Assembly: GCA_963665095.1 (NCBI GenBank) | Contig: OY762069.1 | Coordinates: forward strand, 6,720,001 to 6,784,000 | DNA from: an uncultured Desulfobacter sp. | GTDB taxonomy: Bacteria > Desulfobacterota > Desulfobacteria > Desulfobacterales > Desulfobacteraceae | Direction of reading: 5' to 3' | Length of the DNA: 64,000 nucleotides | In this document: positions 1-64,000 of the stretch, piece after piece | Layout of the letters: every line of letters starts with the position of its first letter | Numbering within the stretch: the first letter of the stretch is position 1 | Position numbers and translations under genes: made by a program | Notes under the pieces: generated by a model | Seen by the model: only the letters and a program-made list of their open reading frames with translations | The model's database searches: none | Told to the model about the DNA's origin: nothing

Positions 1-226
1 TGAACAGATCATTTGCATTGTACAGATCCAGGGTCTCAAGCATGGTCAGTTTAACGCTGGCATGAACAAGGGGATCCGGAGGGCCGGCAATCACCTCCAC
101 CTGGTGTCCGAGATCTGAAAGTGCGTGGCTCAAGTGCCGGATATAGACACCCTGGCCCCCGCAATGAGGGTTGGACCGGTAGGAGATCAGTCCAATACGT
201 AAACCTGTTTTGTGGAATGTATTCAT
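1..226 (-). CDS. Glycosyltransferase family 4 protein, N-terminal part (runs off window start)
   Basis: Manual translation from ATG at 226: MNTFHKTGLRIGLISYRSNPHCGGQGVYIRHLSHALSDLGHQVEVIAGPP, a typical GT4 N-terminus (GG.G.Y...L...L...GH.V.V). Not in the ORF track. Confidence 0.75.
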   Translation of the reverse strand, partial: MNTFHKTGLRIGLISYRSNPHCGGQGVYIRHLSHALSDLGHQVEVIAGPPDPLVHASVKLTMLETLDLYNANDLF

Positions 227-237
227 GGGTGGTTAAG

Positions 238-313
238 TGGTACGCCCGGCTGGAATCGAACCAGCGATCTTCAGCTTCGGAGGCTGACGTGCTATCCACT
301 GCACTACGGGCGC
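238..313 (-). tRNA. tRNA-Arg(CCG)
   Basis: Reverse complement GCGCCCGTAGTGCAGTGGATAGCACGTCAGCCTCCGAAGCTGAAGATCGCTGGTTCGATTCCAGCCGGGCGTACCA folds as a cloverleaf; anticodon arm TCAGC-CTCCGAA-GCTGA; CCA encoded. Confidence 0.95.
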
Positions 314-344
314 TTAGCTTAAAAGTAAACGCTGTTATACCATA

Positions 345-1652
345 TTAATTAATAAAATCCATATCAAATTTTTCTTTGGCCTCTCCTGCCACATAAAGCG
401 ACCCGGCAATACATACAGCATCTTCTGTGCAAGTTGTTGAAATCGCGTGTGTTACCGCCTGCTTGACATCCCCGATCACTTCTATGGGGCCTTGGAATAT
501 TTTTTGGACGGCAGACACCAGGATTTCAGGGTCAAGGCTTCTGTTTATTTTGGGCCTGGTAATAATGACTCTGTGGGCCCGGGGCAGCAGGTTGGCCAGC
601 ATTGCCTCATAGGGTTTGTCATCCAGAATGCCGATGACAAATGTCAGTTTCCGGTCCTCCAAGGTATCATTGAGATATTTTGCCAGAAGGGCAGACGCCT
701 TAAGGTTGTGGGCTCCGTCCAGGATAACCAGGGGTGCTTCCATGATTTTTTCCAGGCGGCCCGGCCATCTGACTTTTTCAAGGCCCTTGTGTACCAGTTG
801 CGGGGTCAGTTCATACCGTGGATCCGTCCCCTTTTTCCTGTCAAAGATCAGCTCGCAGGCCGCCAGGGCAAGAGATAGGTTCTCCCGCTGGTGATCCCCG
901 GGCAGCGGTTTTTTAACGTGCCTGAACTCCTGATGGATTCCCTGATAGTTGAATACCGGCAGTCCTGGCATTTTGCGGATGGAAAAATCCTTTTTAAAGC
1001 AGTACAGATTCGCATCTTTTTCTTTGGCTCTCTTTTGGAGAACCGCAAGGCCGGATGGCTGGGATACAGCTGTGACCACAGGAATGCCGGGCTTAATGAT
1101 TCCGCCTTTTTCCCGGGCCAGATCTTTAATGGTATGGCCTAAATAGTCTGTATGTTCAATGGAGAGATTGGTAATCACACTGACCTCAGGCGTGACAATG
1201 TTGGTGGCATCAAACCTGCCGCCCATGCCGGTTTCAATCACGGCCCACTCCACCTTTTCCTTGGCAAAATGGTAAAAGGCCATGGCTGTTGCAATTTCAA
1301 AAAAGGTGGCCTGACGGGGGCCGGTGTCCTGGGTGTTGACGGCATCATACGCGTTGACCACATCCTCATCGCTGATCTGCTGCCCGTCCACACAGATCCG
1401 CTCATTGAAACGAACCAGGTGGGGGCTGGTGTAAACACCGGTTTTGAACCCGGCAGCATTGAGGATACAGGCAATGGCAGTGGCTGTGGAGCCTTTGCCG
1501 TTGGTACCGGCAACATGAACTATATGATACTGCTTATGGGGATCGTTCAGAGAGGAAAGAATATTTAAAATGGTATCCAGTTCCAGCTTGATACCAAACC
1601 GCCCCAGTGCGTAAATCCGTTCCAGGCACTGGTCATAAGAGGTGTTTGCCAT
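345..1652 (-). CDS. folC: Bifunctional folylpolyglutamate synthase/dihydrofolate synthase
   Basis: HVAGTNGKGS, YTSPHL..FNERI, ETGMGGRFDATN, WPGRLE, LDGAHN, GSLY motifs. Confidence 0.95.
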   Translation of the reverse strand: MANTSYDQCLERIYALGRFGIKLELDTILNILSSLNDPHKQYHIVHVAGTNGKGSTATAIACILNAAGFKTGVYTSPHLVRFNERICVDGQQISDEDVVNAYDAVNTQDTGPRQATFFEIATAMAFYHFAKEKVEWAVIETGMGGRFDATNIVTPEVSVITNLSIEHTDYLGHTIKDLAREKGGIIKPGIPVVTAVSQPSGLAVLQKRAKEKDANLYCFKKDFSIRKMPGLPVFNYQGIHQEFRHVKKPLPGDHQRENLSLALAACELIFDRKKGTDPRYELTPQLVHKGLEKVRWPGRLEKIMEAPLVILDGAHNLKASALLAKYLNDTLEDRKLTFVIGILDDKPYEAMLANLLPRAHRVIITRPKINRSLDPEILVSAVQKIFQGPIEVIGDVKQAVTHAISTTCTEDAVCIAGSLYVAGEAKEKFDMDFIN

Positions 1653-1666
1653 GGGCGTTATCCATA

Positions 1667-1710
1667 AAAAAACCCGGCATATCAGATTAAATTAAACTGA
1701 CACGCCGGGC
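1667..1710 (-). terminator. Probable intrinsic terminator after rpsU
   Basis: CCCGGC...GCCGGG stem followed by a T run on the minus strand. Confidence 0.55.
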
Positions 1711-1723
1711 AGATTCAACTGCG

Positions 1724-1933
1724 TTAGCTACGTCTTCTACGTGATCTTGAGGCGGCAATTCTTTGTCTTCTCATTGCCTCTCTCATCTTACGTCTTCTGT
1801 ACTGACAAGGTTTTTCAAAGTGTTTTTTTACCTTAAGACGTTTGAACAGGCCGTCATTCTGGATTTTTTTCTTCAGAATGCGTAACGCTTTTTCAACGTC
1901 GTTGTCAATAACTGTGACAGTAATCTCTTTCAA
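1724..1933 (-). CDS. rpsU: 30S ribosomal protein S21
   Basis: V.DNDVEKALRILKKK...HFEKP, Arg-rich C-terminus; TTG start. Confidence 0.9.
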   Translation of the reverse strand: MKEITVTVIDNDVEKALRILKKKIQNDGLFKRLKVKKHFEKPCQYRRRKMREAMRRQRIAASRSRRRRS

Positions 1934-2192
1934 GTAGCATCGCCCCTTTCAAATTGGATTTAAATATAGAATATTTATAACCGGACTTTTTACCAAATTG
2001 CCTTAGCTAAGGCAAGAAAAAAATGTCAGCCTCAGCTTCTTTTTTGGATCAGCTGAGAAAAATTTTAATCCCCAGAATATTCAGTCTTGAAACGTTGACA
2101 AGTCTTGGCAGGCCGTATATTCAAAATATCCATCAGGTCTGCTGGCATGGGGTGTTTTGTGCCAGTGGTCCACCAATAAAGGATGGGGATCA

Positions 2193-2669
2193 ATGATAGA
2201 GGTGAATACAGCTGGAAAACTTGAAGAACGCCTGAGGCATATGTGCCGGAATGCGAAAAATAGTGGTTTAGACCAGCTGTCCGGGGAAGAGGTGGCATAT
2301 ATCTCAGGGTTGGAGGATGCACTGGAACTTGTTTGTCTTTACCGGCAGCAACGCGCGGATGTGGAGGATGCAATTGAGGAAACTGCTGAAAACCAGCCTG
2401 ATGCTACGGGTGCTGTTAAGCTATTTCAGATGTCTGCGGAACAGGTGGCAGCACTCAACCTGGATGCACAGGATGAGGCATGTCTGGATTCATTTTCACA
2501 GGAAGAACTGGTTGAGGCGGCTTTCAGGTTTGAAAATGAACTCGTGTCCTGTCTGGAGGATGCAAACTGTATAGCGTGGGAAGTCTATGCTGGTTTGACA
2601 CCCGGGGAGCTAATAAAAGTGGTCAGCAGATCTGTTTCAGATATCTGCAAATATACGGGTAAAGGATAA
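2193..2669 (+). CDS. Hypothetical acidic protein
   Basis: Open frame with GGATGGGGA upstream of ATG 2193; no family recognised. Confidence 0.6.
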   Translation: MIEVNTAGKLEERLRHMCRNAKNSGLDQLSGEEVAYISGLEDALELVCLYRQQRADVEDAIEETAENQPDATGAVKLFQMSAEQVAALNLDAQDEACLDSFSQEELVEAAFRFENELVSCLEDANCIAWEVYAGLTPGELIKVVSRSVSDICKYTGKG

Positions 2670-2674
2670 AGTAT

Positions 2675-2923
2675 ATGGCGGAAACAAATGAAAATCAGAC
2701 AGGATTAAAATCAGAATCAGACCTTCAGCAGTTTGTCAGGTCTTCAGCTGCCGCTGCTGAGCAGCAGGATGAAAATCAGGGCTATTTCAATGCTATGTCA
2801 TGGCTGGATATGATGCTTGAAGATCATCCTCATATGTTTGATGAGTTTTTTGATAAATCGTGGTATGAACTTTCCGAATGTGAACAGAGTTTACGCTTAA
2901 TACAGATTCGTAAAGTTCTGTAA
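2675..2923 (+). CDS. Hypothetical acidic protein (82 aa)
   Basis: AAGGA RBS, starts 5 nt after the preceding stop; no family recognised. Confidence 0.6.
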   Translation: MAETNENQTGLKSESDLQQFVRSSAAAAEQQDENQGYFNAMSWLDMMLEDHPHMFDEFFDKSWYELSECEQSLRLIQIRKVL

Positions 2924-3096
2924 CCCAAGCAGCATTTTCCTCTATTGAGCAGTATTTTTTGTTATTTCGATCAAGCATGCCGGGCATTTTTATTAAGCCC
3001 GGGCTAACTCATTTTTCACATACCGGTAAATTTCAGTCTTATATTTATGATGAAAGTTCATAACCTGGTTACAAGTAGCGTTGGAAGGATAGCAAC

Positions 3097-4266
3097 ATGC
3101 AGTTTGCACAAAGGATCGCCTCTTTAAAATCCGAGGGGGCTTACAAAGTCCTGGAAAGCGCCCGAAACCTTGAAGCCGGGGGCAGATCCATTATCCACCT
3201 TGAGATAGGGCAGCCCGGGTTTGGTACGTTTGCACATATCTCCCAGGCTGGTATCCAGTCGATTCAGGATGGTCACACCCGGTACAATCCGCCTTCAGGG
3301 CTTCCGGAACTGCGCCAGGCCATTGCCGAAGATGCAGGCGCCAGGAGAGGAATAACGATTCTGCCCGAGCAGGTGGTGGTTGCACCGGGTGCCAAGCCTG
3401 GATTATTTTTTCCCACCCTTGCAGTGGTTGAGCCCGGGGATGAAGTCCTGTACCCGGATCCGGGATTCCCTACATATCCCGCCATGATTATGGCCGCAGG
3501 CGGCATCCCGGTACCAGTCCCCCTGGATGAGAAAAAAGGATTTTCCTTTGACCTGGATGCGTTTAATTCACTGATTTCCCGCAGGACAAAGATGATCATT
3601 CTCAATTCGCCGGGCAATCCAACAGGAGGCCTCATGCCTGTTAAGGATCTAGAATCGGTGGCCGGCGCTGCCGAGCGGCACGATTGCTGGGTGATGTCCG
3701 ATGAAATTTATTCCCGTCTTATCTTTGATCAAGTCCCCTCTTTCAGTATTGCAAGTCTTCCAGGGATGGAAAAGCGTACCATCATCGTGGATGGATTTTC
3801 AAAGACTTACGCCATGACGGGCTGGCGGCTCGGGTACATGATCACCCCCGAACCCCTGGCACGTCGTCTGGACCTTTTGATGACACATGCTGTGGGGTGT
3901 ACCGCCTCATTTACTCAGATGGCAGGGATTAAAGCCATAAATGGAGATCAGGCTCTGGTGGACAACGCATTGAACGAATATCAGAAGAAGAGGGATTTAA
4001 TGGTGGAAGGACTGAATACGATTCCCGGAGTTTCGTGCCAGTCCCCCGGCGGCACTTTTTATGCCTTTCCCAATATAAAGGAAACAGGTTTCACCTCAGC
4101 GGATCTTGCCATGGAACTGCTTGATAAGACAGGGGTGGCCTGTCTGTCAGGAACGGATTTCGGCAAAAATGGGGAAGGGTACCTCCGGTTGTGTTATGCG
4201 GGCTCTCCACAGGATATCACCATGGCAATAGACCGGATTTCTGATTGGTTTAAAAAACGAAACTAA
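3097..4266 (+). CDS. PLP-dependent aminotransferase class I/II (aspartate aminotransferase family)
   Basis: LNSPGNPTG, SDEIY, GFSKTYAMTGWRLGY (PLP lysine). Confidence 0.92.
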   Translation: MQFAQRIASLKSEGAYKVLESARNLEAGGRSIIHLEIGQPGFGTFAHISQAGIQSIQDGHTRYNPPSGLPELRQAIAEDAGARRGITILPEQVVVAPGAKPGLFFPTLAVVEPGDEVLYPDPGFPTYPAMIMAAGGIPVPVPLDEKKGFSFDLDAFNSLISRRTKMIILNSPGNPTGGLMPVKDLESVAGAAERHDCWVMSDEIYSRLIFDQVPSFSIASLPGMEKRTIIVDGFSKTYAMTGWRLGYMITPEPLARRLDLLMTHAVGCTASFTQMAGIKAINGDQALVDNALNEYQKKRDLMVEGLNTIPGVSCQSPGGTFYAFPNIKETGFTSADLAMELLDKTGVACLSGTDFGKNGEGYLRLCYAGSPQDITMAIDRISDWFKKRN

Positions 4267-4350
4267 CCAGGGCAAGTTCTGTTTACAACCTGGTTGATGG
4301 CAACGTATTGGGAAGGGCCCGGGCGTTATCAACACCCGGGCCAGAGCATA

Positions 4351-5019
4351 TTACAGCTTGGAGATCAACTCTGCAGTGACATCAGGAAGGGCCTGTTCGC
4401 CGTTCAAGGTAACATATTTGAATGGGGCGTCTGCCTGATCTCTGAAATAGTAGGCAGAGGCCAAGGTGCCGGTATCTGTGTCATAGTAAATGTCGTGACG
4501 TTTGTTTATGGCCGCTTCATCCTGGTCATCGGCACGGGTGCTCAGTGCGCCGCCGCATACCCGGCATTTGTCTCCGTCCGGTTTGATGGCGTCAATAAAA
4601 ATGTTGTTGGGATGGTTGTTGTCATTTTCGCAAAGGCGTCTGCCCATAATTCTGTTTTTGGCAATTTCACGGTCCAGCAGCATTTCGATAACATAGTCAA
4701 GTTTGATGCCCTGCTCGTTGAGTGCGGCATGCAGTTTTTCAGACTGAACTTTATTTCTCGGGAAACCGTCCAGCAGCCAGCCCTTTTTACAGTCATCCTG
4801 TTTGATGCGGTCCACCATCATGGGGATGGTGATTTCATCAGGCACCAGGTCGCCCTTATCAATATATTCCTTGGCTTTTTTGCCAAGTTCGGTACCGCCT
4901 TTGATATTGTCGCGGAAAATCGCACCGGATTCCACATGGGCAATATTGTATTTGTCTTTCAGGATCTTACCCTGGGTGCCTTTGCCGCTGCCGTTGGGGC
5001 CGAAAAATAAAATGTTCAT
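4351..5019 (-). CDS. adk: Adenylate kinase (metal-binding LID type)
   Basis: GPNGSGKGTQ, GDLVPD, LLDGFPR, RADD; LID motif C-X5-H-X15-C-X2-C. Start set at ATG 5019 (AGGAG RBS). Confidence 0.95.
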   Translation of the reverse strand: MNILFFGPNGSGKGTQGKILKDKYNIAHVESGAIFRDNIKGGTELGKKAKEYIDKGDLVPDEITIPMMVDRIKQDDCKKGWLLDGFPRNKVQSEKLHAALNEQGIKLDYVIEMLLDREIAKNRIMGRRLCENDNNHPNNIFIDAIKPDGDKCRVCGGALSTRADDQDEAAINKRHDIYYDTDTGTLASAYYFRDQADAPFKYVTLNGEQALPDVTAELISKL

Positions 5020-5270
5020 GTTTACTCCTTGAATGGGTTTATATTCATGTCCATCCGGGACATGTCCGGTAATCATAAAAATATTTAAAGATAATTATCA
5101 GAAAATCTTAATATAAGACTGCCTTTTTTTTGTCAAGGTTTCAGCCATTCCAAAAATTTTTGCCAAGTTTTTGTACTGCATTTCCGGCAGCCGGGTGAAG
5201 ACAATAAACTGCAAGGGAATATTCTGCTTCCATTAATAAGTGATAAAGCAATAACCCGGTGTCAAATTAA

Positions 5271-6662
<1,392 letters not shown>

Positions 6663-6755
6663 TTTAACCAGACGTGTTCATGCGCAAAAATATGTTCATT
6701 ATTTTCCGGTTGACCTCAAGTTATATTTATCTGGGATTTACTTATCTTAAATGAT

Positions 6756-6798
6756 AAAGGTGAGGTGTTTGTGTCGCAAATACCTCACCTTTTTATTT
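6756..6798 (+). terminator. Long hairpin, probable eno terminator
   Basis: AAAGGTGAGGTGTTTGT-GTC-GCAAATACCTCACCTTT: 17-bp stem with two G.U pairs, followed by T-rich sequence. Confidence 0.65.
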
Positions 6799-6999
6799 GA
6801 GGTAGCCGGTATGTTATTTGCAACTACTTCTGTCAGGCAGACACATTTTTCCCCGGTCTGCCGGACAGAATTATTTGATTTAGAGCTTAAAATTTTACAG
6901 GATCCTGATGTCCCAAATGCCGGGGCCTGTCCTGCGGATACTTTTAACAAAGGGCTTGGAGAGGCTGGAACGTTGGCAGTGGTAATTTCAGCAGATTAA

Positions 7000-8666
<1,667 letters not shown>

Positions 8667-8667
<1 letters not shown>

Positions 8668-9296
8668 TGAAAAAAGGAATTAACTTGGAAGAGCTTGTTG
8701 CCATTGAAAGTACCGATGCCCGGCTGGAGGGATGCCTGAACCGGAAAAATGCCGGTAAGGCTGTGGTGCTGACCCACCCCCATCCCCTTTACGGTGGAAA
8801 CATGGACAACTCTGTGGTCAATCAGATGGCAGCAGCCTTCCAGGCAGCAGGTTTTACTACACTGCGGTTTAATTTCAGGGGTACGGGTAAAAGTTCCGGT
8901 ACGTTTGACAACGGCAACGGTGAACAGGAAGATGTTCTGGCTGCCATGGATTTTCTCTCCAATGCCGGCTATGAACAAGTCTGTCTTGCCGGATACTCCT
9001 TTGGCTCCTGGGTTAATGCCCATGTGGTCTGCAGCGGGGCAAAGGTGTGTGATCATATCATGGTGTCGCCGCCTGCGGCATTTATTAGCTTTGAAACAGT
9101 AGCGCAACTGCCTTATACCGGGCTGATCATTACCGGTGAAAATGATGATATTGCCCCTCCGTCTCTGGTAAACAGCCTTGTGTCGCGCTGGAAGATCTCC
9201 CCGCGTGTGGAGATCATCGAAAATGGTGACCACTTTTATTCAGCACATGCACTGGGACAGCTTGGGCAGATTTTGACCAGCTACTTGAACGCTTAG
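8667..9296 (+). CDS. Alpha/beta hydrolase
   Basis: HPHPLYGGNMDN, LRFNFRG.G.S.G, GYSFG nucleophile elbow, Asp and DHF His. Confidence 0.88.
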
Positions 9297-9322
9297 CAGC
9301 TAATTGGTATAGAGAATTCAAT

Positions 9323-9793
9323 TTGGACCAGATCGATAAAAAAATTTTAAAGATCCTCCAGGAAAACGGGAAAATCACCAATGCCAAGTTGTCCCGTATG
9401 GTGGGTATTTCTGCGCCCGCCACCCTGGAGCGGGTCAAGCGGCTGGAAACAAGTGGCGTCATTTCCCATTTTACCGCCGTGGTGGACCCTGAAAAGGTGG
9501 GATTTACCATCATGGCCATTGTCAGCATCTCTTTAAGTTTAAGCAAGCTGAGCTCAATCCCCGAAATTAAAGCGAAATTTGCAGAGCTTGAAGAGGTGGT
9601 GGAGTGCTACCAGATTGCCGGTGCCCATGATTTTATTCTGAAGGTCATTGCCGAAGATATCAAATCCTATGCACAGTTTATGAACCACAAATTGACCAAA
9701 ATCCAGGGTATCCAGAGTATCCAGTCCTCCTTTGTCATTGACAGCCTTAAGGATAAGAAGATTCTGTTTCTGGATCCGGAGGATGGCGCCTGA
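9323..9793 (+). CDS. Lrp/AsnC family transcriptional regulator
   Basis: D.IDKKIL..LQ.NG.I....L...VG.S......RVKRLE..GVI HTH; ECY.IAG..DF RAM domain. Confidence 0.92.
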   Translation: MDQIDKKILKILQENGKITNAKLSRMVGISAPATLERVKRLETSGVISHFTAVVDPEKVGFTIMAIVSISLSLSKLSSIPEIKAKFAELEEVVECYQIAGAHDFILKVIAEDIKSYAQFMNHKLTKIQGIQSIQSSFVIDSLKDKKILFLDPEDGA

Positions 9794-9865
9794 CATATTT
9801 CCGGCTGCACGTCCACTGAATACTTTAACTCCATGTGATTACGGTCTGAACTCTCCCCTTTTGTT

Positions 9866-11146
9866 TTAGACCCGCTGCTGTACCAGGCGGATCTTAACCT
9901 TAATACCGCTCTGCTCTGTCACAGTTTCTTCAGCCCAGGCTATCAACTGTTGCAGATTTTTGATCTCATCTGAAAAAAGAAGGTCATTCATGATCAGGGA
10001 TATCAGGAGCATGTCGGTGCCGGCCTGGCAGGAACGCTCCATGGTGCAGCTGATGGAGGGCAGTTTCAGGGCGGATTTCAGATTTTTCCTGACTTGGGCC
10101 TGGGAGACCCGGATGCCTGAAATGATCATGTAATTATCTGTACGTTCCGTCAGCCACTGAATGCGGGTAAAAGCAGACCCGCAGGGGCAGGGTTCGGTCT
10201 CAATTTTTGCCATGTCACCGGTGCGGAACCGGATCAGGGGAAACGCCCTTGCCGACAGGGTGGTAAGGACCAGCTCTCCCTTTTCGCCCGCGGGCATGGG
10301 GCGGCCTGTTTCAGGGTCAATGATTTCAGACAGGATATGGTCGTCGTTAATATGCAGCCCGTTGTGGCACCGGCACTCATGGGCAATGGCCGGGCCCGGT
10401 ATCTCGCTTAGACCGTAGTTGAGCCAGACATCCACATGGAGCCGTTCCTGCAGTTCGGATACGGTATGCCCGTCATCGGGTTCTCCCACCAGGATCATCT
10501 GTTTCAGGTTCAGTTCATTGGGATGGGATTCCTGAGCGAACATGTGCTCGGTCAGATGCCGGGCAAAGGCAGGCGTGGTCACCAGCACCGTTACCTTATA
10601 GTCCCGCAGCACCATCAGGGTCTTGGCCACGGACAGGGGCGAGTTGGGAATTACACCTGCGCCCAAGGCCTCTCCGCCGTCCTTGTAATCCCTGGCCCAG
10701 TTGGCAAGGCCCGGGGGCAGGTGAACCAGAATGATGTCCCGGTCCAGGACACCTGCTGCCATATACGCCCGTGCAATCAGTTTTTTCCAGATTACAAGGT
10801 CTGCTGTGGTGTACCCGCTGATGGAGGGACTGGCACCTGAGCCGGGGGCCGTGTGGATGCGCACGATGTCCCTGAGCGGCACGGCAAACAATCCGTAGGG
10901 GTAGTGGGTGGCAAGATCTGTTCTGTCCATGAAGGGTAAGTTGGCAAGATCTTCGAGCCCTGTAATGTCGGCAAGTCCCGTCTCCCGGATGCGGTTGCAG
11001 TGGAAGGGCACATTTTTGCACGCCCGGTTCAAGGTGGTCTGCAGCCGTTCAAGCTGCAGCTGTTTTAAATCACTTGAATCTTGATCACTGGAATTGTGAC
11101 CGCTGAAGTTTGTTTCCCCTGCTGGTTTATTCTGTTCGGACATCAT
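9866..11146 (-). CDS. Phenylacetate-CoA ligase (PaaK)-like protein with degenerate catalytic motifs
   Basis: YPYGLFAVPL..IVRIH, NYGLSE, GELVLTTL...AFPLIRFRTGD; the P-loop reads TAPGSGAS rather than ASSGTTGK. Confidence 0.8.
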   Translation of the reverse strand: MMSEQNKPAGETNFSGHNSSDQDSSDLKQLQLERLQTTLNRACKNVPFHCNRIRETGLADITGLEDLANLPFMDRTDLATHYPYGLFAVPLRDIVRIHTAPGSGASPSISGYTTADLVIWKKLIARAYMAAGVLDRDIILVHLPPGLANWARDYKDGGEALGAGVIPNSPLSVAKTLMVLRDYKVTVLVTTPAFARHLTEHMFAQESHPNELNLKQMILVGEPDDGHTVSELQERLHVDVWLNYGLSEIPGPAIAHECRCHNGLHINDDHILSEIIDPETGRPMPAGEKGELVLTTLSARAFPLIRFRTGDMAKIETEPCPCGSAFTRIQWLTERTDNYMIISGIRVSQAQVRKNLKSALKLPSISCTMERSCQAGTDMLLISLIMNDLLFSDEIKNLQQLIAWAEETVTEQSGIKVKIRLVQQRV

Positions 11147-11895
11147 TGATTCCTTTCGTCCAAAAAGTCTCCGTAGTCTTTGCCCAGATAGGCCCGCTTC
11201 ACATCATCATCCACCAAAAGCTCATCCGCACTGCCCTGAAGCACCATCTTTCCTGTTTCCAGCACATAGCCCCGGTCGGAAATTTTTAAAGCGGCCCGGG
11301 CATTCTGTTCGACTAAAAGAATGGTCACCCCGCTCTTTGACAATTCCTGGATGGTTGCAAAGATCATCTCCACAATTTTAGGCGCCAGGCCCATGGAGGG
11401 TTCGTCCAGCACCAGGAGGGCAGGGCGTGCCATGAGTGCTCTGCCAATGGCCAGCATCTGCTGCTCCCCGCCGGAAAGTGTTCCTGCCAGCTGATCTTTG
11501 CGCTCCTGTAAAATGGGAAACATTGTAAAAATTTTATCAAGGTCTGCCTGCACCTGACCTGCAACCCCTTTGCGGTACCGGGTATAGGCCCCCATTTTAA
11601 GGTTGTCCATGACGCTTAAAGGGGAAAAGATCTGCCGGCCTTCGGGCACCATGCTGATGCCTTCCCGGACAATGGCCGGCGCAGACATCCCCTTAAGGGT
11701 ATTCCCTTTAAACTCAATCTCTCCGGACCAGTTTTTCAAAAGGCCGCACACTGCAGACAACAGGGTGCTTTTCCCAGCCCCGTTGGCCCCGATAATGGAG
11801 ATCAGCTCCCCCTGCCTCACCGAAAGACTCACGGTGTGGACCACGGCAATATTTCCGTAACAGCATCTTAAATTCTTAATTTTCAGCATGCGCAA
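11143..11895 (-). CDS. livF: HAAT/Liv-family ABC transporter ATP-binding subunit (LivF-like)
   Basis: GANGAGKST, VPEGRQIF, LSGGEQQM, LDEPSMGLAP. Confidence 0.9.
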   Translation of the reverse strand: MRMLKIKNLRCCYGNIAVVHTVSLSVRQGELISIIGANGAGKSTLLSAVCGLLKNWSGEIEFKGNTLKGMSAPAIVREGISMVPEGRQIFSPLSVMDNLKMGAYTRYRKGVAGQVQADLDKIFTMFPILQERKDQLAGTLSGGEQQMLAIGRALMARPALLVLDEPSMGLAPKIVEMIFATIQELSKSGVTILLVEQNARAALKISDRGYVLETGKMVLQGSADELLVDDDVKRAYLGKDYGDFLDERNQ

Positions 11896-11898
11896 TTT

Positions 11899-12693
11899 TC
11901 ATCCATTACCAAGATAGGCTGACATCACCGCCTCATTGGTTTGTATTTCTCTGGGCGTTCCTTCGGCCAGTTTCCGTCCCTGGTCCAGAACCACTACCTT
12001 GTCGGACATGCCCATCACCAGACTCATGTCATGTTCCACCAGCATCATGGTGATGCCGGCCTGTTTGATTTTTTGAATCAGTTGACCCAGCGTCTGGGTT
12101 TCCACCGGGTTCAAACCGGCAGCCGGCTCATCCAGCAGCAGCAGCAACGGGTCTGACGCCAGGGCCCGGGCGATCTGGGCGGTTTTCTGGCGGCCCACAG
12201 GCAGGTCGCCTGCCATTTTGTGGGCATCGTCTGCAAGACCTGTGAACTCAAGCAGTTCTTCGGCTCTTTGCCTTGTCTGCTTCTCTTCTTTTTTCATGGC
12301 CGGAATCCTTGTGACCGCCGCCCAGAAACCTGTCCTGGTGCGCACATGCATGCCCACCATGATATTTTCAAGAAGGGTCATGGAGGAAAAGAGTTCCACA
12401 TGCTGGAAGGTTCTTGCCACCCCTGCTTTCACAAGCGTGTGCACCGGTGTTTTTCTGATATCCCTGCCATTGAAGACCACCTTGCCGGCATCGGGCCGGT
12501 AGATACCGGTGATCATATTGAAAAGGGTGGTTTTGCCCGCGCCGTTGGGTCCGATCAGCCCGCATACAATCCCGGTTTCAATGGAAAAGCTGATCTGGTC
12601 CTGGGCTGTGACCCCGCCGAACATTTTGGTCAGATTGCGGACATCAAGGATCTGCTTGGCCTGGATATGAGGGGCTCTTTGTGACAGTATCAT
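11899..12693 (-). CDS. livG: HAAT/Liv-family ABC transporter ATP-binding subunit (LivG-like)
   Basis: GPNGAGKTT, ARTFQ, LLDEPAAGLN, VEHDM, AYLG. Confidence 0.9.
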   Translation of the reverse strand: MILSQRAPHIQAKQILDVRNLTKMFGGVTAQDQISFSIETGIVCGLIGPNGAGKTTLFNMITGIYRPDAGKVVFNGRDIRKTPVHTLVKAGVARTFQHVELFSSMTLLENIMVGMHVRTRTGFWAAVTRIPAMKKEEKQTRQRAEELLEFTGLADDAHKMAGDLPVGRQKTAQIARALASDPLLLLLDEPAAGLNPVETQTLGQLIQKIKQAGITMMLVEHDMSLVMGMSDKVVVLDQGRKLAEGTPREIQTNEAVMSAYLGNG

Positions 12694-13646
12694 GCCCTGG
12701 CCCTCCGCGCTGTCCGGACCATATCCATAATGCCCCGGGTCAACCCCTGGGGCATGAAGATCATGACAACCATTAAAATCAATCCGAAAATGATCATCTC
12801 ATATTCGGCAAACCCGTGGAGTACCTCGGGCAGAAGCGTTAAAACTGCTGCCCCAAGAAGCGCCCCCCAGACACTTGCCATACCACCGATGACCACCATG
12901 GTGACCATCTTGATGGAGACCATGAACCCGAAGGATTCGGGACTGATGAACAGCACAAAGTGGGCGTACAAAAAACCTGCAATGGCGCCCAGGGCCGCTG
13001 AAAACATAAATATCTCAAGTTTGAGAAAGTGGGTGTTGATGCCGATGGCAACAGCGGCTTTTTCTCCGTCATGGATGGCCCGAAGGGCACGACCCGTGCG
13101 GGAGGCCAGAAGCCTTCTGCAGATGATCATGGCCGCAAACACAATACCCCAGACAAGGAAGAAGTAGCTTGCCCCGGACATGAAGACGAGCGACCCTGCC
13201 TCAAGTACGGGTATCCCCACAAATCCCGATGCCCCGCCGGTCACATCCGCCCACTCCCGGATGGCAATGGTGACAATCATGCCGAATCCAAGGGTGCCCA
13301 TCCCCAAGTAGTAGCCGGAAAGCCGCAGGGTGGGCAACCCCACAATAAAGGCAATGAGTACGGCCGCTCCCACCGCACACCCGAGTGCGATCCAGGGGTT
13401 GATGGCGTAGGTACCTGACAGGATGGCCGTAGTATAGGCCCCGATGCCGTAAAAGGCGGCATGGCCTAAAGAGACCTGCCCGGTGTACCCCATGAGCATG
13501 TTAAGTCCCAAGGCCAGAAGGGTGTTGATCCCGATAAAGGTCATGATCTGCAGGTAGTAGGTGTTTTCTGTCACCAGGCCAAAGATCAGTACCGCACAAA
13601 GAAAAACAATGTATTCAATCCAGATGGTTTTATTTTTATCCGTCAT
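12690..13646 (-). CDS. livM: HAAT/Liv-family ABC transporter permease (LivM-like)
   Basis: GYTGQVSLGHAAFYGIGAY, LRLSGYY, GRALRAI; multiple TM segments. Confidence 0.9.
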   Translation of the reverse strand: MTDKNKTIWIEYIVFLCAVLIFGLVTENTYYLQIMTFIGINTLLALGLNMLMGYTGQVSLGHAAFYGIGAYTTAILSGTYAINPWIALGCAVGAAVLIAFIVGLPTLRLSGYYLGMGTLGFGMIVTIAIREWADVTGGASGFVGIPVLEAGSLVFMSGASYFFLVWGIVFAAMIICRRLLASRTGRALRAIHDGEKAAVAIGINTHFLKLEIFMFSAALGAIAGFLYAHFVLFISPESFGFMVSIKMVTMVVIGGMASVWGALLGAAVLTLLPEVLHGFAEYEMIIFGLILMVVMIFMPQGLTRGIMDMVRTARRARA

Positions 13647-13649
13647 AAT

Positions 13650-14525
13650 CTAAAACCGCTTGGCCTCTTTGGCCGCAAACAGTCCGCCCGGCCGGATGTA
13701 AAGGATCAGAAGGAGAAGTACAAAGGCAATGGCATCTTTGAGGCCCGAAGAGATAAGCCCTGCGCCCAGCGATTCAAGAATGCCCAGCAAAAGCCCCCCG
13801 GCAAAGGCGCCCCACAGACTGCCAAGCCCCCCGATCATGGCGGCACAGAAGCCTTTAATGCCCAGCATCGTGCCCATGTCATAGGAACTCATGGTAATGG
13901 GAGCTATGAAAACGCCGGCCACAGCGCCGCAGCCGGCAGATATGCCAAAGGCCAGAATCCCCATCTTTTCCGAGGGGATGCCGGAGAGCCAGGCCGCCTT
14001 TTTGTTCACGGCGCAGGCTACCATGGCCTTGCCGGTAAGGGTCTGCTTCAGGAACAGATGGATGCCGCCGGCCAGCACCAGGGCCGCTGCCACGATCCAG
14101 ATGCTCTGGGGCAGCAGGGCCGCCCCCAGAATTTCTATGGACTCATGGCTGGAAAAGGAGGGCATGCTGAAGGGGTCTTTTCCCCAGGCAATCATGGCCG
14201 CCCCTTTCAGGAAAATACTTGCCCCCACTGTAATAATGATCAGGGTGATGGGTTCCGGGTTCCTGGCTGTTCGGATGGCTAAGCGTTCAAACACCAGTCC
14301 GAGCAGACATCCTATTGCCACAGCCCCTGCCATTGCCAGGGGCAGGGGGATGCCTAAACGCACCCACAGGGTCACCATGGCCAAGGCCCCGATCATGACA
14401 AATTCCCCGTGGGCAAAGTTGATCAGCTCCGTGGAGCTGTACAGCATGGACAGCCCCACGGCGATGACGGCATACACAGCGCCTGTGGTAATACCTGAGA
14501 ACAGATATTGGACAATTTCCTGCAT
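13650..14525 (-). CDS. livH: HAAT/Liv-family ABC transporter permease (LivH-like)
   Basis: INFAHGEF.MIGA, IGGLGS..GA..GG, RP.GLF. Confidence 0.9.
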   Translation of the reverse strand: MQEIVQYLFSGITTGAVYAVIAVGLSMLYSSTELINFAHGEFVMIGALAMVTLWVRLGIPLPLAMAGAVAIGCLLGLVFERLAIRTARNPEPITLIIITVGASIFLKGAAMIAWGKDPFSMPSFSSHESIEILGAALLPQSIWIVAAALVLAGGIHLFLKQTLTGKAMVACAVNKKAAWLSGIPSEKMGILAFGISAGCGAVAGVFIAPITMSSYDMGTMLGIKGFCAAMIGGLGSLWGAFAGGLLLGILESLGAGLISSGLKDAIAFVLLLLILYIRPGGLFAAKEAKRF

Positions 14526-14547
14526 ATTCTTTAACGAATCCCTTTTT

Positions 14548-15693
14548 CTATTTTAAGAGTGTCCAGGTACCGTTTTTAATTTCCACCATAACAAAGGCGT
14601 CAGGTGACAGACCGTTATGATCCTGGGGGGTGAAATTGAATTCCCCGGTGGCTCCCACGTAGCCTTTGGTGGCTTCCAGATTGTCGCGGATTTTTTGCTG
14701 GTCCCCGCCACTGCCTTTTAAGGCACCGACCAGAAGGTTCACGGCATCATAGGCATACCCGCCGAATCCTGACACATTTCCGGAAAATTTATTCTGATAA
14801 TCTTTTTGATAATCTTCAAGTATTTTTTTCTGAGGGTCTGAATTATCCAGCAGACTTGTCACAAGAATTTTACCCGTGGGGAGCATGTTGCCATTGGCCG
14901 CGTCCCCGGCCAGTTCAATGAACTTGGGCGATCCCACTCCGTGGCTCTGGTACAGGGGAATATCGATTTTAAGCTGTTTTGCATTTTTTGCCACCACCGC
15001 AGGCCCGGGGTTGGTGCCCCAGCAGACAATGGCGTCCGGGCCGGCTGCCTTGATTTTGGCCAGCTGTGCCGTGGTGTCGGTGTCTTTGGCCCCAAAGCTC
15101 TCTTTTAAGATTACCTCAATGCCGAAGTGTGATGCCTGGTCCAGCAACTGCTTTTTCCCGCTTTCGCCGTATGCGTTGGATACCGTGAGGATGCCAACCT
15201 TTTTAATCCCGGCAGCTTTCATCTGTCCGTACACGGCGGCAACGGCCAGAAGATCGCTCTGGGCGGTTTTAAATACATAAGGATCCACCGGGGTGGTGAT
15301 CTTGATACCGGCAGCACAGCTGATCAGAGGCACCTTGGCCCGTTTGGTGAAGTTGACAATGGCAAGGGTGGTGGGCGTGGTGGACGGCCCGATAATGGCA
15401 ATGACCTTATCCTTGTGGATCAGCTTGTTGACGGCAGATACCGCCTTGGCAGGGTCCCCTTCGGAATCGTAAATCACTGCCTCAAGCATATGGCCGTCAA
15501 TGCCGCCTTTTGCATTGATCTGCTCAACCATCATCTCCATGGTTTTCTTTTCAGGGTCTCCGAGAAACGAGGCCCTTCCGGTAACGGAGAAAATCCCTCC
15601 GATCTTGTAAACGGATGCAGCCATGGCGCCTGAGGCCATCAATATTGACAGGACAGCGGCAAGTAATGCAAGGGCAAGGTGTTTTGATTTCAT
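14548..15693 (-). CDS. HAAT/Liv-family ABC transporter substrate-binding protein
   Basis: Signal peptide MKSKHLALALLAAV...AMA; KIG...S.TG..S.LG, IN..GGI.G, YAYDAV; GAGGAG RBS before ATG 15693. Confidence 0.9.
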   Translation of the reverse strand: MKSKHLALALLAAVLSILMASGAMAASVYKIGGIFSVTGRASFLGDPEKKTMEMMVEQINAKGGIDGHMLEAVIYDSEGDPAKAVSAVNKLIHKDKVIAIIGPSTTPTTLAIVNFTKRAKVPLISCAAGIKITTPVDPYVFKTAQSDLLAVAAVYGQMKAAGIKKVGILTVSNAYGESGKKQLLDQASHFGIEVILKESFGAKDTDTTAQLAKIKAAGPDAIVCWGTNPGPAVVAKNAKQLKIDIPLYQSHGVGSPKFIELAGDAANGNMLPTGKILVTSLLDNSDPQKKILEDYQKDYQNKFSGNVSGFGGYAYDAVNLLVGALKGSGGDQQKIRDNLEATKGYVGATGEFNFTPQDHNGLSPDAFVMVEIKNGTWTLLK

Positions 15694-15735
15694 TGTTTTT
15701 CTCCTCTTAGTAATGGTGGTTGTTAAAATTTTTGT

Positions 15736-15785
15736 AAAAAAAAACCATGGACTTTTTTCGGTTTTTGCCGGCCTGCCCATGGTTT
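15736..15785 (-). terminator. Attenuator terminator hairpin in the 5' leader of the ABC operon
   Basis: Minus strand AAACCATGGGC...GTCCATGGTTT stem ending in a 9-T run, about 42 nt before the binding-protein start codon. Confidence 0.8.
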
Positions 15786-15811
15786 ATAATCCTTTTTATG
15801 TCTTGAATGCG

Positions 15812-15898
15812 TTACATCAAGGCTCCCCGGGCAGGCGGTCTAAAAAAGACACGGCTGCTAAATATAAAACTAAAAAAGTTACAATAGCGCTTGATCAT
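15812..15898 (-). CDS. Phe-rich attenuator leader peptide MIKRYCNFFSFIFSSRVFFRPPARGALM
   Basis: ATG preceded by AAGGA; 6 of 28 codons are Phe (all TTT); contains GCCTGCCC, which is complementary to GGGCAGGC overlapping the terminator 5' arm. Confidence 0.75.
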   Translation of the reverse strand: MIKRYCNFFSFIFSSRVFFRPPARGALM

Positions 15899-15937
15899 GG
15901 GTGTTTCCTTGTATTGTCATCACTGATATTCGCTACA

Positions 15938-15966
15938 TACCTAATCAAGCGGGCCGCTTGTGTCAA
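15938..15966 (-). promoter_or_regulatory. Putative sigma70 promoter with a palindrome in its spacer
   Basis: TTGACA-17 nt-TAGGTA on the minus strand; the spacer holds the perfect inverted repeat CAAGCGG-G-CCGCTTG (15946-15960). The -10 element is imperfect. Confidence 0.5.
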
Positions 15967-16234
15967 GCCTTTTTAACCGGCCAGTTTTTAAGGCGATCTT
16001 CATTTAATCGGCGTAGGATTTAAAACACCTGTCTTTATTTTGTCCCAGGATCGGATTCGCACGAATTATTAGTAGAAGCAGGAGATATGCCTAAGATAAA
16101 AAAATGCATGCTGTCTGTTTTTTGAGCCGGATCCAATGGTAAGGTCAGTTGCTCTGACTCTCATTATTGACAACACTGAAAGCAAATGCCAATAAAAGAA
16201 CTTAATTTAATGTTTACAATACCAGGAGGCTTGA

Positions 16235-16651
16235 ATGTCAACATCCATTTTGGACGTCAATGGTATCGGCCCGGCAAGTGCCGCGCTTTTAAAAGATGCC
16301 GGGATCACAACGGCAGATGAACTGGCAACAGCAACCGTAGCCCGGATAGTTCTGGTAAAGGGATTCAACCAGATCCGGGCGGCAATGGTCATTGAAGCGG
16401 CAGCAACACTGCTGGCAGCAGCTGAAGAATCTGAAGCACCACCTGAAAAACCAGTGGAAACATCTGCCTTGCCAACACCTTTGTCCGATACAAAGAAGAA
16501 AAAGGATAAAAAAAAGAAGGATAAAAAGGACAAGAAAGAAACAGGGGAAAAAGAATCCAAGAAAAAAAACGGCCAGAAGAAGACAAAGAAAAAAAGTTCG
16601 AAAAAGAAAAAAGAGACCCAAGACGCCAAAAAGGGAAAGAAAAAGAAATAG
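16235..16651 (+). CDS. Helix-hairpin-helix domain protein with Lys-rich C-terminal tail
   Basis: DVNGIGPASAALLKDAGITT..LA HhH-like motif; tail KKKKDKKKKDKKDKK...; AGGAGG RBS. Confidence 0.8.
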   Translation: MSTSILDVNGIGPASAALLKDAGITTADELATATVARIVLVKGFNQIRAAMVIEAAATLLAAAEESEAPPEKPVETSALPTPLSDTKKKKDKKKKDKKDKKETGEKESKKKNGQKKTKKKSSKKKKETQDAKKGKKKK

Positions 16652-16673
16652 AGAAGGTAATGTAGGTACGCCC

Positions 16674-16814
16674 TTAAATATTAACGACATCGCCGGGGAA
16701 CAGTTCCCTGGCAGGCTACCCTGCTTCCTGGTACCAGCCCCGGCCGTCGGTCACAAGAAGGACCTGGCCGCCCTTGTGGTGAATATGCCAGAAATTGCGG
16801 CATCCTGGTTCAAG
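16674..16814 (-). pseudogene. Cupin-domain gene relic
   Basis: Manual translation LEPGCRNFWHIHHKGGQVLLVTDGRGWYQEAG*PARELFPGDVVNI*: cupin motif 1 with an internal stop, no start, and truncation before motif 2. Confidence 0.75.
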
Positions 16815-16821
16815 CAAAGAA

Positions 16822-18070
16822 TCATTCACTTATAAAATCCGGCAGCTTGCCTTGAAACAATAAGCGTAACGCTTCGGTTGCTCTCATTCCATGCTTTTTG
16901 CACGTTGAGATGTAACTACGGATACGACAGAAAATTGCAGCTCCCTCCGTTGAGCGAAAACAGCCGGATATTTTCTGGTGAACTTTTGTCATCCTGATAT
17001 CATTTTCGCCCCGATTATTGGTAAACGGCACTTGTTGTTCATCCATAAAGCGAAGGGTCTCCGTTTCATAATCCATTAATCTTTCCAGAAGATTTCTTGC
17101 TTTGGATCGTTTAGTTCGGCCACGTTTATTTGGTTTCTTGCTTTCATCCGGTGGTGGGCATTCGCTTTGGGCCTTGTCCAGCAGGTCCCGGTATCTTTGT
17201 CGATATTCCCGGGAGTCTGCCGGCTCCAGTCGTCCTCCGGCATCATCTACCGCCTGATTGATCTGCAATAGAAGATCTCTCATGTCCCTGGCCCATGCTT
17301 GTTTGTCCTGTTCCCAGGCTCGTTCCAGTTCTCTGAGGTGGTGGGCATTGCACAGGGCATGTTGGCAGTCTAATCTGAAATATGGTTTCCAGTGGTCATG
17401 GCAAAGGACACCTTTGAAATGAGGCAACACCCCCATTTCTTCCATAGCTTCAAGCCCTCTTTTGGAATGGGGAAGATAGTAACTGTACAACTGATTGGAT
17501 ACACATTGATGCCGGTCTCATCGGCATGGCAAAGCCCGGATTCGATCAATTTGGATTTGACTATCGCCTCAAAGGCTTCCAGCTTATGATAGGCGTCATA
17601 GTTGAAGTTGAAAACGGTTCCTGCACTTATCGGAACCTTGACCTGATCCTGGAAGTCCTCTTCAATCCGTTTATACGGCACCAATTGGTACTGTGACATA
17701 TAGACTGAATGGACTTTTACATTAAGGCCATATTGCACCGGGCGGTTGATCCCCTCAGGGAATGGAGCTGTGAACCTTTTCCCATTGGCATCTTGAAGAA
17801 TTTGAGCCCTGTATTCGGTTACTATTCGTGAAATATCAATGTCGACAACCTGTCTGGATTCATAGCCAGCATCTTTGTACTCCCCTACTGGCAGAGTTTT
17901 TTTGTCCAAGGGGATATCTTCAATAAAATCCGGGGAATCAAATTGTTGCAGAGTAGTGCCAGTAACAGCTCTATTGCGCTTTTCAAAGCAGGGGAGACAC
18001 CAGCATCATTTTCCAGCAGTTTTTTGGTATTCTCTATTGTAGCCTCAACGTCTATTGACTCTATCTTCAT
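16822..18070 (-). pseudogene. IS66-family transposase, frameshifted and internally deleted
   Basis: Fragments MKIESIDVEATI..., YESRQVVDI...HADETG, HDHWKPY...HALCNAHHLREL, VPFTNNRGENDIRMTKVHQKISGCFRS lie in different frames. Confidence 0.85.
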
Positions 18071-18343
18071 TCGTTTCCTCAACATCGGTCCTTTAAATGA
18101 AGATATTATAACACAGGTTTTTAAGGTCGAATTTTTCGATCGAGGTTGCATTTTAGCGCATTTTAAAATTTTGGATGGGGCTTGTTACTGGTTTATTTTT
18201 TAAATGCCTATGTTCGGCCAATATCCAATGGACTCCACTAAAATGAAGGGCTTTGATAATCTCTTCTAAAATTCAAATTTTTCGTCAAAACCCTTGTCAA
18301 GGAAAAAATGACATCACATGCATTTTTTTTGCTGAATAGTTAC
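16824..18343 (-). mobile_element. Decayed IS66-family insertion sequence (single-ORF, ISBst12-like)
   Basis: Intact end GTAACTATTCAGC (18343-18331); transposase split over three frames; the other end is reduced to ATTCACT; AATCAT occurs on both flanks. Confidence 0.8.
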
Positions 18344-18455
18344 AATCATCTCATGTTTTTTCAGCAGGCCGGCCGACCGTTGATCGGCACATCATACACG
18401 ACAACTGCCCGGGCTGGTAAAAGACCGGGCAGGGAACCTTGTTTTTAAGCAGATA

Positions 18456-18932
18456 CTATCTGGTATAACCCTTCAGGGGAATATGCCTGCTAATGGCACC
18501 GCGTTCAGGAATATCGGCAACGATCTTTTTAAATTCCGTTTCGCTTTTGGTCCACCAGATACTCTGAGTGGGGGCAGTATACGCACCGTTTTCAATGCTC
18601 TGAACGCTTGCGGGGACAATCAGTCGGGTGCCCAGAATTCCAGCGTAGTAAATCAACCTTTTTTCCGGCTCCATGGGAAGGACATTGTCAATTGCCTTTT
18701 TAATGGCTAAAAGATCTTCTGTGGTCCCGGCAGACTCCATGGCAGCAGCCAGGATACGCATGGCGCAATAGTTGAGTATATTTTCGGAAGTGGCAACCGG
18801 TTGATTGTATTCCTTTGTATATCTGGCAACAAATTTATCCATGATCGGTCTGGGGCCGATATCCCGCACCCGGGCAACGCCCATGACACCGTTGAGCTTG
18901 TTCAGATCGCCATTGAAATCGAAAAAGAACAA
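18456..18932 (-). pseudogene. C-terminal fragment of a Liv-type ABC substrate-binding protein
   Basis: KFVARYTKEYNQ.....NYCAMRILAAAMESAGTTED...IKKAI resembles the C-lobe of periplasmic binding proteins; no signal peptide or N-lobe. Confidence 0.55.
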
Positions 18933-19310
18933 TTAAGCACTCCGGGTAAAGGCCTCGACGCCCATCATCAAGCCACCCCGGAAAGTGGGGCGAGACCATC
19001 ACCAGATTAACTGTATTAACCATTTATATATTAACGTTGTTCATGCTAAACTATAATAATATATAGCAAGCTACAACTGGTTAACTACTTTAATTTATTC
19101 TATATATAAAAGAGAAAACAACCAGACAGGCTCTCTTGTTGATGAAAATAAATAGGTTAACGATGTTAATGTTTATATATGGTATGAAATTGCTTGTTGT
19201 CAAACAGAATATGAAAAATAAACAAAAGCTAAAGATGTGTCTACCCGGCACAGAAGAATACAGGTGTTGGAATGCTGATATTAAAAAAAAGCCGCTACAT
19301 CAAACTTGTA

Positions 19311-19550
19311 TTATTCGAATAACCAGCTGTATTCCAAGCCCGGTCCCATACATTTCCAACCATCATCAAGTAATGAGAGACCTGTTGAGTTGAAATCAAT
19401 ATCGGTCTGGCGCTCAATGACAGCGACATTGCCATTCTGGTTTGATTGAAACGCCACAGCTTTTCCATGTTTATGCAGGAGTACGAAGTTATTAGCGCCT
19501 TTTTGAAAGAGCCTTTGTAAGCCGGCTTTCGGAAAATCATTTTCATTCAT
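19311..19550 (-). CDS. Hypothetical protein (79 aa)
   Basis: GGGGGAG RBS upstream of ATG; protein-like composition; directly downstream of the LysE gene. Confidence 0.6.
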   Translation of the reverse strand: MNENDFPKAGLQRLFQKGANNFVLLHKHGKAVAFQSNQNGNVAVIERQTDIDFNSTGLSLLDDGWKCMGPGLEYSWLFE

Positions 19551-19610
19551 CGTTTGTACTCCCCCTCGAATTGCCCGCCTTTTGCAGGCATCCCTTGAAC
19601 CTATAATTGT

Positions 19611-20243
19611 TCAGGATTCCACACTGGCAGTGGCCAGTTTAAACGCTAATCCCGCAAATATGGTACCGGCAATACGGTTCATGTATACCTGAATCCGGGG
19701 AGACCGGCTCAGCAGTCGGCCCAGGTTGCCTGCGGCCAGAGCAACACCACTGAATACTAAAAAAGTCATTAGAATAAAAATCAGCCCGAGCATCATTACC
19801 TGCACTGCCACGGAGCCATTGGCAGGGGATGTAAACTGGGGTAAAAAGGCCAGAAAAAATATAGAGACTTTGGGGTTGGTAATATTCATGATGATTCCCC
19901 GCCGGTAGAGCCTGGCAGCTGATAATGAATTTGCCGCCTCATTATCAAACCGGGAAGCGGACGATCTGAATGCCTGCCAGGCCAGATATAAAAGATAGGC
20001 GGCCCCAACTGTTTTTAAAATGGTAAAGGCCAGTACCGAGGCCTGAAAAACAGCCGCTACCCCGAAAGCCACAGCACAGGTATGGAAAATTAAGCCGGTG
20101 CACAGCCCTAGGGTAACCAGAACCCCTTTTTTCCATCCAAGCAGCGCTGACTGTGTGAGGACAAAAATATTATCCGGGCCCGGGGCCAGTGCAAGCAACG
20201 CCGAAGCAAGGGTAAATGCGACCAGGGACTGTGGAGATACCAT
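19611..20243 (-). CDS. LysE/RhtB family translocator
   Basis: PGPD motif, GAAYLLYLAW, NITNPK..IFFLAFLPQF. Confidence 0.92.
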   Translation of the reverse strand: MVSPQSLVAFTLASALLALAPGPDNIFVLTQSALLGWKKGVLVTLGLCTGLIFHTCAVAFGVAAVFQASVLAFTILKTVGAAYLLYLAWQAFRSSASRFDNEAANSLSAARLYRRGIIMNITNPKVSIFFLAFLPQFTSPANGSVAVQVMMLGLIFILMTFLVFSGVALAAGNLGRLLSRSPRIQVYMNRIAGTIFAGLAFKLATASVES

Positions 20244-20264
20244 CTGTTTTTCCTTTTTTAGTTG

Positions 20265-21476
20265 TTATTCTGTTCCGTTTTTCAGCAGGCGAAGATCCCG
20301 TTTTACAATAATTCCCTTGGCCAGTTTCCCCAACACCCGGGTTCGGGCCAGGGGCTGATTTTTATGGGCCAGCAGTTCCTGGTTCAGCTCATCCCGGTCT
20401 GCCGGGGGTGGGGCCTGCCCCTGCCTGGGAACAAGTGAAAGAGCGCCCGGCCTGCAGGCGGCAACGCACTGGCCACAGCCGATGCAGCGGTCCGGATCAA
20501 TGAACGGCCCTGTTTTTTTCTTTTGTTCATTGGTTTGTTCGGGAAAGGACAGGGCCTTGACAGGACATTTACCTGCACATTGTCCGCAGGCCACGCACGT
20601 GTCAGGGGATAGAACCACCTTGAACCCTGTCTCCCAGAAATCCAGGGGCAGGGGTAGTTCCTTGTGCAGGCTGAGCATGGAACAGCAGCAGCCGCAGCAG
20701 GCGCATAAGAATTCAAGCTTCCGGGTGTTGGAGGGCTGGAGGACCAGGCCCTCTTCCTGGTTTTGGGTGATGATTTCCAAAACTTGGGTTTTTGTTATCT
20801 GCCGGCCTAATTGCATTTTGATCAGGGTCTGGGCAATGCTGCCCATGGCCAGGCAGGTCTCCTCCCGGCTGGTTTGGCTGCAAAGCTCTCCCTGCAGTGC
20901 TTTCTTTTTCCTGCAGATGCATGGCAGCACCACAAACGGCGGCTCTGCCTTTTCAAGAAGAAAAAGGATCCGGTCATATTCTGCCACCGGCAGGTCCGGG
21001 ACAATACTTTTATTGACGGGGATTGTCCGCATTTGTGACCGGCCAGTGCCCAAAAATGAAATGCCAAACCGTTTTGTTGAGGTGTAGGCCTTGAAATCCC
21101 GGATAAATTCCGGTGTGAGACGGTCAACCTGAAGTTCGTAGATTCCTACCACCAAAGGAACGGTGGCATAAACATCCCGGTTGTTATTCCGGTGGTATTC
21201 AATGCCCCCTTTTTTGACCATGGCTGTGAGATGCGTTTTTAAAGCGTCCTTTGACGGAACCATATGACCAGCCTGATCAAAAATTGCGTCCACGGGCTGA
21301 GGCTCATGGTTCAGGCAGGTGGCGATCCTAGCCTCAACAGGAGAGAAAACATGCTTGAGCAGCCGGATGTCCGAACCATCGGCAGCCGCTGGAAATCCTA
21401 CCGGCTGCCGGTCCAGGTGCTGCTGCAGCTTTCTGTAGGGGAGGTCTTCCGGGGGTGTGGGTATGGGTTTTTTCAT
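20265..21476 (-). CDS. 4Fe-4S dicluster domain protein
   Basis: CVACGQCAGKCP and CIGCGQCVAACR ferredoxin motifs, plus PCICR and CACCGCCC clusters. Confidence 0.85.
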   Translation of the reverse strand: MKKPIPTPPEDLPYRKLQQHLDRQPVGFPAAADGSDIRLLKHVFSPVEARIATCLNHEPQPVDAIFDQAGHMVPSKDALKTHLTAMVKKGGIEYHRNNNRDVYATVPLVVGIYELQVDRLTPEFIRDFKAYTSTKRFGISFLGTGRSQMRTIPVNKSIVPDLPVAEYDRILFLLEKAEPPFVVLPCICRKKKALQGELCSQTSREETCLAMGSIAQTLIKMQLGRQITKTQVLEIITQNQEEGLVLQPSNTRKLEFLCACCGCCCSMLSLHKELPLPLDFWETGFKVVLSPDTCVACGQCAGKCPVKALSFPEQTNEQKKKTGPFIDPDRCIGCGQCVAACRPGALSLVPRQGQAPPPADRDELNQELLAHKNQPLARTRVLGKLAKGIIVKRDLRLLKNGTE

Positions 21477-21792
21477 GAATTTGTGATATGCGATTTCCAA
21501 TGGCCTGTCAATGGGAGGAAAATGGATATTATTTCAGGGCGTATCGTTTTTGTGTAAAATGCCGGCTGTTAATTGAGCCAGTGAATTTATAGCAAAAAAA
21601 ATATCCCTTAGAAAACGAGGCCCTTTGATGTTGAAATATATGTTGGACACCCATATCGTATTTATGTGATGATGCATGGACCAGTTGACCTGCCAGGTAT
21701 TTTTAATGCAGACATCTTTTTGCTTTAACTTATAGAGATGCTTGAATAAAATTAGAGCGGCGTGAATAAAAAACAATCATCAAAGGGAATCC

Positions 21793-22023
21793 ATGGTAAT
21801 TTTTGGAAAAAATGGCTTTGTGCGCAGGCAGGAGATAGGGTTTGCCAAAAAATTGCTTGTCTGGAAGTATGAAAAGTCCGGCATGGTTGCGCCTGACGAG
21901 GCGGATATTTCTGCGCATGCCCAAAGAATTGTTGAACAGGCCCATGTCATCGCGAAAAATACCGGCAGCAATGTGTTTGAAATTTTAAAAGAGAGTGTCA
22001 AAGAGATTAAAAATAAAGGGTAA
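21793..22023 (+). CDS. Hypothetical protein (76 aa)
   Basis: AAGGGA RBS; ends 14 nt before the DAHP synthase gene, so probably the first gene of that operon. Confidence 0.6.
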   Translation: MVIFGKNGFVRRQEIGFAKKLLVWKYEKSGMVAPDEADISAHAQRIVEQAHVIAKNTGSNVFEILKESVKEIKNKG

Positions 22024-22037
22024 AACGGAAACAGAAC

Positions 22038-23399
22038 ATGACAACGAACAGCAAAATCACGCAATCTGGATGGACAAAATCAGGATGGAAAAATTATACA
22101 GCCCTTCAGCAGCCCAACTGGCCGGATCTTAAAGAGTTGGAAAAAGTCAGTCAAGATCTGGCCCTGCTGCCGCCGCTGGTGTTTGCCGGAGAAATACGAA
22201 CGTTAAAAGAGTTGCTGGCCAAAGCCTCAAAAGGGGAAGCGTTTCTGCTCCAGGGAGGGGACTGTTCAGAGGATTTTTCTGAAGTCACAGCGCCCACCAT
22301 CAGGGAAACCATGAAGGTGCTGCTGCAGATGGCCGTTGTCATGACCTATGCCGGTGGGAAACCTGCCATTAAAGTGGGCCGGATTGCAGGACAGTTTGCC
22401 AAGCCCCGTTCGTCGGATACGGAAACTGTGGATGGTGTTGAACTGCCGTCCTATCGTGGGGACATGGTAAACAAAAGCGAACCCACCATGAGTGCCCGTA
22501 CACCCAATCCCAAATATATGCTCAAAGGGTATTATATGGCCGCTGCCACCCTGAATCTTTTGCGGGCATTTACCCGGGGCGGTTACGCAGCCCTTCACCG
22601 GGTTCAGGCCTGGAACCAGGAGTTTGTGGCGCAATCCCCCATGGGTCGGTCCTACGACCGCCTGGCCAAACAGATTGACCAGGCCATCCGGTTCATGAAC
22701 ACCATCGGGATTCCCACAGATATTCCCCAGGTCAATCAGACCCAGATTTTCACCTCCCACGAAGCCCTGTTGCTGCCCTATGAAGAGGCCTTGACCCGGG
22801 TGGATTCCACCACCGGAGACTGGTATGACTGTTCCGCCCACATGCTCTGGATCGGAGAGCGGACCCGGCAGGTGGACGGGGCCCATGTGGCGTTTTTAAA
22901 AGGGGTGCTCAATCCCATTGGGGTCAAGATCGGTCCGGATCACGATATCGACAATATCAAACAGCTCATTGAAATACTCAATCCTGAAAACGAGCCCGGA
23001 AGACTGACCCTGATCACCCGGATGGGCTGTGATCATATTGAAAACAGACTGCCTCCTCTGCTCAGGGAGATCAAAAAAACAGGGGCTCATGTGGTGTGGA
23101 ACTGCGACCCCATGCATGCCAATACCTATACATCGGATTCCGGTCACAAGACCCGGGATTTTAATAATATTTTAATGGAGATCACCCGGTTCTTTGAGAT
23201 TCACTGGGCGGAAGGCACGATCCCTGGCGGTGTTCATCTTGAAATGACTGGCAAAAATGTCACCGAATGTGTGGGTGGCGCCAGAAACATTGTCAGTGAA
23301 GAGCTTCACAGCCGGTATGATACCACCTGTGACCCCCGGCTTAACGCGGAGCAGAGCCTTGAGGTGGCATTCCAGATCGCTGACATGATCAGGCGTTAA
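22038..23399 (+). CDS. Class II 3-deoxy-7-phosphoheptulonate (DAHP) synthase
   Basis: FLLQGGDCSE, KVGRIAGQFAKPRS, SHEALLL.YE, WIGERTRQ, CDPMH, CDPRLN. Confidence 0.95.
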   Translation: MTTNSKITQSGWTKSGWKNYTALQQPNWPDLKELEKVSQDLALLPPLVFAGEIRTLKELLAKASKGEAFLLQGGDCSEDFSEVTAPTIRETMKVLLQMAVVMTYAGGKPAIKVGRIAGQFAKPRSSDTETVDGVELPSYRGDMVNKSEPTMSARTPNPKYMLKGYYMAAATLNLLRAFTRGGYAALHRVQAWNQEFVAQSPMGRSYDRLAKQIDQAIRFMNTIGIPTDIPQVNQTQIFTSHEALLLPYEEALTRVDSTTGDWYDCSAHMLWIGERTRQVDGAHVAFLKGVLNPIGVKIGPDHDIDNIKQLIEILNPENEPGRLTLITRMGCDHIENRLPPLLREIKKTGAHVVWNCDPMHANTYTSDSGHKTRDFNNILMEITRFFEIHWAEGTIPGGVHLEMTGKNVTECVGGARNIVSEELHSRYDTTCDPRLNAEQSLEVAFQIADMIRR

Positions 23400-23413
23400 T
23401 TGAAAAAGGACAT

Positions 23414-24208
23414 ATGATTACGGAAAAGAAATTTAAAGCAGGGGCTGTGCAGTTTGATGTGAAGAACGGGGATGTCCCGGGAAATCTTTCAACTGCACTT
23501 GAGTATCTGGGGCATCTCGCAGATCAGGGGGCAAGCCTTGGGGTCTGTCCGGAGTTCTTTTTAACCGGGTTTGATAATGAAAATATGGCGCAGCTCATGC
23601 CGGCTGTGGAAGAGGGGCTTCAACAGCTTTCCCGGTTCGCCCGCAAGCGTTCCATGGCTGTTGCCGGAAGTCTGCCGGAGCAGAAGGACGGGCAGATATT
23701 TAATACCCTTTATTTTATTGACCGGGATGGAGAGATTAAAGCACGCTACCGGAAACTGCATCTGTTCCCTTTGACCGGGGAGGACCAGTATTATGCCCGG
23801 GGGGATGAGATGGTAACGGCAGATACCAGTTTGGGCTGCATCGGAATTATGATCTGTTATGACTTACGTTTTCCGGAGCTGGCCCGGCACCTTTATCTTG
23901 ACGGGGCAACGCTTTTTGTGGTCAGTGCCCAATGGCCCCTTGCCAGGGTGGCGCACTGGCAGGCCCTGATCCGGGCCCGGGCCATTGAAAACCAGTGTTG
24001 GTTTGTCTGCAGCGACCGTACCGGCATTGATCCGGACGGGCTTGAGTTTCCGGGCAGTTCCATGATTGTGGATCCGGATGGTAATGTGCTTGCCCAAGGG
24101 GATGATGCTTCCGGGGTGATCATAGCGGATATTGATATGGATCTGGTGAATCAGGTACGGGCCACCATTCCGGTGGGCCGGGACCGCAGGAATGATATAT
24201 ATGGATAA
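23414..24208 (+). CDS. Carbon-nitrogen hydrolase (nitrilase superfamily)
   Basis: PE, YRKLHLF and ICYDLRFPE catalytic triad; RARAIENQ. Confidence 0.92.
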   Translation: MITEKKFKAGAVQFDVKNGDVPGNLSTALEYLGHLADQGASLGVCPEFFLTGFDNENMAQLMPAVEEGLQQLSRFARKRSMAVAGSLPEQKDGQIFNTLYFIDRDGEIKARYRKLHLFPLTGEDQYYARGDEMVTADTSLGCIGIMICYDLRFPELARHLYLDGATLFVVSAQWPLARVAHWQALIRARAIENQCWFVCSDRTGIDPDGLEFPGSSMIVDPDGNVLAQGDDASGVIIADIDMDLVNQVRATIPVGRDRRNDIYG

Positions 24209-24701
24209 AACACAGAGTGGAAAAATAGTCAGTCTTGATGAAATGTGCCGGCTCTCCCATGAGTACAGATCCGCAGGCCAGACCGTGGTGTTTACCAACG
24301 GCTGTTTTGATATCCTTCATGCAGGGCATGTGGCCTATCTTGAACAGGCAAGATCCTTTGGGAATGTGCTGGTGCTTGGGTTGAATTCAGATGCTTCCAT
24401 TCACGGGATCAAGGGGGAACTGCGGCCCGTGATCTGCCAGGAACAACGGGCACGGGTGGTGGCCGCTCTTGCCTGTGTGGGGCATGTGGTGTTGTTTGAT
24501 GCGCCGGATCCAGGGGATATGATCCGGGTGATTGCGCCCCATGTTCTGGTCAAGGGGGCGGACTGGCCCGAAGATAAAATCATTGGGGCGGAATTTGTGA
24601 AAAGCTACGGGGGGCGGGTGGAACGTATCGCCTTTGAAGAGGATATCTCCACCACCCGGATTATCGAGCGCATTGGGAAACGGTTTTATGGCGGTGCCTG
24701 A
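24201..24701 (+). CDS. rfaE2: D-glycero-beta-D-manno-heptose 1-phosphate adenylyltransferase
   Basis: FTNGCFDILHAGH, GLNSD.S...KG..RP, LVKGADW, STT.II. Confidence 0.92.
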   Translation: MDKTQSGKIVSLDEMCRLSHEYRSAGQTVVFTNGCFDILHAGHVAYLEQARSFGNVLVLGLNSDASIHGIKGELRPVICQEQRARVVAALACVGHVVLFDAPDPGDMIRVIAPHVLVKGADWPEDKIIGAEFVKSYGGRVERIAFEEDISTTRIIERIGKRFYGGA

Positions 24702-25473
24702 TCCTCTGGTCTTCAGTTGTCTGAGCGCTTTTCCTGAGCTGGTACACGGGGTGTTCCCGAGAACCGGCGGCCACAGCCAGGGTGTTTATGCCGGGTTAAA
24801 CTTAGGGTTAAGTACCGGGGATGACCGAGATATTGTGCATCAGAACCGGGTCGACGTGCTGGCAAGCCTGGGGCTGTCCCGGGCACTGTTTTTAAGCCAG
24901 GTGCATGGCAGTGAAATCCTTGTGGTGAGATCCGAGGCTGATGTGGCCGGCGGCCTGTGGACAGGGCAGGGGGCGCAACCGTCACGTGCTTTTACCGCGG
25001 ACGGCGTGGTGTCAAATGTAAAGGGCCTGGGTTTTGTCATCCAGGTGGCAGACTGTCAGGCTGTGGTGATGTATGATCCTGAAAAACAGGTGATCGCCAA
25101 TGTGCATTCAGGCTGGCGGGGTTCGGTGGCCAATATCCTTGGCAGATGCGTTAAGGTTATGGTAAGGACGTTTGGATGCAGGCCTGAGAATATCCGGGCT
25201 GGGGTTTCCCCTTCTCTTGGTCCGTGCTGTGCTGAATTTATCAATTATGAGAAGGAGATCCCGGAAGTCCTGTGGCCGTATAAAATTGATGGCCGCTTCC
25301 TGTTTGATTTCTGGCGGATGTCAGGGGATCAGCTTACGGCCTGCGGCGTGCAAAAGAGACATATTGAGATCATGGGGCTTTGCACAAAATGCAGTACGGA
25401 CTTGTTTTACTCCTACCGGGCTGACAAGGTGACCGGGCGGTTTGGATCCGCCATTGCATTGAAAGATAAATAA
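24688..25473 (+). CDS. pgeF: YfiH/PgeF family protein
   Basis: R.GG.S...Y..LN, QVHG, VADC, HSGWRG, CT.C...FYSYR. Confidence 0.9.
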   Translation: MAVPDPLVFSCLSAFPELVHGVFPRTGGHSQGVYAGLNLGLSTGDDRDIVHQNRVDVLASLGLSRALFLSQVHGSEILVVRSEADVAGGLWTGQGAQPSRAFTADGVVSNVKGLGFVIQVADCQAVVMYDPEKQVIANVHSGWRGSVANILGRCVKVMVRTFGCRPENIRAGVSPSLGPCCAEFINYEKEIPEVLWPYKIDGRFLFDFWRMSGDQLTACGVQKRHIEIMGLCTKCSTDLFYSYRADKVTGRFGSAIALKDK

Positions 25474-25485
25474 GGACAAGAAATT

Positions 25486-26535
25486 ATGGATAAGCTGGAA
25501 CCGGTTTTTTTAACCCGTACAGTAAAAGCTGCCGGTTGAGCAGCCAAACTGGATCCGGGGGCCCTGGATAAAATTGTGTCAAAACTGGAACTGCCGTCTC
25601 ATCCCGATCTTGTTATCGGGCTTGAACATCCGGATGATGCCGGCGTTTTCCGGCTCAGTGCCGACTCAGCCCTGGTGCAGACCCTTGATTTTCTGACACC
25701 GGTGGCGGATGATCCGTACGAGTTCGGACAGATAGCTGCGGCCAATTCCCTTTCCGATGTATATGCCATGGGCGGCACTCCTGTCACCGTGATGAATATT
25801 GTCTGTTTTCCGTCATGCGACCTTAAAAAAGGTATTCTTCCCCGAATTCTGGAGGGGGGGCTGGATAAAATCAAGGAGTCCGGCGCCGCCCTGGTGGGTG
25901 GTCATTCCGTGGATGACCCTGAGATCAAGTACGGGCTTTCCGTCACAGGCCTTGTCCACCCGGACCGTGTCTGGGCCAACAGCCGGGCCAGGGCGGGGGA
26001 TGTCATTCTTCTGACCAAACCCATCGGCACCGGTGTCATCTCAACAGCCCTTAAGGGCGGACTTGCCTCACCCGACCAGGTCCGGGCAGCCGTTGAAACC
26101 ATGGCCACCCTGAACAAGTACGCCGCACAGATTGCGCAGAAGTTTGAGATCCATGCCTGCACCGATGTCACAGGATTCGGTCTCGGGGGGCATTTGATCG
26201 AGGCTGCCAAGGGTGCGGGCATGCGCATTGAAATAGAAACCCGGAAAGTAGGCGTACTCGACGGGGTGATCGAGTTTGCATCCATGGGGCTGCTGCCCGG
26301 TGGTGCGCACAAAAACCGGCAGTTTTTTGAGACCCATATCCAGGTGGCCGAAGGCACGGATCCGGTGCTGCGGGATCTGATGTTTGATCCCCAGACATCC
26401 GGCGGGCTTCTGCTTTTCATGCCGGGGGATCAGGCCGTGCAATGTATGGATATCATGGAAAAAAATGGTATCCCGGCAAGGTGTGTCGGAAGCGTCAAAG
26501 GGCCGTATACCAACGGGTTTCTTGATATTGTGTAA
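25486..26535 (+). CDS. selD: Selenide, water dikinase, selenocysteine-containing (UGA at codon 18)
   Basis: MDKLEPVFLTRTVKAAG-UGA-AAKLDPGAL is in frame with the downstream ORF (DDAGV, TLDF, FGQIAAANSLSDVYAMGG, GGHS, TDVTGFGL.GH, DPQTSGGLL). Confidence 0.93.
25553..25569 (+). promoter_or_regulatory. Putative bacterial SECIS hairpin of selD
   Basis: ATCCGGG-GGC-CCTGGAT stem-loop with G in the apical loop, about 13 nt 3' of the in-frame UGA (25537-25539). Confidence 0.6.
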
Positions 26536-26704
26536 ACCTTTTTTTCACGTTGACTTCACCTTTGTCATATGATATTTGCTCTCAAGATAACTTGAAGAAC
26601 AATTTGCCGGGATAGCCAGGACGGAATTGCCAAAATAAAGAGAAAGAATAGTGACCGGCAAACCAGGCTGCCAAAAAAGACGTAAAAATTGCAAGGCGTA
26701 AAAA

Positions 26705-26926
26705 ATGGCAGAGAATAACAAAGGCGGAACCTTTCGTGAGCTGGGATATTTTGCAAGTCTTGGTATATCCGTAGCACTTGCCATTGTTATCGGTCTGGCC
26801 CTGGGATACTGGCTGGACACCATATTTGATACAAAACCTGTACTTTTGATGGTCGGACTCGGGTTCGGCATAGCTGCCGGATTCAGCAACATTATCCGGG
26901 CCGGGAAAAAAGCGGAAAAATATTGA
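26705..26926 (+). CDS. AtpZ/AtpI-family ATP synthase accessory protein
   Basis: G..LGYWLD..F.T.P....GL..GIAAGF motif; heads the atp cluster. Confidence 0.85.
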   Translation: MAENNKGGTFRELGYFASLGISVALAIVIGLALGYWLDTIFDTKPVLLMVGLGFGIAAGFSNIIRAGKKAEKY

Positions 26927-27327
26927 TGGAAGATCTTGAGAAAATAGTTAATTTTATCACTCGGACCAACTGGCTGCTCTTTCTGGGATCTAGCCTTGTC
27001 GCCTTGTTACTTGCCTCGGAGAAAGTCTATCTCGGCGTGTTTCTGGGTGGTCTGATCGTGACGATTAATTTTCATGTTCTCAAAAATACAGTGACCAAGA
27101 ATATTAACCAGCAGCGGGTGCTGGAAAAAGGGAGGTCCCTGATCGGCAGTCTTCTGGTGAAATACTATTTACGGTTTACATTGACGGCAGTGATTATTTT
27201 TCTGCTGATTGCAAACCACAGTGTTCATCCGGCAGGACTCCTGGCAGGCCTTTCCGTTGTAGTAGCAAGTACGTTTATAGCAGCGGCGATTGAATTAACC
27301 AAGATTATATTCAAGGAGGCGGTTTAA
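26926..27327 (+). CDS. atpI: ATP synthase subunit I
   Basis: Four TM segments, Y.LRF motif, located before atpB. Confidence 0.8.
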   Translation: MEDLEKIVNFITRTNWLLFLGSSLVALLLASEKVYLGVFLGGLIVTINFHVLKNTVTKNINQQRVLEKGRSLIGSLLVKYYLRFTLTAVIIFLLIANHSVHPAGLLAGLSVVVASTFIAAAIELTKIIFKEAV

Positions 27328-27328
27328 G

Positions 27329-28018
27329 GTGGAACATCCATATCTATTTCTAACTTCGTTGTTTGGACTGTTTGGACTGGAAGACTGGGCAGGCGCACAT
27401 GCCCATGTTACCTACATGTGGCTGGCAATGATTATTCTTGTCATTCTGGGATGGATCGGCGGCAAAAGTGTTGGCCTGGTCCCCAAAACAGTTCAGAATG
27501 TTTTTGAAGTCATTATCTCCGGGCTCGAGGAGTTTATGGTTGGTATCACCGGCGAAGAGGGAAGGGATTCCTATCCGCTTCTGCTCACCGTGTTCCTTTT
27601 TGTTCTTTTAGGCAACTTGTTCGGCCTGATCCCGGGATTTTATCCTCCCACAGCCTCCATCAACACCACCGTGGCCCTGGCTGTCATTGTTGTGGGCTGG
27701 AGCCATGTGATCGGTATTAAAAAACACGGTGCCAAATATATCAAACACTTTTTAGGACCTGTACCTGCTCTCATGCCTTTGTTTCTGATCATTGAAGTGA
27801 TCGGGCACCTGGCTCGGGTACTGTCTCTTACCTTGCGTCTTTTTGGAAACATGATGGGCCACGAACTGGTTGTCGGCATTCTGCTGATGCTGGCCGGTCC
27901 CTTCCTGGTACCCCTTCCCATTATGGCAATGGGTATCCTGGTTTCCCTTATTCAGGCCATTGTATTCTTTCTGTTGCCGACCATGTACATCGCCGGCGCC
28001 ATTGAAGAAGCACACTGA
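27329..28018 (+). CDS. atpB: F0 ATP synthase subunit a
   Basis: P...QN.FE, N..GLIPG, SLTLRLFGN (essential Arg), IQA.VF. Confidence 0.95.
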   Translation: MEHPYLFLTSLFGLFGLEDWAGAHAHVTYMWLAMIILVILGWIGGKSVGLVPKTVQNVFEVIISGLEEFMVGITGEEGRDSYPLLLTVFLFVLLGNLFGLIPGFYPPTASINTTVALAVIVVGWSHVIGIKKHGAKYIKHFLGPVPALMPLFLIIEVIGHLARVLSLTLRLFGNMMGHELVVGILLMLAGPFLVPLPIMAMGILVSLIQAIVFFLLPTMYIAGAIEEAH

Positions 28019-28125
28019 TTTATTACTTAGAAGTTTTACGCAATACACGAACGATGTAGGCAGTTTTACGGGATTTTGGAAGAAGCCCGTTAGTTTATAA
28101 CACTTTTTATTAAAGGAGTAATCAC

Positions 28126-28395
28126 ATGGAATTTCTCGTTGGTAGTGTCTGGGCAGCAGGTTTTGCCATTGGCATCGCAGCTTTCGGTTGCGGTATTGGC
28201 CAGGGTCTTGGTTTGAATGGTGCCATGTCTGGTATCTCAAGAAACCCTGAAGCAGCTGGTAAAATCCAGGTTAACATGCTGATCGGTCTGGCTCTGATCG
28301 AATCACTTTGTATCTATGCTCTGGTTGTAGCGATGATCCTTCTGTTCGTTCATCCTGCAATCGGTCCTGCTGTTGCTGCACTTGGCGGACATTGA
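28126..28395 (+). CDS. atpE: F0 ATP synthase subunit c
   Basis: GxGxGxG helix, RNPEA loop, essential Glu in LIESLCIY. Confidence 0.95.
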
Positions 28396-28430
28396 TCCAC
28401 ACCGCCTGAAGCTTTTAGCATAGTAGTTTA

Positions 28431-28471
28431 AAAAGGGGGGCATCTTCCATTACGGAGGATGCCCCCCTTTT
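28431..28471 (+). terminator. Intrinsic terminator after atpE (bidirectional type)
   Basis: AAAAGGGGGGCATC...GATGCCCCCCTTTT. Confidence 0.85.
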
Positions 28472-28522
28472 GCGTTTTTTAGGAAAGCATCTGTTAGTTG
28501 AAAATGTGATAAATCAAATGAA

Positions 28523-28595
28523 ACCACCAAGAGGATGGAGGACATGAAGATTGAGTCCCCGATCTATATTTTCATGTCTCAGTGCCCGTTGTGGT
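28523..28595. repeat. Degenerate intergenic inverted repeat (REP/MITE-like)
   Basis: ACCACCAAGAGGATGGAGGACATGAA ... TTCATGTCTCAGTGCCCGTTGTGGT; ACCAC/GTGGT ends and GACATGAA/TTCATGTC core. Confidence 0.45.
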
Positions 28596-28788
28596 AAAAT
28601 ATAAAATATTTTGAGTTCAAATATCTGTCCGATGCTGAATTCCACAGAAAATAGGCAGGTCGTTTTAAATCGGGTTCATAAGAAAGGCTTTTCTCTTGCA
28701 TGGCTAAATTGGAACTGGTATTGTTAAATGCCATGTATCATATTTCTTCAATTATATCTCAAATGAGTGAAATCGCGGGGAGAGTTCA

Positions 28789-29196
28789 ATGACTGAGGAT
28801 TCCATAGATTTCCAGCCCATGCCCGGAGAAGAGTCCGAGAGTGGCCCGATTCGTCATTTATTCAGGGTGCCGGTAAGTTTAAATGACGATATACAGGTCA
28901 TCCTCGGCCAGGAAGCATATTCGGTATCCAACCTGTCGGCAACCGGAATCGCCGTAAATGCAAAAACCTGTTTTGATTTTAATTCCGGTCAGATTATAGA
29001 AAATGCTGAACTTAGAATAGAAGATGTTCACCTCACTGGACTGCGTGCCAAGGTGATTCACTGTTCTGTAGATGATTCAGGCAGCTTTCAGTTTGGTATT
29101 CAATGGGTGGATATGAACAGTGATGATCAGAAAACCCTTGACCAAACCCTTGTGCAACTCAAAGCCAGAGCTTTGAAACCTGATGATCTGACTTAA
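28789..29196 (+). CDS. PilZ domain protein
   Basis: RHLFRV (RxxxR) and NLSATG (D/NxSxxG) c-di-GMP-binding motifs; C-terminal GIQW. Confidence 0.85.
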   Translation: MTEDSIDFQPMPGEESESGPIRHLFRVPVSLNDDIQVILGQEAYSVSNLSATGIAVNAKTCFDFNSGQIIENAELRIEDVHLTGLRAKVIHCSVDDSGSFQFGIQWVDMNSDDQKTLDQTLVQLKARALKPDDLT

Positions 29197-29243
29197 GAGT
29201 AGCTCAGATAATCAAATGGTTTCCCAGGAGGGTTAAGAAACGG

Positions 29244-29561
29244 ATGGTTAAGAAAAAAAACGTCATGGAAAGTATCCTTGGTGCCGATGACAAAGAGTTT
29301 GAAGGGTCGGCAAAGGAACTTGACTGCCTGATTTACAAAGGTTCAGTAAAGGATGCTAAACCGGAGCCACCCTCACCATCGTCGTCTCGTTCGTCATGGA
29401 CGGCCTCCAAGGGTAATGTCTCTGTGGAAATATGGGAAGGAAAGGCCAAGATCAAAATTAAGGTCGGCTCGGAGGATTCTACCCATGTCTCCATGCGGAA
29501 ACTGGCAAGTATTGCTGTTGATGCCATCATGGCCGAGTTACAAAAGGAGAATGATCAGTGA
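29244..29561 (+). CDS. Hypothetical protein, putative ParA partner
   Basis: AGGAGG RBS; stop overlaps the ParA start (GTGA); basic N-terminal peptide, Pro/Ser linker, beta-beta-alpha-like C-terminus. Confidence 0.7.
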   Translation: MVKKKNVMESILGADDKEFEGSAKELDCLIYKGSVKDAKPEPPSPSSSRSSWTASKGNVSVEIWEGKAKIKIKVGSEDSTHVSMRKLASIAVDAIMAELQKENDQ

Positions 29562-30511
29562 TTATTACCTGCCCGAAATGTGCCAGAAAACACAAAGTGA
29601 ATCCTGAAAATATCAAACAGTTTGCAGAAGCCGGTAAAAAGAATCTTCTGGCCACCTGCAAATCCTGCAAATTTAAATTCCCCGTTGCCATTGCCACGCT
29701 GCTTTCCCCTGAAGATATAGTCCCTAAGGTTGAGCGTCGTGACGGACCGGAGGCCAGAAAAATTTGTATTACCCTGAGCAAGGGCGGGGTGGGAAAGACC
29801 ACCACCAGCGTAAATCTTGGTGCCGGCCTCGCTCTGGCAGGATACAAGGTCCTTCTGGTGGATACCGATACCCAGGGCCAGTCGTCCTACATTCTGGGTA
29901 AACGGCCTGGTGCAGGACTTACTGAACTTTTAACTAAAGAACTGCCGGTAGAGGATTGCCTGACCGAAGCCCGGAATAATCTGTGGATACTGTCCGGCGG
30001 TAAATCCCTGGCCGGGGTTAAGCGGATTATTGACAGAAAAAGTTTTGGTGCCGAGTTTACCCTTTCCGAGGCGTTGAGCCCTCTGGACAGTCAGTTTGAT
30101 TATATTTTGATTGACACCTCTCCCGGCTGGGATCAGCTTATTGTCAATGTACTTTTTTATGCCAGGGAGGTTCTGGTGCCTGTGGCCCTGGAGGTCATGC
30201 CCCTGCACGGCCTTTCCGAATTTATCAAAAGCCTTGGGGCTATTCAGAAATACAGAAATGAAATTGCACTGAAATATATTGTGCCCACCTTTCTGGATAT
30301 GCGTATTAAAGGACCTCAGTCGCTCTATGATCAGCTGAAAAAATTATATCCCCAGCATTTGTGCACCCCGATTCGTTATAATGAGAGCCTTGCGGAGGCG
30401 CCTTCTTTCGGGAAAACCATTTTTGAGTTTGCCCCGGGTTCAACTGCATCGGAAGATTATCGGAACCTGGTCCGCAAAGTATCAGGTAATGACGCAGCGC
30501 TTCGAAAATAA
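29558..30511 (+). CDS. ParA/Soj family ATPase with N-terminal zinc ribbon
   Basis: MIITCPKC...CKSC zinc ribbon; KGGVGKTT deviant Walker A, VDTDTQG, IDTSP, EAPSFGKTIFEF. Confidence 0.9.
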   Translation: MIITCPKCARKHKVNPENIKQFAEAGKKNLLATCKSCKFKFPVAIATLLSPEDIVPKVERRDGPEARKICITLSKGGVGKTTTSVNLGAGLALAGYKVLLVDTDTQGQSSYILGKRPGAGLTELLTKELPVEDCLTEARNNLWILSGGKSLAGVKRIIDRKSFGAEFTLSEALSPLDSQFDYILIDTSPGWDQLIVNVLFYAREVLVPVALEVMPLHGLSEFIKSLGAIQKYRNEIALKYIVPTFLDMRIKGPQSLYDQLKKLYPQHLCTPIRYNESLAEAPSFGKTIFEFAPGSTASEDYRNLVRKVSGNDAALRK

Positions 30512-30719
30512 CAGCCATGGATTTTTTTGGGGCTTTTTCCCTTAAGGCCAAGGACTGCCTCGTAAAAAAGCAGGAAAAGAGAATTAACCGGTAATTGCTT
30601 CTTTCAGATTAATATATATACCAGCCAATTAACCGGTCAAATGATGCATTCAATGGATGTTGCCGGGGTGGATCAGTGGTATCAGAGATAACCAGTCAAG
30701 GCTCTTTCAGGAAACTCAA

Positions 30720-32759
30720 ATGGGATTACGGACCCGTATCATTGCAGTAGTTGTCATTTCTTCCAGTATTATCAATTTGTTTCTGTGTTTTTATATTACC
30801 GATCAGGTCAGGAAACTTGAATTTAAAAGCCTGCAGGCAAAGATAGACAAAGCCGCCTATGTCATGCGTATTGTTAATACGCTTCCTCTTTATAATGTGG
30901 ATGTTGAAATTCTTAAGATGAATATGGAGACCTTTTTTGATGACGAAAATATGAAAAGCATTGCGATCCAGGATTCAGATATTGATATTAATATTCATCT
31001 GGAAAGAGAATTCGCTGAGGGCGGAACCGACATCAAAAGAAGTTTTTTTATTGATTATAACGGGTTGAAACTGGGTAAATTGTCCATAGTTTACTCCACC
31101 AGCCTTATTGAAAAGAAATTGACCGGGTTCAGGACACGAATGCTCTGGTTTACTTTCACCGCGATTCTTGTCATGGCCGGTGTTCTTGTTTTTCTGATTA
31201 ATGCTGTGATTAAACCTGTCACACGACTGGCCAATGCTGCCAGTGAAATCGCCGCAGGGAATTTAGATAAAGAAATTACTGAAACCGGTGTCGGGGAGGT
31301 CGGAACGCTGTCTCGTAATTTTGCGTCTATGAGAGATGCAGTTAAAGAAAAAATCGAGGACCTGGCCCATACAAATAAAGTGCTTGAAGAAGAGGTCCGC
31401 CACAAAAATTTGCAGGAAAAGAAGATTCTTCACCAGAGCATGGTGATTTCATCTGTGAATACATTTTTTCAACACTCTATGACAGCTCGGTCTATCCGGG
31501 AAATTGCCCGATTGTTCATTCCAGTGGCCCAGGCTGTGGTGCCTGGGCCTTATTGTTTTGTTGGCGTGATCTGTGAAATGGATAACTATCTTGATATTCT
31601 TGCCCTTTCCCGGGAGGCGGAAGATCAGTGCCCCATAATAAACCCGTGCTATTCCGGACAGGGCCTGCGGCAGCATATTTCCGGCAGACTGGTTAAGGCA
31701 ATGACTGACAAAACGCCTGTGATTTCCAATAAGGTTCCCAATGATCCTGATTTTTTCCTGGTCCCGGAAAATCATCTTCCCATAGACTCCATTATGGTAG
31801 TTCCCTTGCTGCACGGGCCGGATGTCCTTGGTCTGATTGCGTTTGCAGGTAAGAAAGAGGGGTATACATCCCAGGATCTGGATGCCGCCCAGACCATGGG
31901 CACAGCCCTGGTTGAGGCCTTAAGTCTGAGAACACAGCAGGATGAGAAAAGGCGCCTGGAAGAGATGGTTGTTCAGACAGAAAAAATGGTTTCTGTGGGA
32001 CAACTTGCCGCCGGCATGGCTCATGAAATAAATAGTCCGCTGGCCGAAATTCTTCATAATATCCAGGTGATCCGTCACAGCATTGACAGCCCCACACCTG
32101 ACAATTTAAAGGCCGCGGAAAAATACAGTATGAATTTTAGCCTTGTGGGGCAATATATGGACGAAAGAGGGGTGTTTCAGAGTTTAAGCATGATTATGGC
32201 AGCCGGGAAAAAAGCTTCGGATATTGTCTCCAATCTGCTCTCCTTTTCTCGAAAAAGCAAAACCGATTTTGAGCCCGCTGATATCTCACTTCTTTTAGAT
32301 CAGGCACTGGAACTTGCCTCAAACGAATATGGTCTGGGGAGAAAGATAAAGTTCAGTCAGATACAAATCCTTCGGGATTATGCACCTGATCTGCCCAGTG
32401 TTGAATGCCGGCCGGGTGAAATTAAACAGGTGTTCTTTAATATTTTGCTCAACGGTGTCCAGGCCATGGCAGATAATGGAGATGAACAGGCAAGTCCCAC
32501 TTTCTTTATCCGCACCCTGCCGGTGGATGATAACATCTGTATTGAGATCCGGGATAACGGTCCTGGTATGGATGAAGAGGTCCGCCGGCGTATTTTTGAA
32601 CCGTTTTTTACTACCAGGCTTGATGAAAAAGTCAAAGGCCTGGGGCTCTCTGTTTCATATTTTATTATCACTAAGAATCATAACGGCACCATTGAAGTGG
32701 CTTCAGCATCTGGCGAGGGGACATGTTTTAAGCTTCTTTTGCCACGTCATCCGTCATGA
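30720..32759 (+). CDS. Membrane sensor histidine kinase (HAMP-GAF-HisKA-HATPase)
   Basis: Two TM segments, HAMP, GAF-like segment, AGMAHEINSPL H-box, N box, DNGPG, FEPFFTT, GLGL. Confidence 0.9.
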   Translation: MGLRTRIIAVVVISSSIINLFLCFYITDQVRKLEFKSLQAKIDKAAYVMRIVNTLPLYNVDVEILKMNMETFFDDENMKSIAIQDSDIDINIHLEREFAEGGTDIKRSFFIDYNGLKLGKLSIVYSTSLIEKKLTGFRTRMLWFTFTAILVMAGVLVFLINAVIKPVTRLANAASEIAAGNLDKEITETGVGEVGTLSRNFASMRDAVKEKIEDLAHTNKVLEEEVRHKNLQEKKILHQSMVISSVNTFFQHSMTARSIREIARLFIPVAQAVVPGPYCFVGVICEMDNYLDILALSREAEDQCPIINPCYSGQGLRQHISGRLVKAMTDKTPVISNKVPNDPDFFLVPENHLPIDSIMVVPLLHGPDVLGLIAFAGKKEGYTSQDLDAAQTMGTALVEALSLRTQQDEKRRLEEMVVQTEKMVSVGQLAAGMAHEINSPLAEILHNIQVIRHSIDSPTPDNLKAAEKYSMNFSLVGQYMDERGVFQSLSMIMAAGKKASDIVSNLLSFSRKSKTDFEPADISLLLDQALELASNEYGLGRKIKFSQIQILRDYAPDLPSVECRPGEIKQVFFNILLNGVQAMADNGDEQASPTFFIRTLPVDDNICIEIRDNGPGMDEEVRRRIFEPFFTTRLDEKVKGLGLSVSYFIITKNHNGTIEVASASGEGTCFKLLLPRHPS

Positions 32760-32857
32760 CCGTTTCAAAGCATGTCATAATAGCGGTGGGGCGCAGATAA
32801 TGGACGGACATCAGCAGGCCCTGATGTCCGTTGTTATATAAATTGAAGAGCGAACTA

Positions 32858-33286
32858 TTAAAGGTTGGAGATCTCTTTTTTATCAATCACCTTGATGCCT
32901 TTTTCAGTCAGGAGGCTTTTCGCTTTTTCAATATCGTCAAAGCGGAAGATCATGATGGCGTTCTGACACTGTGGGTTGGCAAAGGCATACATATACTCCA
33001 CGTTGACATTCTGATCACTCAAAGGATCAAGCACCTGGTTCAGGCCGCCGGGCACATCGTTGACCTCAACGGCCAGAACCCGTGTTTTGCCTACGGTAAA
33101 ACCCTGGTCTTTCAGTGCGGCGGTTGCTTTATCATTATCATTGACAATGAGCCGGAGCACACCAAAGTCAGTGGTGTCTGCCAGGGACAGTGCCCGGATA
33201 TTAACGCCTGCATCCCGCAGGATGGCCGTGACTTCAGCCAGCCGGCCTTCTTTGTTTTCAATGAATATGGATATCTGTTCAGCCAT
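32858..33286 (-). CDS. Tandem ACT-domain protein
   Basis: QISIFIENKEGRL...NIRALSLADT.DFGVLRLIV, D.PGGL, NVEYMYAF. Confidence 0.9.
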   Translation of the reverse strand: MAEQISIFIENKEGRLAEVTAILRDAGVNIRALSLADTTDFGVLRLIVNDNDKATAALKDQGFTVGKTRVLAVEVNDVPGGLNQVLDPLSDQNVNVEYMYAFANPQCQNAIMIFRFDDIEKAKSLLTEKGIKVIDKKEISNL

Positions 33287-33303
33287 TATTATTCTCCTTA
33301 AAA

Positions 33304-34608
33304 TTACATTTTACGGTTATCAATAACCCTGACAGCCTTGCCCTGGCTTCTTTCAATGGTTTTAGGCTCCACAAGGGCCACCTTGGCAGATACGCCAAGA
33401 AGCTCCTTGATGTTATGGGAGATCTTTCCTTCCATGGCCTGCAGCCCCTTGATGTCATCCCTGAATGAGGTGTCGTCGATCTCTACCTTCACAGTCAGAG
33501 TATCCAGGTTGTCCACCCGGTCCACCACCAGCTGGTAATGGGGTGCCACTTCGCGGCTCTCCATGAGGACACTTTCAATCTGTGAGGGGAAGACGTTAAC
33601 ACCGCGAATGATGAGCATGTCATCGGTACGGCCGGTGGGTTTGTTCATGCGGATGTGGGTCCTGCCGCAGGTACAGGGCACTGGATTCAGGGAGGTAATG
33701 TCCTTGGTCCGGTAACGGATGACCGGAAAAGCCTCCTTGGTGAGGGAGGTAAATACCAGCTCTCCTGAATCACCGTAGGGGACCGGTTCCAGTGTGTCAG
33801 GATGCACCACCTCAACAATAAAATGATCTTCGGCCACATGAAGCCCTTTTTGTTCTTCATAACACTCGACAGATACGCCGGGTCCCATCACCTCGGAGAG
33901 GCCGTAAATGTCCACCGCCTTGAGGTTGAGCTTGGCTTCCAGCTCCTGGCGCATCCGCTCGGTCCAGGGCTCTGCTCCGAAAATGCCGGATTTAAAGGAG
34001 AGGTCTTTGAAATCCACACCCATTTCCTCAGCCACTTCAGCCAAGTGGAGAATGTAGGAGGGGGTGCCGCACAAAATGGTGGGCTTGAAATCCTGCATAA
34101 TGGTGATCTGGCGCTTGGTATTGCCGCCGGAAACAGGAATGACGGATGCACCCAGGCGCTCCGCCCCGTAATGCGCCCCAAGACCGCCTGTGAAAAGACC
34201 GTATCCCCAGGCATTGTGAATGATGTCACCCCGGGTGGCACCGGCTGCGGACATGCTTCTGGCCATGAGATCCGCCCAGGTACTGATGTCCCGTTTTGTA
34301 TAACCCACCACAGTGGGTTTGCCGGTGGTACCTGAAGAGGCATGAATCCGGATCACCTGCTCCATGGGCACGGCAAACATCCTGTACGGGTAGTTGTCTC
34401 TAAGGTCCTGTTTGGTGGTAAACGGCAGGCGCCTTAAGTCATCCAGACTTTTTATGTCAGTGGGTTTGATCCCTGCCTTGTCATATGTCTCTTTGTAAAA
34501 TGGAACCGTGGCATAGATTCGTTCAATGGTGGTTTGAAGACGGCGAAGCTGAATCGCCTCCAGCCCCTCCCGGGGCATGGTCTCATAATCAATGTCGTAA
34601 ATGGGCAT
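33304..34608 (-). CDS. paaK: Phenylacetate-CoA ligase
   Basis: [57 protein letters not shown]. Confidence 0.93.
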
Positions 34609-34725
34609 GTTCCTTTATCTCCCTGACGTCTTTATTGAAGCAGTCCGGTAGGCCCCGGTCTGCTCAAATTTTGTTGTGGACCACCCCCCTGATTACAAAT
34701 CCCATCTTGGGCCGGCCCGTATGGT

Positions 34726-35514
34726 TTATTTTAATTTACCTGTAAATTGCGCTTTTCTTTTTTCCAGAAATGCAGATGTGCCCTCTTTGGCATCCGGGCT
34801 TGCCATGGTCATGGCAAAGGCATCATTCTCAATGAGGCACCCGGTTTCAAGATCTGCGGCATTGCCTGCCTGGATCGCTTCCTTGGCGGCCCTTAAGGCT
34901 ACTTTGCCCTTGGCTGCGATGATTGCAGCTGTTTTCTTTACCTCATCCATGAGCGTCTCAGGGGGGAATACCTGGTTTACCATACCATATTCCAGGGCCT
35001 TGGCTGCAGGAATATTTCCACCGGTGAAAATCATCTCTTTTGCCCTGTTTTTACCCACCAGGCGGGACAGCCGCTGGGTACCGCCAAAGCCGGGAATCAG
35101 TCCAAGATTGATTTCAGGAAGACCGAACAGCGCTTTTTCAGATGCATAGATAAAGTCACAGGACAGGGCCACTTCACTGCCGCCGCCCAGAGCAAACCCG
35201 TTGACTGCGGCAATGGCCGGGAAGGGCAGGGCTTCAATTTTAGAGAAAATTTTCTGGCCTTGGCGGGAAAAGTATTTGGCGGCAAGAGGATCCATCTGTG
35301 CCAGTTCAGAAATGTCTGCCCCTGCTACAAATGCTCTGTCGCCGGCGCCGGTAAGAATCAGTACCCGGATCTCTTCATTGGCCAGAATCTGATCAAGCGC
35401 AGCATCCAGTTCCATCAGCAGGGCGTTATTCAGGGCATTCAGCGCCTTGGGCCGGTTAAAGGTGATTGTGGCAATCCTGTTGTCCATTTCAAGAATAATG
35501 TTTTCAAACGACAT
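34726..35514 (-). CDS. Enoyl-CoA hydratase/crotonase
   Basis: NRPKALNAL, AFVAGADI, GFALGGG.E, FGLPE..LGLIPGFGGTQRL. Confidence 0.93.
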   Translation of the reverse strand: MSFENIILEMDNRIATITFNRPKALNALNNALLMELDAALDQILANEEIRVLILTGAGDRAFVAGADISELAQMDPLAAKYFSRQGQKIFSKIEALPFPAIAAVNGFALGGGSEVALSCDFIYASEKALFGLPEINLGLIPGFGGTQRLSRLVGKNRAKEMIFTGGNIPAAKALEYGMVNQVFPPETLMDEVKKTAAIIAAKGKVALRAAKEAIQAGNAADLETGCLIENDAFAMTMASPDAKEGTSAFLEKRKAQFTGKLK

Positions 35515-35532
35515 GAAGCCCTCCTTTAAAGA

Positions 35533-37359
35533 TCAAATATGTTTTGGATTTGTAGCATTGATGTACTTTTCTATTCCATTGGCAATTGCGTTACAGATAT
35601 CATCCTGATAGGATTTTGTCATCAGGCGTTTGCACTCGGTTTTGTTGCTGATAAAGGACGATTCAATCAGGATGGCTGGCATACGGGCGCCCAACAGCAC
35701 ATAAAACGGGGCCTGCTTGACCCCAAGGTCCCGGATTTTTTTATATTTTTTGTTCATTCCCAGGACCATGGATTTCTGGACATCATTGGCCAGACGGGTG
35801 GACTCTTCAATTTTGGCATGTTTCATCAGGTCATTTAGAATGTAGGCCAAATCAGAGATATTTTTTTCTGATGTGGCATTTTCCCTGGCTGCCACGGCAA
35901 TGGCCTGTTCGTCTGTGGTCAGGTTCAGAATATAGGTTTCAATGCCTGACAGTTTTTTGTTCTTGGCCGCATTACAGTGCATGGAGATAAACAGATCAGC
36001 CCGCTTGGTATTGGCAATGGCGGTACGTTCTTCCAGAGTCAGCTTGCGGTCCGTGGTTCTGGTGAGCATCACCTCACAGTTCAGGCGTTTGCGCAGTTTT
36101 TCCGCCAGATTCAAGGAGAGCTTGAGCACAATATCTTTTTCCCATATCCCTTTGACATATCCGGGGGCCCCCGGATCTTTGCCGCCATGGCCGGGGTCAA
36201 TGACGATTTTTCTGACGCCCAGGGCCAGCTGTCTTGCAATGTCCGAGGATTTCAAATTATCCGTGGTAACCCGGTCCTGTTTTTCCGGCGGGACGCCTGG
36301 GGCCGGTGCTTTTTCAAGGGCTGTCTGCATCTCATCCATGGGGGCGGCTTTGCCGTCTTTGCCCCACAGGTCAATTACGATGCGGAACGGATCTTTCAAG
36401 GAGAAAATTTTATAGCTCTCAAAGGAATTGATATCCACCACCACCCGGACGGTATGGGGGGCAAACTGGCCTGCTCTGGCCTGTTTGAGCAGGTCATCAT
36501 TGATGGGGGTGTGGTCTGGTATGTTCGGGCCCAAACGCGCCTGGTCAATGTCCACGTACAATCGCTGAAACTGCACATTCAAAGCCGGATCTTTTTTTAA
36601 CAGTCTGTGGGTATACTTTCGTTCGCTGTTTGCATTTACCACCACCCGGGTATATTCAGGGTTAGACCAGAAACGCAGATCGGTAACCGTGGCATCCCCT
36701 TTCAGAACAACCGGTGCGGATTCCGAGTCGGATGGTGCTGGTGTACCGGAACCGCAATAATTGCTGTCGTTTGGTTTCGGTTCCGGGTCAGGATCTGTTT
36801 CTGGCCGGGATAATTCTTTGCCAGCGGCGGCATTGGCATCCATCAGCTTTTGCAGCTGGTACTCGGCAATGGCCTTATCATTCCGGGTACGCGTTTTCTG
36901 GGATTTTTTAATTTTAAAGGATGGGTTTTCTTCCCTGGGCAGGGAGGTGTTGGCTGTTGCCAGGGTTTTTGCCCTGGCCGAATACGCGCTCTGGGGATAG
37001 GACCGTCTGACCCGTTCCAGAAGATCGTCAGCCTGTCTTGCCCAGACCGGACTGCCTGTGCGCCGGGCCAGCTGGAAAGACAGCTCTGCAGCTTTGTACA
37101 GGCCTGCCGGTGCCCAGGCGTCACCCGGGAAGTCATTGTGGATGGATTTATATTTGTCGATGCAGTTCAGCCAGGCAGATACCTTGTTTTTTTTAACAGC
37201 AGACCTTTTTAATTTTTTCAGGCAGGTGTCTGCTGAAAGATAGCGGCCTTTGGCTGTCTCAGCATAGGTGGCCTGAAACGGTTGCACCCATATCAGCAGG
37301 CATGAAAGCAGCAGTACCTTCATAGAAAGTGAAATTGTCCGGCTGCTCCAGGAGTTCAT
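35533..37359 (-). CDS. N-acetylmuramoyl-L-alanine amidase (TPR-like N-terminus, AMIN, Amidase_3)
   Basis: IDPGHGGKDPGA, EKD, FISMHCN, APFYVL, AILIE; AMIN-like YTRVVV/RVVVD. Confidence 0.92.
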   Translation of the reverse strand: MNSWSSRTISLSMKVLLLSCLLIWVQPFQATYAETAKGRYLSADTCLKKLKRSAVKKNKVSAWLNCIDKYKSIHNDFPGDAWAPAGLYKAAELSFQLARRTGSPVWARQADDLLERVRRSYPQSAYSARAKTLATANTSLPREENPSFKIKKSQKTRTRNDKAIAEYQLQKLMDANAAAGKELSRPETDPDPEPKPNDSNYCGSGTPAPSDSESAPVVLKGDATVTDLRFWSNPEYTRVVVNANSERKYTHRLLKKDPALNVQFQRLYVDIDQARLGPNIPDHTPINDDLLKQARAGQFAPHTVRVVVDINSFESYKIFSLKDPFRIVIDLWGKDGKAAPMDEMQTALEKAPAPGVPPEKQDRVTTDNLKSSDIARQLALGVRKIVIDPGHGGKDPGAPGYVKGIWEKDIVLKLSLNLAEKLRKRLNCEVMLTRTTDRKLTLEERTAIANTKRADLFISMHCNAAKNKKLSGIETYILNLTTDEQAIAVAARENATSEKNISDLAYILNDLMKHAKIEESTRLANDVQKSMVLGMNKKYKKIRDLGVKQAPFYVLLGARMPAILIESSFISNKTECKRLMTKSYQDDICNAIANGIEKYINATNPKHI

Positions 37360-40019
37360 GCCTGAACCTTATGTTTGAGCTCATCTAAAAAATTCAGGGC
37401 GTCCAGTGGTGTCATCCGGGAAATGTCCACCTTGCTTAAAATATTACGCAGATCCGAGTCTGTGGGGCCGAAGAGGTTTAACTGGCCGTCATTGTTGTTT
37501 TTCTTTTTTGCCTGCCGTTTTTTTTCGGGTTTCTCTCGGGATAAAGAAACATTCGGGGTATGATGGGTTTCTGCAGAGGCCAGGACTGATTTGGCAAGGT
37601 CTATGATTTCGTCCGGAACACCTGCCAGGCGTGCCACCTGGATGCCATAGCTCCGATTGGTGCCGCCCTCCACCAGCCGGCGCAGGAATACAATGTTGTC
37701 GTTGAATTCCTTAACCGCGATATTATAGTTTTTAATCCGGGGCTTGGTCTCCTCAAGTTGGAGCAGCTCATGGTAGTGGGTGGCAAATAAGGTTTTTACC
37801 CCTTTGCCGTCAAGATCGTGCAGATACTCGGCCACAGCCCAGGCAATACTCATGCCGTCATAGGTGGAGGTCCCCCGGCCGATTTCATCCAGTATTACCA
37901 GGCTGTTTGGTGTCGCGTTGTTGACGATATTGGCGGTTTCTTCCATTTCCACCATAAATGTACTCTGGCCGGATGACAGGTTGTCCAGGGCTCCCACCCG
38001 GGTAAATATCCGGTCAGTGATACAGATACTGGCTTTTTCCGCCGGCACAAAAGAGCCCATCTGGGCCATCAGGACTGTCAGGGCCACCTGGCGCAGCACC
38101 GTGGATTTGCCGGCCATGTTGGGGCCTGTTATCAACATTTGCTGACAGGCTGTATCGTCAAGCACGATGGAGTTGGGGACATACCGTTCCCCCTGGATCA
38201 GTTTTTCCACCACCGGATGTCTGCCTTCTTCAATGATAATGCATCTGTCATTACGGATATCCGGTTTTACATATGCGTTTTCCACGGCAGTTGTGGTCAG
38301 GCCCTGGAGCACGTCAATGACAGCTACAAAACCTGCCATGGTCAGAATGTCTTTGGCCCGTTCCACCACTTTTTCCCGTACGGTGCAGAAAATTTCATAT
38401 TCCAGGGCGTTTCGTCTTTCCTGGGCATTGAAAATGGTATTTTCCACCTCTTTCATATCCTGGGTGATGAATCGTTCCGCATTGACCAGTGTCTGTTTTC
38501 GAATGTAGTTCTCCGGAACCTGTGGCGCCTGGGCCTTGGACACTTCAATGAAATACCCGAACACCTTGTTGTACTTTATTTTCAGGGAAGAAAGCCCGGT
38601 TTTTTCCTTTTCCTTCTTCTCAGTTTTCGCAATCCAGGATTTCCCGTCCCGGGTAATGGCCAGCAGCTCATCCAGTTCAGGGCTGTATCCGTCGTTAATC
38701 AGGTTTCCTTCATTGAGCACATGGACGGCATCTTCCCGGATGGCACGGGCAATCAGGTCACTTAATACTTCAAGTCTTTTAATCAGATCGGCTTTTTCAT
38801 CCAGGCCTGATCCTGTAAGAAGCGGGCTTGAAAATTCTTTGATTTCCTGGAATAGCAGGGGCAGGATTGCCAGGGAATTTTTCAAGGCAAGCATGTCACG
38901 GGCATTGCCCTGGCCCATGGATATCCTGGAACCTAAACGTTCCAGGTCATATACGGATTTTAACAGATCGCACAATATCTGGTGTTTGCCCGGGGCTGCA
39001 ATCAGTTCTTCAAGGGCATTCAGTCGCTGCTTAATTTTATTTTCATCCACCAGTGGATATCTGATCCAGTGTTTAATGAGCCGCCCCCCCATGGCAGTGA
39101 CGGTTTTGTCCAGAACATGGATCAAGGAGCCTTTTTTATCCTGGGTCTGGATGTTGGCCAGCAACTCCAGATTTTTGCAGGACCGGTCGTCAATCACCAG
39201 AAAATCATTTAGATTATACGGGGTGATTTTAAAGATATGACTTGTGTCTGACAGCTGTGTATCCCGGACATAGGAGATGATGGCACCGGCGGCTGACACA
39301 CAGGCGTCCATACGTTCAATGCCAAAGCCTTCAAGGCTGCGGGTGGAAAAATTATTTAAAAGTTGTTCCCGGGCATTGTCCAGGCGAAAGGCGTACTTGT
39401 CCTGATAGGTAATCTGAATGTGGGAAAAGGCTTTTCTGATAGGGGCCATGGCAGGATCAGCCTGAAAGCTGTCCGGCAGCAATATCTCCTTGGGGCCTAT
39501 TTTGAGGGCTTCGTCTAAAAGGGCAGAAGGGATGACACCTGATGTGCGTTTTGCCTGGCAGGTGGTAAAACTGCCTGTGGAGATATCCAGGCAGGCCAGT
39601 CCGGCCCAGTCGCCCGAGCGGCTCAAGGCCACCAGGTAATTGTTGGAGCCTCTGTCCAAAAGGGAATCATTAAGCACCATGCCGGGGGTGACAATGCGGA
39701 TTATTTCCCGTTTGACAAGCCCTTTTGCCTGGGCCGGATCCTCCACCTGTTCGCAGACGGCTACTTTGCAGCCGTTTTCAATAAGTTTCGCTATATAAAG
39801 ATCTGCCGCCTTATAGGGGACTCCGCACATGGGAACAGGGTCAGGATCATTTTTATTCCGTGAGGTCAGCGCGATTTCGAGGATGCCGGCCGCCTTAACG
39901 GCATCCTCAAGAAACATCTCATAAAAATCCCCCATCCGGTAAAAGAGTATGGCGTCCTGACAGGTCTCTTTGATGGCCAGGTACTGAACCATCATCGGTG
40001 TTTGCTTTTTTTCGGCCAT
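37356..40019 (-). CDS. mutS: DNA mismatch repair protein MutS
   Basis: TPMM.QY, RMGDFYEMF, TGPNMAGKST, GQSTFMVEM, DEIGRGTST, ATHYHEL. Confidence 0.97.
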   Translation of the reverse strand: MAEKKQTPMMVQYLAIKETCQDAILFYRMGDFYEMFLEDAVKAAGILEIALTSRNKNDPDPVPMCGVPYKAADLYIAKLIENGCKVAVCEQVEDPAQAKGLVKREIIRIVTPGMVLNDSLLDRGSNNYLVALSRSGDWAGLACLDISTGSFTTCQAKRTSGVIPSALLDEALKIGPKEILLPDSFQADPAMAPIRKAFSHIQITYQDKYAFRLDNAREQLLNNFSTRSLEGFGIERMDACVSAAGAIISYVRDTQLSDTSHIFKITPYNLNDFLVIDDRSCKNLELLANIQTQDKKGSLIHVLDKTVTAMGGRLIKHWIRYPLVDENKIKQRLNALEELIAAPGKHQILCDLLKSVYDLERLGSRISMGQGNARDMLALKNSLAILPLLFQEIKEFSSPLLTGSGLDEKADLIKRLEVLSDLIARAIREDAVHVLNEGNLINDGYSPELDELLAITRDGKSWIAKTEKKEKEKTGLSSLKIKYNKVFGYFIEVSKAQAPQVPENYIRKQTLVNAERFITQDMKEVENTIFNAQERRNALEYEIFCTVREKVVERAKDILTMAGFVAVIDVLQGLTTTAVENAYVKPDIRNDRCIIIEEGRHPVVEKLIQGERYVPNSIVLDDTACQQMLITGPNMAGKSTVLRQVALTVLMAQMGSFVPAEKASICITDRIFTRVGALDNLSSGQSTFMVEMEETANIVNNATPNSLVILDEIGRGTSTYDGMSIAWAVAEYLHDLDGKGVKTLFATHYHELLQLEETKPRIKNYNIAVKEFNDNIVFLRRLVEGGTNRSYGIQVARLAGVPDEIIDLAKSVLASAETHHTPNVSLSREKPEKKRQAKKKNNNDGQLNLFGPTDSDLRNILSKVDISRMTPLDALNFLDELKHKVQA

Positions 40020-40037
40020 GGATCTGATTGGGGGAAC

Positions 40038-40448
40038 TTACGCCTCTTTTTTAGCGTCTTTGGCTGCAGCCTGTTCCTGTTCTTTGCGGGCCGCTTCTTC
40101 TTCCAGATGTTTTTTGATGTAGGGGTCATGGATAAACACATCCAACCGGGTCTGCAGGGAGTTGATTTCCCCTTTCAGACGTTCGATGCGTTCATCACGG
40201 GTTTTTACCTGGCGGCCCAGACGGAAGGCAGTGACAAGACCGCGAATTCCTGTAATGAGCAATCCTAAGACAAAGCAGATGCCCCAGTAGGCCCAGTTGG
40301 GAAGCTCCATGGCTGTGTAGTGCAAAGAGGAGACTTTAAAGTCAATGTGCAGGGAAGTGCCCGCCAGGAAATACTCCTGATTCTGAATGCCGAAGACTGC
40401 GAGCAGGATCAGGAAAATTATGGCTATTACGAGTTTAAATGTTTTCAT
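40038..40448 (-). CDS. LapA-family (lipopolysaccharide assembly A) membrane protein
   Basis: TM-F.IQN-TM followed by a coiled coil. Confidence 0.7.
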   Translation of the reverse strand: MKTFKLVIAIIFLILLAVFGIQNQEYFLAGTSLHIDFKVSSLHYTAMELPNWAYWGICFVLGLLITGIRGLVTAFRLGRQVKTRDERIERLKGEINSLQTRLDVFIHDPYIKKHLEEEAARKEQEQAAAKDAKKEA

Positions 40449-40695
40449 CCATTCTCTCCAATTTTTGATTTGTGAATCTGCCTTTTAAATTGATGGTGAC
40501 TATAGATCAAATTTATTCTTTTATCAATTCTTCTTTTGGTTTGCAACCGCTTCAACACTGAATGTCAGGCTTTTTTAACCGGGTTCTTTTTCATAAATTT
40601 TCTGCTGTTGTAAAAAGTCTTAAAACGGCTTTTCAGTGTCTGTGCCGCGCAAACCCTGACTTTAACACAGGAAATATCGGGCACAGCCATGGCAG

Positions 40696-41304
40696 CTACA
40701 GGAAGACCGGATTGACATAAGTCACCTTTTTCCTGTCTGCAAAAAGATGCCAGCTCAGCATGTCTGCCGGACAGGGTTCCTGAATCAGGATGCAGGAGAG
40801 GTGCAGGTGGGACAATAATTTTGATTTAATTGTCCGGGTGTCAAAAATGCCGGCAATGATCTGGTTTTTATTTATCTGATCCCCCGGGGACAGCTCTGGC
40901 ACCGGGGCCGTGTGGGAGTATACCAGAACCGGGCCGGTGATGGGCTTTGAAGGATCTGGACGGGACGGCTGTAACTCTGAACCGGCCCCTTTGCTACATA
41001 ATTCAGGATGATATGAAACCACAATACTTTGTCCAAGCAGGTCTTTGGATATATTGAGAACAGTACCCCCGGCCACAGCCGGTACCTGCGTTCCCGGGGG
41101 CAGGGGCTTTATTTGCCCTGCCTGACTGTAAAAGCAGATATCTATGCCTTCGTGACAGGCATGGCGGATTTTCCAGTCCGCCCACCATTTATCCCAGCTG
41201 TCCTGGAGCATACCTGGATAAAAATACCAGGTTAAGGGGTTGTTCTTGTCGTCAATACGGTTTGCCCGGGCAAGGTCGCCCAGGTAGTCTGTAAACACAC
41301 TCAT
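40696..41304 (-). CDS. M23 peptidase-like protein
   Basis: HEGID (HxxxD), V.AVAGG.V, YSH and HLH motifs; no signal peptide seen. Confidence 0.6.
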   Translation of the reverse strand: MSVFTDYLGDLARANRIDDKNNPLTWYFYPGMLQDSWDKWWADWKIRHACHEGIDICFYSQAGQIKPLPPGTQVPAVAGGTVLNISKDLLGQSIVVSYHPELCSKGAGSELQPSRPDPSKPITGPVLVYSHTAPVPELSPGDQINKNQIIAGIFDTRTIKSKLLSHLHLSCILIQEPCPADMLSWHLFADRKKVTYVNPVFL

Positions 41305-41495
41305 TACACAGCTTTTAGAATGATCTTATGCCCCATCAGATTGATGTCTTCAATAATGGCTGCCACTTCTTTTTGCTCACCCAAAAGGCCTTTGAGCAGA
41401 AATGTGCCGTTGTCTGACGGCGTGATGGCCGCAACGTTTTCCATGATCAGCTCTTCCTGATCTCCGGTTTTGAGATATACATTGGATTCACACAT
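41304..41495 (-). CDS. CooT-family nickel-binding protein
   Basis: MCESNVY...EELIMENV...L.GLLGEQ......I..INL..HKI; true start is ATG 41495, inside the longer ORF-track frame. Confidence 0.85.
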   Translation of the reverse strand: MCESNVYLKTGDQEELIMENVAAITPSDNGTFLLKGLLGEQKEVAAIIEDINLMGHKIILKAV

Positions 41496-41538
41496 ATTTA
41501 ATTTTGTCCTTTCATGGTTGTAATACTTCGGTCTCTCA

Positions 41539-42201
41539 TTAACATTGCAGCGCGTCGGGTTGCAAGAGGTTAACCTTGGGCGGACTGTTTTTTTCAAGGT
41601 CAATGACCGCCCCGAGCCCCGGTCCGGCAATGGCGCAGTTGACCACAGTGGTGTTGCCAATGGTGTTTTCACCGGGATCTTCGTGGATATGGCCGCAGAG
41701 CAGCAGACTGGGGGCTGCCATCTTGATAAACCGGGCCAGGTTCAGGCTGCCGGAATGAAATTTTCCTGCCACCATATCACATGTCCCTTTGGGTGGGGGG
41801 TGGACCACCATTATGGTGTCCGGGGGCATGGGGCAGGGCAGGGCTTTCAGGGCTTTCTTTTCATTAAGACAAATCCGGTTTGCAAAGGGCAGCACCAGTG
41901 TGCCCGAGAGCCCCACAAAAGAAAAACCTTTGATCTGCACCGGGTTTTCATTTAACAGGGTGATATTGGCTGCTTTTTTTATCCGGGACTCAATCTGCCT
42001 GAAATCTGTATTCCCCCGGATGGCCAGCACGGGAACCGGCAGGCTGTCCAGCTGGGAAAGTCCGGTCTGCCAGTTGAAAAAATGAGTCAGGTCCCCTGGT
42101 GCCACAATCAGGTCCGGGCGGAACTGATCAATAACCTGGTAAATTACCGCGATGTTCTGCTGTTTTCCGTGAATGTCAGCCGCTGCATATATGCGCATCA
42201 T
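41539..42201 (-). CDS. Metallophosphoesterase (calcineurin-like)
   Basis: ADIHG, GDL, GN.D, HPPP, CGHIHE. Confidence 0.9.
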   Translation of the reverse strand: MMRIYAAADIHGKQQNIAVIYQVIDQFRPDLIVAPGDLTHFFNWQTGLSQLDSLPVPVLAIRGNTDFRQIESRIKKAANITLLNENPVQIKGFSFVGLSGTLVLPFANRICLNEKKALKALPCPMPPDTIMVVHPPPKGTCDMVAGKFHSGSLNLARFIKMAAPSLLLCGHIHEDPGENTIGNTTVVNCAIAGPGLGAVIDLEKNSPPKVNLLQPDALQC

Positions 42202-42227
42202 CTCTCCTTAATTTATATGGCATCGCT

Positions 42228-43478
42228 TCAGGCGTTATATGCGATTTTTCCGCCAATCACAACCTTGTTCACGGGGGTGATGCCCACCTGGTAGCTCAAG
42301 TCTGCCGGGGAAGTGATATCCCAGACGACGAAATCTGCATCCTTTCCCCGTTCCAGACTTCCTTTACGGTGATCCATTCCCAGTGCCTTCGCCCCGTTGA
42401 TGGTGGCTCCGGCAAGGGCCTGTTCACAGGTAAGCCCGAACAGAACGCAGCCCATGTTCATCACGGCAGCCATGTCATGTACCGGACTTGTTCCGGGATT
42501 CAGATCTGTGGCCAGGGCCATGGGCACCCTCAGCTGTTTCAAGGTGTCAACCGGTGGTTTTCTGGTCTCCTGCAGCATATAGAAAGCACCGGGCAGCAGT
42601 ACTGCCGTCACCCCGGCATGGGCCATGGCTATAGCCCCGTCTTCAGAGAGACATTCCAGGTGGTCGCAGGAAAGGGCCTTGAACCGGGCGGCAAGCGCGG
42701 CTCCGCCGGAATCAGACAACTGTTCGGCATGCAGCTTTACCGGCAGCCCCAGATCTGCTGCGGCCTGGAACAGTTTTTCCGTCTGTGTTGTGGAGAAGGC
42801 TATGGTTTCGCAGAAGACGTCCACGGCCCGGGCGATATCCTGGTCCTTAACCGCCGGCAGCATGGTGTTGATGACAAGATCCACATAATCGTCAGCCCGG
42901 CCCCTGAACTCCCTTGGCAGGGCATGGGCGCCAAGAAAGGTGGCTTCCACGTGCAAAGGAAAGGCCTGGTCAAGGCGCCGGGCCACGGCCAGCATTTTCA
43001 GCTCGTTTTCAAGGTCCAGCCCGTATCCGGATTTGATCTCCACACAGGTGGTGCCCCTGCTGATAAAGTGTCGAATGCGCCGGGCTGCAATGTCAAACAG
43101 TTTATCTTCTGAAGCCTTGCGTACCGCCTCAACCGTGGCGGTTATGCCGCCGCCCTGTTCTGCAATTTGTTCATAGGAGGCGCCGGACAGCCGCATTTCA
43201 AATTCATTGGCCCTTGAACCGGCCCAGATCAGATGGGTGTGACAATCCACAAAGCCTGGCAGGATCCAGCGGCCCGTGCAGTCAATAACATTTTGCGCAA
43301 GACTTTCCAGTGACCTGTCAAGGCTATCTGCCGGTCCGATCCACTGGATTTTGCCATGGCTTACCCCGATGGCGCCGTTTTTAATGATGCTGTAACAGCC
43401 CTTTGCCATGGTGGCAATATCCGCATGAATGAACAGCGATTGAAATTCTTTTCGGGGGGGGGTTTTTGTATGGGGCAT
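42228..43478 (-). CDS. hutI: Imidazolonepropionase
   Basis: PGFVDCHTH, EIKSGYGL, TFLGAH, DVFCE, KLHAEQLS, ATDLNPG. Confidence 0.95.
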   Translation of the reverse strand: MPHTKTPPRKEFQSLFIHADIATMAKGCYSIIKNGAIGVSHGKIQWIGPADSLDRSLESLAQNVIDCTGRWILPGFVDCHTHLIWAGSRANEFEMRLSGASYEQIAEQGGGITATVEAVRKASEDKLFDIAARRIRHFISRGTTCVEIKSGYGLDLENELKMLAVARRLDQAFPLHVEATFLGAHALPREFRGRADDYVDLVINTMLPAVKDQDIARAVDVFCETIAFSTTQTEKLFQAAADLGLPVKLHAEQLSDSGGAALAARFKALSCDHLECLSEDGAIAMAHAGVTAVLLPGAFYMLQETRKPPVDTLKQLRVPMALATDLNPGTSPVHDMAAVMNMGCVLFGLTCEQALAGATINGAKALGMDHRKGSLERGKDADFVVWDITSPADLSYQVGITPVNKVVIGGKIAYNA

Positions 43479-43525
43479 GGGTGTGTCTCTTTTGTTGATA
43501 TTGACATTTGATATTCAATTCTATA

Positions 43526-43541
43526 ACTTGTCTATACAAGT
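43526..43541. promoter_or_regulatory. HutC operator
   Basis: ACTTGTCTATACAAGT (reverse ACTTGTATAGACAAGT) between the divergent hutI and hutC genes; matches the CTTGTATAGACAAG-type HutC site of enteric hut operons. Confidence 0.85.
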
Positions 43542-43579
43542 ATATTCATGGCGTCAAGCAAAACTTAGGATAACAGTGA

Positions 43580-44299
43580 ATGGATAAAACAGATCAGCCC
43601 TTTGCCCTGTATCAGCAGATTAAACAGCACATTGTTCAGGATATTGATTGCGGACGGCTAAAGCCCGACGACCGGGTGCCATCGGAGACCCAGCTTGCAA
43701 AGACGTTCAATGCCTCCAGAATGACGGCCAACAGGGCATTAAAGGAGTTGTCGGAAGAAAACCGGATCATCAGGGTCCAGGGAGTTGGCACCTTTGTGGC
43801 CCGGCCCAGGCCTGAAGCGGCTTTGCTGGAAATTAAATCAATCTCTCAGGAGATTGAGGCGTGGGGCGGGATCCACAGTGCAGACGTGCTGTTACTTGAG
43901 CAGGGGGTGCCGCCGGCGGATATTGGTATGCGGTTGGAGATCGGATCGTCGGAAATTGCATTTCATGTGGTGGTGCTGCACAAAGATAACGGTATTCCTG
44001 TGCAGTATTCGGAGCGCTGGGTCAATCCGGCAGTGGCCCCGCTGTTTCTGGAACAGGATTTTACCCGGATCACCCCCAGTGACTATCTTCTTGAGGTTGC
44101 CCCGGTTCAGGAGGCAGAGCATGTAATTGAGGCGGTGGTGCCTGACCAGAGCATCCGGTACTTGCTCGCTGTTCCCGAGCACACGCCCTGTTTAAGCCTT
44201 TCCCGCCGCACCTGGGCACTGGATCTGGTCGCAACCTGTTCAACCCTGATATCTCCGGGTAACAGGTATCGCCTTAAAGGGCGGTTTAAACGGCAATAA
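43580..44299 (+). CDS. hutC: Histidine utilization repressor (GntR/UTRA)
   Basis: LYQQIK, PSE..L...F.ASRMT.NRAL.EL, QGVGTFV, RRTW; hut context. Confidence 0.93.
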   Translation: MDKTDQPFALYQQIKQHIVQDIDCGRLKPDDRVPSETQLAKTFNASRMTANRALKELSEENRIIRVQGVGTFVARPRPEAALLEIKSISQEIEAWGGIHSADVLLLEQGVPPADIGMRLEIGSSEIAFHVVVLHKDNGIPVQYSERWVNPAVAPLFLEQDFTRITPSDYLLEVAPVQEAEHVIEAVVPDQSIRYLLAVPEHTPCLSLSRRTWALDLVATCSTLISPGNRYRLKGRFKRQ

Positions 44300-44391
44300 T
44301 GAGTGCCTGCATACATTGCAGTAAAACAGATTGTTTTTATCATGGTTGAAAATTGATGGAAACATAGGTGAATTATTAAAAAGGAAAGATC

Positions 44392-45924
44392 ATGAATGAT
44401 CCTGTTCTATTGAATGGAGAGAACCTCAGGCTTGGGCAGCTGGTTGATATTGCCCGGAAAGGTCGCAAAACGGGCATTTCAAACAGTTCTGAAGCAAGGA
44501 TTAAAAAGGCCCGTGCTCTGGTGGAAGGCTGGGTAGAACAAGGGACCCGCATCTATGGCGTCACAACGGGTTTTGGCGCGCTTTCCGATGTTACCATCTC
44601 ATTTGAAGATACCAGGAAGCTCCAGCGCAATATCCTGTTATCCCATGCCGCAGGGGTGGGCAGGCACATGGCAGATGACGTGGTTCGGGCCATGATGGCT
44701 TTGCGCATCAATGATTTCTGCCGGGGCAATTCAGGCCTTTGTCTTGAAACCATCCAGACGCTTGCCGATGTGCTCAACGCAGGCATCATTCCCGTGGTAC
44801 CGGAAAAAGGATCAGTGGGAGCCAGCGGGGATCTGGTTCCCATGGCGCATCTTGCCCTGGTGCTGATCGGTGAAGGGGAAGCGTTTGTGGACGGGGTACG
44901 CATGCCAGGAGCACAGGCACTGGCAGCAAAAAATTTAGCCCCCGTGGAGTTAGGCGCCGGTGAAGGGCTGGCGTTAATTAACGGAACCCAGTTCATGATT
45001 GCCTTGGGATGTCTGGCGCTGTATGATGCGTTAAATTTGTGCAAGCATGCCGATATCGCCGCTTCCATGAGCCTTGAAACTCTGATGGGTACCCGCTCCG
45101 CCTTTGATCCAAGGATTCATCTGGCCCGTCCTCATACCGGACAGATGAAGGCGGCGGACAACATGATGAAAATCACCCAGGATTCGGAAATTATTTCCTC
45201 CCACAAGGACTGTTCAAGGGTACAGGATGCGTATACCCTGCGCTGCTCTCCCCAGGTGCATGGCGCTTCCTGGGATGCGTTTGGCTATGTGGACCGGGTA
45301 ATCCGTGTCGAGATGAATTCATCTACGGAGAACCCCTTGATTTTCCCGGAGTCAGGAGAGTTTTTATCCGGCGGTAATTTTCACGGCCAGCCGCTTGCGC
45401 TGGCCTGCGATTTTTTAGGCATTGCCATTGCCGAACTTGCCAATATTTCGGAGCGCCGCATTGAGCGTCTTGTCAATCCACAGCTGTCAGGGTTACCTGC
45501 ATTCCTGGTCAAAGACGGCGGACTGAATTCAGGGTTCATGATTGCCCAGTATGTCGCTGCCTCTCTTGTCTCTGAAAACAAGGTGATTGCCCATCCGGCA
45601 TCTGTGGACTCCATACCTACATCCGCCAACAAGGAGGACCATGTCTCCATGGGCGCCACAGCTGCACGGAAATGCAGGGATATTGTGGAAAATGTTGAAC
45701 AGGTGATTGCTATTGAATTACTGTGCGGGGCTCAGGCCATTGATCTGTTTACCAACCTGAAGGCTGGTAAAGGCACCATGGCAGCCTATGAGACCATCCG
45801 CACAAAGGTGGACTGCATGACAGCGGACCGGCTGCTGGCCACGGATATCGCTGCTGTCAGGTCACTTCTGCAAAGCGGACAGATTGTGCGTGCCGTGGAA
45901 GAGGCTGTGGGTAAATTGTACTGA
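44392..45924 (+). CDS. hutH: Histidine ammonia-lyase
   Basis: YGVTTGFG, SVGASGDL (MIO), EGLALINGTQ, VQDAYTLRC.PQVHGA, GGNFHG, EDHVSMG. Confidence 0.95.
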   Translation: MNDPVLLNGENLRLGQLVDIARKGRKTGISNSSEARIKKARALVEGWVEQGTRIYGVTTGFGALSDVTISFEDTRKLQRNILLSHAAGVGRHMADDVVRAMMALRINDFCRGNSGLCLETIQTLADVLNAGIIPVVPEKGSVGASGDLVPMAHLALVLIGEGEAFVDGVRMPGAQALAAKNLAPVELGAGEGLALINGTQFMIALGCLALYDALNLCKHADIAASMSLETLMGTRSAFDPRIHLARPHTGQMKAADNMMKITQDSEIISSHKDCSRVQDAYTLRCSPQVHGASWDAFGYVDRVIRVEMNSSTENPLIFPESGEFLSGGNFHGQPLALACDFLGIAIAELANISERRIERLVNPQLSGLPAFLVKDGGLNSGFMIAQYVAASLVSENKVIAHPASVDSIPTSANKEDHVSMGATAARKCRDIVENVEQVIAIELLCGAQAIDLFTNLKAGKGTMAAYETIRTKVDCMTADRLLATDIAAVRSLLQSGQIVRAVEEAVGKLY

Positions 45925-45931
45925 TGTCAGT

Positions 45932-46213
45932 TTACTTAAGGCATGGCCCCGACGTGTAGCTTACAACTTCTTTATGGCTGCAGGCCGTGCACGCATTGCT
46001 GAATGTTTTACAGGTGCCGTCGGCAAAATAGCCGCATACCGGCCGGTATTCCTTGGTACACATGGTACGCCTGGGTTCCTTGCATACCATTTCTCTGGGA
46101 GCCGGGGAGACGTTTTTTTCCGGGGATGCGTTCACGCAGCCGGAAATAACGATTAAAAGTACAAAAATTCCCAGGCCCTGGATCGGCAGCCTCTTTTTAA
46201 TCCTTTTTATCAT
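45932..46213 (-). CDS. Small lipoprotein with Kazal-like domain
   Basis: Lipobox ISGC; C...CTKEYRPVCG...TFSNACTAC...GPC. Confidence 0.75.
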   Translation of the reverse strand: MIKRIKKRLPIQGLGIFVLLIVISGCVNASPEKNVSPAPREMVCKEPRRTMCTKEYRPVCGYFADGTCKTFSNACTACSHKEVVSYTSGPCLK

Positions 46214-46224
46214 ACCTGTGCTCC

Positions 46225-46956
46225 TTACTGCTGCAGACGCACCAGTTCAAGTGCGCCCCACAAACCAATCTGTTTACCTGCGATGATCACTACTCCCTGT
46301 ATACCAGTCATATCCTGTCCGGCAGCCATGGCTTTTTTAATGTCTCTGGGCGACTGAATCATATTGCACAGGGCTGTCGCTGCCGCATCAGCCAGGGCGC
46401 AATCCTCCGCAAGCACAGATACGGCATCGGCCCTGCCAAAACTTTTAGAGTGGCCAATGGTGCCTGAAGATGTGCACATGGCAAATGGGGTGTTTCGCTT
46501 TGCTACCTTGATCCCGGTTTTCATGCTGAATGGTGATGAACCGGCAAAGATGGTAAATATGGTTTCGGTATCCGACCTGATAAATACATCACCGCCGTTT
46601 TCCACCAGTACATTGGGGCTTGATTTTAAAAGATCAGTTCCTACATGCCGGGCTATGGCACCGGCCACAGCCGCCATGGGACCCACTCCGGCGATGCGGG
46701 CAGCCGTTGTCATATTCCGGATGATTTCCGGGGCAATATCCGGATCCGGGAGCGGGGAAAGACTTTGGGCAAAACGGGGATGGGCGGTAATATGGTTTTC
46801 AAGATACTGTCGGTGTATCAGAATTGACCGGACAGCCTGATCCTTAAGGTTTGATTCTGCCTGGATGTTCAGATTGGTCTCCTTGACGGTGACATTAAAG
46901 CCGACCAGGCCTTTTTTGTGATGGCAGGCGCGGTAAATTTGTCTGTTGTCAAACAT
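46225..46956 (-). CDS. UPF0280 (ApbE-superfamily) protein
   Basis: VKETNL.I, GVGPMAAVAGAIA, VENGGD, CTSSGTIGHS.SFG.ADA, ADAAATA. Confidence 0.9.
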   Translation of the reverse strand: MFDNRQIYRACHHKKGLVGFNVTVKETNLNIQAESNLKDQAVRSILIHRQYLENHITAHPRFAQSLSPLPDPDIAPEIIRNMTTAARIAGVGPMAAVAGAIARHVGTDLLKSSPNVLVENGGDVFIRSDTETIFTIFAGSSPFSMKTGIKVAKRNTPFAMCTSSGTIGHSKSFGRADAVSVLAEDCALADAAATALCNMIQSPRDIKKAMAAGQDMTGIQGVVIIAGKQIGLWGALELVRLQQ

Positions 46957-46986
46957 AGGGTGACCTTATCTTCTACATCAGACCTG

Positions 46987-48153
46987 CTACTCCCAGTCTA
47001 CAGCACTGGGTCTGAGGTGTTCCGGGGCCTGGCGGATAAAATAGGAATCAGTCATGCCGGCAATGAAATCCCTGGTGATCTGGGCAGGTGTGTGGGTGTT
47101 TTTATAGGCGGCATCCATGCCATTGAGAAACTGAGTAAAAATAACTGACGCCCCGTCCTCTTTTTCCTGATCCGTCATGTATTGCTCAAACAGGCATTTA
47201 AAAATATCCTCAATGGTTGTCAGATGCTTTTTGATGACGGGATTTTTGTAGATGTATCGATAATTGAACTGCTTAAGGGTCTTCAGGGCGTTGGCCATTT
47301 CAGGGGAAAAACCAATGAACGCGTTATCTATACTGTTTTTTATCAGGTCTGTGACCAAATTGAACACAATAGTACCCTGGGTAGATCCTAAAAGGGTACG
47401 GCAGGATTGGGGGATCTGATCTCTTTGCACCAGTTTTAAACGGACCGCATCTTCAAGATCCCGGCCAATGTAGGATACGGTATCGGCAATGCGCACCACA
47501 CATCCCTCCATGGTCATGGGATGGACATCTGTCTGTTTCCCCTGCTGGATTTGCCGGATCATGTTATCCAGATGTTGGAATCCCTTCAAAGGTCCAGGAG
47601 CCAGGGACTGTTCATGGGCCTCCCCGTTATGGCACACAATAGCATCCAGTGTCTGAAGCGTCAGGTTCCAGCCCTTGCCGTGTCGTTCAACTAAATCCAG
47701 AAATTGTACACTTTGCAGGTTGTGATGAAACTGGCCTGCACCTGCCGCCTGGGTCAGTCGGGATAAAAAGGTCTCGCCATCGTGCCCGAATGGGGGGTGG
47801 CCAATGTCATGTCCCATGGCAGCCGCTTCAATGAGGTCGGTATTCAGGTCGAGGTAACGCCCGATGGTCCGGGCTACCCGGGAGACCATCTGGACATGAA
47901 GCACACGGTGGGTCAGGTGGTCATTGTTAATCAGGGAAAAAACTTGGGTTTTGTCACTGTAGCGGGTGTACGCCATGGAGTTGAGAATGCGGTCCGCATC
48001 CATGGAAAACGGCATGCGATATTCAGTGTCGGACTTTTTTTCCGGCAACCGCCTGACCGCATCTTTGGAAAAACAGGCCCGGGCGCCAAAGGTTTGCGTC
48101 TCCCTTTGTTCGAGTCGGGCTTTCAGCGCCCCGGCTGTTAATTCCTGAACCAA
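46987..48153 (-). CDS. HD-domain dNTP triphosphohydrolase (dGTPase-like)
   Basis: D.DRI, KTQVF, R..H, GHDIGHPPFGHDGE, ADTVSY..RD.ED, DFIAGMTD. Confidence 0.88.
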   Translation of the reverse strand: MVQELTAGALKARLEQRETQTFGARACFSKDAVRRLPEKKSDTEYRMPFSMDADRILNSMAYTRYSDKTQVFSLINNDHLTHRVLHVQMVSRVARTIGRYLDLNTDLIEAAAMGHDIGHPPFGHDGETFLSRLTQAAGAGQFHHNLQSVQFLDLVERHGKGWNLTLQTLDAIVCHNGEAHEQSLAPGPLKGFQHLDNMIRQIQQGKQTDVHPMTMEGCVVRIADTVSYIGRDLEDAVRLKLVQRDQIPQSCRTLLGSTQGTIVFNLVTDLIKNSIDNAFIGFSPEMANALKTLKQFNYRYIYKNPVIKKHLTTIEDIFKCLFEQYMTDQEKEDGASVIFTQFLNGMDAAYKNTHTPAQITRDFIAGMTDSYFIRQAPEHLRPSAVDWE

Positions 48154-48157
48154 TCAC

Positions 48158-49057
48158 TTATCCATTAATGTGTTTGAGGATGTTATCCACCACCTGCGAA
48201 AAAGCGTGATTAAAAGGACCATCAGCCTCTTCCATCATCAGTGGCACACCGTCATCACCAGATGCCACCACCCGGGTATCAAAGGGGATGGAACCAAGGA
48301 AATTCAACCCCTGGGCTTTGGCTGTCTTTTCGCCGCCCCCGCTTTTGAAAAGATCAATGTGCTGATTGCAGTGGGGACAGGTAAACCCGGCCATATTTTC
48401 CACCACACCCAGGGTTTTCATTTTAACCGTCTTGCAAAAAGAGATGGATTTACGGATGTCTGCCAGGGCCACTTCCTGGGGGGTTGTCACGATGACTCCC
48501 TGGGCTTCGGGAATGGTCTGTACGACAGTGAGGGGTTCGTCCCCTGTGCCCGGAGGTGCGTCAATGACCAGAAAGTCTAAGTCACCCCACTCCACAGAGC
48601 CCACAAACTGTTTGATCATACCTGTTTTGGCAGGTCCCCGCCAGATAATTGCCTGGTCTTTGTCCTGCATCAGGGCCTGCACAGTAACCACTTTAAGGTT
48701 TTCATTGATCTGTTTGGGCAGGAGCAGCTGGTTGACAGGAGAAATATCCAGAAGATCCTTCATGCCGAACATCTGGGCAATGGAGGGCCCGTGGACATCC
48801 ACATCCATCAGTCCTGTTCTATATCCTTTTTTTGCCAGGCTTGCGGCAAGATTGGCTGATACGGAGCTTTTACCCACGCCGCCTTTGCCGGACAGAACAA
48901 ATATTTTATTTTTGATTTTAGCCAGGTTGGCTTTTATCATTGCTTCCATTTCCTGCTGCTGTCTTGCCGCATTATTCTGAGTCTGCTGTGACGGACAGCT
49001 TTGCTGGGAAGAACAGGATGCTGCTTTTTTTGCCTGGTCAACGCTTTTGTGAATCAT
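48158..49057 (-). CDS. Mrp/NBP35 (ApbC) Fe-S cluster carrier ATPase
   Basis: SGKGGVGKS, DVDVHGPS, WRGP, DAPPGTGD, TTPQEVA, ENM...CPHC. Confidence 0.93.
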   Translation of the reverse strand: MIHKSVDQAKKAASCSSQQSCPSQQTQNNAARQQQEMEAMIKANLAKIKNKIFVLSGKGGVGKSSVSANLAASLAKKGYRTGLMDVDVHGPSIAQMFGMKDLLDISPVNQLLLPKQINENLKVVTVQALMQDKDQAIIWRGPAKTGMIKQFVGSVEWGDLDFLVIDAPPGTGDEPLTVVQTIPEAQGVIVTTPQEVALADIRKSISFCKTVKMKTLGVVENMAGFTCPHCNQHIDLFKSGGGEKTAKAQGLNFLGSIPFDTRVVASGDDGVPLMMEEADGPFNHAFSQVVDNILKHING

Positions 49058-49125
49058 GACTTATATTTATCTCCTTATATTGTGAGGTGCGGTATTAATA
49101 AAAACCACCTAAATTATGGTCATAA

Positions 49126-49944
49126 TCATGATCCTGTCAACCTGAATACTGATTCTTTTACAGGAATATTGGGCAAAAGATTTTTTAGACAGATTTCTAT
49201 GGTCCTGCCAGCCCTGTCCTTTATGGCTATGAGTCCGGGCAGGGTAAAACCGCTGCATTCAAAAAATTGGGAATACCATATGCCGAAAATCATATCCCGG
49301 TTTTTATCCAGCAGCCGGTAACAGATAATCCTGCCGTTACTGTCTGAGGAGACTTCCTGGATTTTTGAAGAGAACCGTTGTGATGCAAAATAGGTGTTGG
49401 GCTGATTCCCTTCTGTCTGGTCCTGTTCTGACCAGGCCCGGCTGAAAGGTCTGACAGGAACCCGACCAAGAAAAAGGCTGACCATGTCAGATAAGTGTAC
49501 CGGAATATCAATGTATGAATTCAGGTCAGGGTCGGCAGATACGGTGGAATGGGGTTTATGGCGGCCTGTGTGGGAAATGAATGTCACTTCCTGGCCGGTG
49601 GCTGCAACGGTTTCAACAGGATGACCCGACATAAGAAGTGTCATGCGCAGCTGGTTCGGTGCTTTGGCCGCCCAGGCTATTTTATAGTGCTCTGTTTTAT
49701 ATCCTCGGGTCAGGACCAGACGGCCACTTCCTTTGGATGAGAATATATCTGAATTGAAGGCTTTTGCCCGGGCCATGATGACGTCGGCAGGACTCTGTGA
49801 TTTTTGGGCTGACTCTGGGAAAATCCCGATGCAACCAGATGTGCAGATCAGGGGTAAAAGCAGGAGCGTGACGGTGAAGAAAGAATAAGTCCTTGCGAAA
49901 TCCTGGCGGTTTAAATACCGGAAATTCGGGATGGCGGGCGTCAT
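49126..49944 (-). CDS. Putative outer-membrane lipoprotein (LolB-like context)
   Basis: Hydrophobic leader ending TSGC, beta-rich body, directly follows the TPR gene. Confidence 0.55.
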   Translation of the reverse strand: MTPAIPNFRYLNRQDFARTYSFFTVTLLLLPLICTSGCIGIFPESAQKSQSPADVIMARAKAFNSDIFSSKGSGRLVLTRGYKTEHYKIAWAAKAPNQLRMTLLMSGHPVETVAATGQEVTFISHTGRHKPHSTVSADPDLNSYIDIPVHLSDMVSLFLGRVPVRPFSRAWSEQDQTEGNQPNTYFASQRFSSKIQEVSSDSNGRIICYRLLDKNRDMIFGIWYSQFFECSGFTLPGLIAIKDRAGRTIEICLKNLLPNIPVKESVFRLTGS

Positions 49945-51698
49945 TATTCCTGCGTTTCCAGGTGTTTAAGTTTTTCCTTGATTTCTCGGATCTCTTTTTC
50001 CTGATCTTCCCTGGCATTGTCCAGTGCTTTTTTATACAGGCTCACGGCCTTTTCCCTGTCTCCGGTCTTAACGTAGACATCTGCCAGATGGGCGGCAATT
50101 ACCGTTTCATACTCTGACAATGCAACTGCTTGTTCAAGGTAATAAACAGCCTTGTCATACTCTTGTTTTTTAAAGTAAATCCACCCAAGGCTGTCGGTGA
50201 TGTAGCCGTCCCCGGGGCGGATTTCCAGAGCCCGCTGAATAAATTTAAGTGCCTGGTCCAGGTGAATGCCCATTTCAGCGTAGGTATATCCCAGGTAATT
50301 GAGGGCCGATGCATGCTCCGGATCTATCAGAATCAGGGCTTTCATGGTGTCAATACAAGCCTGTCGCTGACCGGCCTCATCCTGAACAGCGCCAAGTTTG
50401 AACATAAGTGCAGTGTTCTCCGGGTTTTCCTTTAACGCGGTCTGAAGCAGGGCGATGGCTGTATCATGCTGATTGTCCTCCTGGTAGAAAGAGGCCAGGT
50501 AGGTGGTGATGTCAATGTCAGTCGGGCTTTGTCTGTGGTGCTGTTCAAGAAAGCGCACGGCCTCATCTATACGGTCCATATCCCTGTAAAGGAATGCAAT
50601 GCTTAAAATAGTTTTTTTATACTCGGGGTGGTCCGGAGTAACCTTGAGGTAATATTCTATGGCCTTTTCCTGATTGCTCAATCCCTCATATGCCATGCCA
50701 AGGAAAAAATTTAAATTTGAATTGGCAGGGGCGACCTTACGGAATTGTGACATGACCGTGACAGCGTCTTCATATCTTTTTTCCGGAATCAAAATCTGGG
50801 CAGTCGTCACCACAAGACTTGGATTCTCCTTGGTTTTCTGACCAAGCAAGGCAAATATCTCATCTGCTTTCTGAAAATTTTGGGATGCATAGTAGAACAG
50901 GGCAAGCTCTATCATGGCCCTGTCATTATCCGGATCCATCTCCAGAATATCATGGAAAACATCCAGGATTTTTGATTGGTTTTTCTGCAGGCCCAGGTCT
51001 GTGTATGTTTCAATCAGACGGAATCGGGGCTCAAGCAGGTCTGGTTCAAGTTGAATCGTCTTATGAAAAGATGCCAGGGCTGCCTCCGGTTGTCCCGAGG
51101 TTAACTGAACCTCTCCTAAATAAAAATGAGCAACATAATAATCGGGGAACGCTTTTACCATCCGGGAAAAAAGACTTAATGCCTGGGGGGTCTTCTCTTC
51201 ATCCATATACACTTTTCCCAGGCGCAGAAATGTTTCCTTATCTGTGGGAGAAAGTCTCAGAATGTGCTCAAGCAGCTCCGGGAGGTCCTTTTCATCCCCT
51301 TTTTTCAGACGGGCTAGGAGCAGGAGGTTTTCCACATTATCCGGATCCTTTTCTGCCAGTTGCTGGGCAAGTTCCAGGGCTTTTTCGGATTCTTTCCTGT
51401 TTTGAAGGTCAATAATAAATTCGCGCTTCAGGAAAGAGGAGTCAGGATCTTTGGCCATGGCCTTTTTCAATGCGTCCAGGGCCTGGTCAGGCTTATTTTT
51501 GTTTTCGTACCGTCTTGCCAGAAGGTAAAAGTAGGCTGCCTGCTGATCAGTGCCGGGGCGTATGGCCGAATCCTGACTGTCAGCTGCCGGGCCACCGGGT
51601 TGCTCTGACAATGGCTGACCGGCAGGTTCCCTGACACAGCCTGTTACAAAAATAATGCTGAGTACAAAGGCCAGGGTACACAGGATGGACTGTTTCAT
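49944..51698 (-). CDS. Tetratricopeptide repeat lipoprotein
   Basis: Lipobox VTGC; many TPRs; ALNYLGYTYAE and ITDSLGWIYFK. Confidence 0.9.
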   Translation of the reverse strand: MKQSILCTLAFVLSIIFVTGCVREPAGQPLSEQPGGPAADSQDSAIRPGTDQQAAYFYLLARRYENKNKPDQALDALKKAMAKDPDSSFLKREFIIDLQNRKESEKALELAQQLAEKDPDNVENLLLLARLKKGDEKDLPELLEHILRLSPTDKETFLRLGKVYMDEEKTPQALSLFSRMVKAFPDYYVAHFYLGEVQLTSGQPEAALASFHKTIQLEPDLLEPRFRLIETYTDLGLQKNQSKILDVFHDILEMDPDNDRAMIELALFYYASQNFQKADEIFALLGQKTKENPSLVVTTAQILIPEKRYEDAVTVMSQFRKVAPANSNLNFFLGMAYEGLSNQEKAIEYYLKVTPDHPEYKKTILSIAFLYRDMDRIDEAVRFLEQHHRQSPTDIDITTYLASFYQEDNQHDTAIALLQTALKENPENTALMFKLGAVQDEAGQRQACIDTMKALILIDPEHASALNYLGYTYAEMGIHLDQALKFIQRALEIRPGDGYITDSLGWIYFKKQEYDKAVYYLEQAVALSEYETVIAAHLADVYVKTGDREKAVSLYKKALDNAREDQEKEIREIKEKLKHLETQE

Positions 51699-51739
51699 GA
51701 AGGGTATACCTTTTAAGAATCTATTGTGAAAAATGGCCG

Positions 51740-52702
51740 CTATTGATCATGATCGTACATGTCAAAATCGGGCATATCTTTTTTGAAATATGCTTTCATT
51801 TTTTTGATGATGTTATTCTCAATCTGTCTGACCCGTTCCCGTGAAATATTATAGGCTTCGCCTATTTCCTGAAGGGTTTCAGGAGAATCTGAAAAAATTC
51901 TTCGTTCGAAAATATCAAGTTCACGCTCATTCAGGCTTTTTTTGAATTCATCCACCTTGGTGTAAAGGATATCTTCAATTTCTTTTTTAGCCAGGCGATC
52001 TTCTGATGAATCTGAATCAACATTAATAAATTCAATCCTTTCGGTGTTGGAGTCATCCTTTAACGGCTCGTCCAGGGAAAGATCCCAGTTTGCCAGGCGC
52101 TGATCCATGTCCACCACTTCCTGTTCAGATACCCCCAACCGCTCTGACAAAAGCTTGGGCTTGGGATCGAATCCCTGTTCGATCAGGCGCTGTTTTTCTT
52201 TTTTCAGTCTGAAAAAAAGTTTGCGCTGCCCCTGGGTGGTCCCAATTTTTACCATGCGCCAGTTGTCCATGATGAATTTAAGAATATATGCCTTGATCCA
52301 GAAAGAGGAATAATATGAAAATTTTACATTTTTATACGGATCAAATTTTTTAACAGCCTGGACAAGGCCGATATTTCCCTCCTGAATAAGGTCAAGAAGG
52401 TTCTGCATCCATATTCGCTGAAATTCCAGGGCAATTTTGACCACCAGGCGCAGGTTGGAGGTGGTCATAATATAAGCGGCCTCCTGGTCACCTTCTTCCT
52501 GAATCCGTCTGCCCAGTTCTATTTCCTGATCCCGGGTTAAAAGTTTGTAGCGGTTGATCTCATTGAGATAGCTCTGGATAGGATCTGATTTGACCAGGGC
52601 CTTCGTACTGCTGGTCCCGGTCTTGCCTGCAGGTACCAGAAAGTCTTTTCTGGTCAGTCTTTTGTTATCCGTGGGGCTTTCTTGGCCGGCAATATTTTCC
52701 AT
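51740..52702 (-). CDS. rpoH: RNA polymerase sigma factor, RpoH/sigma-32 subfamily
   Basis: SNLRLVVKIA, DLIQEGNIGL, WRMVKIGTTQGQRKLFFRL (RpoH box), TLQEIG...ISRERVRQIE. Confidence 0.88.
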   Translation of the reverse strand: MENIAGQESPTDNKRLTRKDFLVPAGKTGTSSTKALVKSDPIQSYLNEINRYKLLTRDQEIELGRRIQEEGDQEAAYIMTTSNLRLVVKIALEFQRIWMQNLLDLIQEGNIGLVQAVKKFDPYKNVKFSYYSSFWIKAYILKFIMDNWRMVKIGTTQGQRKLFFRLKKEKQRLIEQGFDPKPKLLSERLGVSEQEVVDMDQRLANWDLSLDEPLKDDSNTERIEFINVDSDSSEDRLAKKEIEDILYTKVDEFKKSLNERELDIFERRIFSDSPETLQEIGEAYNISRERVRQIENNIIKKMKAYFKKDMPDFDMYDHDQ

Positions 52703-52780
52703 TCAGGAACCTTTTAATTGAATTAAATGAACCCTTATTATTATCATACTTCGGATAAAAACGATATAGCTGCATAATTA

Positions 52781-54630
52781 CCCAAATCCACCGCCAATTT
52801 TTTACGTGGCATTCCGTGGCTGGATTTTTTGCTTTTTCTTAAAAAATTTCCAGCCGCGTGCGTGGCTTTTGGCATAACCGGCGTCCGCGCTACAATTCGG
52901 ACAGAATTTTAGACGCACGTCCCCCTTTGTACTTCCATTCCTTTCAAAATTCCAACAAATTATCCAGTTACCTCCTGAGAACCGTTATCCTGACGACAGC
53001 CCTTCCAGCAAGGCGATCCGTTTTCGGGCTCCTACTAAAACGTTAAAGCAAGGATGACCTTTGGATAGCCTAAGGATCAACTCTCTGGACCTTTTTACTA
53101 TTCGACCAGGGATATTGATAATTGAAAACCGGATGGCTTTCATCCTTCTGCCCATCATTTGGGGCTCGAATGCCAAGCGTTTCAACATCTGGTTTAGATT
53201 AAGCGCCAGGATCATCATCCACCACCAGGCTGCATTTTCTCCAAAGTTACCCGAAGGCAATGTCCCCCCGGCCAGATCCTTTTTCATTATGGAGTGAACC
53301 TCCTCGCTTTTGCCGCATCTTTTGTGCAGCCAGTGGATAAGGTCCTCTCCATACATATCCTGTTCCGGAATATTGGAGACAATACCAAACACTTTATACC
53401 GGAGCTCATCCATCTCCATGGTCGGAAACGGCAATTGCATTTGTTTGTCTTCCATGCCTGGAAGAACCGGTTCAAGCACCTGACGTTTGGCAAGATAACG
53501 GTACTCAAGCCCTTTTTTGCTTTTCCCTATTCTTGAGGGGACAAAGCAGACTTCTGCCCATTCACTGCCGGTCTTCATTTTTTTACCGTTCATTTCTTTA
53601 TAGATCGGCTTCCATTCAGAGGAAGGAACTTGGGCTACGGCAATTTTGAATGATTGAGTGACATCACACCCAACAGCAAATTCAATTCTCCCGAATCGAT
53701 TGTTGTCTGCTGAATCACAATACTTTAAGAGGTCATGTTGGTAGCCGGCGGTATCTGATCTGAGCCGGACTTTTTCGACTCCCTGGGGTAAACAGGCCAG
53801 GGCTTCTTTGAAAACTCTTAATTGCTCGTGTCCTGCCGGAACATTCCCATCCCGAAATTCAGTGTGCAGGATCATATTCTGTTCAGCCCACCATGTATTG
53901 AAGGGCTGATAAGCCTTGAATCCTTTATAACAGAAGCTTGCTTCCTGTTTGCCTGTCTCAACCAGGGTCGCATCCTGATCCAGAGTGGCTGTTATGCATG
54001 GACGTGCCCCATTCATGGCATCACACATATCTTTGTTGATATGCGCGAAACCTTTAAGGTGGCGGTTAGAGGCCGGAATGAAAGCTTTGATTGAGGACTC
54101 TGAGCGTAACTGCTCTTGGGCGACATCATGAAAGGCCTTCAGGTATCTGAACATGGCTGAAGCAGAAGGAACAAATCGCTGTTTCTCTTTGCGCCATCTT
54201 CGTTCGATCTCACGCCTCTCTTTGCGTGGCAGCTTATAGTTCTCAGTTGAATGTAGTATCCTGCAAAATCCATGATCCGCATTTAAAATATTCAGATCGT
54301 CAACGCAGTTGCCGCCTGCAAGGTTCAACAGGATACCAGACAATACAAACTGGGAGTCTGTCCAGCCCTGGGAGCCCTTCTTTACGGTTAAATGCTTTTG
54401 AATCGATTTGGTCAGCCCAATCACTTTTGCCAAATCAAGATAAAGCGGCAGCCCACCCAATGCAGTTGAGCCTCCGTCAGTTTTTTCCTGTTCGTACTTG
54501 AATGGTAAGATTCCCTGTGGCATAGTTTGTTGCACCCCGTTGGTGATAGTTTTTTGTTCGCACAAATACTCTATCTGCTTGAACCATCAAGCACAACGGG
54601 GTTTTTTATTTTTTTGATGGTGGATTAGGG
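52781..54630 (-). mobile_element. IS1380-family insertion sequence, 1850 bp, apparently intact
   Basis: Terminal IRs CCCAAATCCACCGCCAA / CCCTAATCCACCATCAA (14/17); 5-bp AATTA duplication at 52776-52780 and 54631-54635. Confidence 0.88.
52985..54523 (-). CDS. IS1380-family DDE transposase
   Basis: T..GGL, TLDQDAT, Y.G..AYQP, FRDGN, LRSDTAGY, R.G.SE......K.DL, F.ENAAW; alternative TTG start at 54565. Confidence 0.88.
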   Translation of the reverse strand: MPQGILPFKYEQEKTDGGSTALGGLPLYLDLAKVIGLTKSIQKHLTVKKGSQGWTDSQFVLSGILLNLAGGNCVDDLNILNADHGFCRILHSTENYKLPRKERREIERRWRKEKQRFVPSASAMFRYLKAFHDVAQEQLRSESSIKAFIPASNRHLKGFAHINKDMCDAMNGARPCITATLDQDATLVETGKQEASFCYKGFKAYQPFNTWWAEQNMILHTEFRDGNVPAGHEQLRVFKEALACLPQGVEKVRLRSDTAGYQHDLLKYCDSADNNRFGRIEFAVGCDVTQSFKIAVAQVPSSEWKPIYKEMNGKKMKTGSEWAEVCFVPSRIGKSKKGLEYRYLAKRQVLEPVLPGMEDKQMQLPFPTMEMDELRYKVFGIVSNIPEQDMYGEDLIHWLHKRCGKSEEVHSIMKKDLAGGTLPSGNFGENAAWWWMMILALNLNQMLKRLAFEPQMMGRRMKAIRFSIINIPGRIVKRSRELILRLSKGHPCFNVLVGARKRIALLEGLSSG

Positions 54631-54723
54631 AATTACCACTTGGTTATTTTTAGTACCGGAAATATATCTCTGCAGCCTTTTGAAAAATGCAGAATAGGGT
54701 ATATCAGAAGTGAGATTATACTA

Positions 54724-54752
54724 TTGACTCTGGAGTAACGGCGGCGTATAAG
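54724..54752 (+). promoter_or_regulatory. Putative sigma70 promoter
   Basis: TTGACT-17 nt-TATAAG upstream of the response regulator. Confidence 0.5.
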
Positions 54753-55020
54753 CATAAAAAAATATTTTCAAAATATTTTATTCTGTTGCTGGTTCAAATT
54801 CAATCTTTCTATTATCTGCGGGTAGTTATGATTTCAACGCATTTAAGGCAATTGCTAAAGCTTTCATATAAGCTTCTTTAAAAGATCAAGGGGTACCTTT
54901 GCTGCGCCATCTCATGCCAGGCCCTTGAACAGATCCTTTCAACTGATATAAAAGTATACGCTTTTGGGAAGAGTGGTTTAAAGTCATGAATTATCAAGTC
55001 CCCCCCCTTCTTTGTATTTT

Positions 55021-56043
55021 ATGTCCTCTAAAAACCTCGTTGTTGATGACGAATCTCGTATTTGCCGAAGCCTTTCGCAATTGCTTTCCAGCTGGGAATA
55101 TGATGTTCAAACCTGCCAGAGCGGCAAAGAGGCCTTAAAAATCCTGGCCGATCAGTATTTCGATCTGGCCCTGATTGATGTGTTCATGGGGGATATGACT
55201 GGATTTCAATTGGTTGAAGAGCTGGCTTCCCAGGGTATTGAAACCCGTGTAATCATAATGACAGGCATGTCTTCTACCGATTCTGCGGTGAAAGCCCTGC
55301 GGATGGGCGTGGATGATTTTTTAAAAAAACCTTTTGAAGTCGAAGAACTGCATAATAGAGTAGCCCGGGTACTGAAACTGCAGTGGCTGGCCAGGCAGAT
55401 CCGTCAGAATGAGGAGAAATACCGAGTTCTGTTTGAGTCTTCGTTTGATGCCATTTATCTTATTGATTCTGAGACCGGAATCATTGTGGACTGTAATGAA
55501 GCGGCGGTTACGCATCACGGCAAACAAACCAAAGCAGATATTATCGGTACTACCCCTGTCAGCCTGTCTCCTGCATTGCAGCCGGATGGCGTCCCTTCTG
55601 AACTGCTTTCCAGGAAGTACTTCAAACAGGCGATGGAATCGGGCAGAAAAGAGTTTGAATGGGTTTATTGCAGGGAGGGGGGCTCAGAATTTAATGCCCT
55701 GATTGCCTTAACTGTTTTTGCGATGGGTGAAAAAAATTTTTTTATGGGGGTGTCAAGGGATAATACCTATCGCAAACAGGCACAGCAGGGCCGGGAAAAA
55801 TTGATAAAATCCCTTCAAAAATCATTGGAAAATGTTAAAACGCTAAGCGGTCTTTTACCCATCTGTGCCAGCTGCAAAAAGATACGCGATGACAACGGGT
55901 ACTGGAAACAGCTTGAAGCTCATATTCAGGAACACTCCTATGCCTCTTTCAGTCACAGCCTGTGCCCGGAGTGCTGCAACAGGCTTTATGGTCACGAAGA
56001 TTGGTACCGGAACCTGCAATTAAGAAAAAAGATCCGGAAATAA
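55021..56043 (+). CDS. Response regulator (REC-PAS) with C-terminal Cys/His domain
   Basis: VVDD, LID (phospho-Asp), MTG, KP; PAS segment; [16 protein letters not shown]...SHSLCPEC. Confidence 0.85.
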
Positions 56044-56091
56044 GATTTCTATGGACAATGTTTTCTGTATTTGTTAAAAGACTCTGCTGTT

Positions 56092-56168
<77 letters not shown>

Positions 56169-56475
56169 CTCAAAAGACAATAGCCGCAAGGCTTTTAGAG
56201 GCACTCCGAGTTTCACCGGTAGTGCCTTTTTTGTCCTTAAACGCTGTCAATAGTCTTTCTTTTGCCTGTTTAATCATTTAGGTGTTTCTCTTGTTTTCGT
56301 TGTTCTTTTCAGATCATGGAATCATTGTTGAAGATATTGAATACATTAAATGCAGACCTCATAGCAGTTAGAGGTGCTTTTTGAGATGGGACGCGATATG
56401 TACTATTAAATTACAGAATCAGGATAACGACCTGTTCAGGGGTAGTTAAACAGATAAGTTAAAGGAGTGGATATT

Positions 56476-57018
56476 ATGAAAGCGGCACAGTTGACTGGTC
56501 CAAAGACCATTGAGATTAAAGAAGTTTTTCAGCCTGTGGCTGATGATAAAAAAGTGCTGCTTAAGATTGAACGATGCGGAATCTGTGGGTCCGACCTTCA
56601 CATATGGGAAAATGGCGCTCCGCAGGGCCTGATAATGGGGAATGAGTTTGCCCGGGTGATAGAAGACTTCTGTGGTGATGCTTCTGGCCTTGAAAAAGGG
56701 CTGCGGGTGACAGCGATGCCGTCAAATCCCTGCGGGACTTGCGAAGCCTGCAAAAGAATGGAGTACAATCGCTGCCTGAATATACTGGCAGACGCACCTG
56801 GTATTACCACCCCGGGTGCTTTTACACGCTATATATCCATCAGCCGGGATAGTGTGTGTCCGCTCCCGGAAGGGATGACTTTTAATCAGGGAGCCATGGT
56901 GGAGCCTTCTGCTGTTGCACTGCATGCGGTAACCCTGACAGGTGTCTGCATCAAGCAGGCGTTTGAAAAATTGATAGACCCGAACAGTGATGTCGTGAAA
57001 ATTATGGTCAGAGTGTAG
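56476..57018 (+). pseudogene. Zinc-dependent (MDR) alcohol dehydrogenase with internal in-frame deletion
   Basis: GICGSDLH, G(N)E, CGTCEAC...NRC, VEP.AVALHAV, then a direct jump to a C-terminal-type AFEKL...KIMV; the NAD-binding Rossmann domain is absent. Confidence 0.75.
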
Positions 57019-57105
57019 CAAAACCTTATCATCGAATCATGATAAAGACTGTTCAAACAAAAAAAGGTTTTCAGCTTGAATTGCCAAAAACCTTTTACTG
57101 TTTTA

Positions 57106-57153
57106 GTGGCTGGCTGACTATGATTCGAACATAGATTGACGGAGTCAGAGTCC
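57106..57153 (-). repeat. att site: duplicated 3' half of tRNA-Gln
   Basis: GTGGCTGGCTGACTATGATTCGAACATAGATTGACGGAGTCAGAGTCC, 46/48 identical to 60067-60114. Confidence 0.92.
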
Positions 57154-57276
57154 TTTTCTGTATCTTTCAGAGTTTTTCACATAATTTCATGAACACATTG
57201 TTATTACTTGACAATATTGCAAATCGCCGGTATTTTTCTTTCAGTTCTTTTCATAAAAAACCACCTTACATCAGCT

Positions 57277-57300
57277 AAAAAGTGGGGGCTATGTGGGGGC
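57277..57300 (+). repeat. 24-bp direct repeat copy 1 (putative integrase arm-type sites)
   Basis: AAAAAGTGGGGGCTATGTGGGGGC, identical to 59985-60008; contains tandem GTGGGGGC. Confidence 0.8.
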
Positions 57301-57346
57301 TGGGTTAATCAACGGATATTCAAAACAATGTGGACAGGTGATCTGG

Positions 57347-58573
57347 ATGGGGCAATATAAAAGTACAAATTATCCAGGGGTCAGATATCGGGAACACAAA
57401 ACCCGTAAGCATGGCATAAAACCCGATCAGTATTTTTTTATTCGTTACCAGAAGGATGGAAAACGAAAAGAAGAGGGTGTAGGTTGGGCAAGTGAGGGAT
57501 GGACACCTTCAAAAGTTGCGTTGAAATTGGCGGAATTCAAAGAGGCTGCCACCACAGGGGAAGGGGAAAGCCGTTTGTCTGAAGCCCGGGCCAAAGCTGA
57601 GGCCAAGAAAAAACTTGAAAAAAAGGCTGAAATAGAGCGGGCGAACCGGGGAGTAACCATTCATGAATTTTTTCACAGGGTTTATTATCCTCAAATCCAG
57701 AAAGAAAAGAAAGAAAAAACTTATGGTCGTGAAGAATCCCTGTTTAGGCTTTGGATTGATAAAAATATCGGTGCATATACTTTTTGGGATGCCACCAAAG
57801 CCGATATAGAGGGCGTTTTTTATGACATTATTGACACCGGGAAAAGTGTTCGAACCGCTGAATATGCCATGACAACATTGAAGCAGATTTGGCGGGAAGC
57901 ACGGGAAAGTGAATGTGCCCCTGAAATGCCCCTGATTTCAAAAACTATGAAAAAGAAAATCAGCCAAAACAATAATGCCCGGATACGATTTCTTTCCCAT
58001 GCAGAAGCCCAGCGGCTTTTGGATGAACTTTTGAAGGTAAGCATCCTTCTTTATGAAAAAGCTTTAATCAGTCTTCACTGTGGGCTAAGGGCTTCAGAAA
58101 TATTTAATCTGACCTGGTCCCAAGTTGATTTTGATCATGCTATTTTCAATATAATAAACTCCAAAGGTGCTGGCCGGTCTGTAAACATGACAAAGGATGT
58201 TTTGTCTTTGATGAAGAATAAAGAACCAGGGCGGTTGAATGAACTTGTTTTCCCCGGCAGGCAAGGTAATCCATCCGGGCAAATCAGCCAGAAATTCAGG
58301 GAGGTGGTTAACAGGCTGTTCAACCAGGGTTTGACAGACCGGCGGGAGCGGGTCACGTTTCACACCTGCAGACATACTTGTGCAAGCTGGATGGTGAAAC
58401 AGGGAATCAGCCTTTACCTTGTACAAAAAGTATTGGGACATTCAACTATTCAAGTCACTGAGCGATACGCGCATTTGGCACCGGATCAATTGCAATTGGC
58501 CGCGAATGCCATTGACAGGGCCGTAGGTGAACACCGGGAAGAAAATATTATTCCGCTCAGGAAGAAAGCATAA
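57347..58573 (+). CDS. Tyrosine recombinase/phage integrase
   Basis: GLRASE (R), SK (K), FHTCRHT (HxxR), LGH, TERYAH (Y); N-terminal YPGVRYR arm-binding-like region. Confidence 0.93.
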   Translation: MGQYKSTNYPGVRYREHKTRKHGIKPDQYFFIRYQKDGKRKEEGVGWASEGWTPSKVALKLAEFKEAATTGEGESRLSEARAKAEAKKKLEKKAEIERANRGVTIHEFFHRVYYPQIQKEKKEKTYGREESLFRLWIDKNIGAYTFWDATKADIEGVFYDIIDTGKSVRTAEYAMTTLKQIWREARESECAPEMPLISKTMKKKISQNNNARIRFLSHAEAQRLLDELLKVSILLYEKALISLHCGLRASEIFNLTWSQVDFDHAIFNIINSKGAGRSVNMTKDVLSLMKNKEPGRLNELVFPGRQGNPSGQISQKFREVVNRLFNQGLTDRRERVTFHTCRHTCASWMVKQGISLYLVQKVLGHSTIQVTERYAHLAPDQLQLAANAIDRAVGEHREENIIPLRKKA

Positions 58574-58624
58574 TACAATATTTCGATCAACACAGGGTTG
58601 AAAATTGACAATAGGAGGAACGAT

Positions 58625-58861
58625 ATGTCATCACAACTTGAACAGTGTGAACGGCAGGTCAAAAATTTAAGCATAGAGGAACGTGGGCAATTGATTCAAA
58701 GCCTTATAGAGGGCCTTGACGATATAGATGAACAAAACCTTGAAGCCCTTTGGATACAGGAAGCGTCAAGGCGTCTGAATGCGTATAAATCAGGCCGCAT
58801 AGAGAGCCGGAGCAGTGCAGATGTATTTTCTAATGCGCGGGCAAAGCTGAAAGAAATATAA
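58625..58861 (+). CDS. Addiction-module antitoxin (TIGR02574-like)
   Basis: LS.EER..LI.SL, W..EA.RRL..Y.SG; AGGAGG RBS; overlaps the toxin start. Confidence 0.85.
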   Translation: MSSQLEQCERQVKNLSIEERGQLIQSLIEGLDDIDEQNLEALWIQEASRRLNAYKSGRIESRSSADVFSNARAKLKEI

Positions 58862-59151
58862 TGCACATTCGTTTCCTGGCACCGGCTGAAAATGAAATGC
58901 TTGAAGCGGCGGCATATTATGAAATCCGTGTGAAGTCCCTTGGGGAAAATTTTCTTGATATTGTTGAAGCTGCCGTCAATGAAATTGCAGAAGACCCTTT
59001 TATCTGGATGGAAATTCATCCTGGAATCAGGCGGCGGTTAATACGTCGATTTCCATATTCGGTACTTTATTCAATCCACGATAATGAAATAGTCGTTGTC
59101 GCTGTTATGCATCATAAGCAAAGACCTAAATACTGGTTGGGCAGAAGATAA
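58861..59151 (+). CDS. RelE/ParE family toxin
   Basis: F...AE.E..EAA.YYE, RR.LI.RFPYSVLY, VAVMH..QRP.YW..R. Confidence 0.9.
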   Translation: MHIRFLAPAENEMLEAAAYYEIRVKSLGENFLDIVEAAVNEIAEDPFIWMEIHPGIRRRLIRRFPYSVLYSIHDNEIVVVAVMHHKQRPKYWLGRR

Positions 59152-59174
59152 AAATAACCAAAGCCGGATATGCC

Positions 59175-59358
59175 ATGAAGATCTTTTTGACAGGAATCAT
59201 TGGAAAATAGGGCTCTGGTTACGTTTCCTTTGGATATAGCCAGCCAAGGGGAAACAGTGGACGAAGCAAGGGCAAAACTACAGGGAGGCCTTGAACTGTT
59301 TTTTGAATGTGCATCCCTATCAGAGATTGAAACAAGATGTAGGTCGAACAATATTTGA
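59175..59358 (+). pseudogene. HicB-family antitoxin relic
   Basis: MKIFLTGIIGK*GSGYVS, then a frameshift to LDIASQGETVDEARAKLQGGLELFFECAS..EI, the characteristic HicB N-terminal motif. Confidence 0.75.
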
Positions 59359-59478
59359 ATAATTCTGTCTTCCTGGGATAGGTGCAGGGTCGCTCCCCGG
59401 ACCGAATCGGCGGCAATCCTGAGCCGCCTTTCCCGGGTTTTTAAAATCAGGTGTCATTTCAGGAGATGGTAAAAGAGT

Positions 59479-59985
59479 ATGGCTATTCAGGATCAATTGC
59501 CTAAGATTGGCAGCCTAAAGAGTGACGGTTCTTTAGGTATAGATATCTACGGAATAAATAAGTCACCTTTTTTCAGGCCAGATTATCAAGAATTTAAAAG
59601 ACGTATGTATAACACAGAAAAAGACTGTGTTTCTGTGTTAATTGGATGTAGTGCATCTGATTTGTGGTTTGTCGTTGAACACCAAATCAGAATCCGAAAA
59701 GAATATTTAAAAAAGAATTCCCCATCTCATTTGACCAATATGGAAAAAGTGTTTGTTGAAATTGAAGACGAAGAATTAAGAGCATATATGGAGCTTTCGC
59801 ATTTGCTTGTTGAAATGAAAAGTACCCTTCATGATGGAGAGATCATGGGGAATTTAACAGGACATCACTCTACATCTGAAAATGACACAAGCATTGAAGA
59901 GCCAGAAGACTTTTTCACACATAAAGCGGTTTATGAAAGTACATCCTTTTTGGGCTGGATGTCAGAGAATTACCCCCATGCTTAA
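59479..59985 (+). CDS. Hypothetical protein (island cargo, AT-rich)
   Basis: 168-aa ORF with a purine-rich upstream region; no family recognised. Confidence 0.6.
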   Translation: MAIQDQLPKIGSLKSDGSLGIDIYGINKSPFFRPDYQEFKRRMYNTEKDCVSVLIGCSASDLWFVVEHQIRIRKEYLKKNSPSHLTNMEKVFVEIEDEELRAYMELSHLLVEMKSTLHDGEIMGNLTGHHSTSENDTSIEEPEDFFTHKAVYESTSFLGWMSENYPHA

Positions 59986-60008
59986 AAAAGTGGGGGCTAT
60001 GTGGGGGC
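59985..60008 (+). repeat. 24-bp direct repeat copy 2 (putative integrase arm-type sites)
   Basis: Identical to 57277-57300. Confidence 0.8.
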
Positions 60009-60024
60009 AAAGCCATTTGAACGC

Positions 60025-60059
60025 AAAAAAGGCTTTCATGGAAAACCGTGAAAGCCTTT
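60025..60059 (-). terminator. Intrinsic terminator downstream of tRNA-Gln
   Basis: AAAGGCTTTCATGG-AAAA-CCGTGAAAGCCTTT with a T run on the minus strand. Confidence 0.75.
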
Positions 60060-60067
60060 ATTATCGG

Positions 60068-60141
60068 TGGCTGGCTGACTAGGATTCGAACCTAGATTGA
60101 CGGAGTCAGAGTCCGTAGTCCTGCCGTTGGACGATCAGCCA
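60068..60141 (-). tRNA. tRNA-Gln(CTG)
   Basis: TGGCTGATCGTCCAACGGCAGGACTACGGACTCTGACTCCGTCAATCTAGGTTCGAATCCTAGTCAGCCAGCCA; anticodon arm ACGGA-CTCTGAC-TCCGT. Confidence 0.93.
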
Positions 60142-60345
60142 GCAGAAACAACGTCAGGGTTTATACAATAAAGGCTGACGTTAAGTCAAGAAAATATTCG
60201 TTGAAAGTTTGGAACATGTAAGCGTATCATAAAAATCAGGTGAAAAATTTTGACAGAAAAGATGATGGGGTTTGGCAAGCACAAAATTTTTCTGTCTGTA
60301 TTTTGTCAATAACTAAAATTGCCTGCTAAATTTCCATTGAACTAT

Positions 60346-61200
60346 ATGAATAATTGTCCCTCTAATTCATTTTTATCCCCTGGAAACCCATTGCCTGAGA
60401 CCAGGGAATTTTTTACACTTGTTGAATTATTAAGAGGATATCCTGATCTGGCTCTGGCGTTTTCCGGTGGCGCTGATTCTTCATTCCTGCTTGCTGTGGC
60501 AAAAGTTGCAGGGATAGATTCAATTTTGCCTGTTTCTGTTGTGACTGATTTCCTGACATGCAGGGAAAAGGTCCGCTTGAGGCGTTTGGGAAATGCTCTG
60601 AATATTGAACCCGTATTGGTATCCGTTGATATCCTTGCTATACCCGGGGTGGCGGAAAATTGCCAAAGGCGCTGCTATTATTGTAAACGGTGTTTATTTT
60701 CAGAGATCAGGAAAGTTGCCCGAAAAAGAGGGGTGCAGACTCTGGTTCATGGGGCCAATCTTGATGATTTGAAAGAGTTTCGGCCCGGCATGCAGGCGGC
60801 CCGGGAGCTAGGATATCTCGCCCCTCTGGTGGAAGCAGGGTTTACCAAGCGGAAAATTCGGGAATGTTCAAAAATTATTGGTCTTGAAACCTGGAATCTG
60901 CCTTCCCAGTCATGTCTGGCCACCCGCATTCCCGAAGGGGAAGAGATTACACATAAGAAGCTGGAAAGGGTGGAGGCAGTTGAGAATTTCCTCCATGATC
61001 TGGATTTTGTCAGGGTACGGGTCCGGTGCCATGGCGATCTGGCGCGTATTGAAACCGGACTGGATGAATTTCATCGGCTTCTTGGAAAGGACGTCAGGTC
61101 GAAAGTAACGAAAGCGTTTAAGGGCGCCGGATTCAAATTTGTCTGTCTGGATCTGAACGGGTATGTGCCTGCAGGATTTCATATAGCGGTCAAGGAGTAA
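60346..61200 (+). CDS. larE: ATP-dependent sulfur transferase LarE family
   Basis: AFSGGADS PP-loop, RCYYCK, G.N.DD...RPG, PSQSCLATRIP.G, RVRCHG; start codon uncertain. Confidence 0.88.
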   Translation: MNNCPSNSFLSPGNPLPETREFFTLVELLRGYPDLALAFSGGADSSFLLAVAKVAGIDSILPVSVVTDFLTCREKVRLRRLGNALNIEPVLVSVDILAIPGVAENCQRRCYYCKRCLFSEIRKVARKRGVQTLVHGANLDDLKEFRPGMQAARELGYLAPLVEAGFTKRKIRECSKIIGLETWNLPSQSCLATRIPEGEEITHKKLERVEAVENFLHDLDFVRVRVRCHGDLARIETGLDEFHRLLGKDVRSKVTKAFKGAGFKFVCLDLNGYVPAGFHIAVKE

Positions 61201-61209
61201 GGGGTTGAT

Positions 61210-61653
61210 ATGAAGTATGCACAGGCAAAGTCTGGGCGGGTTTTTGTGGTCCGGCTGGAGGATCAGGAGGTGGTGCATGAAGAGATCGAGCGTTTTGCGC
61301 GGAATCATAACATTAAAGCCGCCTCATTAATTATTCTGGGGGCTGCAGACAGAGGCAGTGTTCTTGTAGCAGGGCCTCAGCAGGCTGATGTGATGCCTGT
61401 TGTGCCTAAAACTTATATGATGGATAATGTTCATGAGGTGGTGGGTGCCGGAACCCTGTTTCCCGATGAAAAGGGTGTCCCTGTCCTTCATATGCACATG
61501 GCCTGTGGAAGGGGAATCAGCAGTGTGGCCGGGTGTGTTCGTAACGGGGTTCGGGTTTGGCAGGTGATGGAGGTCGTGCTTCAGGAACTGGTGGATTTTT
61601 CCGGAACCAGACGCCTGGATTCTGATACCGGGTTTGAACTGCTGGAGCCTTGA
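61210..61653 (+). CDS. PPC/DUF296 domain protein
   Basis: GRVFVVRLE, GA, E..G.GT, LHMH...G...AG. Confidence 0.85.
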   Translation: MKYAQAKSGRVFVVRLEDQEVVHEEIERFARNHNIKAASLIILGAADRGSVLVAGPQQADVMPVVPKTYMMDNVHEVVGAGTLFPDEKGVPVLHMHMACGRGISSVAGCVRNGVRVWQVMEVVLQELVDFSGTRRLDSDTGFELLEP

Positions 61654-61783
61654 CATTAAAGGCCGTATCAGTCACTTGTTTTTTGTGGCAATGAAACAAG
61701 TGGAAGGGTTGGCTGAATTTAGGAGAAAAATCGTCCCCGGAGCTATACTGGCTGGCGGGGACGAGGGATAATATCAGATTGTT

Positions 61784-62203
61784 CTAACGCGCCTGAATTT
61801 CCAGGGCGTTGAAGAAATAACCGATCTCAAATGCGGCAGTTTCCGGGGCATCAGAACCATGAACAACGTTTTTTTCAATATCTGTGGCATATTCTCTACG
61901 GATGGTGCCTTCTTCTGCTTCCTTGAAATTTGTGGCTCCCATCAGTTTGCGGTTTTTGGATATAACATCTTCACCCTCAAGTACCATGACCACAATGGGT
62001 CCCGATGTCATGAAGTCGGTCAGGCTGTCAAAAAAAGGGCGTTCTTTATGAACTGCATAAAAACCCTGGGCCTGGGTTTTGGTCAAGTGAATCATTTTCA
62101 TGGCCGCGATTTTAATGTCATTGGTTTCAAACCGTTTGATAACTTCCCCTATGATGTTTTTGTTTACACCGTCAGGTTTAATAATGGATAGGGTTCTTTC
62201 CAC
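61784..62203 (-). CDS. ndk: Nucleoside-diphosphate kinase
   Basis: [33 protein letters not shown]. Confidence 0.97.
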
Positions 62204-62324
62204 GTGCGTTCCCCTTAAAATAAAAGGTTAATGGTTAATGAATCGGGGTTGATAATTATCACAGGAGCGTATTATAAGTCAAACCCGGCAACTGTTAGAA
62301 ATTGAAGAGAAAAACAAAAATACC

Positions 62325-62948
62325 ATGAGTGAAAAAATATTAAAGATAGGTGTCACAGGCTCGGCCGGCTCAGGCAAGAGTCTGGTTTGTGAGGGATTCA
62401 GGCGTATCGGCCTGGTTACCCTGGATTGTGATCAGATTGCAAGGCAGGTTGTAGAGCCCGGGCAGGCTGCCTATGAGGATGTGGTTAAGGCCTTTGGCCC
62501 TGGCGTGGTGTCCCCGGATCAGACTCTGGACAGGGTCGCGCTGCGAAATATAATAGTTGCCAGTGCAGAACATCGGGAGCAACTTGAATCCATTCTGCAT
62601 CCTGTCATTATCAGTGAGATGGTCCGACAGATGAATGATGCAGTTCATTTGCGGCAAAAATCCTGTGCCGTGGAAGTTCCTCTGTTATTTGAACTGGGAA
62701 TGGAAAAATTGTTTGATGCAACAGTGGTTGTGACTGCGACCCATGATCTCCTTGTGAGTCGGATTTCCAACCGGGATGGCGTGGATCCGGGCGATGCGGC
62801 CAAGATGCTGGATATCCAGATGCCCCAGTCAGAAAAGGTGCGAAAAGCTGATTTTGTAATCGAAAATTCAGGGGACATGGCAGATGTTGTTAAAACAGTG
62901 AAAGTATTGTACCAGAAACTTGTAAAACAGCGCTTGACAAAAGGATAA
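62325..62948 (+). CDS. coaE: Dephospho-CoA kinase
   Basis: GVTG..GSGKS, D.D.IAR, LDR..L, ILHP, VPLLFE, AD.VIEN. Confidence 0.93.
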   Translation: MSEKILKIGVTGSAGSGKSLVCEGFRRIGLVTLDCDQIARQVVEPGQAAYEDVVKAFGPGVVSPDQTLDRVALRNIIVASAEHREQLESILHPVIISEMVRQMNDAVHLRQKSCAVEVPLLFELGMEKLFDATVVVTATHDLLVSRISNRDGVDPGDAAKMLDIQMPQSEKVRKADFVIENSGDMADVVKTVKVLYQKLVKQRLTKG

Positions 62949-63117
62949 GAATACCTTAATAGAATTTTGTATTACCAAGTTCCATTATCTGTCCTTTTTT
63001 TTCTGCAGGGTCATGTTGGCTTCAAGCATTGTCAAAAAGGCATCCCAAATATAAAAATAGTTGTGAGTTTCAACACCACCATACCAACCAAACTGATGGA
63101 TCAAATCGGGAGATTGC

Positions 63118-64000
63118 ATGAATCTTGTAGAACTCAATAAGATGAAGATCAGTGAGCTGACCAAGCTTGCCAAAAAATACAATATCCAGGGGATCGGCGG
63201 CCTGAAAAAACAGGAATTGATTTTTGCCCTGCTCCAGGCCAATATTGAGGAAAGCGGTCAAATTTACGGTGAGGGCACCCTTGAAATCCTTCCGGACGGG
63301 TTTGGATTTTTAAGAGCCCCCGGGTATAATTATCTGCCAGGCCCTGATGATATTTATGTGTCTCCTTCACAGATTCGAAGATTCAATTTAAGAACCGGTG
63401 ATACAATTTCAGGGCAGGTTCGCCAGCCAAAAGATTCCGAACGTTATTTTGCCCTGCTTAAGGTGGAAGCGGTTAATTTCATGAATCCTGAACTGGCAGC
63501 AGAAATCATTTTATTTGACAATCTTTTGCCTTTGTATCCGGAGCGCAAGATGAATTTGGAAGCCGAACCGGACAACTACTCCATGCGTGTCATTGATTTG
63601 ATGGCCCCCATCGGGTTTGGTCAGCGCGGCCTGATTGTCTCTCCGCCTAAGGCTGGTAAGACGATGCTGCTTCAAAATATTGCCAATTCGATGATTTGCG
63701 CCCATAAAAATATTGTTCCCATGATTCTTCTTATAGATGAACGTCCGGAGGAAGTAACGGATATGGCCCGTTCCGTGGACGCAGAAGTCATCTCTTCCAC
63801 CTTTGATGAACCTGCAGAACGCCACGTACAGGTGGCCGAGATGGTCATAGAAAAAGCCAAAAGAATTGTGGAGCAGGGACATGATGTGGTGATTCTTCTG
63901 GACAGCATCACTCGTCTGGCCCGGGCTTATAATGCTGTGATGCCCCCGTCAGGAAAAATTCTTTCCGGTGGTGTGGACTCCAATGCCCTGGACCGGCCCA
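63118..64000 (+). CDS. rho: Transcription termination factor Rho, partial (runs off window end)
   Basis: Manual translation [19 protein letters not shown]...[12 protein letters not shown]...[21 protein letters not shown]...[19 protein letters not shown]...[11 protein letters not shown]. Confidence 0.97.

Follow-up and report, generated by a model that had tools for sequence, protein, structure and literature searches.

A predicted phenylalanine-sensing leader attenuator upstream of a Liv-type importer and PaaK-like operon in Desulfobacter

The livKHMGF-paaK* operon of an uncultured Desulfobacter sp. is preceded by a short leader which, judged from its sequence and from modeled folding, we interpret as a ribosome-mediated transcription attenuator that functions in this genome and would allow the operon to be read when charged tRNA-Phe is scarce; we put the probability of this interpretation at about 85%. 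The leader is new as a family and as a target, and its mechanism is textbook. Throughout, the window denotes the whole 64,000-nucleotide stretch of DNA that was analyzed.

Under the proposed mechanism, RNA polymerase would start near 15930 and pause after hairpin I:II, and a ribosome would load on the leader ORF. With ample Phe, the ribosome would pass codon 19 and cover segment II, segment III would pair with IV, and transcription would end at the U9 tract (15744-15736). With scarce Phe, the ribosome would stall on the Phe codons and cover segment I, leaving II free to capture III, so that no terminator forms and the operon is read.

Leader Architecture in the Window

The minus-strand ORF at 15898-15812 encodes MIKRYCNFFSFIFSSRVFFRPPARGALM*, with six Phe codons (all TTT) and one Tyr; a sequence-only reading of this DNA had described this 28-codon ORF together with its AAGGA ribosome binding site (RBS), and all of these elements were re-found. 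The ORF has a T content of 38%, and at least six Phe codons arose by chance in 167 of 27189 open-frame shuffles (0.6%). Small Phe-rich ORFs are common genome-wide, with at least five Phe in 133 of 5063 intergenic RBS-bearing ORFs; requiring in addition a terminator and a gene no more than 500 nt away leaves only two entries of a strict list (5+ Phe, 18%+), the liv leader and the aroF leader. The promoter-like layout upstream (TTGACA-N17-TAGGT) also occurs in relatives, including those with a deleted leader, where it adjoins the livK RBS region; the site at 15938..15966 was not called by a consensus promoter scan. Positions 15600-16100 are covered with zero differing letters by DNA contigs of sequencing runs X1, X4, and X5, any of which may be the source of the window DNA. 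The sequencing-run contigs also contain other related organisms. Further upstream of the leader (16822-17909 and 18456-18932, both minus strand), the window has reading frames that look like a transposase split in two, along with part of another periplasmic binding protein.

The RNA can adopt two mutually exclusive structures, antiterminator and terminator, that have one arm (segment III) in common. The proposed 8-nt complementarity between GCCTGCCC (15836-15829) and GGGCAGGC (15778-15771) was verified and grows to a helix of 11/12 pairs, with a duplex energy of -22.5 kcal/mol. The terminator hairpin AAACCATGGGC/GTCCATGGTTT, likewise proposed from the letters alone, has a folding energy of -17.6 kcal/mol (the 71-nt piece has z -2.92) and ends in T9 at 15744-15736, 42 nt 5' of the livK ATG (15693). 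It has an AU-rich base and an atypically long loop of 19 nt, because of which a simple terminator scan missed it. Hairpin I:II, which the sequence-only reading overlooked, contains the last Phe codons in its loop; by an energy criterion alone, a similar hairpin folds at ≤ -5 kcal/mol in 29 of 30 aligned leaders (described below).

Folding the two alternative structures, the check that had been suggested, showed that both form in the model depending on ribosome position: with the ribosome footprint masked, II:III forms 10.5 bp in the stalled state and III:IV forms 8.6 bp with the ribosome at the stop codon. In the model, the switch from antiterminator to terminator occurs between F19 and R20. 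Without translation, the window RNA at equilibrium prefers II:III to the terminator, unlike most orthologs, and this preference would speak against a tight off state without ribosomes. Sequestration of the livK RBS was considered and rejected: the RBS (15706-15700) begins 30 nt downstream of the U tract and belongs to none of the four segments.

Table 1. Positions of the leader elements and associated genes in the window.
Feature	Position	Strand	Basis
Promoter-like TTGACA-N17-TAGGTA (-35 15966-15961, -10 15943-15938)	15938..15966	-	inferred from sequence
RBS AAGGA of leader ORF	15906..15910	-	sequence, 5' of ATG
Leader ORF, 28 codons, Phe codons 8, 9, 11, 13, 18, 19	15812..15898	-	ORF listing; frame, Phe content, stop position kept in orthologs
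Segment I, 5' arm of predicted pause/protector hairpin I:II (with 15841-15831, -11.9 kcal/mol)	15847..15858	-	folding
Last two Phe codons F18, F19; F19 begins 8 nt 5' of segment II	15842..15847	-	invariant in 30/30 aligned and 19/19 further leaders
Segment II, antiterminator 5' arm within ORF	15825..15836	-	II:III covariation
Segment III, common to antiterminator II:III and terminator III:IV	15771..15785	-	covariation, folding
Segment IV (15752-15742, terminator 3' arm) and U9 tract (15744-15736)	15736..15752	-	folding, covariation
livK-type solute-binding protein, 381 aa	14548..15693	-	homology; nearest solved relatives CouP/RPA1789-type aromatic-acid binders
livH, livM, livG, livF homologues (HAAT ABC permeases and ATPases)	11143..14525	-	homology
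paaK*, PaaK-like, without SSGTTG loop and C-terminal GK.RV motif	9866..11146	-	motif and profile comparison
Canonical paaK (34608-33304) and ACT gene (33286-32858), split from liv operon	32858..34608	-	no leader upstream

Conservation and Covariation of the Leader

To place the leader in its genomic context, we compared 40 order-level loci picked from the best of 158 matching genomes. The usual gene order is (mutS, amiA) ech, paaK, ACT, livKHMGF, paaK*, with paaK directly upstream in the same cluster in 30 of the 40. Leader segments III and IV are present in 27 of these loci, 22 times before paaK and 5 times before livK, and also in L018-L024 and L026; the 13 order-level loci without a leader include all four of one genus in the window's own family. 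The canonical paaK of the window's genus, which in the window forms a pair with the ACT gene 17 kb from the liv operon, carries a leader in 0 of 23 loci (2 incomplete loci left out). This distribution suggests that the leader stood before paaK in an ancestral paaK-ACT-livKHMGF-paaK* operon and came to stand before livK where paaK moved.

An alignment of 30 intact leaders (A2) was assembled from the window, L018-L024, L026, and 21 order-level loci; near-duplicates (L032, L067, L088, L093), loci with segment II missing or unassigned (L065, L073, L078), and decayed copies were set aside. The shuffles used as controls ignore kinship, and related genomes are not independent; with that limit, the pairing of II:III amounts to 95.3% (22 both-side changes; 0/500 shuffles; 32-43% in slid controls) and that of III:IV to 95.9% (15 both-side changes; 0/500 shuffles). 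The window itself holds one compensatory pair, C-G where 28 of the 30 leaders have U-A. With the reading frame fixed by segment II and not by Phe content, Phe is more frequent in frame than in both other frames in 29 of the 30 leaders, with a tie in one, and Phe is encoded by 163 TTT and 45 TTC codons. The ortholog alignment proposed as a check thus revealed a conserved Phe-rich upstream ORF with TTT/TTC exchange, and covariation of both helices with compensatory changes.

The geometry of the leader is equally constrained. All 30 leaders have a Phe codon starting at -8 nt relative to segment II, 23 have one at -14, and 20 have one at -11, and the stop codon ends 25 nt after the start of segment II in 23/30. 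Among 19 further leaders at the head of paaK, retrieved with a sequence model built from A2, the last aromatic codon is at -8 in all 19, a start codon is present in 17, and II:III reaches 11 or more of 12 pairs in 14. In equilibrium folding models with an 8-nt footprint, a value picked after seeing the spacing, 24 of the 30 leaders are open with the ribosome at the last Phe, against 2 of the 30 with it one codon later, and in 6 the terminator stays unopened at the last Phe; footprints of 10-14 nt move the flip 1-2 codons upstream, which keeps it within the conserved run of Phe at -14 and -11. The sequence-only reading had proposed stalling at the early Phe codons, which agrees with the window model insofar as the terminator opens whichever of the six Phe codons the ribosome stalls on, but the best-conserved control codons are those of the last Phe run. 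In L062, L079, and L121, the leader stop lies directly before segment II and the peptide has 18 codons, with an unchanged RNA cascade.

Most orthologs carry a second layer of structure. An extra hairpin V:VI (≤ -9 kcal/mol) followed by a U tract is found in 26 of the 30 aligned leaders, and in most orthologs III:IV would also sequester IV from V, allowing this second, GC-rich terminator to form. There is nearly no U tract after IV in 5 of the 30 leaders, so V:VI must be the terminator there; III:IV has its own U tract (a run of 5+) in 13 of 30 orthologs, and two terminators may therefore act in tandem. Complementarity between IV and V amounts to 92.3% paired positions, and the stalled-state model forms a mean of 6.4 bp in 28 leaders; IV:V covariation in the 30 aligned leaders is not above shuffles (193/500). 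Segments V and VI are absent from the window, where the match of model R1 is confined to positions 4-172 of 231. The window's leader thus appears to be a reduced four-segment form that would rely on III:IV and U9.

Related Leaders and Their Codon Content

The same RNA architecture is found before other genes of aromatic metabolism. Model R1 finds matches in 131 of the 151 genomes at class level (E 0.001) and in 51 of the 151 at phylum level (E 1e-6). Behind 20 secondary class matches are 15 ADH synthase genes (assigned by N-terminus; the 2 of them that were scanned both score above the TIGR01949 cut-off), 1 aroF, 1 DAHP synthase-prephenate dehydratase fusion, and 3 paaK, while the 15 genes scanned behind 20 phylum matches comprise 10 DAHP synthases, 1 ADH-synthase-type aldolase, 2 Liv-type binding proteins (L205, L209), and 2 without assignment. 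Many genomes of the order have a Phe/Tyr/Trp leader before the ADH synthase of the archaeal-type chorismate route (L127-L143; for example L135:1-1187, plus strand). At L206 (G475:C51:14073-14218, minus strand), the same RNA cassette, with a frame lacking an aromatic run, precedes a 388-aa gene without assignment, and in G513 another copy of the cassette follows the DAHP synthase leader at a distance of 1.4 kb.

Three paralogous leaders occur in the window's own genome. The first precedes pheA in pheA-aroE-aroA-aroK (G000:C1:1399369-1399220, minus strand) and is a four-segment Phe/Tyr leader with the common II/III core; another, before an aroF-type DAHP synthase (G000:C1:5694471-5694610, plus strand), is a four-segment Phe/Tyr/Trp leader with a terminator of -20.7 kcal/mol; and a six-segment, Phe-only leader with 10 Phe in 20 codons precedes a 623-aa DAHP synthase-prephenate dehydratase fusion (G000:C1:1978348-1978545, plus strand), a protein that is itself unusual. 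The window also encodes a class II DAHP synthase 6 kb upstream (22038-23399, plus strand), which with two class I enzymes brings the genome to at least three DAHP synthases; no leader was seen in the window upstream of this gene (22038).

Codon content differs with the gene behind the leader. In the 20 codons before segment II, paaK/liv leaders hold F206 Y47 W2 (n=30) and F120 Y31 W2 (n=19), against F65 Y71 W13 in the common-pathway leaders of ADH synthase and aroF (n=15, one near-duplicate dropped), 12 of which contain Trp; the liv leader therefore groups with Phe-specific genes. The paralogous leaders precede genes that supply the sensed amino acids, namely pheA, DAHP synthases, and ADH synthase; for the liv operon, the substrate is one that we infer.

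Leader Decay in the Closest Relatives

In a livK-livH DNA tree, the window's genome is sister to 16 close relatives (100/100), and in all 16 of these closest relatives examined the start, the pairing, or the whole leader has been lost. The entire leader between promoter and RBS is deleted in 3; 1 has lost the ORF and kept the terminator; 11 have lost the ATG, several of them also the frame; and 1 keeps an ATG frame that has 5 Tyr against 3 Phe and lacks the Phe at -8. This Tyr-shifted, ATG-bearing copy nests among ATG-less genomes in the livK-livH tree. In 13 terminator-bearing decayed copies, the II:III duplex has -3.4 to -13.4 kcal/mol, compared with -17.9 to -22.7 in 9 intact leaders, and all 12 decayed copies modeled never open. 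Alternative starts in the decayed relatives (TTG/ATT and short upstream ATG frames, inspected by eye) were discarded, being not conserved, without an RBS or out of frame, and with weak II:III.

Breakage or deletion of the leader in all 16 points to weak selection on it in this clade. Of 25 genomes of the genus, 24 have an intact pheA leader, 15 of the 16 close relatives among them, and the loss is therefore specific to the importer.

The Operon and Its Probable Substrate

The product of paaK* lacks both the SSGTTG loop and the GK.RV motif, each present in 0 of 23 paaK* and 30 of 30 canonical paaK copies, and with 245.6 bits against a cut-off of 646.3 it fails the phenylacetate-CoA ligase PaaK model TIGR02155. 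From these sequence features, it is predicted to be catalytically inactive. Without an adenylation loop and catalytic Lys motif in 23/23 copies, paaK* (9866-11146) is a candidate pseudo-enzyme attached to the importer. A gene for an Lrp/AsnC regulator (9323-9793, plus strand) converges on the end of the operon.

Among solved chains, those of the CouP/RPA1789 group are closest to the binding protein (E 1e-41 to 1e-38), with Leu/Ile/Val binders behind them; the accessible parts of two CouP papers report that CouP binds aromatic acids (PMC3610893, PMC3223731). Taking the site residues as named in the available text of PMC3610893 (Arg197, Ser222, and Thr102 for the carboxylate; His309 and Gln305 for the 4-OH), the alignment, with an inferred numbering offset, has Thr102 kept, Ser222 changed to Thr, and Arg197, Gln305, and His309 replaced. 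On balance, we lean toward an operon that imports a non-hydroxylated aryl acid, for example phenylacetate or phenylpyruvate, as a Phe precursor. Such an acid would be turned into Phe by PaaK together with an Ior enzyme operating in the carboxylating direction; a Methanococcus aryl-acid pathway is reportedly treated in one paper. No ior gene was found in the window's cluster or in the annotated order-level loci. Conversion of phenylacetate to Phe is described for rumen anaerobes and cultures (PMC7356843, accessible part). Phenylacetate catabolism in Desulfococcus multivorans has been assigned to other clusters, with a TRAP system and FadD4 (PMC5109826, as far as its available text goes), and this assignment may leave room for an anabolic role of the paaK/liv cluster.

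Alternative Explanations

The same attenuator could precede an importer of Phe itself or of several aromatic amino acids, with paaK and paaK* as neighbors in a separate role. By default, the substrates of HAAT/Liv systems are amino acids; in this genus livK has retained the leader, which paaK-ACT has lost (0/23 paaK loci), CouP Arg197 is not kept in the binding protein, and related leaders precede other Liv-type binding proteins (L205, L209). We nevertheless regard amino-acid import as unlikely, given that the nearest solved relatives of the binding protein are CouP/RPA1789 (E 1e-41 to 1e-38) and not the Leu/Ile/Val binders, that CouP binds aromatic acids according to the accessible text of PMC3610893 and PMC3223731, and that in 30 of the 40 order-level loci paaK is the immediate upstream neighbor within the cluster.

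A different concern is whether the leader still regulates at all, since it might be a relic in early decay, as in the sister genomes, with operon expression fixed. Its loss in 16 of the 16 closest relatives examined, the missing V:VI, and the equilibrium preference of the untranslated RNA for read-through all agree with such a relic. Yet over a branch of 0.1 changes per site, the window keeps the ATG, RBS, frame, stop position, and -8 Phe; its II:III duplex is in the strongest class (-22.5 vs. -3.4 to -13.4 kcal/mol in 13 decayed copies) and includes a both-side change; and the pheA and aroF leaders of the same genome are also four-segment by layout, all of which makes a relic quite improbable. 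Still harder to credit is control of the RNA by a protein or a metabolite (T-box, riboswitch), or a simple terminator, with the Phe codons as a by-product of U-rich loops. The ORF is indeed 38% T and all six Phe codons are TTT, and the sequence-only reading had itself cautioned that TTT codons could be chance in a T-rich region. This caveat is countered by the frame-specific Phe excess, the use of TTC, the covariation, and the conserved start and stop, and T-richness leaves unexplained the Tyr/Trp codons specific to common-pathway leaders; because codon content tracks the target gene and the leader is conserved, Phe sensing is not a T-rich accident. T-box matches were absent from the window in Rfam at E up to 10, and Rfam gave only chance-level matches in the window and none at gathering level in 12 loci, including Phe_leader and other leader families. 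Attenuation by a translating ribosome that senses Phe is thus the explanation that we retain for this genome.

Implications

With a leader of this kind, a cluster that is very common in anaerobes and poorly understood acquires a function that can be tested. If Phe shortage switches an operon on, that operon ought to provide Phe, which speaks against the catabolic role usually attached to "phenylacetate-CoA ligase." The leaders form a cis-regulatory family outside Rfam, in which codon content reads out the role of the gene behind the leader. The invariant 8-nt spacing of the last Phe, together with the natural series of intact, locked, and deleted copies, offers simple tests of ribosome-footprint geometry and attenuator evolution. 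To this the window adds a reduced four-segment form, transfer of the leader to livK, and the decay series.

At slightly less than even odds, we also propose a wider scheme, in which an undescribed phylum-wide family of aromatic leader attenuators consists of one reusable RNA cassette re-tuned by codon swaps (Phe only, Phe/Tyr, Phe/Tyr/Trp). The family would identify the orphan paaK-ACT-liv-paaK* cluster of sulfate reducers as an anabolic pathway that salvages phenylacetate to make phenylalanine, with a pseudo-enzyme subunit, and one genus would record the steps from six segments to four, to a locked constitutive terminator, and finally to deletion.

Comparison with Known Systems

The sequence-only reading had recognized the layout of ribosome-mediated attenuators of the pheL/pheM/trpL type, and leader ORF, I:II, II:III, and III:IV with a U tract are all present. 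We take I:II, II:III, and III:IV of the window to correspond to 1:2, 2:3, and 3:4 of the classical attenuator. The likeness to E. coli pheL-pheA, pheM-pheST, and trpL lies in a short ORF with cognate codons, a pause/protector hairpin, an antiterminator, and a U-tract terminator (PMC9291695, PMC3082878, accessible parts). Unlike these E. coli leaders, the window leader would control an ABC importer/CoA-ligase operon and not a biosynthetic enzyme or tRNA synthetase, and its terminator loop is large (19 nt). None of four leader peptides matched NCBIfam. A genome-wide attenuator survey of 2010 is said to have included deltaproteobacteria.

The earlier statement that no such attenuator is described in this lineage holds in part. 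In its accessible text, PMC3082878 gives Desulfobacterium autotrophicum as a potential user of pheL upstream of pheA; that Phe-rich leader is presumably of the same lineage, and the pheA leader of the window's genome has the common II/III core. The same text looked only upstream of pheA and has nothing on paaK, liv, DAHP synthase, or ADH synthase leaders. PMC11109978 screened a Desulfobacteraceae genome and, in its available part, gives 8 uORF candidates, 2 of them described in the main text. The available portions of PMC5109826, PMC10102598, PMC13759103, and PMC4833913 (with supplements) contain nothing on a paaK/liv leader. Our literature search found no description of a transporter or paaK/liv leader; subscription papers were mostly beyond its reach, and an earlier account is possible.

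The his operon leader of Salmonella and E. coli has six segments. The orthologs resemble it, as 26 of the 30 aligned leaders have the extra V:VI with a U tract and conserved IV:V complementarity, in a six-segment cascade; unlike the his leader (layout in the accessible part of PMC10065794), the window has no V and VI, and in orthologs III:IV often has its own U tract. The best score to Rfam His_leader, on a paralogue, is 29.5 bits against a cut-off of 49. For the operon, the closest parallel is the CouPSTU importer of Rhodopseudomonas palustris (RPA1789), likewise a HAAT importer linked to a CoA ligase and including the nearest solved relatives of the binding protein. CouP, however, serves catabolism and is substrate-induced through CouR (PMC3610893, available text), whereas the operon described here would be controlled by amino-acid shortage.
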